From a bacterium (GTDB lineage: Bacteria; Arandabacterota; Arandabacteria; Arandabacterales; JALGWA01), in the NCBI GenBank assembly GCA_050125095.1, contig JASFEA010000007.1, positions 1 through 44,501 on the forward strand: a DNA stretch of 44,501 bases, given 5' to 3'. Each line of letters opens with the position of its first letter. Positions within the stretch are counted from its first letter, which is position 1. The notes under the pieces were generated by a model. The model was not told the DNA's origin. It ran no database searches and saw only the letters and a program-made list of their open reading frames with translations. This document shows positions 1-44,501 of the stretch, one piece after another. The translations under genes were made by a program, and so were the position numbers.

Positions 1-714
1 CAGGGCGTAAAGCTTCTGCTCGGACGAACGAGACTCTATACGGGCTTCGGTAAGCTCGCTTCTTGCGTCCAGGTACTCCTGCTCGGATGTGATCTCCTTC
101 TCCCAAAGGTTCTTCTCACGCTCGAAGTTGGACTCAGCCAGCGTGAGCCTTTCCCGCGCAGCCAGGTAGTCTACCCTGGCGTCGGCCAGGTCATTGCTCT
201 CGATCACCGCCAGCACATCGCCCCTCTCCACGGCATCGCCCAGGGTCTTCAGGACTTCGGTAACAATCCCGGGGACTCTGGGTACCATGTGGGCGAGGAG
301 GTCCCCGTTGATGCGGACCTCTCCCGGGATCACGATCTCTCGATCAAGCCAGCCCGGCCCCGCTAAGGCCATCGAGACCCCGCACTCCTCGAGCTCCCGC
401 TCGCTGAGGCGAACCAGCGGGCTCCCGCTCTCATGCCCATGGTCCTCATGCCCTTCTTCATACGAAGGAGCGGCCGCACTCGCTTCGGCCGCGCCGTGGT
501 CTTCCTCAGAATGCGCGCCCTCATCTGCATGCGTGTCCTCATCTGCATGCGCGTCCTCATCTGTATGCGGGTCGTGATCGTGATCGCACACCTGGTCTTC
601 GGCCCGGGCGCTCACCTCGGCCTCAGCCTGCCCGCCCCCGCAACCCTGAATGAGGGCAAGGGCGGCCGTGCCTGCGACAATCACGAGAAGCATGGTCAAT
701 TGCTTGACTCTCAT
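1..714 (-). CDS. czcB: CzcB/CusB-like RND efflux periplasmic adaptor (partial, runs off the left edge)
   Basis: Not in the ORF track; translated by hand from ATG 714, which overlaps the TolC stop (ATGA). Signal peptide and lipobox (LIQGC), His/Asp/Glu-rich N-terminal region, then IPGEVRINGDLLAHMVPRVPGIVTEVLKTLGDAVERGDVLAVIES (lipoyl-like half) and an alpha-hairpin. Open to position 1. Confidence 0.88.
   Translation of the reverse strand, partial: MRVKQLTMLLVIVAGTAALALIQGCGGGQAEAEVSARAEDQVCDHDHDPHTDEDAHADEDTHADEGAHSEEDHGAAEASAAAPSYEEGHEDHGHESGSPLVRLSERELEECGVSMALAGPGWLDREIVIPGEVRINGDLLAHMVPRVPGIVTEVLKTLGDAVERGDVLAVIESNDLADARVDYLAARERLTLAESNFEREKNLWEKEITSEQEYLDARSELTEARIESRSSEQKLYAL
511..564. 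repeat. Three 18-bp tandem units in czcB encoding H(T/A)DE(D/G)(A/T)
   Basis: atgcgcgccctcatctgc / atgcgtgtcctcatctgc / atgcgcgtcctcatctgt, with a degenerate fourth unit at 565-582. Confidence 0.9.
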
Positions 715-2099
715 TGTTCCCCTCCGCTGTTGTTTTCTTCTTCGCCATTGAGCCCTTCTCCGATGATTCGTTCGATCTCCGTCACGGCCTGGTGGTAGGC
801 CTCGAGGGCGTCCAGGTACTGCGCCCTCACGTCGAAGAGCGTGCGCTGGGAGTCCAGCACGTCAAGATAGGTGAACTTGCCCTGCCTGTAGCCCTCGCCG
901 GTAGCTTCAAACGCGCGCTCGGCGCCGGGAAGCACCGTCGCCCCGAGGGACCTGGCCTCTACATACGAGGTCGCCAGCGACTGGTAGGCCTGTGCCATCT
1001 CCGCCGCAACGCCTATCTCCGTCGCCCTGCGATCTTCCCTTGCGCGGGCAAGGTTGCACTCGGCCTCCCGGACGCCGCCCTGATTCCTGTCGAACACGGG
1101 TATCTCGAAACCCAGAGCAAGGATGTAGGTGTCCAGGCTGGATTCGACATCCCGCGCCACGCCCACGCCCAATTCGAGGTCCGGGATGCGAAGCGACTTC
1201 TCCAGGTCAAGCACCGCCTGGTGCATCTCGATTTCCGTGCCCCATCTCGCAAGCTCCGGGCCCCGACCGGCGCGGCTCATGATATCTTTCAGGGCCGGTA
1301 TCTTCTCGACCTGCGTTAGGTCGCCCCTCACCTCTCCAAACCCGGGCCTCCCGCCGCCCCAGGTCGCAGCCAGGGCCCTCCTCGAGGCCTCGAGGTCGTT
1401 CCTCACCCGCTCGACCTCGATTTCCGTGGAAGCGGCCTCGACAGCGGCCCTCGTCTCCTCAAGGGGCGAGACCTTGCCCGCCTTGACCCGCTCCGAGACA
1501 ACCTCGAGCACGATCTCGGACAGCCGGTGGGACTCTTGGGCAACGATGAGTCTCTCCTGGTTTGCCAGCACGGCGATGAAGGCTGAGGCGGCCCCGGCGA
1601 AGACATCCAGGCGTCTTGCTTCGTACTCCCAGCCCTCCAGATCGCGCTCCAGGAGCGCCACCTGCGTGCGCTTGCCGCGCTTGCCTCCTATCTCGAGAAC
1701 CTGCCCGAGCCTAAGGGTCGCTTCGGCCCCGTCCAGGCCGGCGACCTCGCCGACCCCGCCGAACTGCTCGAGTTCCACCTCGATCCCGGGATTGGGGATC
1801 CGACTGGCCTGGAGCGCGCGTGCGTCCGCGGCTCTCACCGCCCAGGAGTAGCCCGCGAGTTCGGGATTGCCCATGAGCGCAAGACCGAGGACTTGCCTGA
1901 GCGTGAGGTCACCGGCAGGCTCAGCCACCCGCGGTGCGGCCTCATGTTGCTTTTCCGGTTTTTCGGGAGCCATGTAGACCTCAAGTTCGCTCCCCAGCGG
2001 ACGCGGCTCGGGAAATCCCGTACCGCCGCCCCGCCCGGCGCACCCGGCGATCGCCAGCACCGCAAGCGTTATTGCAAGTAAGAGATGCTTATCTCGCAT
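711..2099 (-). CDS. czcC: TolC-family outer membrane channel (CzcC-like), lipoprotein
   Basis: Lipobox IAGC; OEP motifs PNPxIEVE, LEIGGKRGKR, IPVFDRNQG, YRQGKFTYLDVLDSQRTL. Start ATG 2099 follows an AGGAGG RBS. Confidence 0.92.
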   Translation of the reverse strand: MRDKHLLLAITLAVLAIAGCAGRGGGTGFPEPRPLGSELEVYMAPEKPEKQHEAAPRVAEPAGDLTLRQVLGLALMGNPELAGYSWAVRAADARALQASRIPNPGIEVELEQFGGVGEVAGLDGAEATLRLGQVLEIGGKRGKRTQVALLERDLEGWEYEARRLDVFAGAASAFIAVLANQERLIVAQESHRLSEIVLEVVSERVKAGKVSPLEETRAAVEAASTEIEVERVRNDLEASRRALAATWGGGRPGFGEVRGDLTQVEKIPALKDIMSRAGRGPELARWGTEIEMHQAVLDLEKSLRIPDLELGVGVARDVESSLDTYILALGFEIPVFDRNQGGVREAECNLARAREDRRATEIGVAAEMAQAYQSLATSYVEARSLGATVLPGAERAFEATGEGYRQGKFTYLDVLDSQRTLFDVRAQYLDALEAYHQAVTEIERIIGEGLNGEEENNSGGEQ

Positions 2100-2179
2100 A
2101 CAAACCTCCTGCCTCCACATATGAAGTTAATCCTCGCACCCGGGCCGGGTGCAGAGTCAAACAAGTGGGAACTGATTAC

Positions 2180-2635
2180 CTAGATTACGATCACTACGCT
2201 GCGCAGAATCCGCAGCGTGGATCTCGCCAGGTGACTGGCGCCGGTGTAATCGGAGCATCGGACAGGTGAAGAACCGACGTCACTGTCTATGGGCTCGCAG
2301 ACGCAGCAGGATGCGGTCGGGCTCTTAGAGGAGCCCTGTTCATCAGGAACCTGCTGGGCGTCCGACGATGACGATACGGGAATATCGAGACATGGTCTCG
2401 AGCAACCGCGAGGCAGGGTAAGGCAGGAATTCTTCTCATAAGACCCCGACCCGTGATGATGCACGGCGGAGAGTAGGCCGGCACAGTGGCCTCCGGGGAC
2501 TTCCTTCACCGCCACGCGGCCGTCTTCCCCTACACAGAGGACGACGCCATGGGGGAAGGCGAGGCCGGGAGCGATATAGGCCGCAATAATCGCAAGGGCC
2601 GCCACCCTGATAATCTTGTCTGCGGATTTCCTCAT
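2180..2635 (-). CDS. Cys/His-rich exported hypothetical protein leading the czc operon (CzcI-like position)
   Basis: Signal/TM segment, VLCVGEDGRV, HC, HHH, CxxxxxC, CCVC; lies between a strong promoter and czcC; GAGGAGAGG RBS. Confidence 0.7.
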   Translation of the reverse strand: MRKSADKIIRVAALAIIAAYIAPGLAFPHGVVLCVGEDGRVAVKEVPGGHCAGLLSAVHHHGSGSYEKNSCLTLPRGCSRPCLDIPVSSSSDAQQVPDEQGSSKSPTASCCVCEPIDSDVGSSPVRCSDYTGASHLARSTLRILRSVVIVI

Positions 2636-2692
2636 GCCTCTCCTCTCTTAATGCCCCTGTCCGGGCCCGCGCCGGGCCGGACCCTGTATTAG

Positions 2693-2721
2693 ATAGTAAC
2701 ATACTTACCTTTTAATGTCAA
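2693..2721 (-). promoter_or_regulatory. Sigma70-type promoter for the czc operon
   Basis: Minus strand TTGACA (2721-2716), 17 bp, TACTAT (2698-2693). Confidence 0.75.
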
Positions 2722-2820
2722 GCCGGCTCTACGGGGCCCCAGGCCCGTATTCACTCAATCTGAGGCCCCCGGAGGTCGATATATCGGGCATAAGTCACGC
2801 CGTGACAAAGGGGAATGTGC

Positions 2821-3717
2821 ATGCTCATTGATTCGGTTCTCGAGGCGCTTGGAAAGACCCCGCTCATACGGCTCACGGCCATGTCATCGGGCAATGTCTT
2901 CGCCAAGGCCGAATTCATGAATCCCGGCGGCAGCGTCAAGGACCGCGTGGCCAAGCACATCATCGACATGGCCGAGAAGGAAGGCAAACTCAAGCCCGGG
3001 ATGACTATTATAGAGGCAACCTCGGGCAACACCGGCATAGGCCTCAGCCTGGTGGGCGTCCAGAAGGGCTATAAAGTCGTCTGCATCATCCCCGAGAACA
3101 TGAGCGAAGAGCGCAAGAAGATCATACACGCCCTGGGCGGCGAGACCATGTTGACGCCCGCCGAGGAGAGCCTCGACGGCTGCCTCGCCAAGGTGGATGA
3201 GCTCGTCAGGGCCGAGCCCGACAAGTATTTCATAGCGGGCCAGTTCGTGAACCCCCACAATCCGGAGATCCACTACCAGCAGACCGGCCCCGAGATATGG
3301 GAAGACACGGGGGGCGAGATCGACGTCTTCGTCGCCGGAGTGGGAAGCGGCGGCAGCGTGCAGGGCATCGGCACATTCCTTAAGGAGAAGAACCCGGACG
3401 TCAAAATCGTAGCCGTCGAGCCCAAGAACAGCGCCGCCCTGCTGGGGCGCGAGCCCGGGCTCCACCAGATACACGGCATCGGAGACGGCTTCATACCCGC
3501 CGTTCTCGACGTTGAGCTCGTGGACATGGTGATGACCGTCTCGGATGAGGAAGCCATACAGACGACCCGCAGGCTATCAAGAGAAGAGGGCCTGCTCGTG
3601 GGGACCTCATCGGGCGCAAACGTCTTCGCCGCGCTTCACATGGATAACGGCCACAACAAGGTCGTCACAATACTGCCCGACCGCGCCGAAAGGTACTTCA
3701 GCACGGCGCTGCTCTGA
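2821..3717 (+). CDS. cysK: Cysteine synthase (O-acetylserine sulfhydrylase)
   Basis: NPGGSVKDR PLP-lysine motif, EATSGNTG, AGVGSGGS, IHGIGDGFIP, GTSSGAN, PDRAERYFST. Start may be 2815. Confidence 0.93.
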   Translation: MLIDSVLEALGKTPLIRLTAMSSGNVFAKAEFMNPGGSVKDRVAKHIIDMAEKEGKLKPGMTIIEATSGNTGIGLSLVGVQKGYKVVCIIPENMSEERKKIIHALGGETMLTPAEESLDGCLAKVDELVRAEPDKYFIAGQFVNPHNPEIHYQQTGPEIWEDTGGEIDVFVAGVGSGGSVQGIGTFLKEKNPDVKIVAVEPKNSAALLGREPGLHQIHGIGDGFIPAVLDVELVDMVMTVSDEEAIQTTRRLSREEGLLVGTSSGANVFAALHMDNGHNKVVTILPDRAERYFSTALL

Positions 3718-3735
3718 GCCCGGAGAGCCGGCATC

Positions 3736-4368
3736 TCACTGCATCGGGAATTCCCTGATCTCCGCAATAAGCCACCAGTCTTCATCTGCAGGGTCCCGGA
3801 CTATTTCAATATCGAGAAATGTGAATTCCACCGCGTAGACGCCGGGCTCGCAGGCGAGCCCGTCTGCTGCCACCACCTGTTTGAATTCCGCCCAGGTCAC
3901 GGGAGTGATGCCCAGCGTCCCGGGCTCTCCCACCTCTATCCGGACATCAGACTCCAGCCTGAAAAGCAGGCCCCCCTCGGTCGCCCAAGGCCCGTTGGTT
4001 ATGACGATACTCATATCGATGCCGGTAACGCACTCATGCTCGAAGAGCTTCCGGGCTGCCGCCAGGTCATCCTGTCTTGTCAATGAAACAGCAGAATCCT
4101 CTTCGCCACCCGTAAGTGAAAGAGAGTGCGTATAGCCGTCGGTCAGACACGATGCATACTTGTCGATGTCCTTGCGCTCATATGCGTCGGCCCAGAACAT
4201 CATCATTGTCTCAGGTGTGGGCGGCACGGGAACACCGATGGGATCCTTTGTCACTTCATCACCACCGCACCCGGGGAGAAGCGCAGAAAGGGTAAAGGCC
4301 AGCACGGCCAGGCATATAACCCCGATGGAGATCCGTCTTTCGCAGCTCCTCGATTTCCCAACCCTCAT
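3736..4368 (-). CDS. Hypothetical lipoprotein (possible NTF2/SnoaL-like fold)
   Basis: Lipobox LLPGC; AYERKDIDKYASCLTDGY and a C-terminal WWLIAEIRE pattern typical of NTF2-like folds. Start may be 4383. Confidence 0.6.
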   Translation of the reverse strand: MRVGKSRSCERRISIGVICLAVLAFTLSALLPGCGGDEVTKDPIGVPVPPTPETMMMFWADAYERKDIDKYASCLTDGYTHSLSLTGGEEDSAVSLTRQDDLAAARKLFEHECVTGIDMSIVITNGPWATEGGLLFRLESDVRIEVGEPGTLGITPVTWAEFKQVVAADGLACEPGVYAVEFTFLDIEIVRDPADEDWWLIAEIREFPMQ

Positions 4369-4511
4369 TTCACAACGCCCCATATATGATTATAACACGC
4401 TGCCAATCCCATTGACCAGTTTAACGTTATGCACCTGCCAGAGCAGAGCCACGAGGCTTTCTAATCCCTACCATTGACCCCATCCGGCCATTCGTGATAC
4501 ATCTCTTCTGT

Positions 4512-5111
4512 ATGGAGACCAACACACCGAACCGCAGGACCGGAACCCTCATCCTGATCGTCCTCATTCCCCTGATTCTGGTGGCGGCCGTACTGGTCGC
4601 CTCCCCCTCTGACTACATGCTGTATACAGCCATCCGGGGCGCTGCGATGCTGGGCTATATCTATGTCTTCCTGACCTGCCTATCGTCGGCCTTCGTCGTT
4701 GAACTCAGTAAGTTCTTCGGCAGGCCCTACATGAAGACCCATCACCTTGTAGCCATCATGGGCCTCACGCTCATTACAATACACGGCGCCACCGTCGCCT
4801 GGGACTCCCTGAGCGCCGCAGTGCTGCTTCCGCGCTTCGAATCGCCCGAGGGCTTTCTCATGTGGGGCGGCCCCCCCGCCTACTGGCTCATATGGGTGGC
4901 CGTAGTGGCGGCGGGCTTAAGGATGGCGCTCGGAGCGCGCTGGCGAATGCTCCACTGGCTCAATTACATAGCCTTTCTACTGGCGACCGCGCATGCGCTC
5001 ATGATAGGCGGCGACTTCGAGCGGCCCCTTCTCAGGTGGGGCGCCACCGGCATGGCGCTTGTCGTGATCGCGGTATTCTTAAGAAAGCGTCTGGCCGATG
5101 TGAGAAGATAG
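4512..5111 (+). CDS. Ferric reductase-like / MsrQ-like heme b membrane protein
   Basis: About 6 TM segments; paired His (KTHH..IHG, WRMLHWLNY..AHAL). Confidence 0.78.
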   Translation: METNTPNRRTGTLILIVLIPLILVAAVLVASPSDYMLYTAIRGAAMLGYIYVFLTCLSSAFVVELSKFFGRPYMKTHHLVAIMGLTLITIHGATVAWDSLSAAVLLPRFESPEGFLMWGGPPAYWLIWVAVVAAGLRMALGARWRMLHWLNYIAFLLATAHALMIGGDFERPLLRWGATGMALVVIAVFLRKRLADVRR

Positions 5112-5162
5112 TCCCGCCTCTGGGTATTGCAGCCCCGGGACACAACAGCAAGGAGTGAAACG

Positions 5163-5735
5163 ATGAAGGTAGTTGCATTCAACGGAAGCGCGAGGAAGGA
5201 CGGCAACACGGCGGCCATGATAAGGACGGTCTTCACGGAGCTCGAGAAGGAGGGCATCGAGACCGAGCTCTACCAGATGGCCGGCAAGAAGATCCAGGGA
5301 TGCATCGCGTGCTACAAGTGCTTCGAGAACAAGGACGGCCGCTGCGCCGTGACGGGCGACATCGCCAACGAGTGCATTGAAAGGATGGCCGGGGCCGACG
5401 GCATCATACTCGGGACGCCCACGTATTTCGCAAACGCCAGCCCGGAGATCATGGCGCTCGTCTGTCGCGCCGGGTTCGTCGCAATGGCCAATGACTCCAT
5501 GCTCAGGCGCAAGGTGGGCGCGGCCGTGGTAGCCGTGCGCCGGAGCGGGGCCAACCACGCCTTCAACTCCCTCAATCACTTCTTCTTCATAAGCCAGATG
5601 ATAGTCCCGGGCTCAAGGTACTGGAACATGGGGGTGGCCCGGGAAGTGGGGGATTTCGAGAAGGACAAGGAAGGCATACGCACCATGGAGGTCCTGGGGC
5701 AGAACATGGCCTGGCTTCTTAAGAAACTCTCCTGA
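5163..5735 (+). CDS. Iron-sulfur flavoprotein (flavodoxin / NADPH-dependent FMN reductase family)
   Basis: NGSARKDGNT FMN loop, CIACYKCFENKDGRC (CX2CX2CX7C), GTPTYF, RRSGA; AAGGAG RBS before ATG 5163. Confidence 0.9.
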   Translation: MKVVAFNGSARKDGNTAAMIRTVFTELEKEGIETELYQMAGKKIQGCIACYKCFENKDGRCAVTGDIANECIERMAGADGIILGTPTYFANASPEIMALVCRAGFVAMANDSMLRRKVGAAVVAVRRSGANHAFNSLNHFFFISQMIVPGSRYWNMGVAREVGDFEKDKEGIRTMEVLGQNMAWLLKKLS

Positions 5736-5793
5736 AACTTGAACAAACGTGGCCCCTCATTCGTAGTCTATGGTGGAGAAAGGAGTGTGAACC

Positions 5794-6150
5794 ATGGAAA
5801 AACACATTACGCTGGTGGCCGCGTTCCATATCGCGTTCGGCCTCATATTCCTCATAGCCGGAATAGCCATCTCCACTATACTGACGGGCATCGGCTTCCT
5901 CTCGGGTGAGGCGGAGGCCATGACCGTCCTGGCTACGATTGCGCCCATCATAGGATTTTTCCTCGCCATCATAGGCGTGCCCATGATCATCGGCGGCTGG
6001 GGGCTGCTTAAGAGGCGCTCCTGGGCGAGGATACTAATCATCATCGTCTCGATTTTCGCCCTGTTCAAGATCCCCGTGGGAACGGCGATAGGAGTCTACT
6101 CTATCTGGGCGATGCTACAGGACGAGACCGTAGAGCTGCTTAACCAGTAG
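5794..6150 (+). CDS. Small integral membrane protein of unknown function
   Basis: 3-4 TM segments, GWGLLKRRSWAR and IPVGTAIGVYSIW motifs; AAGGAG RBS. Confidence 0.75.
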   Translation: MEKHITLVAAFHIAFGLIFLIAGIAISTILTGIGFLSGEAEAMTVLATIAPIIGFFLAIIGVPMIIGGWGLLKRRSWARILIIIVSIFALFKIPVGTAIGVYSIWAMLQDETVELLNQ

Positions 6151-7495
6151 GCTTGCCTATGGAGCCGAGGACCCGGCCCAGGACCGCATGCGCCGCGAAA
6201 CCTCCTGCGAAGTAGGCAAGCGCCAGGGCCCCGAACACGCCGGCGAGACCGTAGAGGCGGGATCCCAACATGGCAAGCGGGACGTAGACCACGAACATCT
6301 GCCCCAGCGCAAGCGCGGACGAGTGAAGCGGGCGGTTAAGAGCATTCAGGGAAGCCGACGCTACCATGAGCACGCCCTGCAGGCCATACGCCAGGGGCAC
6401 TATTCTGAGGTAGGTGACTATGGTTGCCACTACGTCGGGGTCGGCATTGAAGAGCGTGGCTATGGGCCGGGCGGCTACGGCAAACACCACGAACATGAAA
6501 GCCCCCCACGCCAGGGCGAGCACCTCGGCCGATCTTGCGCCAAGGCGCAGGCGCGCGTGATTGCAGGCACCCCAGTTCTGTCCCATGAAGGGCATGAGAA
6601 CCGAGCCCAGCGCCACCACCACCGTGAAGGCGAAGAACTCGATGCGTGACGACACGCCGTATCCCGCGACGGCCGGCGTGCCGTAGGCCGAGACCACACG
6701 GGTGATGTAGCCGATCGCCAGGGGGACGACGATGCGCGTGCCCGCCGTGGGGAGACCTATATAGAGTATGCGCCCCCATGACCGGAGTACGTCCCGGACT
6801 CTCGGAATCGTCCTCGTGAGCATCTTGTCCCTATGACCCAGAACGTAAAGAGCTACGGAGAACGTCGTCGCCCTGGATATAACCGTGGCGAGCGCCGCGC
6901 CCTCTATCTCAAGCCTCGGGAAGGGCCCTATTCCGAATATGAGAAGCGGGTCGAGACCGGTGTTGACCAGGGCCGCTATCACCATGATGAGCGCCGGGGT
7001 CTTGACGTCCCCGGTGGCCCTTATGGCATTGTTGCCGATCATGGGTACGACGACGAACACCACGCCGAAATACCATATGCGCATGTACCTGGCGACCAGG
7101 GGGAGCACCTCTTCCGTCGCGCCCAGGAAGCGGAAGATGGGCGCTATGGTGAGGAGGCCTGCGATCACGAAGCAGAGCACCGTGAGCAGGGCGAGGACAA
7201 GGCTGTCCGTCGTGAGCCTTCTTACCTGGTCGGCGTTTCCCTCCCCTATCGCCCGCGATATTACGGCCGATGCCCCGACACCCAGACCCAGCGCCACGCT
7301 CTGCACGACGAGGATGACCGGAAGCGTGAAACTCAGTGCCGCGAGTTCATTTGTCCCGAGCTTCCCGACGAAATACGTGTCGACGAGATTGAAGGCGACG
7401 ATGCCTATCATGCCGAAGGTCATGGGAAGAGTAAGGCGTATGAGCGTCGTCGTTATCGGCCCTGCGGTGAAGACGGCTCCGTCGCGTTTCGGCAT
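6140..7495 (-). CDS. MATE family efflux transporter
   Basis: NLVDTYFVGKLG, LDPLLIFG, IEGAALAT, GQNWGA; about 12 TM segments. Confidence 0.95.
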   Translation of the reverse strand: MPKRDGAVFTAGPITTTLIRLTLPMTFGMIGIVAFNLVDTYFVGKLGTNELAALSFTLPVILVVQSVALGLGVGASAVISRAIGEGNADQVRRLTTDSLVLALLTVLCFVIAGLLTIAPIFRFLGATEEVLPLVARYMRIWYFGVVFVVVPMIGNNAIRATGDVKTPALIMVIAALVNTGLDPLLIFGIGPFPRLEIEGAALATVISRATTFSVALYVLGHRDKMLTRTIPRVRDVLRSWGRILYIGLPTAGTRIVVPLAIGYITRVVSAYGTPAVAGYGVSSRIEFFAFTVVVALGSVLMPFMGQNWGACNHARLRLGARSAEVLALAWGAFMFVVFAVAARPIATLFNADPDVVATIVTYLRIVPLAYGLQGVLMVASASLNALNRPLHSSALALGQMFVVYVPLAMLGSRLYGLAGVFGALALAYFAGGFAAHAVLGRVLGSIGKPTG

Positions 7496-7522
7496 CTGAC
7501 CTCCCCGGCGACCATATTAAAC

Positions 7523-7553
7523 AAAAAGCGCCGGGATTTCCACCCGGCGCTTT
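7523..7553 (-). terminator. Intrinsic terminator after the 7581-8189 gene
   Basis: 11-bp stem aaagcgccggg / cccggcgcttt with a 7-nt loop, followed by a U-run on the minus strand. Confidence 0.8.
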
Positions 7554-7580
7554 ACGCAATACAATGGAGGTGAGGTAATG

Positions 7581-8189
7581 CTATCTGAACATGGCCTTGA
7601 CGCCGCCCCAGGTCATGGGCTGAACGGCGACGCCGCCGCCCGGGGGACCCTCATAGGGATCGACATTAAGGCCCGCATTGAAGATGCTCTCGGGTTCGGA
7701 AGTCTGGAAGGCGCAGTTGGAGGTTTTGAGCAAGTGCTGAGTTATCTCCACCTCTCCGTCGGATACGGGCGCAAGCCATGTCCAGGCTACGGGCCAGTAC
7801 CGGGGCCTGGCGTCGCTTCTCTGGCAGGTCTGCCAGGTAATGGACATGCCGTCGCCCGGATCGCTGATGCTGCCGATGGAGAGGTCCGCGCAATGATAGG
7901 TGAAGGCGCTCCCCCAGTCCTGGGGCCACCTGAGCCCGAACTCGACGCCTGTTAACGAATCGTAGGAGAAGATGACGAAGAAGACATCCACGTCCGTGTA
8001 TGTGTCCCAGACGCGTTTGAAATCGGCCCTGTCCGATATCGAAGGCATGTTCTTGCTGCACGTTCTCGTCTCATGCGCTTCGACATGGAGGACGACTTTG
8101 AGATTCTGGTTGTCGGGGGCCGTCGACCCATAAGCCACCGGCGCCGGGGCCAGAATAACCGCGAGCGCGATCAGCATTCCTGCCTTCAT
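7581..8189 (-). CDS. Secreted hypothetical protein with C-terminal TWGGVKAMFR motif
   Basis: AAGGAG RBS before ATG 8189; signal peptide MKAGMLIALAVILAPAPVAYG; beta-rich body with 4 Cys. Confidence 0.75.
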   Translation of the reverse strand: MKAGMLIALAVILAPAPVAYGSTAPDNQNLKVVLHVEAHETRTCSKNMPSISDRADFKRVWDTYTDVDVFFVIFSYDSLTGVEFGLRWPQDWGSAFTYHCADLSIGSISDPGDGMSITWQTCQRSDARPRYWPVAWTWLAPVSDGEVEITQHLLKTSNCAFQTSEPESIFNAGLNVDPYEGPPGGGVAVQPMTWGGVKAMFR

Positions 8190-8350
8190 CAGGTTCTCCT
8201 TATCACCGCGGGACCGGCCTACAGGTCCGGTCTTCCTTACAACCATTTTTCGGCAGGCTTTGCCGATTCTGGAGGTTTTTCGGGGAAATCAGATGTAGGC
8301 ATATTTCCAGCTTCCGCGTGAAACTGGTCCCGGTCGAGCGGACGTCCTCT

Positions 8351-8953
8351 CTAGCGGTAAAGGGCCTTCACATTACCCCATGTGCTCACTTCGATGGCGC
8401 TTACTCCGGTCTCGCAACTGGGCAGCGGTCCCGTCAGCGTCCCGTATTCGGACTCGCCCGAGAATTTGATGGCCAGATAATCCACCCAGGTCCCGTAGAC
8501 CGGGGCAGCTACCGAGTAGTAACACAGATACGCCGTTCCCTCCGTGCTGGGCTCGCAACCACCCTCATACGGCTCGAACTTGATCAGGGGGCCATAGATG
8601 GGTATCGACGGGTCCCCCTCGCACTCGAAATAGCCGTAATAGAGGACCGTGCAGGGGTCCTCCCCATAGACACCGGGCCCGGTTCCGACAGTGTCCTCGA
8701 ATACGAAATAGCCTGGAGTGCACAGGCACGGGCAGTCTTCGAGCATTGTGAGCAGGAAATCGAGATGACTTACACCGTGGGGTAAGTTGGACCAGGTCAC
8801 CTCATAGCAGTACTTCCAGTATCCCTCATGACCGGGTTCGGTGGCCAGCCAGGCCGAGCCCGAGGCGGATAGGTCAGGGGACCCATAGGCCGAGGATACC
8901 AGCAGGACAGCCACAATACCGCAGAAAGTAAGATAATTAGCAATTCTGGTCAT
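8351..8953 (-). CDS. Secreted Cys-rich hypothetical protein with C-terminal TWGNVKALYR motif
   Basis: AGGAGG RBS; signal peptide ending SSAYG; 8 Cys in the mature region. Confidence 0.78.
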   Translation of the reverse strand: MTRIANYLTFCGIVAVLLVSSAYGSPDLSASGSAWLATEPGHEGYWKYCYEVTWSNLPHGVSHLDFLLTMLEDCPCLCTPGYFVFEDTVGTGPGVYGEDPCTVLYYGYFECEGDPSIPIYGPLIKFEPYEGGCEPSTEGTAYLCYYSVAAPVYGTWVDYLAIKFSGESEYGTLTGPLPSCETGVSAIEVSTWGNVKALYR

Positions 8954-9003
8954 GGCTCTGCCTCCTAGGCGGGCACTGGCTCTGCGCCCGCTCGTCTAAG
9001 ACG

Positions 9004-9033
9004 ATCATATCACAATTATATGCACATGGTCAA
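9004..9033 (-). promoter_or_regulatory. Promoter for the TWG-motif gene(s)
   Basis: Minus strand TTGACC (9033-9028), 18 bp, extended -10 TGnTATGAT (9012-9004). Confidence 0.55.
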
Positions 9034-9218
9034 GCTCCTTATCCAGGCCCGACCGGATTGGCGTCACCGGGTTTCTGCATTCGTCATGGGCGGCACAATC
9101 GCCGTCACCCTCCTTGCCCTCATGGTCCTGCCCCTTCCTGTAGATCGCACTATCAGCATGTGGTGGAAGCAATCCGGCCGCTACTGAGTTTGAACTGAGG
9201 GCTGCCTTGCAGAGAAGT

Positions 9219-11147
9219 TCAATGCTGCACCGGGACAGCAGCATCATTGATCAGTCTTCCCAATTCCTCGAGTTTCTCCCTTGCGTTTGAATTCTCGGGA
9301 TTGAGCTCCAGTGATTTCTCATAATTGGCAATGGCGATTCCATATTGCCCGTCTTCCATATACGCTTCACCCAGGCTGTCATAGGCGTTATACGCTTCCG
9401 GGTAAGCTCTTACATTAAGCTCGAATAGAGCGATGGCCTCCTTGACCTCCCCCCTATACAGATATTCGTACCCAAGCGCGTTCATCTGGCTCTCCGTGAA
9501 CATGATTGTATGGGGATTGGCCTCCCTGCATTCATCATAATAGCGAATTGCCGCCGGCGCGCCATCCGCCTGTAATACCTCCATAAACCCGGGATCGACG
9601 TTCCTCAGCACGACCCAGTAACCGGCGAGGTCGTATTTGGGCTGTCTGCACAGATGAATGGGACTGTTGTTTTCATAAGGCATGCAATAAGGGTGTGTAT
9701 AGGTGCCGCGCGGGATTACCACTTCGAACACCTCGAGCAGCCTATTCCGAGGCGGCCCGAAGGAGACATAGCTGTCTTTGAACTCTCTATTCCTGAGCGC
9801 CTCAAAATAGAACCAGCCGTCCGCACTTGTGGGCTGGGGCAGACCGTATTTCTGTCCCAATAAATGAACTGCGCCGGCCTGGCCGTAATTGCCTGTTAGG
9901 ACACCGATTTCCTCATTCGACTCCGATGCGGCACTGTCATAGACAGCGGCGATTTGATCAACCATCTCCTCCCAGCCAAAACGATCAGCCATGTGTTGCG
10001 GGAGCTGACCCAGATCCGTGTTTTCATGGCGAACCCCTGCATGAACTCCCAAAACCGCGGCGTATTCCACGAATGTCTCGACGGGGAGAATCGGTACGAT
10101 CATAGGCAACAACGGCAGACTCAATACGACGTAGACGATGGGAAGTGCAGTCCGGCAGGATCTTGCCCCGGGCCTTCGGATAGCGCGTTCACTGAAATAA
10201 CCCTCGATCTTCACCGCACCCACAGCCAGCAGTATTGAGTACATTGGAATCATAAAATAGAACTTCACGCCGAGGAAGTATGCCAGGAGAAATATGATGA
10301 CGTACATGAGCCCGAATAAGCGATATCGTCTCCAATGATTAGAGAGGAGCAGCAAGCCCAGCCCTGTCACCCAGATTGGAAACGCAAAAATGTTGTTGGG
10401 TAAGACCTGGCTCCACAGGAATTCGGGGAACGACGCTCTGTAGGCAATGCCGCCGGAGTAGCCGGCCGCGAAATCCAGGAAGTACCAGCCATGCCTGAAT
10501 TGCCATAACACAAAAGGAATGGAGAATACGAGGGCGACCAGGCCGCCAATCCAGATCCACTTGCTTTTGAAATACGCTCTCTGCGGCACAAGCCACAGGG
10601 ATACGAATACGGCCAGACTGAAAATCAATATGCTCATCTTGTTGAGAAGCCCGAGCCCCAGCACCAAACCGAAGAGTAAAAACAATCTGGGATTATCATC
10701 TTTGATTATTCTCACCAGCAGATATATGGCCAGTGTCTGAATCAAAAAGTCCATACTGTCATAAGTGAACAGTGCCCCGAATATCATGAAACCGGAAAAG
10801 AACACCAGCAGGCCCGTGAGCAGGATGGCGTATCTCTTTCCGCCCAGCTGCCTGGCTATCAAGCAGGCAAGGACCATAGAAAGGGCGCCGCAGAGGGAGG
10901 AAGCCAAATGAACCGACTTAATGGAATAACCGAATACCGCAGTAATCAGTTTTAGGAAAAGCGGCGTCAGCGGCAATATGTCCAGATTCGCAAGGCTGTA
11001 ATGGTCGCTGATTGCTATATAGTACAATTCGTCCCTGAAGTAGCCATACTCGGGGTGAACCAGGTGAAACAGAACCTTGGCGAGAGCTAAATAGACGATT
11101 ATGGCGTTTTCACTGAAAAGAGAGCTGCTGCTTAGTCTCTGCTTCAT
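9219..11147 (-). CDS. GT39/ArnT-like (GT-C fold) membrane glycosyltransferase with C-terminal TPR domain
   Basis: YGYFRDELYY, GLGLLNKM, ADRFGWEE, GNYGQAGA; many TM segments; TPR MNALGYEYL...AYDSLGEAY...YEKSLELNPEN; visibly more AT-rich than its neighbours. Confidence 0.88.
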   Translation of the reverse strand: MKQRLSSSSLFSENAIIVYLALAKVLFHLVHPEYGYFRDELYYIAISDHYSLANLDILPLTPLFLKLITAVFGYSIKSVHLASSLCGALSMVLACLIARQLGGKRYAILLTGLLVFFSGFMIFGALFTYDSMDFLIQTLAIYLLVRIIKDDNPRLFLLFGLVLGLGLLNKMSILIFSLAVFVSLWLVPQRAYFKSKWIWIGGLVALVFSIPFVLWQFRHGWYFLDFAAGYSGGIAYRASFPEFLWSQVLPNNIFAFPIWVTGLGLLLLSNHWRRYRLFGLMYVIIFLLAYFLGVKFYFMIPMYSILLAVGAVKIEGYFSERAIRRPGARSCRTALPIVYVVLSLPLLPMIVPILPVETFVEYAAVLGVHAGVRHENTDLGQLPQHMADRFGWEEMVDQIAAVYDSAASESNEEIGVLTGNYGQAGAVHLLGQKYGLPQPTSADGWFYFEALRNREFKDSYVSFGPPRNRLLEVFEVVIPRGTYTHPYCMPYENNSPIHLCRQPKYDLAGYWVVLRNVDPGFMEVLQADGAPAAIRYYDECREANPHTIMFTESQMNALGYEYLYRGEVKEAIALFELNVRAYPEAYNAYDSLGEAYMEDGQYGIAIANYEKSLELNPENSNAREKLEELGRLINDAAVPVQH

Positions 11148-11439
11148 TGAACAGATTTCAGGGGAAGATATGTTTGTCGCTGCCCTACCGCCGGTATTCG
11201 CAAATCATCAATCCGGTGTACTTGCGAAGCCTGCTACACCGAAATCCGCAACCGGTTTCACCAGCCTGCCGTAATGTACACAGTCTAGCCCGGTACTGTC
11301 AATCCTCGCGTTCAAGACCGCCGTTTACGCGCACTGTGCGGCCGAAATCCCGGCCTCCTCGAGGTCTTCGGAAGACCAGCCGCCCCTTCCTGGGTCGCGG
11401 ATTCAAGCTCATTGCCGCCTGCCGACATCGATAAGGGGC

Positions 11440-12954
11440 CTAACCCAGGGGCCTGTACTGGATGGCCTCGGCCAGGTGCCGGGCCTCGATTTTCCCGCTG
11501 CAGTCAAGGTCCGCTATAGTGCGCGCGACTCTAAGGACCTTGGTGTATGAGCGCGCGCTGAGTCCCAGCCTCTTGGAGGCGGCGCTCAGAAGGTCGTCCC
11601 CCCTGCCGTCCACACGGCAATGGGCCTTGAGGTGCCGCACCGACATCTGGGAGTTGGTAAAGACCCTGCGCGACCTCGCGAACCGCTTCGCCTGCACCTC
11701 CCGGGCTCTCCCGACGCGCTCCCTAATAACTGCCGAACCTTCCCCTTCTTCCCCGCTCGCCATATCGCGGTACAGGGCGGGAGGCACTTCGATATGGATA
11801 TCTATGCGGTCGAGAATGGGCTGGGAGATGCGCTGACGGTAGCGCGCGACATCCCGCGAAGTGCACCTGCACTCTTTCCCGGGGTCGGTGAGGTTGCCGC
11901 AGGGGCAGGGGTTCATGGCGGCAACCAGCATGAAGTTGGCCGGGAAGGTGACGGTGGCGCGCGACCGGGATATGGTGACCACCCTGTCCTCGAGGGGTTG
12001 CCTCAGCACCTCAAGCGAAGTACGCCTGAATTCGGTGAACTCGTCCAGAAACAGGACGCCGTGATTGGCGAGGCTTACCTCTCCCGGCCTGGGGACGAGC
12101 CCGCCGCCCACCAGAGCGGGTTCGCTCACCGTATGATGGGGGGCCCGGAACGGCCGTGACGCCAAGAGGCCGTCATCGGCGAGCTTGCCGGCAACAGAGT
12201 GGATCTTGGTGGTCTCGATGGCCTCGGCGGTTGTCATGGGCGGCAGTATCGTGGGCACTCTTCTCGCCATCATGGTCTTGCCGCTACCCGGAGGTCCAAC
12301 CATCAGGAGGTTGTGGGCGCCCGCGGCAGCGACCTCGACGGCGCGTCTGGCGTGCTGCTGGCCGCGTACCTCGGCGAAGTCCACGCCATCGGGGTCAAGC
12401 GCAGCGCCAGCCGGCGCGCGTGGTTCGACTCTCCTGGGCTCCCTGTCCCCGGTGAGCACACCGACGACATCTAGCAGGCCATCGACTCCGTATACGGGCC
12501 TGTCGGTGCAGAAGCTCGCTTCGACGGCGTTTCCGGCGGGGAGTATGGCGGCGGCAAAATCCTTGAGCGGAAGGGCGCCCATCATGCAAAGGGCCCCGCT
12601 CACGCGCTTGAGGCAGCCGTCTAGCGAGAGTTCACCCACGATGAGATACCTGTCTGCCTCGGAAGACCTGGCCTGGCCACTTGCCAGAATTATCCCCACG
12701 GCTATGGGAAGGTCGAAGCTGGCCCCTGTCTTCCTCAGGGTCGCAGGGGCGAGATTCACAACGATCCTCCTGGCGGGATATTCGAAACCGCTGTTCGTCA
12801 GCGCCGCCCGGATGCGGTCGCGGCTCTCGCGTATCTCCTCACCGGGAAGGCCCACAATATGGAAGGTCGGGAGCCCGCCTGAGATGTCGACCTCCACCTC
12901 AACGAGCACACCGTCGATGCCGATGACGCTTGAAGTGTAGATGCGAGCGAGCAA
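11440..12954 (-). CDS. comM: ComM/YifB Mg-chelatase-like AAA+ ATPase
   Basis: VNLAPA, FDLPIA, Walker A GPPGSGKT, RPFRAPHH, PGEVSLANHGVLFLDE, MNPCPCG, LSARSY; probable TTG start 12954 after GGAGG. Confidence 0.95.
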   Translation of the reverse strand: MLARIYTSSVIGIDGVLVEVEVDISGGLPTFHIVGLPGEEIRESRDRIRAALTNSGFEYPARRIVVNLAPATLRKTGASFDLPIAVGIILASGQARSSEADRYLIVGELSLDGCLKRVSGALCMMGALPLKDFAAAILPAGNAVEASFCTDRPVYGVDGLLDVVGVLTGDREPRRVEPRAPAGAALDPDGVDFAEVRGQQHARRAVEVAAAGAHNLLMVGPPGSGKTMMARRVPTILPPMTTAEAIETTKIHSVAGKLADDGLLASRPFRAPHHTVSEPALVGGGLVPRPGEVSLANHGVLFLDEFTEFRRTSLEVLRQPLEDRVVTISRSRATVTFPANFMLVAAMNPCPCGNLTDPGKECRCTSRDVARYRQRISQPILDRIDIHIEVPPALYRDMASGEEGEGSAVIRERVGRAREVQAKRFARSRRVFTNSQMSVRHLKAHCRVDGRGDDLLSAASKRLGLSARSYTKVLRVARTIADLDCSGKIEARHLAEAIQYRPLG

Positions 12955-13002
12955 AGCAGAACCTCCATTGGACACACCAATAGAGGTTTGAAGGGTAATG
13001 AG

Positions 13003-13031
13003 ATTCTAGCAGCGGCCGCGACCGGCGTCAA
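13003..13031 (-). promoter_or_regulatory. comM promoter
   Basis: Minus strand TTGACG (13031-13026), 17 bp, TAGAAT (13008-13003). Confidence 0.65.
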
Positions 13032-13069
13032 GTGCTGCCGTTCAGAAGATGGATAGCCATGCTGCGCGA

Positions 13070-13555
13070 CTACCGGGTCTTCTTGCCCTTTGCCTTCTCC
13101 GCCAGTCGGGCAAATACCTGCGCGGATTCCACCTCCACCACTCTGACCCGAGCCATTTCCCTGTGACTCGGATTGATAAGAAAGTCGACCTCATGTGGGC
13201 TCGCGGCTGAAGGCACACGCAGTAACAGCGTCTTCCCTTCACTTACCCACTTTTCACCGACCTCCTTTAGCTCGTCAGGCCCAGGGGTATCCGACCACCC
13301 TTTTGGCAGATCTCTCTCGCTCACCGATATCAGGCCAGCCTTGTCCGGCACCTCAATCGTGATCAAGCACATATCCCGGGGCATGGTAGCCAGGTTGACG
13401 TGGACAATCTTCTCAAGAATAGCAAGAGAAGGGCTCGAAGCAGTATAGAGCACCTTGGTTGAACCCTGGCGATTCCACCTTCCTCCATAAAGGAAGGCTC
13501 CGAGTCCCGATAGGTCTGCTGCTCGCTTCGGCTTGGCGATACGGTACACTTTCAT
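13070..13555 (-). CDS. RES-domain toxin (NAD+ phosphorylase / ParT / MbcT-like)
   Basis: YRI..GGRWN..LYTASSPSLAILEKIVH..LRVPSA..LINPSH; directly downstream of the antitoxin. Confidence 0.92.
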   Translation of the reverse strand: MKVYRIAKPKRAADLSGLGAFLYGGRWNRQGSTKVLYTASSPSLAILEKIVHVNLATMPRDMCLITIEVPDKAGLISVSERDLPKGWSDTPGPDELKEVGEKWVSEGKTLLLRVPSAASPHEVDFLINPSHREMARVRVVEVESAQVFARLAEKAKGKKTR

Positions 13556-13568
13556 CTGGAGACTGCTC

Positions 13569-14000
13569 CTAAGAGAATACTCCGTATTCTATCCGGCCAA
13601 GCTCGTTGCGTACCATCTCCACGCCGAATCTCGTGTCCAGTAGATTGACCGGAGCCTTGCCGCCGAGCGCCTTAATGGGCTCATTCAGCCAGCGAAGAAA
13701 CTGCTCCTGGTTATCGAATACTTCCAGACCGTAAGCCGCCAGTTCGGCGAGTTCCAGAATCTGCTCTGAAACATAGGGCTTAAAATACTGCTTCGGCCTG
13801 TATCGCTGTATCGTGCGTTCCGTAACCGGCAGAAACTCTGCCATATGGGCGGTGGTAAACCCGAGCGTCTTTGCTAGGTGCGAGAGCGCACTCTTCGGCA
13901 CTCCCCTCTTGCTCAGCTCTACGATATCCATAGCGTTCTTGACCTTCCATCCCAACACCTTTTCACCACCCAATACCTCCACAATGCCCGTGCCTAGCAT
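13569..14000 (-). CDS. Xre/MbcA/ParS-family antitoxin (DUF2384)
   Basis: HTH region (LPVTERTIQRY) and C-terminal WLNEPIKALGGKAPVNLLDTRFGVEMVRNELGRIEYGVFS. Start ATG 14000, because the longer ORF would run through the promoter. Confidence 0.92.
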   Translation of the reverse strand: MLGTGIVEVLGGEKVLGWKVKNAMDIVELSKRGVPKSALSHLAKTLGFTTAHMAEFLPVTERTIQRYRPKQYFKPYVSEQILELAELAAYGLEVFDNQEQFLRWLNEPIKALGGKAPVNLLDTRFGVEMVRNELGRIEYGVFS

Positions 14001-14075
14001 TCTTTCACCTTGCCTTCCCGCCCACCCGAAAACCCCGGGTGGGCGATGTGCGGCTATCATGCCGCAACTGTGTCT

Positions 14076-14115
14076 ATCATAACGACATATGTCGAGAATG
14101 TCAAGACAAATGTCT
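14076..14115 (-). promoter_or_regulatory. Toxin-antitoxin promoter with two palindromic operators
   Basis: TTGACA (14104-14099), 17 bp, TATGAT (14081-14076); palindromes CGACATATGTCG (14083-14094) and AGACAAATGTCT (14104-14115). Confidence 0.82.
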
Positions 14116-14307
14116 ATACATCTCTTCGGCTTGAGATACGCCGGCCTTAGGCTTGTCTGATCAGGTGCCGGCATACCGGCCACGGCGGAGTAACAGCCAG
14201 GGGGTCAACGTGAGGCGAATACTCTGGAAAGGTCAGTCAAGTCCCGCTGCTCGCTCGGCCCAGGGGGGCGTCAGCGCCGGCCCCGCTTGATCAGATCCTG
14301 CTGCCGG

Positions 14308-14766
14308 TCAGACGCTACCACCGTTGTACTTCACGAGCCGCCGGTAGAGCTTCAGGGTCTCGCCATCATCCTGGTAGATGTCCTGGATGGCCTCCTCGAG
14401 CGTATCATAGCCAGACATCTCGCAGTCGATGAGCTCGAACCACTCCTGACAATCCTTGAGAACGCGGCGGCGGTCTGCACCGGTCGCGGACTTCGTGAGC
14501 GCCTCGCCGATGTCGTGATATAGATCCGTGGTATAGCCGTCATCCTGGTAGATGTCGGCGAGGGCCTCCTCCAGGCTGGCATATCCGGAGGCCTCATAGT
14601 CGGTGGCCTCGAACCAGGCCTTCATCTCCGTAAGAAGCTGGGTACTCTCATCTGCGGATGTGGATTCACCTTTCTGGCAGCCCGCGAGAAGCGCTGAGGC
14701 CAGGAGAACGGCGGCCGCGGTCATCATCCACGGCGCCCAATGCCGGTTCCTCACGGGGATCACCAT
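14308..14766 (-). CDS. Hypothetical lipoprotein with an internal duplicated module (58-aa period)
   Basis: GGAGGTGA RBS before ATG 14766; lipobox LLAGC; two copies of WFExxDxExSGYxxLEEAxxDIYQDDGxTxxLY. Confidence 0.72.
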   Translation of the reverse strand: MVIPVRNRHWAPWMMTAAAVLLASALLAGCQKGESTSADESTQLLTEMKAWFEATDYEASGYASLEEALADIYQDDGYTTDLYHDIGEALTKSATGADRRRVLKDCQEWFELIDCEMSGYDTLEEAIQDIYQDDGETLKLYRRLVKYNGGSV

Positions 14767-14786
14767 AGGGATCACCTCCCGAGTGT

Positions 14787-15506
14787 TCACCACTTCCTCT
14801 GGACCATATTGATGAAGTCTATGACCTTGCGCGTGACGGCGTCGAAGTATTTGCGGCAGCTCTCCTCATCGAAGTTGAGCGACCAGTCGCCGTCCGAGTA
14901 CGTGATGATAGAGCCCGGATAGGGATAGGCCGAGAAGAAGCCCGTCTTCTTGGTGATCATGTCCTCGTCGAAGAGGTCCTTTCTGACCAGCGACGGGTCA
15001 ATGGCCACGATTGGCGCCGTCTCGTCCGAGGCCGCATGGCCCCCCTCGCGCCCCAGGTACTTCTTGCGCTCCTCTTCGGTGTCGACCCACCAGTTGATGA
15101 GCAGCGTCTTGACGCCGATTTCACGGTTGGCCCTGTAGAGTGCATCCTTAAGCTCGCTTATCTGGCCGCCGTGGCCGTTAAGCACTATCACCTTATCAAA
15201 GCCCGAGTTGGCCAGCGACCTGACCACATCGTAAACATATGCCTCAAAGACCTCGTTGGTGATGGTCACGCTGCCCGGATGGCCGTACAGCGAGTGGGTT
15301 ATGCCGTAGGGAATGGTCGGCGCGACCAGGAGGTCGACCTCCTCTGCAATTCGCTCGGCCATGGCCTCCGGGATCAATATGTCCGTCCCTACGGGTATGA
15401 CACCGTGCGCCTCCACCGTTCCCACGGGAATGAGCACGGTGTCATACGTCTCGGGTACGAGCTTTCCCAGCTCTATATGATTGAGATACTTAATCCGCTT
15501 TTCCAT
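14787..15506 (-). CDS. Creatininase / MftE-family amidohydrolase
   Basis: PVGTVEAHG..GTD, YGITHS, NGHGG, GHAASDET metal-ligand motifs. Confidence 0.9.
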   Translation of the reverse strand: MEKRIKYLNHIELGKLVPETYDTVLIPVGTVEAHGVIPVGTDILIPEAMAERIAEEVDLLVAPTIPYGITHSLYGHPGSVTITNEVFEAYVYDVVRSLANSGFDKVIVLNGHGGQISELKDALYRANREIGVKTLLINWWVDTEEERKKYLGREGGHAASDETAPIVAIDPSLVRKDLFDEDMITKKTGFFSAYPYPGSIITYSDGDWSLNFDEESCRKYFDAVTRKVIDFINMVQRKW

Positions 15507-18138
15507 AGGTCGCTTCCGCTGTCTCCTTGATGTTCTCGGGCGCGGGCGTTATCACCACCGTCGCCGAGTTGGTGAAGTACTTGTTGGCGACGCGCCTCAG
15601 GTCCTCCTTGGTGACCGCCCTCACCTTTTCCCTTATGCTATCGCGGTAATCGTAGCCCAGGCCCCTCACCTCATACTGCCCCGAAATATCGGCCTGGGAG
15701 GCCGTAGTCTGGGTGTAATAGAGATCCTCCATTACGATGCACGAGCGCTTGCCCATTTCGAGCTCCTCGTCGGTAACGAGCTCGTTCCTGGCCTTCTCGA
15801 TCTTCTCATTGATGATGCCCAGGGCGCTGTCGGCGTGCTCGGGCGTCGTGGCCGCCATCACGCATATATAACCCTTGCCCCTCAGGGCCGCGTTCCAGAG
15901 ATGGACTATATAGACAAGCCGCTGCCCTCTCAGCGTTTCATGCAGCCAGCCGCCCGGATAGCCCACGCCCGACATTACGCCGTCCAGGACGCGCATGGCG
16001 TACCAGTCCGGGTTGTCGAGCGTCATCGAGGGGATGCCCATGTATATCACGGCCTGTTCCTTGTCGGTGGGCTCGACGAGGAGAACGTCTTCATCGATGC
16101 CCTCCCACTCGGGAGGCGGCGGGACGCTCGCCGGCCCGCGATTGAACCGGCTGAAGGCCTTGTTCACTGCCGCGACGACATCGTCGGTCTTGACATCACC
16201 GTAGACGAGAAGCACCTGGTTATCCGGCGTGCAGTAATCCTGATAGAGCCCCTTGACGTAGTCGGCCGTCATGGCGCTTACCGACTCCTCTTCCCCGACC
16301 GGGCTCAGGCCGTAGGGATGGTCGCCGTAGAGAAGCTTCCTCATCCTGGTCTCGCCGTCTTCCTGCCAGTCGTCGTCGCGCGCGACGATCTGGGCGAGCA
16401 CGGCTTCGCGCTCTCTCTCGAACTCGGCCTCACTGAAGGCCGAGTTCACGATGGCGTCCGCGTAAAGCGCGAGGCCCTTGTCGAAGTTCTCGCTGATAAC
16501 GTCCATGTGGCAGAAAAAATAGTCTTCGTTGCAGCCCGACCACATGCTGCCACCCATCTCGTCCACCTTCTCGGCCATCATCTCGGAGGAATACTTACGC
16601 GTTCCCCTGCGCATCATTCGCGCCATGAGATTCATGCCGCCGTTGGTCTTCTCGGTCTCGAGATACGAGCCTCCCGCGAAAAAGGAGCGCATGAAGACGA
16701 GCGGCGTGGTGTGGTCTTCCTTGACAAGAAGCGTGATGCCGCTGTCGAGCTCCATTCTCGATACGGTCGAGGCGCCCGCAAGCGTCTTCCTGGTCTCCTC
16801 TTCCGGCAGCACCGAGCCGGTGGGCTTCAAGACGGCCACCGTCATGGCGTCGTCATAGAAGTAGGTGTTGGCGACGCGCATGATGTCGTCCCGTGTGACG
16901 GCCCTCACCTGGTCGAGGAAGTAACCGCCGCTGTATGTGGGACTTCCAGTCCTTATGAGGTCGGTGCCGATCGTGGCTGCCTGGTCCATCACGTCCTGGA
17001 AGCCGCTGGCGTAGTCGCTCACCAGTTGCGTCTTGGCCTTCTTGAGCTCATCCCGCGCGACCGGCATCGTCTTAAGGTCATTGATGACTTCCCTTATCGC
17101 CTCTATGGCAGCCGGCGTATTCTCGTAGTCCAGGGACGCATGCACCGTGAAGTCGGGGGCGTCGTACTCGGGCGTATAGGAGCTGGCGTTGATCGTGTGA
17201 ACCAGGCCCATCTCCTCCTTTACCTTCTTATAGAGGCGCGAGCTTCTGCCCTCTCCCAGTATGGAAGCCAATACGCGCAGGGGAAATGCGTCCTCATTCG
17301 TGACCATGACCGTCTTAAAACCGATGGTCATGTACGTAAGGCCTATGTCCATCTCGTCTTCCACGTATCTCATTCCCATCTGCCTGGGGTCGGACGGGAG
17401 GTATACGATGGGCCTTGGTTCGAACGGGTAGATCGAGAACGCGGCCTCGAGCTTGCCCAGCATCTCCTCGGCGTCGAAGTCGCCGACGGCCACGACATAA
17501 GTGTTCGAGGGCACGTACATGCGCTCGTAGTACTCGATGAGGTCATCACGGCTTATGGTGTTGAAGAGCTCGAGATAGCCGATTGTCGGGAAGTGCTCGG
17601 GGTGCACCACGAACATGGTGCCGTTATAGAGCTTGCCAATGCGCCTTCCGGGTTCGTCCTGCCCCATTGCGATCTCGCGCTGAATCACGCCCCGTTCGCG
17701 AGTGTACTCCTCTTCGGTGATGGCGCAGTTCATTGTCCAGTCCGAGAGAAGGTCAATGACGCTGTCGGCGTACTCGGCCGAGGTCGAGATGTAGTAGCAA
17801 GTGTGCCCGCTCGTGGTGTAGGCGTTGGCTGCCCCGCCTATGGAGCGGACAATGGCCTGCGCGTCCGCCTCCGGGCGCTTGTGGGTGGTGCCTCCCGCCA
17901 CGAGGTGCTCGCAGAAGTGGGAGATGCCCTTGCCCAGGAACTCCTCTTCATAGACGCTGCCGGCGCGTATATAGACGCGCATGGTGAAGACGGGAGCGTT
18001 GTGGTTCTCGAGTACGTAGACATTGAGGCCGTTATCCAGGAGCCTGTGCTTGATATCCAGGTCCCCGGCCGCCGCTAGCGCGGCCGACAGAACGACGACT
18101 GCGGCCAAAACAACACAGATACCCCTACTCAAACGCAT
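15490..18138 (-). CDS. Secreted M16 (pitrilysin/insulinase) zinc peptidase with fused two-half architecture
   Basis: Signal peptide from ATG 18138 (GAGGAGG RBS); inverted zinc motif HFCEH, NAYT, SSRLY; second half lacks HxxEH (NLMARMMRRG). Confidence 0.92.
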   Translation of the reverse strand: MRLSRGICVVLAAVVVLSAALAAAGDLDIKHRLLDNGLNVYVLENHNAPVFTMRVYIRAGSVYEEEFLGKGISHFCEHLVAGGTTHKRPEADAQAIVRSIGGAANAYTTSGHTCYYISTSAEYADSVIDLLSDWTMNCAITEEEYTRERGVIQREIAMGQDEPGRRIGKLYNGTMFVVHPEHFPTIGYLELFNTISRDDLIEYYERMYVPSNTYVVAVGDFDAEEMLGKLEAAFSIYPFEPRPIVYLPSDPRQMGMRYVEDEMDIGLTYMTIGFKTVMVTNEDAFPLRVLASILGEGRSSRLYKKVKEEMGLVHTINASSYTPEYDAPDFTVHASLDYENTPAAIEAIREVINDLKTMPVARDELKKAKTQLVSDYASGFQDVMDQAATIGTDLIRTGSPTYSGGYFLDQVRAVTRDDIMRVANTYFYDDAMTVAVLKPTGSVLPEEETRKTLAGASTVSRMELDSGITLLVKEDHTTPLVFMRSFFAGGSYLETEKTNGGMNLMARMMRRGTRKYSSEMMAEKVDEMGGSMWSGCNEDYFFCHMDVISENFDKGLALYADAIVNSAFSEAEFEREREAVLAQIVARDDDWQEDGETRMRKLLYGDHPYGLSPVGEEESVSAMTADYVKGLYQDYCTPDNQVLLVYGDVKTDDVVAAVNKAFSRFNRGPASVPPPPEWEGIDEDVLLVEPTDKEQAVIYMGIPSMTLDNPDWYAMRVLDGVMSGVGYPGGWLHETLRGQRLVYIVHLWNAALRGKGYICVMAATTPEHADSALGIINEKIEKARNELVTDEELEMGKRSCIVMEDLYYTQTTASQADISGQYEVRGLGYDYRDSIREKVRAVTKEDLRRVANKYFTNSATVVITPAPENIKETAEATYGKAD

Positions 18139-18164
18139 GACAACTTCCTCCTCTTTTAAGGGGA

Positions 18165-18563
18165 TTATTCCAGAATGAATTCCTTCGACGCTATGACGGT
18201 GGTGTCGCCATGGACGACCTCGACCCGCCATGTGCCCTTCCAGTCGGGAGCCATTCTCTTGGTGCTCCACGTCCGCCAGGACGCCGACCTTACGCTGAGG
18301 TCGACTCTGCCCATCTCCCGCTCGCCGTAGTACCACACATGCTGAACGGAAGTGGTGTCCTGAGCCCCCACTATCCTGGTGAAGCAGTATACCTGGGCGA
18401 TATCGGAAGGGAACGACTCGGCCGCCCCCACGGGCGTCCGGTCCCTCACGGCGGCACACAATTCAATCTCGGCCACCTTGACCCCCTCCTCGCTTCCGGC
18501 GCAGGCGCCTGCTAGAATGAACGCCGCCAGGACAGGTACGAAGAAAACGAATGCCACTCTCAT
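18165..18563 (-). CDS. DUF2914-domain exported protein
   Basis: VYCFTRI..VQHVWY..WRTWSTKRM..GTWRVEV pattern; N-terminal signal. Confidence 0.82.
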   Translation of the reverse strand: MRVAFVFFVPVLAAFILAGACAGSEEGVKVAEIELCAAVRDRTPVGAAESFPSDIAQVYCFTRIVGAQDTTSVQHVWYYGEREMGRVDLSVRSASWRTWSTKRMAPDWKGTWRVEVVHGDTTVIASKEFILE

Positions 18564-18592
18564 ATCGCGCCCCCTTGTGTCTCCTCAAGCAA

Positions 18593-18621
18593 ACTCTAAA
18601 GGCTCTAAGCCATAATGTCAA
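18593..18621 (-). promoter_or_regulatory. Promoter for the DUF2914-M16 operon
   Basis: TTGACA (18621-18616), 17 bp, TAGAGT (18598-18593). Confidence 0.65.
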
Positions 18622-18650
18622 TCGATGTTAGGCCCCCGGCGAGCCTCGTC

Positions 18651-18679
18651 TTGACGCCGGGGCGCGACTCACATATACT
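18651..18679 (+). promoter_or_regulatory. Divergent promoter for the ABC transporter
   Basis: TTGACG (18651-18656), 17 bp, TATACT (18674-18679), then a GGAGGAGG RBS. Confidence 0.7.
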
Positions 18680-18700
18680 TCCACGGAGGAGGTCGGCAAC

Positions 18701-19459
18701 TTGCTAAGTCTAAAGAACTTAACCAAGAACTACGACGACTTCGCTGCCGTCAGCAACCTCTCGCTCGAAGTGAGGGCGGGCGAACTCTTCGGCTTCTTAG
18801 GCCCCAACGGCGCGGGCAAGACCACCACCATCAAGATGATAAGCGGACTCCTCCGCCCGACCGAGGGTACGGTCGAGATCGGCGGGCACGATATTCTCAC
18901 CGATCCCCTGGGCGCCAAGGCCGTGCTGGGGCTCGTGCCCGACTCCCCGGTTCTGTATAAGAAGCTCTCCGGGCGCGAGTTCGTGAGGTTCGTCGCCGAG
19001 CTCTACTCGGTGGACAAGCAAACGACCGAAAAGCGCATCAAGGACCTTCTCGACCTTCTCGGTATGGCCGAGAATGCCGACGACCTCATTGAGACTTACT
19101 CGCATGGTATGAGACAGAAGACGGCCATAATGGCCGCTCTCGTCCACGACCCCGGCGTCGTGGTTCTCGACGAGCCCACGGTGGGGCTCGACCCCAGGAG
19201 CGCCCGGGTGGCCAAGGACGTCTTAAGGGCGCTCTGCGACCGCGGCAAGACCGTCTTCATGTCAACCCACATCCTCGAGATAGCCGAGAGGATGTGCGAC
19301 CGCGTCGGCATCATCAACAAGGGCGAGCTCGTGGCGGTCGGCGCCATAGCCGACCTCAGGGCCGGCGATGAGGGCGGCAAGACCAGCCTGGAGGACATAT
19401 TCCTGGAGCTCACCGGCGGGCCCGAGCAAGAGGAGATTATCAAGTTCCTCGACTCATAG
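18701..19459 (+). CDS. ABC-2 type transporter ATP-binding protein
   Basis: GPNGAGKTT, YSHGMRQK, VLDEPTVGLD, STH; TTG start. Confidence 0.95.
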   Translation: MLSLKNLTKNYDDFAAVSNLSLEVRAGELFGFLGPNGAGKTTTIKMISGLLRPTEGTVEIGGHDILTDPLGAKAVLGLVPDSPVLYKKLSGREFVRFVAELYSVDKQTTEKRIKDLLDLLGMAENADDLIETYSHGMRQKTAIMAALVHDPGVVVLDEPTVGLDPRSARVAKDVLRALCDRGKTVFMSTHILEIAERMCDRVGIINKGELVAVGAIADLRAGDEGGKTSLEDIFLELTGGPEQEEIIKFLDS

Positions 19460-19466
19460 GACGACC

Positions 19467-21125
19467 ATGTCGCTATACAGGCTCATAGCGTACAAGCTCA
19501 AGATCTTCTTCTCGCGCATATTCCGTGTCAAGGAACGCAAGCTAGTCTTCCGCATAGCGAGCATAGCCGGCCTCTCGGTCCTCTTCGGCCTTTTCATAGC
19601 CGGGACGTCCGGGTTCTTCGCCGCCCTCAGGCTGATCACGCCCGGGGGCGAGCTCCTGGCCGGCCTCGTGGTGGCAATAACATTCCACGCTCTTCTCGTG
19701 CTGGCCTTCGTGCTGGACATCGCGACCACCACCAACATATTCTTCTTATCGAGCGACCTCCCGCTTCTCATGGCGGCTCCCATCAGGACATCCAGGGTAT
19801 TCGCGCTCAAGTATCTCGAGGCGCTCGCCACGGGCTCCCTGGTCTCGATATTCATCGCGATTCCCATACTCTTAGGCTACGGCATCGCCTTCAGGGCGCC
19901 GTTTTACTTCTATGTCGGGATGATCGTGCTGCTCCCCGTGTTCCTCTCCATACCCGTCTCAATCGGCACGATAGCGGGCTTTGTGATCGCGCGCTTCGTG
20001 CGCGCATCCAGGGTAAAGGAGATACTCGGCCTTCTGGGCGGGGCCATGGGTCTCGCTTTCTGGATCGGCTTTCAGGTCATGCGGCCCTCACTGGAGGACC
20101 CCGGCCAGATAAGCGATTTCACGGGCCGCCTGCAGGCTTACGCCGCCGGCTCGGGCGGCGCCATGAGCTTGCTTCCGAGTTCCCACCTGGCTTCAGCTCT
20201 CTCCGCGCTCCGGGGGGCAAGGCCACTGGACGCTGTGGGGCCGGTGCTCATTCTCCTCGCGACATCGCTTGTGCTCTTCGGCATCTCGGTCGTCACCGCG
20301 CGCAGGATGTACCTTGCCGGCTGGGCGCGCGTGGTGCCCGGCGGCAAGAAGCGCAAAGTCCGCCGGGGACGATCTCCCATAGACGCCGCACTCTTCTGGG
20401 CGCCCAAGGCCGAGCGCGCAATCATGGGAGCGACGGCCAGGCTTTTCCTTAGAGACCCCCAGCAGATGATGCCGGTTGCGACCATAAGCATCATGATGGC
20501 CGTCTTTCCGTTTCTAACCGCCAGGCGGCACGGCGCCGAGGGATTCCTTGCTCCTGTTCTCTTCCTGGCCGTCGCGGGCCTTGCCTTCGTGGGCTCCATG
20601 AATCTCGGCATGAACGGCGTCGCCATCGACGGCAGCTCTTTCTGGCGGATTCTCTGCGCGCCGGTCACCGTCAAGCGCAAACTCGCCGCCAAGTTCATGC
20701 TGCCCGTTACGGTATTCATACCCATCGGCTGGGCGCTCACGCTCGTCTTCAAGGGCGCGGGCCTGGTCTCCTGGGCTTTCGTGTCCTACGCCGTGTGGAT
20801 AGTCCCCGGCATGTCCGTGGTGGGCTCAAGCGTTGGAGTCGTCATAGGCATGTACTTCGCCAACTGGGACTGGGACATCCCCAAGCGCATGATCACCGTC
20901 ACGGGAAGGCTCGTCATGGCAGGCGTCCTCGGCGGCTTCTTCGCGGGGACGGCCATCCTCATGGGCGCAATCTCCAGCAGGGGACCCGAGTCCGTGCTGG
21001 GGGGAGTAATGAGCGGCCCGCTGCTGGTGGGAGCCGCGATAGGCATACTGATTGCGCTCCTGGTGGCCTACATCTTCATAACGCTCGCAGCGAGAAGACT
21101 CAGCCGCATGGAGTGGAAGAACTAG
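19467..21125 (+). CDS. ABC-2 type permease (large multi-TM)
   Basis: FLSSDLPLLMAAPI..VFALKY, LFLRDPQQ; more than 12 TM segments; follows the ATPase. Confidence 0.85.
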   Translation: MSLYRLIAYKLKIFFSRIFRVKERKLVFRIASIAGLSVLFGLFIAGTSGFFAALRLITPGGELLAGLVVAITFHALLVLAFVLDIATTTNIFFLSSDLPLLMAAPIRTSRVFALKYLEALATGSLVSIFIAIPILLGYGIAFRAPFYFYVGMIVLLPVFLSIPVSIGTIAGFVIARFVRASRVKEILGLLGGAMGLAFWIGFQVMRPSLEDPGQISDFTGRLQAYAAGSGGAMSLLPSSHLASALSALRGARPLDAVGPVLILLATSLVLFGISVVTARRMYLAGWARVVPGGKKRKVRRGRSPIDAALFWAPKAERAIMGATARLFLRDPQQMMPVATISIMMAVFPFLTARRHGAEGFLAPVLFLAVAGLAFVGSMNLGMNGVAIDGSSFWRILCAPVTVKRKLAAKFMLPVTVFIPIGWALTLVFKGAGLVSWAFVSYAVWIVPGMSVVGSSVGVVIGMYFANWDWDIPKRMITVTGRLVMAGVLGGFFAGTAILMGAISSRGPESVLGGVMSGPLLVGAAIGILIALLVAYIFITLAARRLSRMEWKN

Positions 21126-21153
21126 GGAGCGGTACCGCCCAGCCCGGCCCGGT

Positions 21154-21990
21154 TCAGTCCTGTGTGGCGGCCCGCTCCAGGTTGACCTCGACCACCTCGC
21201 GCAGGTCGGCGCTTGGATTGCGCGCGAGGATCTCTTCCCACACGGAAATGGCGTCGAGGCGGCGGCCGGCAAGCATGTAGGCCGACGCGAGGTCATTGCG
21301 GTAGAAAAGGTTCAAGGAGTCGAGCGCGACAGCTTCGGAAAGGTATTCGACCGCGAGGTCTGAGTCGCCCTTCAATATTGCGGCTTTCCCCGCTATGAAG
21401 GGAAGGTCCGGATTGTCGGGGAATACTTCCCGGGCGGAGATAAACGCGTCGATCCCCTTCTGATATTGCTTCTCGCCGATGTACACGCTTCCGAGACCGA
21501 TGTATGCCTGCAAGAGGCTACGGTCGTATTTTACGGCCTTCTCATAAGCGCCGACTGCGTTCTCGGGGGAGCCCGCGCCCATATAGGCCTCGGCGAGCCC
21601 CAGGTGGGCTATGGAATATGTCGAATCCACCGCGAGGGCATTGCTGTATTCCTCGATAGCCTGCTTGAAGTTCCCCATGCCCGCATAGGCTCTTCCAAGA
21701 TTGTAATAGCCCTCGATAAAGTCCTTCTTGAGGGCCACCGCAATCGAGAAGTGCTCCAGCGCGCGCGGCAGGTTCCCGGTCGCCGACAGGGCCGCGCCAA
21801 GCGAGTTGTGAGCCTCGTAGCTCTCGGGGTAGACCTCCACTGCTTTCTCAAAATGGAGAACGGCCTGCTGGAAATCGCCGTCGCGGACGGCTTCGTTTCC
21901 CATCTCGATATAGTAATGGACGTCCTTGCTGCAGCCCCCCGCGGCCACCAGCACTATGGCAACCGTCAGAGAGATCAAGAGCATCTTCAT
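21154..21990 (-). CDS. TPR-repeat lipoprotein
   Basis: Lipobox-like AGGC; successive TPRs (AHNSLGAAL, GYYNLGRAY, AHLGLAEAY, AYIGLGSVY). Confidence 0.88.
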   Translation of the reverse strand: MKMLLISLTVAIVLVAAGGCSKDVHYYIEMGNEAVRDGDFQQAVLHFEKAVEVYPESYEAHNSLGAALSATGNLPRALEHFSIAVALKKDFIEGYYNLGRAYAGMGNFKQAIEEYSNALAVDSTYSIAHLGLAEAYMGAGSPENAVGAYEKAVKYDRSLLQAYIGLGSVYIGEKQYQKGIDAFISAREVFPDNPDLPFIAGKAAILKGDSDLAVEYLSEAVALDSLNLFYRNDLASAYMLAGRRLDAISVWEEILARNPSADLREVVEVNLERAATQD

Positions 21991-22014
21991 CGCATCTGTT
22001 CCTCTAACTGCACT

Positions 22015-22170
22015 TCAACTGTATTCGGATTCGTCTTCATGCGGGGGGGGCTCATGCCGGCTCCCGCGGCGCTGGGCGAACCAGTCACTTATCATCATGA
22101 CGCCCAGCATGGCTATGGCGAATACATTGAGGCCCAGTATGCCTACCAGTATCCACCAGTACCAGGTCAT
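22015..22170 (-). CDS. Small single-TM membrane protein (51 aa)
   Basis: Below the ORF track cutoff: MTWYWWILVGILGLNVFAIAMLGVMMISDWFAQRRGSRHEPPPHEDESEYS*; fills the yraN-TPR gap; GAGG upstream. Confidence 0.6.
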   Translation of the reverse strand: MTWYWWILVGILGLNVFAIAMLGVMMISDWFAQRRGSRHEPPPHEDESEYS

Positions 22171-22191
22171 CGCAGTGATATCCTCATTACG

Positions 22192-22557
22192 TCAGGCTTC
22201 GAATGCGTTCGCTATATGCTCAAATTGAGCATCCCGATTATCGTCAAGAGTTACACAAATCACGTCGAATCTGCAAGGCCTATTCGTCATCCTGCGCCGC
22301 GCGAGATAGGACTCGGCGGCCCTGATTATATGCCGCATCTTCTCCCTCGTCACGGACTCCCCGGGCAGGCCGAAGTCCATGCTGGTTCTCCCCTTGACCT
22401 CAACGAATACAACGGTCTCGCCGTCCATGGCGATGATGTCAATCTCCTTGTGGCCGAAGCGGAAGTTGCGCTCGATGACCTTAAGGCCCTTGCGCTTGAG
22501 ATAACTGCGCGCGAGCGATTCGAAGCGCGAGCCCCGGGCCGAGGTGCTATCCATCAC
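22192..22557 (-). CDS. yraN: YraN family (UPF0102) nuclease-like protein
   Basis: GxxxE..ERNFR..EIDII..VFVEVKGR..RFDV. Confidence 0.92.
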   Translation of the reverse strand: MMDSTSARGSRFESLARSYLKRKGLKVIERNFRFGHKEIDIIAMDGETVVFVEVKGRTSMDFGLPGESVTREKMRHIIRAAESYLARRRMTNRPCRFDVICVTLDDNRDAQFEHIANAFEA

Positions 22558-23245
22558 TGACCCCGAGCGAGCGTTCGACGGGCTCGTAGGAGTAGCGGTG
22601 GATGCGGGTGGGCCCGTATGTCCTCAGGGCCTCGAGGTGGGCGCTGGTCCCGTAGCCCTTGTTCTGGCTGAAGCAATAGGAAGGATAAATGGAGTCCATG
22701 GCTTCCATAATTCTGTCGCGTATGACCTTGGCCACAATTGAGGCCGCCGCCACGGAAGCGCAGCGCGAGTCACCGCGCACGACCGCCAGTGCCGGAACGT
22801 CCACTTCGGGCACCTGTCTGCCGTCGACTATAATGCAGTCGGCCCTGACATCCAGGCTCTCCAAGGCCCGGCGCATGGCGATGAGGCTCGCCTGGAGTAT
22901 GTTGACGCGGTCTATGGTATCCGGAGACGCCAGGCCCACTCCGATGGACACGGCCTCCCGGGCTATTCTATCGAAAGCGCGCGCACGCGCGTCAGCCGTC
23001 AGTTTCTTGGAGTCATCCAGGCCCGTGGGAATGTTCTCGGGCGAGAGCACGACTGCTGCTGCGACGACGGGCCCGGCAAGGGGGCCGCGCCCGGCTTCAT
23101 CGACCCCGGCCACATACCTGAACCCGCCCTTCCAGAGCTTGGCTTCCAGAAAGACGAGGTCGGTCTCCGGAGCAGGCTTACCTTCTGTCTTCTTTGACCT
23201 GCGCGGCTTTCCCTTTCTTGTCCCTGAGGTAGTAGAGCTTCGCAC
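22547..23245 (-). CDS. rnhB: Ribonuclease HII (start uncertain)
   Basis: [45 protein letters not shown]. Confidence 0.93.
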
Positions 23246-23525
23246 GCCTGGTCTTACCCTTTCTGACCACCTCTACCTTGGCCACGCCCGGAGAGTGATA
23301 AGGAAATATCCTCTCGACGCCTATTCCGCCGCTTACTTTTCTCACCGTGAAGGTCTTTCCGGTTCCGCTGCCGCGTATCTGGAGCACCGTGCCCTGGAAA
23401 ATCTGTATTCTCTCCTTCTGCCCCTCCACCACGCGCGTATGCACCTTCACCGTGTCTCCCGGCCTGAATTCCGGGAATTCGTTGTTCTGATGTTCTTTCG
23501 CGATCGCTTCAACCAGATCCATCAT
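23178..23525 (-). CDS. rplS: 50S ribosomal protein L19
   Basis: [43 protein letters not shown]. Confidence 0.97.
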
Positions 23526-23548
23526 CGATTCCTCCGATTACAGTCAAC

Positions 23549-24295
23549 CTAAGAAATATGGCGATTTTTCCTTATTTCCTCAAGCATTCTTTTATCTTCG
23601 TCCGTAAGTTCCGCTTTTTCAAGGAGGTCAGGCCTCCTCTCCAAGGTCTTGCGCAGCGAGTCCCGTCGCTGCCAGCGTCTTATGGCCTCGTGGTTTCCTC
23701 CGACGAGCACCTCGGGCACGTCATGCCCCTTAAACGACCGGGGCCTCGTGTAATTGCCCCCTTCTATAAGCCCCTCGTAGAAGGAGTCGGTCTCGGCCGA
23801 CGCCAGGTCGCCCAGTACGCCGGGCAAGAGCCTGGTCACCGCGTCCACGATCACCATGGCCGCGAGCTCCCCGCCTGTCATAACGTAGTCGCCGATGGAG
23901 ATCTCATCGTCAATCAGGTGATTTCTGATACGCTCGTCCACGCCCTTATAGTGGCCGCAGATTAGCGTGATTTCCTCCTTCTCCGCGAGCTCGCGCGCGA
24001 CCGTCTGGTCGAACACCCGCCCCTGCGGAGAGAGAAGCACCGTGGTCAACTCATCCCTCTCGCGGCCGCCGAGGACGGCCTCGAGCGCGAGGTAGACCGG
24101 CTCGCATTTCATTATCATACCCGAACCGCCCCCGAAAGGGTAGTCGTCCACGGTCCGGTGCTTGTCGTTTGCGAAGTCCCGGATGTCCACTATGGAGATC
24201 TCCAGGGCCCCCGTCTCCACGGCGCTCTTGAGCATGCTCGCGCCGAACGGACCCTCGAACATCTCCGGGAATATGGTCAATATGTTGAATTTCAT
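23549..24295 (-). CDS. trmD: tRNA (guanine37-N1)-methyltransferase
   Basis: [42 protein letters not shown]. Confidence 0.97.
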
Positions 24296-24328
24296 GTTGC
24301 ACATCCGGCCGGAGAGGGCCGGTCAGCG

Positions 24329-24847
24329 TCAGTCCAGGAGCCCCGGGATGCGCTCTATGGTAATGACCCCCTCATCAAGGCTGACGTCCTTTACGACTTG
24401 CTTCACGGTGGGGACCAGCATCTCGCGGCTGCCGTCACTGACGACCAGCACATCGTTGGCGGGCATCCGGAGGACATCCTTCACGACACCCACCCCCTCT
24501 CCCTTTTCGTCCACCACCCTTAAGCCAATGAGATCGAAGTGGTAGTACTCGTCTTCGCCCGTGGGGGCCACCTGGCCGCGGCGCACGCCGAGAAGCGAGC
24601 CGTTGAGCCTGGCCGCCTGGTCTCTATCGTCAACACCCTTAAGCTTAAAGAGCGCGATCCTGCCTTTCCATCTTACAGATTCTATTTCATGCTTGCGGGG
24701 GTCGCTTCCCTTCTCCGCCAGGAGCACTTCCTTCAGAGCATCGAACCGCTGAGGGAAATCCGTGACCGGCTCGACGCTGATCTCGCCTCGCGTCCCGTGA
24801 GCACGTCCCACCCGACCTATCACGACGAAGTCGGAGTCATGGGTCAC
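24329..24847 (-). CDS. rimM: Ribosome maturation factor RimM
   Basis: [29 protein letters not shown]. Confidence 0.95.
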
Positions 24848-25074
24848 TCAAGAATCTCCAGAACCGCGCGTTTTCCCGCCTTCGTCGCTGCCGCGTTCAG
24901 GATCGTCCTTATTGAGCGCGCCGTGCGGCCGCGCTTCCCGATGACCTTGCCGAGGTCGCCGGGGCCGACCCTGAGCTCGTAAACCGTTGTCTTCTCGCCT
25001 TCGACTTCCTTGACCTCCACATGGTCCGGATTGTCAACGAGCGATTTCGCGATGTACTCGACCAGTTCTCTCAT
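24844..25074 (-). CDS. khpA: KH-domain RNA-binding protein (KhpA/YlqC)
   Basis: [31 protein letters not shown]; canonical position between rpsP and rimM. Confidence 0.92.
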
Positions 25075-25181
25075 CCTTAAGTCCCTCCCCCGGCGCATGA
25101 CTGCGCGCCGGCCGGGCCGTGCTAACCTCACGGCTGGCGAAGCGTACGGGACGGTGTGCCCGGCACGCTATCGCCGGGCTC

Positions 25182-25538
25182 CTATTCCTCCCGGGTGTCG
25201 GCCGCCTCCTCGCCGGCCTCCACACCGGCCTCCTCGGGCAACGCGGCTTCCGCCGGTGCCGCGGCCGGGGGGCCGCCCTTCCGGGCTTCCCATTTGTTCA
25301 GAACGCCGGCCTTACTGAGAATGCTCCTGGCGCCGTCTGAAAGCTGCGCGCCCTCTCCCAGCCACTTGAAGACCTTCTCCTCATCTATCTCGATTGCATG
25401 CGGTTCTGCTATGGGGTTATAGTGCCCCAGCGAATCAAGATAGGCGCCGTCGCGCCTGTTTCGGGAGTCCATGACCACGAATCTGTAGAAGGGCTTCCTC
25501 TTTCCGCCCATTCTCTGCAACCGGATCTTTACTGCCAT
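25182..25538 (-). CDS. rpsP: 30S ribosomal protein S16 with acidic Ala/Glu tail
   Basis: [34 protein letters not shown]. Confidence 0.97.
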
Positions 25539-25568
25539 TCAGTTTCACCTCCGCATTGGGTCTAAGGT

Positions 25569-26891
25569 CTATCCGGTCAGAAAAGACCTCATGAGACCGC
25601 TCATTTTTCCCTTTTTCATATTCTTAAAGAGCTTCCTCACCTGCTGGAAGTCCTTGAGTAATCTGTTGACGTCCTGAACCCTGGTCCCGCTCCCCGCGGC
25701 GATACGCTTCCGCCTGCTCCCGTCGATGATATCGGGGTTCAGTCTCTCCTGTCTCGTCATGGAGCTTATTATAGCTTCTACCCTGCCCATGGCCCCTTCG
25801 TCAAGGTTAATCCCCTTCATCTTGGACATGCCCGGTATGAGTCCCATGATGTCCTCCAGGGGGCCCATCTTCTTGACCTGCTTGATCTGGTCCAGGAAGT
25901 CCTCCAGGCTGAAGGTCTCCTTGAGGATCTTCTTCTGAAGCTTCTCGGCCTCTTTCTCGTCGATGGCGTCCTGCGCCTTCTCGACGAGCGTAAGTACGTC
26001 TCCCATCCCGAGTATGCGCGATGCCATGCGCTCGGGATGGAACACCTCCAGGGCGTCGATCTTCTCGCCCACGCCTATATAGCGAATGGGCGCGCCCGAG
26101 ACCGACTTGATGGAGAGCGCCGCGCCGCCGCGCTCGTCGCCGTCCATCTTTGTGAGGATGACGCCGTCTATCCCCAGGGCCGACGAGAACTCCGACGCCA
26201 TGGTCACGGCGTCCTGGCCGGTCATGCCGTCGGCTACCAGCATTGTCTCATGGGGCCTCACGGCCTCTTTTATGGCCCTGACCTCGGCCATCATCTCTTC
26301 GTCGACGTGAAGCCTTCCCGCCGTGTCCACGATGGCGAAGTCCAGCGACAGCCGGCGCACACGCTCAATGCCGCGCCTGACTATGAGGGCGGCGTCCTTC
26401 TCCTCTTTGTCATAGAAGACATCCACCGGCACCGCGCGCGCCAGCGTCTCGAGCTGCTCTATTGCCGCCGGTCTGTAGATATCGGCCGCAATCAGCATGC
26501 CCTTCTTGCCCCTGGCCACCAGGCGCCTCGCCAGCTTGGCGGCCGCCGTCGTCTTGCCCGAGCCCTGAAGCCCGGCCAGCACAATGACCGTCGGCGGCTC
26601 CGGCGACAGGGCTATCTCCCTGGCGCCCGTGCCCATGATCCCGGCGAGCTCGTCATACACTATTTTAACGAACTGCTGGCCCGGCGTAATGCTCGTCAGC
26701 ACCTCTTCGCCCAGGGCCTTGGCCTTTACGTCCTCGGTGAAGCGCTTCACGACCTTGTAGTTGACGTCGGCCTCGAGCAGGGCCAGCCGCACGTCCTTCA
26801 GGGCCTCGGTCACGTTCCTCTCGGAGATCTTGCCGTGGCCCCGCATTTTCTTCAGGGCAAGGTCCAGCTTTTCACTCAGCTCGGAGAACAT
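25569..26891 (-). CDS. ffh: Signal recognition particle protein
   Basis: ALLEADV, GLQGSGKTT, DTAGR, TKMDGD, ERMASRILGMGD, M-domain IISSMT..SRRKRIAAGSG. Confidence 0.98.
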   Translation of the reverse strand: MFSELSEKLDLALKKMRGHGKISERNVTEALKDVRLALLEADVNYKVVKRFTEDVKAKALGEEVLTSITPGQQFVKIVYDELAGIMGTGAREIALSPEPPTVIVLAGLQGSGKTTAAAKLARRLVARGKKGMLIAADIYRPAAIEQLETLARAVPVDVFYDKEEKDAALIVRRGIERVRRLSLDFAIVDTAGRLHVDEEMMAEVRAIKEAVRPHETMLVADGMTGQDAVTMASEFSSALGIDGVILTKMDGDERGGAALSIKSVSGAPIRYIGVGEKIDALEVFHPERMASRILGMGDVLTLVEKAQDAIDEKEAEKLQKKILKETFSLEDFLDQIKQVKKMGPLEDIMGLIPGMSKMKGINLDEGAMGRVEAIISSMTRQERLNPDIIDGSRRKRIAAGSGTRVQDVNRLLKDFQQVRKLFKNMKKGKMSGLMRSFLTG

Positions 26892-26982
26892 AGTTAACCC
26901 CAGGCGTGCGAATAGTCTAAAACCGCTCTAAGCGGCTTCAGATAAAGCGATAGAGACATTTCAGGATTTTATGTTAACAGGA

Positions 26983-27702
26983 TCAGGCGGGTGGCGCAAG
27001 CGGAAATGCCGTCCTGTCGGCCCGCTTTGAAAGGCCCCTCCGGCCCGCGCGCTCTATGTCGCGAACGGCCTGCCGGGGGTCGGGGCTCTTGAAGACGGCC
27101 GCTCCAGCGACCAGGATGTCGCCGCCGGCCCAGGCCGCCACCTCGGCGGTCTCGATATTGACGCCGCCGTCGACTTCGATCTCGAACTCCCAGCCCTTCT
27201 CGGCCCGGAGGTCGTAAAGGGCGCGGATCTTGGGAACCACCTCCGAAATGAAGGTCTGGCCCCCGAAACCCGGGTTGACGGTCATCATGACGACGAGATC
27301 CGAGGCCGCCAGCACTTCGTCCAGGCCCGTGAGTTCGGTAGCCGGATTCAGGGCTATGCCCGGCATGGCGCCGAGTTTCCGGGCCTCCTCAATGAGGGGC
27401 CCGGCCTGGCTTATGGCCTCTATATGGAAGGTCACGTAGTCGGAGCCGGCCTTTATGAACTTCTCCAGGTAGCGCGCCGGCTCGGAAATCATGAGATGCA
27501 CGTCGAGCTGGCTCGCCGCGAGCCGCCTGATTACGTCCACGATCATGGGACCGAAAGTGATGTTGGGGACGAAGTGGCCGTCCATCACATCAACGTGCAG
27601 GAGATCCACCCCGACGGCCTCGACCATCTCGATCTCGGCCGCCAGATCCGCGAAATCGGCCGATAGAAGCGACGGGGCGACTCTGATCCTCGACTGGTCC
27701 AA
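26983..27702 (-). CDS. rpe: Ribulose-phosphate 3-epimerase
   Basis: APSLLSADF, HVDVMDGHFVPN, DVHLM, MTVNPGFGGQ, EVDGG; TTG start. Confidence 0.96.
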   Translation of the reverse strand: MDQSRIRVAPSLLSADFADLAAEIEMVEAVGVDLLHVDVMDGHFVPNITFGPMIVDVIRRLAASQLDVHLMISEPARYLEKFIKAGSDYVTFHIEAISQAGPLIEEARKLGAMPGIALNPATELTGLDEVLAASDLVVMMTVNPGFGGQTFISEVVPKIRALYDLRAEKGWEFEIEVDGGVNIETAEVAAWAGGDILVAGAAVFKSPDPRQAVRDIERAGRRGLSKRADRTAFPLAPPA

Positions 27703-27709
27703 CGGTCTT

Positions 27710-27769
27710 ATCTCCTTCTGGATCCCCTTCTGGATCTCCTTCTGACTCCCTTTCCGACTCCGCCTCCCA
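27710..27769. repeat. Degenerate 12-bp tandem repeat between the PASTA gene and rpe
   Basis: atctccttctgg / atccccttctgg / atctccttctga / ctccctttccga / ctccgcctccca. Confidence 0.75.
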
Positions 27770-27777
27770 CTTCGCTT

Positions 27778-28515
27778 CTACCTCTCCTGCTCACTCTCCT
27801 TCACCCTCGATGATACGAAAAGGGTGATGGTATCGCCTCTTGCGACGACCGCTCCCCGCGGGGGCTTGTGGAGCACGACATACGCCCTGAGGGGATTGAA
27901 ATCCTCGTCGAGTGAGGATTGTTTCACATAGAGCCCCAGTCGCTCAAGGCCTAACTTGACCGATACCGAGGACTTGCGCCTGAGGTCGGGCAGAAGCACC
28001 TTAGTCGGCGCGGCTCCCTTGCTCACTAGCAGGTTCACCCGGCTCCCCTTCACGATCGGGACGCCCGGCAGGGGCTCGCTGGCGATTACCTCGTCCGGAT
28101 AGGACCTGACGTCGTAGACCCTGGTTACCGCCCCCACCTCCAGTCCCGCCCGCTCGAGTATGATGCGGGCGGCGCGGGCTGTCTTGCCCAGGCAATAGGG
28201 AACGTCCATATACTCCCCGCCCAGGCTCATCGTTACCCAGACCTTCCTGCCGCGCTTCACCACTTTGCCGGGCAGCGGGTCCTGCTCGGCCACGGTGCTC
28301 TCGGGATATTCGATGGAATAGGCGTCCATGCGGAACTCGTAGCGCAGGTCCTCCTTCTCGAGCACCTCCCTGGCCCCCGCCTCGGTGAGCCCCCTCACAT
28401 CGGGAACCGCGACCTCTCTGCCGCCGACCACGAGCAACATGCCGAAGTTGACGGCCACCGCGGCGCCCGCGATAACAGCCGCCGCTATGAGAATGAATTT
28501 GATGAACTTCCTCAT
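27778..28515 (-). CDS. PASTA-domain membrane protein (3 PASTA domains, no kinase)
   Basis: N-terminal TM; VPDVRG..QDPLPG..V, VPYCLG..EPLPG, LPDLR repeats. Confidence 0.88.
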   Translation of the reverse strand: MRKFIKFILIAAAVIAGAAVAVNFGMLLVVGGREVAVPDVRGLTEAGAREVLEKEDLRYEFRMDAYSIEYPESTVAEQDPLPGKVVKRGRKVWVTMSLGGEYMDVPYCLGKTARAARIILERAGLEVGAVTRVYDVRSYPDEVIASEPLPGVPIVKGSRVNLLVSKGAAPTKVLLPDLRRKSSVSVKLGLERLGLYVKQSSLDEDFNPLRAYVVLHKPPRGAVVARGDTITLFVSSRVKESEQER

Positions 28516-29844
28516 TTATCTCTTCCTCAGCCTTGCGCCGAAGAGCCCGTCCACCCCGTGCACATGGGGCAGGGTCTGCATCATTCCACCTTTATAGACG
28601 ACCCCGGCCGGCACAAACCCGCTAATATCTTCGAGGTCGAGGCCGCCCGTCCCGGCGAGCAAGGCCTCCACCACCCGCTCATTCTCCTCCGGCTCTATGC
28701 TACACGTACTGTACACCAGAACGCCACCACTTTTGACCGCCGTGATGGCGCCTGAAAGCAGGTTCTTCTGATATGCCGCCATCCGCTCGATGTCCCGCTC
28801 GCGCTTGGTCCACCTCAAGTCCCACTTGCGCGCCAGGACGCCCAGGCCCGTGCACGGGGCGTCGAGTAGCACGGCGTCGGCGTCCCTCACAGGGGGCCTG
28901 GCGGCATCGGCGACGGCTATGCGAATGCCCTCATGCCCGAGCCTCGCGGCATTCTCCCTCACTTTGAGAAGCCTCTCGCCGACCAGGTCCGATGCGAGGA
29001 AGCGCCCCCTCCCGCCGGCGAGCTCGTAAAGATGCGTGATCTTGCCGCCCGGCGCGCTGCAGAGGCCGGCCACCGTCTGGCCGGGCTCCGGCGCCACCAG
29101 GTGGCCTATAAGCGTGGACGCGGCGTCCTGCACCTGGAAGAAGCCCCTCGTATACGCCTCGCTCGAGCCTATGGCGGCGGCCCCCCTCATGTAGAGATGT
29201 TGCGGCGCCAGCCTCTCCCGCTCGACGACGTCCGCGCCGTCCCGCGTGAGCAGGTCCTCAACCTCCTCGAGGTTCGACTTCAGCGTATTCACCCTGAGGC
29301 CAGTGAGGGGCACCCGGTTATTGGCCATGGCCAGAGCAATTGTATCGTCCGGGCCGTAGCGGCCGAGCCAGCGCCTGATGAGCCACGGCGGGTGGGAGTA
29401 CATAACCGAGATGTGCTTTTCGGGGTCTCGCTCCAGGTCGGGATAGGTTACACCGCCTGCCTCACGGAGGTAGGTTCTCAATATGGCGTTGACGTAACGC
29501 GCCTGGAAGGCGTCGCCCTCGGCCTTGGCTATACGCACGGCCTCATCGGTGACGCTGTAGGCGGGCACCTTGTCGAGAAACATGAGCTGGTATATCGACA
29601 TCCTGAGGATGTTCAGGATAACGGGTGAGACCACGCGCTTCTTGCGCGAGAAGTGCTTGACTACATGGTCGAGCCTGAGACGCCACTTGATGGTGCCGCT
29701 CACGAGCTGCGTCGCAAGCGCCCGGTCCCTGCGACCGGGCCTGTGTCTCTTAAGCAGCCGGTCAAGCAGCTCGTCGGGCTTGTGCTGTCCCGGGTATTCT
29801 ACGAGCACCTGGAGGGCGATCTCACGTGCGGACTTTCCTGGCAT
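28516..29844 (-). CDS. rsmB: 16S rRNA m5C967 methyltransferase (NusB domain + MTase)
   Basis: NusB-like N-terminus, SHPPW, VQDAAS, CSAPGGK, LLDAPCTGLG, VYSTCS; start ATG 29844 inferred. Confidence 0.95.
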   Translation of the reverse strand: MPGKSAREIALQVLVEYPGQHKPDELLDRLLKRHRPGRRDRALATQLVSGTIKWRLRLDHVVKHFSRKKRVVSPVILNILRMSIYQLMFLDKVPAYSVTDEAVRIAKAEGDAFQARYVNAILRTYLREAGGVTYPDLERDPEKHISVMYSHPPWLIRRWLGRYGPDDTIALAMANNRVPLTGLRVNTLKSNLEEVEDLLTRDGADVVERERLAPQHLYMRGAAAIGSSEAYTRGFFQVQDAASTLIGHLVAPEPGQTVAGLCSAPGGKITHLYELAGGRGRFLASDLVGERLLKVRENAARLGHEGIRIAVADAARPPVRDADAVLLDAPCTGLGVLARKWDLRWTKRERDIERMAAYQKNLLSGAITAVKSGGVLVYSTCSIEPEENERVVEALLAGTGGLDLEDISGFVPAGVVYKGGMMQTLPHVHGVDGLFGARLRKR

Positions 29845-30688
29845 TCTCACTCTCGTTGGCTGTCTTCCCCTCGCGCGCGTCCCCGCCTCCCTCAACCGGC
29901 GCCGGACTCCCGTGGCCGCTGCTCTTCAGAAACACCGTCACCGCCTCTTCCACTCTGCCAAGGTCAACGGTGGTGTTACGGCACGGGCCGAACGGCCGCT
30001 CGTTCAAGACCCCCATCACGGGAATGGGATAAGCGTCCTGGATGCCGCTCGTCAGATCCCGCTCGCACGCCACGCCCACTATGGCCCTCGGCCTGGTCTC
30101 GACGATGACTCTTCGCGCGAGCGTGCCGCCGGTGGCTATGGACATCTTGATGCCGTACTTATCGCACAGCTCGATAAGCCCGCTTATCTCGCACTTGCCG
30201 CAGAGCCTGCAGTTCCTCACCTCCGAGGTCACCCGGTGGGGGCAATCGAAACTCTGCAGGCAATGGGGCAAGAGGAGAAGAAGGCGGTCGCCGGGTATGA
30301 GCCGGGCCGACGCCCTGACGAGGGCGTTATTCATGGCTATGAAGGAGCCGCGCACGGCGTCGGGGCTTATCCTGACGAGCCTCCCGATGGCAAGCGCCAG
30401 CGGAAAGAGTATCTTAACCGTGAGCTTCTTGCCCGAGAGAAGGTCGCGCTGCGCGTAAGACGACACCACAATGAGGAGAAACGCGGTCGCGACGGCCAGA
30501 TAAAACCCCAGGAGCCCGAGCCCGACTATGAGCGGCAGGCTGGAGTGAAGCGCGTCCAGTCTGGGCTGCGTGAGGTACCAGAATCCGGTCAGGGCCAGGC
30601 CGAGCACCACAATGCCGGCCAGTGAGAGCCAGATGAAGAGGTTCTTGTCCCGGGAAGCGACACCATGGCTTTCAGGCAAAGTGCTCAC
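29822..30688 (-). CDS. DUF116-domain membrane protein
   Basis: LLLLPHCLQ..C..CRLCGKC..ATGGTLAR..VACERDL..GPC; GTG start overlapping the fmt end; canonical fmt-rsmB position. Confidence 0.88.
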   Translation of the reverse strand: MSTLPESHGVASRDKNLFIWLSLAGIVVLGLALTGFWYLTQPRLDALHSSLPLIVGLGLLGFYLAVATAFLLIVVSSYAQRDLLSGKKLTVKILFPLALAIGRLVRISPDAVRGSFIAMNNALVRASARLIPGDRLLLLLPHCLQSFDCPHRVTSEVRNCRLCGKCEISGLIELCDKYGIKMSIATGGTLARRVIVETRPRAIVGVACERDLTSGIQDAYPIPVMGVLNERPFGPCRNTTVDLGRVEEAVTVFLKSSGHGSPAPVEGGGDAREGKTANESENARKVRT

Positions 30689-31637
30689 CTCGCTTGAGTC
30701 GCGCGCCCCTCGAGAATGCGGCCCCGCCGGCCGGTTTCCTGCCGGCCGCCTGCACCGTGAGGAGCCAGACGCAGCCGTCGCCGCATGCCAGGAGAATACC
30801 ATTTTCATCCTGTATGTCTAATATGGTTCCCGGCTCCGGGCCGCCCCCGGCGCCACCGCCCCCGGCCATACCGGGTATCGCCAGGGGTCCCAGCCTGGAC
30901 TCGAGTATCTTGACTGTGCCGCCCCTGAAGCGCGTAAAAGCTCCCGGCCAGGGGTTCACGCCCCTTATATGGTTATGTACCGTGCGCGCCGGCCTGTCCC
31001 AGGCTATCTCGGCGTCATCCCTGGTCAGCTTCGGCGCATAGGTGGCGAGCGAGTCGTCCTGGCTGAGTCGCGGCGCTTCGCCCCGCGCGATGAGGTCGCA
31101 AGTCTCGACGACCGCGCCGGCCCCGAGGTCGGCAAGCCTTTCGTAAAGCTCGCCTGCGGTCTCGTTCTCGCCGATTGCGGTCTTCTTCTGCACTATCATC
31201 TCGCCCGTATCAACGCCCTTTTCCATGAAGAAAGTGGTGACGCCCGTTTGGGTTTCGCCGTTGATTACGGCCCAGTTAATGGGAGCGACGCCCCGGTACC
31301 TGGGGAGAAGCGAGGCATGAAGGTTGACGCATCCCCTCGACGGGAGCCCGAGGCTCCTCGATTTGAAGATCCTGCCGTAGGCGGCGGTGATGATGAGGTC
31401 CGGCCCCAGGCTTTCGAGCTCGTCTAAGAACTCGCGCCTGTTGAATTTGGGGGGCTGGTAGATCTTCAGGCCGTTCGCCTCGGCGAACTTCTTGACCGGA
31501 GGCGACCTGAGCGAAAGGCCTCTACCGGCGGGACGGTCGGGCTGGGTTATGACGCAGACCACCTCGTGGCCGGAATCGAGAAGAGCCCGCAAGCTGGGGA
31601 CGGCAAAAGCGGGAGTTCCGGCGAATGCAATCCTCAT
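30672..31637 (-). CDS. fmt: Methionyl-tRNA formyltransferase
   Basis: FAGTPAFA, TQPDRPAGRG, NLHASLLPRYRG, DTG, PWPGA. Confidence 0.97.
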   Translation of the reverse strand: MRIAFAGTPAFAVPSLRALLDSGHEVVCVITQPDRPAGRGLSLRSPPVKKFAEANGLKIYQPPKFNRREFLDELESLGPDLIITAAYGRIFKSRSLGLPSRGCVNLHASLLPRYRGVAPINWAVINGETQTGVTTFFMEKGVDTGEMIVQKKTAIGENETAGELYERLADLGAGAVVETCDLIARGEAPRLSQDDSLATYAPKLTRDDAEIAWDRPARTVHNHIRGVNPWPGAFTRFRGGTVKILESRLGPLAIPGMAGGGGAGGGPEPGTILDIQDENGILLACGDGCVWLLTVQAAGRKPAGGAAFSRGARLKRGEHFA

Positions 31638-32161
31638 CGCAGAGATTTCAGGAGCTCCTTGGCTTGCTTCCTGATGGCGCCCAGTTTGCCCTTGAGAAGA
31701 CCTTTCTTCACCATGCCGAGCTTGTCTACGAACAAGACGCCGTTGAGGTGATCGATCTCATGGCAGAACGCCCTGGCGATCATGCCGCTGGCCTCGACGG
31801 TGATCTTCTCACCGGCCTCGTTGAGACCGGTCACCACGACGCTCTGGGGGCGCTTGATCTTCTCATATATCCCGGGGATGCTGAGACAGCCCTCTTCGGC
31901 CATCTCCTCCCCGCATGCCGATACAATCTCAGGATTGACCAGGGCGAGGTACCTGGCCCTCTCACCCGGCTCTTCCATGACGACTATGACTCTCCTCGCG
32001 ACGCCGATCTGCGGGGCCGCCAGGCCCAGGCCCTCCGCCTTGACCACAGAGTCGATGAGGTTTGCTATCAGTTCCCGGACATCTTCGTCCATACCGGCCA
32101 CCGGGGCGCACTCCTCCCTCAGGACGGGGTCTCCGTATAGCCTTATCGGCTGTGGTGCCAT
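31634..32161 (-). CDS. def: Peptide deformylase
   Basis: GLGLAAPQIG, EGCLS, HEIDHLNG. Confidence 0.97.
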   Translation of the reverse strand: MAPQPIRLYGDPVLREECAPVAGMDEDVRELIANLIDSVVKAEGLGLAAPQIGVARRVIVVMEEPGERARYLALVNPEIVSACGEEMAEEGCLSIPGIYEKIKRPQSVVVTGLNEAGEKITVEASGMIARAFCHEIDHLNGVLFVDKLGMVKKGLLKGKLGAIRKQAKELLKSLR

Positions 32162-32171
32162 AGCGCTTTCC

Positions 32172-32492
32172 CTAGCCCTTGGTGATGATGCCCGATATGG
32201 AAGACTTGGCGAACTCCGCCTTGACGTCATCGGCTATCTTGAGGACGACGACGTTCTCCTTGACGCCGACGACGGTGCCGTAAAGCCCTCCCGAGGTCAC
32301 CACGCGGTCTCCCTTACTGATACGGTCCAGCATATTCTGATGCTCCTTCTGACGCTTCTGCTGCGGCCTTATTAGCAGGAAGTAGAATATCACGAATATG
32401 AGTATTATGGGCAGAAACGTCAGAATCGGGTTGCCGCCCCCACCACCGCCCTGGGCCAGAATGCTCGCAGCCGCGTTGAGAATCAGGAACAT
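32172..32492 (-). CDS. yajC: Preprotein translocase subunit YajC
   Basis: FYFLLIRPQQKRQK..GDRVVTSGGLYG. Confidence 0.95.
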   Translation of the reverse strand: MFLILNAAASILAQGGGGGGNPILTFLPIILIFVIFYFLLIRPQQKRQKEHQNMLDRISKGDRVVTSGGLYGTVVGVKENVVVLKIADDVKAEFAKSSISGIITKG

Positions 32493-32506
32493 ATGCGCAC
32501 CTCCCG

Positions 32507-33643
<1,137 letters not shown>

Positions 33644-34699
33644 CTATGTAATCAGCATGGCGTCGCCATATGAATAGAAACGGTACTTTTCCCTGATCGC
33701 CTCTTCGTAAGCATTTAACACAAACTCGCGGCCCGCGAAAGCGCAAACCAGCATCAAGAGCGTGGAGCGCGGCAGGTGGAAGTTGGTGATGAGCGCGTTC
33801 ACCAGCCGGAACTCATAAGGCGGGTATATGAACTTATATGTCCACCCCGAGGCGGCCTCTAACGCCGCCACGCCCCTCTCGCCCGGCGCGAAACGGTCGG
33901 CGAGCGTCTCCAGTACGCGCACCGACGTCGTGCCCACGGCGAATATGCGCCTTCCCTCCCGCCGCGCCGCGCTGATGGCCGCGGCGGTCTGAGCGCCCAC
34001 TTCGAAGTACTCGGGCTCGAGGGCATGCTCCCCGGGCGTCTCGGTCTTTACGGGTATGAATGTCCCCATGCCCACATGCAGGGTTATGCCTGCCACTTTG
34101 ACGCCGCCTGCCTCGAGCTCGGCGATGAGAGCCGGCGTGAAATGGAGGCCCGCCGTGGGGGCGGCAACCGACCCCTCCTCCCGGGCGTACACGGTCTGGT
34201 ACCTCTCTTCATCCTGGGGCACCGGGGCGCGCTTTATGTAGGGGGGAAGCGGCACCTCGCCGCGTTCTCTTAAGAATGCGCGCATGTCGGGCACGTTGAC
34301 GCGCACGAGCCGCATGGACCCTGTGAGCCGCCGTACCACCTCGGCCGACTCGCCCGTCTCGAAGTCGAGCTCGGTGCCCTCATGCACCCTCCTCGAAGGA
34401 GACACAAGCGCCTGCCACAGGCCGTCCTCGGTCTCCCTCAGGAAAAGAAGCTCCACCTTCCCGCCTGTGCCCCGCTTCCGCGCGTCAAGGCGCGCCTTGA
34501 TTACGCGGGTGTCGTTGACCACCAGAAGGTCGCCCTCCCCCAGGTAGCCCGTGACTTCATGGAAGACGCGGTGGGAGATCCCGCCGGTGGCGCGGTCGAG
34601 CACGAGGAGCCTGGATTCCTCCCGCCTGGCGGACGGGTGGTAGGCTATGTAGCCCTCCGGGAGCAGGTAGTCGAAATCGCCGGTGGTGAGATCTGTCAT
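33644..34699 (-). CDS. queA: SAM:tRNA ribosyltransferase-isomerase
   Basis: NDTRVIKARL, PLPPYI, YQTVYA, AAPTAGLHF, VGTTSVR, TNFHLPRSTL, YRFYSYGDAM. Confidence 0.97.
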   Translation of the reverse strand: MTDLTTGDFDYLLPEGYIAYHPSARREESRLLVLDRATGGISHRVFHEVTGYLGEGDLLVVNDTRVIKARLDARKRGTGGKVELLFLRETEDGLWQALVSPSRRVHEGTELDFETGESAEVVRRLTGSMRLVRVNVPDMRAFLRERGEVPLPPYIKRAPVPQDEERYQTVYAREEGSVAAPTAGLHFTPALIAELEAGGVKVAGITLHVGMGTFIPVKTETPGEHALEPEYFEVGAQTAAAISAARREGRRIFAVGTTSVRVLETLADRFAPGERGVAALEAASGWTYKFIYPPYEFRLVNALITNFHLPRSTLLMLVCAFAGREFVLNAYEEAIREKYRFYSYGDAMLIT

Positions 34700-34702
34700 G
34701 GC

Positions 34703-35779
34703 TCAGGAGCCGAAGAGGGTCTGTTCGTCGCCTCCGCGGCCGATGCCGAAGTGCTTCTGCGCCAGCTCGGTGGCGACCCTGCCGCGGGGTGTCCTCTCGA
34801 TGAAGCCCTCCTGCACGAGGTAGGGCTCGTAAATCTCCTCTATTGTCTCGCCCTCTTCCCCGACTGCGGTGGCCAGCGTGCCGATGCCCACCGGGCCGCC
34901 GCCGAATTTGCCTATGATGGTCGTGAGTATGCGCTTGTCCATGTCATCGAGCCCCCGCTCATCGACCTCCAGGGCGTCGAGGGCCAGGGTAACCACCGGC
35001 TTGGTTATCCTTCCGTCGGCCTTGATCTGGGCGAAATCGCGGACCCGCCTTAAGAGCCTGTTGGCGATCCTGGGAGTACCCCTCGAGCGGCGCGCGATCT
35101 CATAGGCTCCGTCCTCCTCTATCTCGACCTCCAGAATACCCGCAGAGCGTTTGACGATGGTCTTGAGGTCCTCCGCGGGGTAGAAGTCTATTCTCGCGAC
35201 GACGCCGAAGCGCGCCCGCATGGGCGATGTGATCATGCCGGCGCGGGTCGTCGCGCCTATGAGCGTGAACTTGTCCAGATTGAGTTTGATAGACCTCGCG
35301 CTGGGGCCCCGGTCCAGCATGATGTCCAGAGTGTAGTCTTCCATCGCAGGGTAGAGGTATTCCTCGACGATATGATTCAGCCGGTGCACTTCGTCTATGA
35401 AGAGCACGCTGCGCTCCTTAAGATTGGTGAGCACCCCGGCGAGGTCGCCCGCCTTCTCAATCACAGGGCCCGAAGTGGCAGTCAGGGCAACGCCCATCTC
35501 ATAGGCGCAGATATTGGCGAGCGTGGTCTTGCCCAGGCCCGGGGGGCCGTAGAAGAGCACGTGGTCCAGGGCCTCGCCGCGCTTCCTGGCGGCCTCTATG
35601 AATATCTTGAGATTGTCCTTGAGCTTCTCATGACCGATGAACTCGTCGAAGTTCCTTGGCCTTAAGGTCTTATCGAGCTCGCGCTCGTCTTCATAGGGCT
35701 CCGGGCTGGTGACGCCCCGCGGCTCTTTGAACTCCGGGACGCGCGGCCTCCGCTGTCTTCTAGGTATGTCTGAGGGCAC
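34703..35779 (-). CDS. ruvB: Holliday junction branch migration ATPase
   Basis: [43 protein letters not shown]. Confidence 0.98.
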
Positions 35780-36353
35780 TTCTCACCAACTCCTCCACGC
35801 AGGGTTTGCCGTCACATTCGCCCGCCGCCTTCTCAACCGCCTTCTTGGATGTCGACCGCGTGAAGCCGAGGGCCATCAGGGCCTCTATGGCTTCGCGCGT
35901 GCCGGTATCGGCGGCCGCAACGCCGCCGCCAACCGCTACGAGCACTTCCTCATCCGCAATTCTGCCTTTTAGCTCCACTATGAGACGCTGGGCGGTCTTC
36001 TTGCCTATACCCGGAATGATCGTGAGCTCTTCGACCTGCTCGCGCACTATGGCGTCGCAGAAACCGTCGACGTTCGCGCCCGACAGTATGCCCAGCGCGA
36101 GGCGCGGGCCCACCCCGGAGACCGAGATGAGCATCTTGAATACCTGCCGCTCCCTTTCGCTGGCGAAACCGTAGAGCTGCTGCGCGTCCTCTCTGACGTG
36201 ATGATGCGTATGTATCATGACATCGTCCCCGACCCGGGGCAGCGAGTCGAAGCTCGACAGCGGGATCATGATCTCGTAGCCGACGCCGGCCGCCTCTATG
36301 ACGATCCTGGCCGGCGACTTCTCAGCGAGAATACCTCTTATGTAGGATATCAA
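35760..36353 (-). CDS. ruvA: Holliday junction binding protein
   Basis: [41 protein letters not shown]. Confidence 0.97.
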
Positions 36354-36834
36354 CAGGCGACCCCTCTTCTGCCATCCTGTGTATGTGGGTTATGGCCACT
36401 GCCAGCGCGTCCGACTCGTCCTCCGACACGTCCTCGGCAAGCCCGAGCAGCGCCGCCACCATGAACTTCACCTGGTCCTTTGACGCGTTTCCGTTCCCGA
36501 CCACCGCCCGCTTGATCTCGCGCGGGGCGTACTCGGCGACGCCTATGCCGCTGAGCGCGCCCGCGAGAAGCGCAACGCCTCTGACATGGCCCAGCTTGAG
36601 CGCTACGCGCGGGTTGGCCTTCACGAAAACGTCTTCAACCGCAATCTCATCGGGGCCGTACTCGGCGACCACGCGCCGCAGCCCCTCGTATATGAACTTG
36701 AGCTTCTCGTGGAACGGGATTCCAGGGGGCGGACAAAGGGCGCCAGAATGCACGAAGAAGACCCGGTCACCCCGTCCCTCGACGACCGCGTAGCCTGTTC
36801 TCCTGGTGCCGGGATCGACTCCGATAACGATCAT
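36322..36834 (-). CDS. ruvC: Holliday junction resolvase
   Basis: IGVDPG, AVED, LGHVRGV, GNGNASKDQV, DESDALAVA. Confidence 0.97.
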   Translation of the reverse strand: MIVIGVDPGTRRTGYAVVEGRGDRVFFVHSGALCPPPGIPFHEKLKFIYEGLRRVVAEYGPDEIAVEDVFVKANPRVALKLGHVRGVALLAGALSGIGVAEYAPREIKRAVVGNGNASKDQVKFMVAALLGLAEDVSEDESDALAVAITHIHRMAEEGSPVDILHKRYSR

Positions 36835-36838
36835 CGGC

Positions 36839-37591
36839 CTACTCTTCGCTTAGTTCCTCCATGACTTCATCGGGCACGTCGAAGTTGGCAAAGACCTTCT
36901 GGATGTCGTCATGGTCCTCAAGCAGGTCCATTATCCTTAAGATCTGCCCCGCCTGCTTTCCTTCCACCTTGACCGTGGTCTGGGGATTGCGCGTGAGCTC
37001 GGCGCTCGAGTACGCTATGCCCTTTTCGTCGAATGCCTTCTTTACCTTGTCGAAATCCTTGGGAGCGGTCACGACTTCGAAGTATTCCGTCTCCGCAATA
37101 ACGTCCTCGGCGCCCGCCTCGAGAGCAGCGGCCATGACCTCGTCCTCGCCCGCCTTGTCCCTGTCCACTATGATGGAGCCCTGCTGGTTGAACATCCATG
37201 AAACGCAGCCGACCTCGCCCAGGTGGCCGCCGTGCTTGGTTAGGATATGGCGGATCTCCGAGGTCGTGCGGTTCTTGTTGTCCGTCAGGGTCTCCACCAT
37301 GATGGCCACCCCCGCCGGCCCGTACCCTTCGTAGGAATGCTCCTCATAGTTCACGCCGGGAAGCTCGCCCGTTCCCCTCTTGATGGCCTTCTCGACATTG
37401 GCCGTCGGCATATTGGCGGCTTTGGCCGAATCGATGGCGGTCCTCAACCTCGGGTTCGCCGACGGGTCGCCGCCTCCGTCCTTCGCGGCCACCGTGATTT
37501 CGCGAATGATCTTGGTAAAGATCCTCCCGCGCTGGGCGTCGGCCTTGCCCTTCTTACGCTTGATGGTACTCCACTTTGAATGTCCGGACAT
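36839..37591 (-). CDS. yebC: YebC/PmpR family protein
   Basis: [44 protein letters not shown]. Confidence 0.97.
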
Positions 37592-37657
37592 ACTTTTTCA
37601 CCTCATCTCCCGGACAATAGATACCATAATTGCACGCCCTAAGTCAATATAACTGGT

Positions 37658-37855
37658 GGGGTCAGGTCTTGAAATGCACAATTGCCGGGGTCAAACTGCA
37701 GGGTCAGACTGCAGGGGTTAGGCCTCAGAATGCACAACACGCTCATCGCGGACGTGGAGGCGTCCCGCCCAGGCTTCGTGTTGCAAAGAAGCCAATGGCG
37801 GAATGCCAAGCAAGCCGCATGAGACTGGCCACTGTGCATTTCAAGACCTGACCCC
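37658..37855. mobile_element. Non-autonomous REP/REPIN- or MITE-like element with 23-bp perfect inverted repeats
   Basis: ggggtcaggtcttgaaatgcaca (37658-37680) is the exact reverse complement of tgtgcatttcaagacctgacccc (37833-37855); degenerate internal copies; intergenic; no transposase in the window. Confidence 0.65.
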
Positions 37856-37906
37856 CAAAATGCACAGCCCCGGGCCCCAATCGGAGGGTGATCCGGGCCC
37901 GGAGCC

Positions 37907-39721
37907 TTAAGATTCTGACTGGTGGCGGCCCACGGCCTCTTCAAGAGCGATCCGGCGGTAGACCCTGGTGTAAACGCCGCCGCGCCCCATGAGGTCGGCG
38001 TGCTTCCCCCGTTCCACGATCCTGCCCTCATCGAGAACGATGATGTCGTCCACCAGCTCCAGGGTGGCCGGGCGATGCGTGATTATGAAGCACGTGAGCT
38101 CGGGCATCACCTCATGCAGCCTGTCCCAGAGGGCGGCTTCCGTCCTCGCGTCCAGGGCGGACGTGCAGTCGTCCAGGATGAGGATCTTGGGCCTGCCGGC
38201 GAGCGCCCTCGCCAGCGCGAGCCTCTGTTTCTGGCCGCCCGATATGGACATCCCCCTTACACCGATCTCGGTATCAAGGCCCCTGGGGAAGGAATCCACC
38301 TCCTCCTTGAGCTGGGAGACCTCCACGGCCCAGGCGATGGTCTCGTCGTCCACTCCCTCGCGCCCGAACCGGATATTGTTCTCCACCGTATCCGAGAACA
38401 GAATCGGCTCCTGCGGAACGTACCCGATGGAGTCTCTCACCGATCCGATGTCGTAGTCCCTCAGGTCCACGCCGTCCACCCTGACGCTTCCCTCCATTGG
38501 ATCGACAAGCCGCGGGATCAGCCGGACCGCCCAGCTCTTTCCCGACCCCACGCGGCCCACCAGCGAGACGCGCTCCCCGGGCACCACCTTGAAGGAGATG
38601 TCGCTTAAGATGTCCCTCTCATGGCCGGGGAAGCGGAACGTCACGCCCTCGAACTCGACCTCGCCGCGCGGAACGTCCTTTTCCCCCTCCCTCGCCTCGG
38701 CGGGGTCGATCATGGGGCTATGATCCTCAAGCTCTTCGAGCCTGCGAACAGAAACAGCCGCCCTGCGCCCCTTGACGAGGAAGTTGCCCACATCGAACAT
38801 GGGGTAAATAAGAAACATGACGTACGATTCGAAAGCGATGAACTCGCCTATTGACAGCGTCCCCCTGATGACATAATAGCCGCCGGCAAGAAGCACTATC
38901 ACGATGCCGAGCTGCCAGACGTACATCCACAGCGACTCGATAATGGTATGAGTCCTAACCGCGGCCACCTCGGCGGCGCGGCGCTTCTCCGCCGCGTCGG
39001 CGAAGCGTCGCTTCTGGTCCTCCTCGCGCACATATGCCTTGATGACGCGTATCCCGGAGAAACACGCCTCCATGGCGTCATTCACGGCGGATATCTGCTT
39101 CTGCAGGAAATCGAACCGCCTGTCCAGGAGCGACGAGCTTCTCATGTAGATGAACACCAGCACGGGAAGCGGCCCGGCCGTCCAGAGAGTCAGCATCGGG
39201 TTTATCGAGAGCATCATCACAAGGCTGAACAGTATGAGCGTCAACGATTCGTAGCAGCGGAAGATCCCGCTGCAGGCGAACCATGCCAGCTTCCCCTCCG
39301 AAACGTCGTCGGTGAGCCTGGTCACCAGATCGCCGGTCTTGAACTTGTTGAAGAAGTCCGGCCCCTTGGTGGTGATGTCGCTGAACGCGCGCTGCCTGAA
39401 CTCCCACTCGAGCGTGATGTTCATGTACGCGCGGTGTCCCACGAGGACCGAGCGCACCACGAATCCCCCCAGCCCGAAGAGAATCAGCATAACGACGTAA
39501 TTCGCCACCCGTCCCTGGCCCAGATACTCGATGGACTCGCTCAGGAAAGCGAGGCTGGTGGGCTTGGTCTCACCTGACTCCAGAATATCGAATATGTTCT
39601 TTAAGAGGATGGGCCGCACCACCAAAAATCCGCTCGATACGAACGAAAGCGTCAGCAGCGTCGTAAGCGCGCGCTTGTGATGCCTGTAGTAGCGCCAGAA
39701 CCATCTCAGGTATTTCATCAT
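37907..39721 (-). CDS. ABC exporter, fused TMD-NBD subunit with degenerate Walker B
   Basis: TGDLVTRLTDD, GRVGSGKS, ISGGQKQR, ILILDDCTSALD (Asp in place of the catalytic Glu), THR. Confidence 0.93.
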   Translation of the reverse strand: MMKYLRWFWRYYRHHKRALTTLLTLSFVSSGFLVVRPILLKNIFDILESGETKPTSLAFLSESIEYLGQGRVANYVVMLILFGLGGFVVRSVLVGHRAYMNITLEWEFRQRAFSDITTKGPDFFNKFKTGDLVTRLTDDVSEGKLAWFACSGIFRCYESLTLILFSLVMMLSINPMLTLWTAGPLPVLVFIYMRSSSLLDRRFDFLQKQISAVNDAMEACFSGIRVIKAYVREEDQKRRFADAAEKRRAAEVAAVRTHTIIESLWMYVWQLGIVIVLLAGGYYVIRGTLSIGEFIAFESYVMFLIYPMFDVGNFLVKGRRAAVSVRRLEELEDHSPMIDPAEAREGEKDVPRGEVEFEGVTFRFPGHERDILSDISFKVVPGERVSLVGRVGSGKSWAVRLIPRLVDPMEGSVRVDGVDLRDYDIGSVRDSIGYVPQEPILFSDTVENNIRFGREGVDDETIAWAVEVSQLKEEVDSFPRGLDTEIGVRGMSISGGQKQRLALARALAGRPKILILDDCTSALDARTEAALWDRLHEVMPELTCFIITHRPATLELVDDIIVLDEGRIVERGKHADLMGRGGVYTRVYRRIALEEAVGRHQSES

Positions 39722-41517
39722 GGCTTATCCACCTCCAGCCCGTTGCCGGCCGTGAACTGGAGTTTCACGAGATCCGAGTAATACCCCTCCTGTTTGACGA
39801 GTTCCTCGTGTCTTCCTCTCTCTATTATCTCCCCTTCGCGAATGACCAGGATCTTATCCACGTTGCGTATGGTCGAGAGCCGGTGCGCTATCACTATCGA
39901 TGTGCGGCCGCGCATCAGCGTCTCGAGGCCGTCCTGTATCAGCCTCTCGGTCTCCGGGTCCACCGAGCTCGTCGCCTCATCCAGCACCAGCACCTCCGGA
40001 TCGAAAGCCAGGGCGCGGGCGAAGGACAGAAGCTGGCGCTCTCCCCGGCTCAGGTTCGCCCCGCGCTCCGAAAGCTCCGACTCGTACCTGTCCGGCATGG
40101 ACTCGATGAAACGGTCGGCGGAGACCATGCGGCATGCCTCCATGACCCGCTCCCGGCTGTCGCCGTTTCCGGAGAGCGACACGTTGCTCGCGACATCGCC
40201 CGGGAAGAGGAAGATGTCCTGCAGCACCAGCCCGAACTTGCGCCTGAGCTCTGGAAGCCTCACGTTCCTGATGTCCACTCCGTCAACAAGGATTCTTCCC
40301 CTCTGAGGGTCGTAGAACCTGAAGAGGAGGTTGATCACGGTGGATTTGCCGCCGCCCGTGACGCCGGCCAGAGCGAAGCGCCCGCCCTTCGGGATGGTGA
40401 ACGATACGTCCCTGAGCGCGTAGTTGTCATCGCCCGTATATGAGAACCAAACGTTCTCGAACACGATCTCCGAGTCCAGCCCCGGCCACTTTACCGGGTT
40501 CACCGGGTCGGGCACTATCTCTTCATTGTCCAGGAGCCCGAATATGCGCTTGGCGCCGGCCACGGCCTTCTGCACCACCGCCAGTTCCTCTGCCGCCATG
40601 AAAACCGGCTCGAAGAACATGCGCACATAGGTTATGAACATCACGAGCGTGCCTATGGTGAGGCCCGTCACGCCGGCCCAGCGCGAGCCGAAGTAGAGCA
40701 CTATCGCGATGATCAACGTCTCCACGAAGAAGAGGAAGTTGAACATCACCACCACGATGAGCTCCGCCGTGACCTGCGGCTTGTACTTGGCGCGGTTCAC
40801 ATCATTCATCTTCCGCTTCACGTCGTCGGTGCGGTCGAATATCTGAATCACCTGCATACCCTGCAGGAACTCCGTCAGGGTCGCGGTGACGTCGGCCATG
40901 CGCTTCCTTATGACGAGCCACATGGGCGTCGTCGTCTTAAGGTAGAAATAGAGCGCCACCGTGACTATGGGGAACACGAGCAACACCACAAGCGTCAGCT
41001 TGGGCGCTATTATGAACATCCAGACGAACATCCCCGCGACGAGCAGCACCGATCCCACCATGGCCACGACCGTGTTGGTGAACATCATACGAAGCGCTTC
41101 TGTATCGGACTCGACGCGCGCCATCAACCGGCCCGGAGGGTTCTGGTCGAAGAAGGATATCGAGAGCCTGAGGATGTGGTTGAAAAGCCGCTTCCTCAGG
41201 ACGATCATCACCTTCTGCCCGATAATCTCCATCCTGAGGCGGAAGAGGTAATTCGTCACAAGGAACAGAGCCTGCAGGACGACGTAGACCGCCACCGTGC
41301 CCAGGAGACCCCTGTAATCCCTGCCCGCTATGTCAATGTCGATGGCGTGCCTGATGAGATTCGGTCCCGCCAGGTACACGACCTTCGAGATCGCAAGCAG
41401 GAGGAAGCAACCCGCCAGCCACCGGCGATGGGGCTTGAGGAACGGCAGAAGCCTTCCCAGTGCCCTTCTCGAGCTTATGCCGTCATGTTTTTCGTCTTCG
41501 TAATATGCCGATTCCAT
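39718..41517 (-). CDS. ABC exporter, fused TMD-NBD partner subunit with degenerate signature
   Basis: GRLMARVESD, GVTGGGKST, LSRGERQ, VLDEATSSVD, IAHRLST; ATG 41517. Confidence 0.93.
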   Translation of the reverse strand: MESAYYEDEKHDGISSRRALGRLLPFLKPHRRWLAGCFLLLAISKVVYLAGPNLIRHAIDIDIAGRDYRGLLGTVAVYVVLQALFLVTNYLFRLRMEIIGQKVMIVLRKRLFNHILRLSISFFDQNPPGRLMARVESDTEALRMMFTNTVVAMVGSVLLVAGMFVWMFIIAPKLTLVVLLVFPIVTVALYFYLKTTTPMWLVIRKRMADVTATLTEFLQGMQVIQIFDRTDDVKRKMNDVNRAKYKPQVTAELIVVVMFNFLFFVETLIIAIVLYFGSRWAGVTGLTIGTLVMFITYVRMFFEPVFMAAEELAVVQKAVAGAKRIFGLLDNEEIVPDPVNPVKWPGLDSEIVFENVWFSYTGDDNYALRDVSFTIPKGGRFALAGVTGGGKSTVINLLFRFYDPQRGRILVDGVDIRNVRLPELRRKFGLVLQDIFLFPGDVASNVSLSGNGDSRERVMEACRMVSADRFIESMPDRYESELSERGANLSRGERQLLSFARALAFDPEVLVLDEATSSVDPETERLIQDGLETLMRGRTSIVIAHRLSTIRNVDKILVIREGEIIERGRHEELVKQEGYYSDLVKLQFTAGNGLEVDKP

Positions 41518-41557
41518 CTCAGAGCTCCGCGGAGGACACGGCCTCCGCCATCTAATC

Positions 41558-41596
41558 AAAAAGCCCGCCGGACCTTCCGCTTGGTCCGGCGGGCTT
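41558..41596 (-). terminator. Leader (attenuator) terminator upstream of the ABC exporter
   Basis: Minus strand AAGCCCGCCGGACC-AAGCGGAA-GGTCCGGCGGGCTT-TTT: 14-bp stem plus U-run, about 40 nt before the ABC start codon. Confidence 0.85.
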
Positions 41597-41616
41597 GTTA
41601 GCGCCTTTATGTCGCG

Positions 41617-41718
41617 TTAGGTAGGCCGTTTAAGGTGACCTCCGCAGCCCGCGGACCACTCAGGAAGGATTCCAATACCGTTAAAATTCGGTATGAGAAT
41701 GTGAGTGCCTTTAACCAA
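41617..41718 (-). CDS. Putative 33-aa leader peptide MVKGTHILIPNFNGIGILPEWSAGCGGHLKRPT
   Basis: GGAGGT RBS 5 nt before TTG; stop about 20 nt upstream of the terminator; contains the antiterminator strand. Confidence 0.55.
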   Translation of the reverse strand: MVKGTHILIPNFNGIGILPEWSAGCGGHLKRPT

Positions 41719-41854
41719 TGTACACCTCCATAGCACATTCTCCCTTCCGGTGCCGGTCGGCTACTACTGAATCATTCGTCCCGTCAGCCTGTTATAAGTC
41801 CTTTGCTATTCCTTATCGTCCCCTCACAGCCCAGAATTAGTGCTAATCCATAGA

Positions 41855-41882
41855 ATTGTACATCAATTCCGGATTTTGTCAA
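41855..41882 (-). promoter_or_regulatory. Promoter for the leader and ABC exporter
   Basis: TTGACA (41882-41877), 16 bp, TACAAT (41860-41855). Confidence 0.65.
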
Positions 41883-41996
41883 GCTCTAAGAAGCCGGGCC
41901 CCGGGATTCGGGGATATTGCGCCACTCGCCGCATTCGGGTCGCGCGGCCCCCGCATGGCGCCGGGCGATCGCATCCGGATGGCAATTCGAGCGGCC

Positions 41997-43001
41997 TCAG
42001 CCGCCCCGGCGGCCGGCGACCTCCTCCAATATGATCTTCACAATCCAGTTTGAGACCTTGTTCTTGACGAGCCCTAAGAAACCCGGCCTGAAGTGATAGT
42101 GGGTCTGGGCCCAGAAGAAACATGCGTGGGGAAACTCGCGGTAAACGTCCCTCAAGACCGCCTCAGCGACTTCCCTCCTGTTGGTCCTGTACTTGCCCAC
42201 ATGCTTGATGCCCGGGCAGTTCCTGAGGAGCACATCGCACATTTCACCACCGTGCAAGCATTTGTCATAATCGCTGTATTCGTAACAGTTCCGGCCGTCG
42301 GGCAGGTACACGAGAAGCAGCGCCAGGTTGACGGTCCTCCTGCCGGCCTCGATGTCCCTCATAAAGACCTGGCCCGCGAGCATCTGCCAGGTCCTGACAT
42401 GCGGCTCATATTCCGCAAGGCCCGTCTCAATCAGGTCGGCCAGGAAAGGGTGCCTCGGTTCGAAATTAAGGAGCGGGTCCATCCTGAACCGGAAAGGGAT
42501 GTGGTTGTAACGCTCTTTATTCGGCCCATCACGCAGCTCGCCCGGCACCAGCTTCGTGTCCACTTTCTCGAAGGAGTGGGGATCATACGTGCGGGACAGC
42601 ACGTTCCTCATCGCTGGAATCTCCCTTATGCATATGTTGTCTATGTCCACATAGGTCCCTCCCCACCTGTACACGCAGGAGAGCCGGAAGAAGTCCGAAA
42701 ACAAGCCCCAGCCCAGGTCCTCCCTGTGCTCGTCCGACACACTCCCCTCAAACGGCGTGTCCATGACGACGTCGGCCGGCGACCACCTGACTATGTTTAC
42801 GGTATTAGTACCGGGCTCGACATGCTCGATCATGCTGGACGTAAGCGTATTGGAGAACACGTATACGCATTTGCCCTCATTGAAGAAGCATATGGTCCTC
42901 AGGCTGCAGTCGAGCCTGAGGCGCGCTTCCCGGTCCTTCTCCGCATACTCCCATAAGAGGTATATGTTATCGACCGAGGCATTGATGTCATCCGGAGTCA
43001 C
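41997..43001 (-). CDS. DXD-motif glycosyltransferase (GT32 / OCH1-like)
   Basis: SDFFRLSCVYRWGGTYVDIDNIC and FEPRHPFL motifs. Confidence 0.78.
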   Translation of the reverse strand: MTPDDINASVDNIYLLWEYAEKDREARLRLDCSLRTICFFNEGKCVYVFSNTLTSSMIEHVEPGTNTVNIVRWSPADVVMDTPFEGSVSDEHREDLGWGLFSDFFRLSCVYRWGGTYVDIDNICIREIPAMRNVLSRTYDPHSFEKVDTKLVPGELRDGPNKERYNHIPFRFRMDPLLNFEPRHPFLADLIETGLAEYEPHVRTWQMLAGQVFMRDIEAGRRTVNLALLLVYLPDGRNCYEYSDYDKCLHGGEMCDVLLRNCPGIKHVGKYRTNRREVAEAVLRDVYREFPHACFFWAQTHYHFRPGFLGLVKNKVSNWIVKIILEEVAGRRGG

Positions 43002-43229
43002 TTTATTCTGCTGCCATTTTGAATGCCTGAATCATGAAGCAAGTCTAGCCGACCCGCCCCGGCGATGTCACGGTGTATTCGATACGCGTGAGCAATGTGA
43101 ATGGGCCCGGGCTGCTGGAGAGAGCCTGGGGTGTTCGCGGTGCCTCCGGACTGCCCGACACGGGTTGTGCAGGAAGTGCTGAAGAACAACTCCATGGGAT
43201 TGTCGTCAAGAACACACGGGAAGACGGCC

Positions 43230-44501
43230 TTATCGCGGTCCCCGCACCGTCGGAAACTCATACCCCTGGAACGCCGACCGCGCCACGAGATAGGCCATGA
43301 CCAGGCCGGCCACGCTCAGCACCCACAAGAGCGCAACGCCACCGGGAACGGCCGTGGCCGCCTTTCTGACCAGGATCCCGATCGCCGCCGAGACTTTGTA
43401 TTCCTTTGTGACCCCGTTGCTCGACGCCCAGATCATCAGTATCAACGAACCAGCCGCGATGAACGTGATGACGAGATGGCCCCGGAGCAGCGATCTGCCG
43501 GGCGTCAAAGAGCGAAGCGGTCCCATTGCCATAATCAAATACAGAAACCACGGCAAGCCGACGCACATATAGACTACCGGAAGCGACAGCAGCCAGCCCC
43601 TGGCCCTGAGCTGTGGGTAGTCATCGAGGAGATTCATAGTCTCCACCTTGAGGGCCGTACCGCCTTCCGGGGTTCTCTTGAAGTACTTCCTGACGAGTTC
43701 GGCCGGAGGCACCTCTGTCCCGAAGACATCCGCGATGGCCCGGCTCAGCTGTTGCGCCACGAACTCTGGCGGGCTTCCCGGAGGAGTGTGGTAGGGCGAG
43801 AAGAGCACTAGATCCGTTCCCTTCACAAGCTCCGTGCTCCAGGTTGCATGGGCTTCGTCGCAGCAACCCTCCACTGGAGCGGGACTGCCGTTTGCACTGA
43901 TCTCCCAGTACTCGAGTGGAACGCGCACGTCGTAGCTGTGGTCATAGTATTTGGTGCCGTACGTGACGACTTCCTGGCCCGTGAAGAGACCCTTCGCCCG
44001 CACAGTTCCCACAGTGTAGCTGCCCAATGCAACCACGAGACCGGGAATGACAAGATACGCGAAAATCTTCCCCCTCGATATGGGCAGAGCGTCGACCATG
44101 TGGAGCCTGGGCAGCGCATAAGAGAGGAGGCCGCTCAGGGCCAGCAGGGCCCACAGAATCATAGCCGTGTTGGAAAGGCCTCCCAGGCCGTAACCCCCGT
44201 TCCTTAGACCCACGAAGGCCAGCCAGGTGAAGAGGAGCGCCGCAAGCCACGGATTATAGAGGATTCTGATGAGTACGCCACGCTGATTCACTTCGTCCGG
44301 CCCGGGCCCCCCGCGGGCGGCGCGGCCATATGGAGCGGCCGAATCCTCCCACCCGGTCTCAACCTGCTCCGCCTCCTCCGAATATCTGCTTGAGTCATGG
44401 GGCACCGCGTCGCTCGGCACTATTGCCAGGGCCCGGGGAAGCGACCGGTGGATGTGTACAAGAAGCGCGCCGGCAAGCGCGAGCGGGGCCAGCGCCAGAT
44501 A
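43230..44501 (-). CDS. Multi-TM membrane protein, possibly an ABC permease (partial, starts beyond the right edge)
   Basis: Frame is open from 44501 (YLALAPLALAGALLVHIHRS...); DALPISRGKIF permease-like motif; extracytoplasmic loop with CC. Confidence 0.6.
   Translation of the reverse strand, partial: YLALAPLALAGALLVHIHRSLPRALAIVPSDAVPHDSSRYSEEAEQVETGWEDSAAPYGRAARGGPGPDEVNQRGVLIRILYNPWLAALLFTWLAFVGLRNGGYGLGGLSNTAMILWALLALSGLLSYALPRLHMVDALPISRGKIFAYLVIPGLVVALGSYTVGTVRAKGLFTGQEVVTYGTKYYDHSYDVRVPLEYWEISANGSPAPVEGCCDEAHATWSTELVKGTDLVLFSPYHTPPGSPPEFVAQQLSRAIADVFGTEVPPAELVRKYFKRTPEGGTALKVETMNLLDDYPQLRARGWLLSLPVVYMCVGLPWFLYLIMAMGPLRSLTPGRSLLRGHLVITFIAAGSLILMIWASSNGVTKEYKVSAAIGILVRKAATAVPGGVALLWVLSVAGLVMAYLVARSAFQGYEFPTVRGPR

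Follow-up and report, generated by a model that had tools for sequence, protein, structure and literature searches.

In the model for bmrB-bmrCD of Bacillus subtilis, fast translation of the leader prevents an antiterminator from forming and slowed translation permits it, as outlined in PMC4191407. The trp, his, phe and ilv attenuators work along similar lines, with a leader ORF, mutually exclusive hairpins and the position of the ribosome relative to that of the RNA polymerase (PMC4191407, PMC2965389). As predictions, attenuators ahead of ABC transporters are already common; Naville and Gautheret (2010) describe as ABC-leaders a set of predicted premature terminators upstream of ABC operons, including a multidrug export operon of lactobacilli (PMC2965389).

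A leader of comparable build precedes two ABC half-transporter genes in the window, the whole stretch of 44,501 nucleotides analyzed here. Sequence comparison with orthologous loci and folding models suggest that a leader-ORF (ribosome-mediated) transcription attenuator controls this two-gene heterodimeric exporter, a reading to which we assign a probability of roughly 0.6. Most likely, the leader is a switch of a type common in bacteria, here in a lineage that is uncultured and little studied; a literature search for a link between Zixibacteria and an attenuator found no paper.

The leader shares with bmrB-bmrCD, as far as the latter is laid out in PMC4191407, a short ORF of non-preferred codons upstream of a heterodimeric ABC exporter, and a terminator and an alternative antiterminator that have one strand in common. 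In contrast to bmrB, for which the same account places the terminator inside the coding region, the leader ORF of the window (hereafter uORF) closes within the antiterminator domain, 19 nt short of the terminator arm. Relative to bmrCD, the D-like and C-like genes come in the opposite order, and the window comes from an uncultured Zixibacteria-like lineage and not, as bmrB-bmrCD does, from the Bacillota. Three features set the leader apart from the amino-acid attenuators: the alignment of six uORF peptides contains no conserved run of regulatory codons, the candidate for a 1:2 anti-antiterminator lacks support, and the genes downstream in the window are exporters, not biosynthetic genes. With the ABC-leaders it has in common an attenuator candidate and an antiterminator structure ahead of an ABC transporter operon; by their description in PMC2965389, however, those are different sequences from other phyla.

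Leader architecture and the exporter genes

A scan of a species-representative genome collection yielded 25 loci, six of which (L001 to L006) encode orthologues of the first ABC gene, ABC1, that are 68-88% identical. These six are MAGs labelled Zixibacteriota, Eisenbacteria or unclassified, and their upstream regions can be aligned with that of the window; all comparative counts below refer to these seven loci (the window and L001-L006), which represent about four lineages. Element coordinates are those of the minus strand of the window, where the 370 bases that separate the upstream gene from ABC1 hold all leader elements.

The leader opens with a predicted sigma-70-type promoter (TTGACA at 41882-41877, a 16-nt spacer and TACAAT at 41860-41855), which matches the consensus at 11 of 12 positions and would place the transcription start at about 41848. 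The TTGACA hexamer occurs at the equivalent place in all seven loci; a promoter scan also detected the promoter in L002 and L005, and missed it in L004. Some 130 nt of leader lie between the promoter and the Shine-Dalgarno sequence of the uORF, GGAGG (41725..41729), which stands 6 nt ahead of a TTG at 41718. The predicted uORF (41617..41718) runs from this TTG through 33 sense codons to a TAA at 41619-41617 and encodes the peptide MVKGTHILIPNFNGIGILPEWSAGCGGHLKRPT; the first start of its frame in the ORF listing is GTG 41736. On its way to the in-domain stop, the uORF crosses the 5' strand of the antiterminator and the inner hairpin P2. It is followed by an intrinsic terminator (41596-41561) that was found by scan and by folding, with 14 pairs (11 of them G-C), a loop of 8 and an energy of -31.8 kcal/mol; its 3' arm (41574-41561) leads into a T-run at 41560-41556 (together 41556..41574). 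A simple terminator scan of the region found one terminator against 1.1 expected, a count that is not significant by itself; the significance of the terminator comes from its strong and conserved stem. A sequence-only reading of this DNA had given the same order of promoter, 33-codon uORF with a strong Shine-Dalgarno sequence and 14-bp terminator, and the present analysis recovered these elements at the same coordinates. That reading had also named a separate promoter downstream of the terminator and ahead of the ABC gene as evidence against attenuation; a scan of the window, L002, L004 and L005 detected no sigma-70-like promoter in this interval.

Two further short frames that had been proposed as alternative uORFs do exist in the window. 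The mini-ORF MEVYIG* (41711..41731), which overlaps the Shine-Dalgarno sequence and the start of the main uORF, is present in all three members of the window clade (the window, L001 and L003) and in none of the other four loci (L002, L004, L005 and L006). A 43-codon frame opens at ATG 41738, and this ATG is lost in two of the three closest relatives.

The placement of an ABC gene after the terminator in the sequence-only reading stands; its left edge at 41558, which corresponds to a TTG at 41559, does not. The longest ABC1 ORF does open at TTG 41559, within the T-run of the terminator, but the N-terminus that is conserved in all seven orthologues begins at ATG 41517, which is therefore taken as the start; a GGAG at 41528-41525 lies seven bases ahead of it. 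ABC1 (39718..41517) encodes a half-transporter of 599 aa with ABC_membrane and ABC_tran domains, a canonical Walker B and the degenerate signature LSRGE in place of LSGGQ. ABC2 (37907..39721), whose start overlaps the ABC1 stop, encodes a second half-transporter of 604 aa with the same two domains, a canonical signature and a degenerate Walker B in which D-D replaces D-E. The combination of D-D in ABC2 and LSRGE in ABC1 is what we take to be the signature of a heterodimeric exporter with one degenerate ATP site. The best bacterial structure matches are TmrA, TM288 and YheH (BmrD) for ABC1, and TmrB, YheI (BmrC) and TM287 for ABC2; the matches to the BmrCD (YheI/YheH) chains range from 1e-86 to 1e-106. 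The comparison with bmrB-bmrCD that the sequence-only reading had drawn is thus apt, since the exporter structurally matches TmrAB, TM287/288 and BmrCD and the published logic of bmrB, as outlined in PMC4191407, is alike. Downstream of the ABC pair the window carries yebC-ruvCAB-queA-tgt; synteny past the two ABC genes is not conserved among the six other loci, where yebC comes next in L001 only and the upstream genes are shared with none.

Competing folds and their conservation

The 5' arm of the terminator is at the same time the 3' strand of an antiterminator (shared strand, 41582..41596), as indicated by folding and alignment. Its partner in the antiterminator is the 5' strand UGGUCCGCGGGCU at 41646..41658, which falls in the uORF codons W-S-A-G-C and was identified by folding, duplex prediction and alignment. 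The complementarity between these codons (41658-41646) and the terminator arm (41595-41582), reported from the sequence with one bulge, amounts to 13 pairs with one bulged C. When the arm was paired against the whole 246-nt leader, the best duplex lay at 41658-41646, with -24.2 kcal/mol, a value matched by 2 of 500 dinucleotide shuffles; in all seven leaders, the arm pairs best with the antiterminator 5' strand. Taken by itself, the duplex is not significant in the diverged loci L005 and L002, where 132 and 95 of 500 shuffles, respectively, were as good. Nested within the antiterminator helix, RNAalifold predicts the inner hairpin P2 (41623..41641), formed by AGGUC at 41641-41637 and GGCCU at 41627-41623. 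The two folds are mutually exclusive, as proposed earlier, by virtue of the shared strand 41596-41582, and this exclusivity is backed by the six orthologous loci and by covariation.

The order of these elements is the same in all seven loci: the strand GGUCCGnnGGyU is followed by CGGrGGU, the terminator arms and the T-run. Strand and terminator arm are spaced 65 nt apart in six loci and 67 nt apart in L002. When the 3' arm was left out of the alignment, RNAalifold predicted the antiterminator helix and P2 unprompted. Together they are 94.3% paired over 105 cells, with three pairs changed on both sides; no shuffle of 500 equalled this structure in its share of paired cells or in its covariation score, a count to be read in the light of the fact that related sequences can beat shuffles, and sliding of the partner strand lowered pairing to 18-58%. 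P2 is 91.4% paired and has two pairs with changes on both sides; the terminator is 88.8% paired across the seven loci, with arms and T-run present in each. One column of the shared arm, G in the window clade and A elsewhere, covaries with the opposite strand, giving C-G in three loci and U-A in three, and is unpaired in L002. The covariation of the antiterminator is real yet thin, with few events, since the seven sequences come from about four lineages.

Folding of both conformers and covariation in homologous leaders had been put forward as checks together with the sequence-only reading; both conformers were predicted locus by locus, the antiterminator also by RNAalifold, and the three covarying pairs, with 0 of 500 shuffles, bear on the second. 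In single-sequence folds that stopped before the 3' arm, the antiterminator formed in six of the seven full leaders and in all seven when folding began at the uORF. Full-length minimum-energy folds contained the terminator in seven of seven full leaders and in five of seven from the uORF onward; the other two, L001 and L002, whose terminators are weaker, keep the antiterminator as the equilibrium fold from the uORF onward. The terminator of L002 is weak indeed (-10.5 kcal/mol) and was missed by the terminator scan. As the terminator is the full-length minimum and the antiterminator is favored before the 3' arm exists, the choice between the folds looks kinetic. Masking of the antiterminator strand removed the antiterminator in all seven models, which follows from the construction of the models.

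A covariance model built on the seven leaders (R1), run over the window and the 25 loci (233,151 bases), recovered the seven expected full-length copies along with generic terminators, and no further full-length copy in this set. A UGGU-containing strand that lies about 65 nt upstream and pairs with the terminator 5' arm makes the leader resemble the T-box sequence, though superficially. The T-box family (RF00230) has no match here even at an E-value cutoff of 10, all of UGGU pairs with ACCA of the arm instead of being bulged, and the leader alignment of the window lacks a conserved 5' domain resembling Stem I.

Selection on the leader and a proposed mechanism

Within clades, the leader is about 90% identical; at fourfold sites of ABC1, identity is 56% for the window and L001, 72% for L005 and L006, and 34-40% when different clades are compared. 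The leader, with its ~90% against 56-72% at fourfold sites, is therefore under selection. Changes in the uORF do not resemble those of a protein-coding gene: codon comparison gave 0 synonymous and 7 non-synonymous changes between the window and L001, 1 and 5 between L005 and L006, and 6 and 13 between the window and L003. In the closest pairs, the third-position identity of the uORF is not below that of first and second positions; in ABC1, the identity is 0.92-0.97 at first and second positions and 0.63-0.77 at third positions. Selection thus appears to act on the RNA, and on an open, Shine-Dalgarno-led frame in the right place, and not on the peptide. The leader peptide, which the sequence-only reading did not recognize, is not the point of interest, given the excess of non-synonymous over synonymous changes (7 to 0 between the window and L001). 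Since the peptide is not conserved as a protein, the act of translation is more likely to be the signal than the peptide itself.

The layout of the frame is kept across the loci. All seven have a Shine-Dalgarno sequence, a start codon and an ORF whose 29-33 codons extend without a stop across the antiterminator strand; the arrangement of GGAGG, 6 nt and start codon aligns in L001, L003, L005 and L006, and in L004 and L002 GGAGGAG or GGGAG stands 11-13 nt ahead of an ATG. The start lies 61 nt from the antiterminator strand in five loci, 52 nt in L004 (the difference of 9 nt is in frame) and 66 nt in L002, and the stop always falls 27-38 nt past the beginning of the strand and leaves 19-32 nt to the terminator arm. 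Shuffled sequence yields a frame that spans the strand and ends ahead of the arm with a probability of about 0.18 per lineage. The N-terminal halves of the uORF cannot be aligned between the four lineages, and the same holds for the 5' leader; that the layout was nevertheless kept is suggestive of translation, though not decisive. The codon-usage index of the uORF is 0.41, compared to a median of 0.74 in neighboring genes, and 0.3% of gene windows are equally low, a value that is equally expected of a frame under no translational selection.

From these elements we infer that the uORF is translated, in which direction the switch works and what kind of inducer it has. In the proposed mechanism, two folds of the leader RNA would compete for 41596-41582: the terminator (41596-41561), or an antiterminator domain of about 65 nt that contains P2 and is closed by pairing of 41658-41646 with the shared strand. 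A ribosome following close behind the RNA polymerase would occupy the antiterminator strand or have just cleared it, or would be waiting at the in-domain stop, as the terminator arms emerge; with the domain blocked in this way the terminator would form, and the exporter would be off. A ribosome lagging within the first ~15 codons, or not loaded at all, would allow the antiterminator to close before the 3' arm is made, so that the polymerase would continue into the ABC genes and the exporter would be on. Since the position of the ribosome would set the fold, the signal would be the speed or coupling of translation and not a specific peptide; candidate inputs are translation inhibitors, starvation and other forms of translation stress. 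The sequence-only reading had proposed this scheme, with early stalling as the on state, and the published model of bmrB agrees with it (PMC4191407).

Two features of this mechanism need comment. A candidate anti-antiterminator, P0, in which the pyrimidine tract pairs with CGGrGGU, is 77.6% paired across the loci, no better than shuffles; without a supported anti-antiterminator, untranslated RNA would default to readthrough (ON). Furthermore, a ribosome at the stop codon leaves the antiterminator strand uncovered in most loci, and termination would then rely on assumed steric or timing effects. If the mechanism holds, the principle of bmrB, in which translation speed governs heterodimeric ABC exporters of the multidrug type, would reach from the Bacillota to an uncultured Zixibacteria-like lineage; the attenuator opens no new class of regulation. 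With its length of about 300 nt, it would also be a compact test case, supported by covariation, in which the leader ORF is free in sequence and kept in frame and position, and it hints that such exporters in environmental bacteria respond to translation stress.

Alternative readings and minor elements

The ribosome-mediated reading has one serious, if clearly less probable, competitor in a switch made of RNA alone, a riboswitch or protein-binding leader in which 41658-41646 paired with 41595-41582 would be the closing helix P1 of a small three-way junction; a ligand or protein would stabilize this domain and prevent the terminator, and the ORF would be incidental. It has to be taken seriously because selection acts at the RNA level, on nucleotides and not on amino acids, and because the size of the domain is constant, with the closing helix spaced at 65 nt in six of seven loci; the nested, covarying hairpin is also in keeping with it. 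Exporters are often controlled by ON-riboswitches. The ABC-leaders, for their part, have been discussed as possible new riboswitches (Naville and Gautheret, PMC2965389). The interior of the domain, however, is unlike a ligand pocket: about four columns between the helices are invariant (A33, A56, G59 and A69), and conservation between clades is poor. The lack of alignment of the 5' leader between lineages, together with the absence of a 25-nt block of it from L003, also speaks against a structured RNA sensor, as does the Shine-Dalgarno sequence, start codon and open frame through the strand in every locus. Searches of Rfam 15 are likewise unfavorable; the whole window gave no match at the gathering score, and no riboswitch, T-box or leader family was found in 41000-42400 at E up to 1 or in the core, 41540-41870, at E up to 10, where the sole matches were to sRNA models with terminator-like tails, and others at chance level (Trp_leader, E = 1.4).

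A combination of the two readings is doubtful. Here the three-way domain of about 65 nt would act as a ligand- or factor-binding sensor superimposed on a translated ORF, and the ON state would need both a lagging ribosome and a stabilized domain. If true, ribosome and RNA would together form one sensor, belonging to no Rfam family, in an uncultured lineage of the FCB group.

It is somewhat less probable again that the uORF encodes an arrest peptide, which would halt the ribosome through its C-terminal motif [W/R/G]-S-x-G-[Y/F/C]-G-G-[C/H], possibly aided by a small molecule, and so set the fold of the RNA. The S and the three G residues are indeed invariant in all six aligned peptides, and six of the seven loci keep the motif in the same frame. 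The motif, however, is encoded by the nucleotides that form the antiterminator strand and the 5' side of P2; since the RNA partners of these nucleotides covary with them, its conservation is explained without the peptide. In L002 the stretch is read in another frame, which is entered after a poly-C tract, and the distance from motif to stop varies from 2 to 5 residues. Stalling on the motif would moreover leave the strand covered by the ribosome and favor termination (no antiterminator pairs remain in seven of seven models, by construction), an odd outcome for an inducible exporter. None of the six peptides had a match in Pfam or NCBIfam, leader-peptide families included. A search of 1.84 billion representatives with a profile of the uORF peptides returned seven matches with E-values of 0.001 or less; a match of 30 aa is the peptide of L005 itself, and of the six longer ones the two inspected are repeat-rich proteins.

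Least probable of all is that there is no switch, that the uORF is a small independent gene or the terminator a leaky one that fixes a low exporter level, and that the complementarity follows incidentally from the near-palindromic CCGnCGG core; although the self-complementary CCGCGG/CCGGCGG cores of the arms raise the odds of chance pairing, spurious long-range matches (I2 and I4) to the same strand occur, and the duplex energies of L005 and L002 are not significant, such an incidental complementarity would hardly recur at an identical distance of 65 nt in six of seven loci, give the strongest duplex with the arm in all seven leaders and include one pair that covaries with the arm, in a leader far better conserved than synonymous sites and with a peptide free of protein-like constraint.

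Among other pairings considered, the long-range matches I2 and I4 between the antiterminator region and the ribosome-binding site of ABC1 keep about 7 of 15 positions in L001, and are treated as chance matches that probably stem from the CCGCGG palindrome. A 9-bp helix around the uORF start (41742-41734 with 41703-41695) was rejected as well; in L001 and L003 no more than the 5 bp at its base are kept. A small hairpin in the interval between the terminator and the ribosome-binding site of ABC1 (GCGGAGG/CCUCCGC, 41529..41548) has a compensating version in L001 and is missing from L003. Within uORF codons 9-15, folding places a hairpin of AUACCG and CGGUAU (41675..41694), the stem of which is preserved and the loop altered in L001 and L003; it is preserved within the window clade only, where it may possibly act as a pause or timing hairpin.

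Start region and reading frame of the leader uORF

The start of the 33-codon uORF that precedes ABC1, the first of the two exporter half-transporter genes, carries two further features. The mini-ORF MEVYIG* (window 41711-41731) overlaps both the start of the main uORF and the Shine-Dalgarno sequence of the latter; among the seven loci this mini-ORF is retained only in the window and in the orthologous loci L001 and L003; in the window the uORF start is also enclosed by a 9-bp helix (region 41695-41742), of which the base alone remains in L001 and L003. Together, the mini-ORF and the helix may constitute an additional layer of control on uORF initiation. The uORF of the orthologous locus L002 contains a poly-C/CA tract (L002 3766-3800), and its ATG frame is not the one that encodes the C-terminal S-x-G-Y-G-G-C motif of the other six loci; either the frame truly differs in L002 or the homopolymer was misassembled.

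Elements between the terminator and ABC1

Downstream of the terminator and before the ABC1 ribosome-binding site is a 7-bp hairpin, GCGGAGG/CCUCCGC (window 41529-41548); in the leader comparison, a compensating version was found in L001, and the hairpin was absent from L003. The hairpin may influence the translation of ABC1 or the stability of the transcript. The motif CCGGAC(C/U), which resembles the 5' arm of the terminator, recurs as a second copy directly 3' of the terminator in L004 (about 2125-2150), L005 (about 3935-3950) and L006 (about 3840-3855), and in weaker form in L002; in the leader sequences compared, the window clade (the window, L001 and L003) has no such copy at this position. 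In readthrough transcripts, the second copy could pair with the 3' arm of the terminator.

Surroundings of the exporter operon

Two minus-strand genes lie upstream of the leader, one (window 41997-43001) with a weak Gly_transf_sug match only, the other (window 43230-44420) without any assignment in the family search; in none of the six orthologous loci does either of them adjoin the ABC operon. In L001, tblastn recovered the ABC2 orthologue (5797-7649) as two separate pieces, one covering residues 1-138 and the other residues 139-603, which lie 45 nt apart; the split match may mean that this MAG carries a frameshift or is misassembled here. In the window, the spacer between ABC2 and the following gene, yebC, contains a perfect 21-nt inverted repeat, TGCATTTCAAGACCTGACCCC (37658-37678 on the minus strand and 37835-37855 on the plus strand), whose arms enclose approximately 155 nt; the sequence occurs in these two copies only across the whole window, against a chance expectation of 0, and the repeat could be part of a small mobile element, or a palindrome with a regulatory role.
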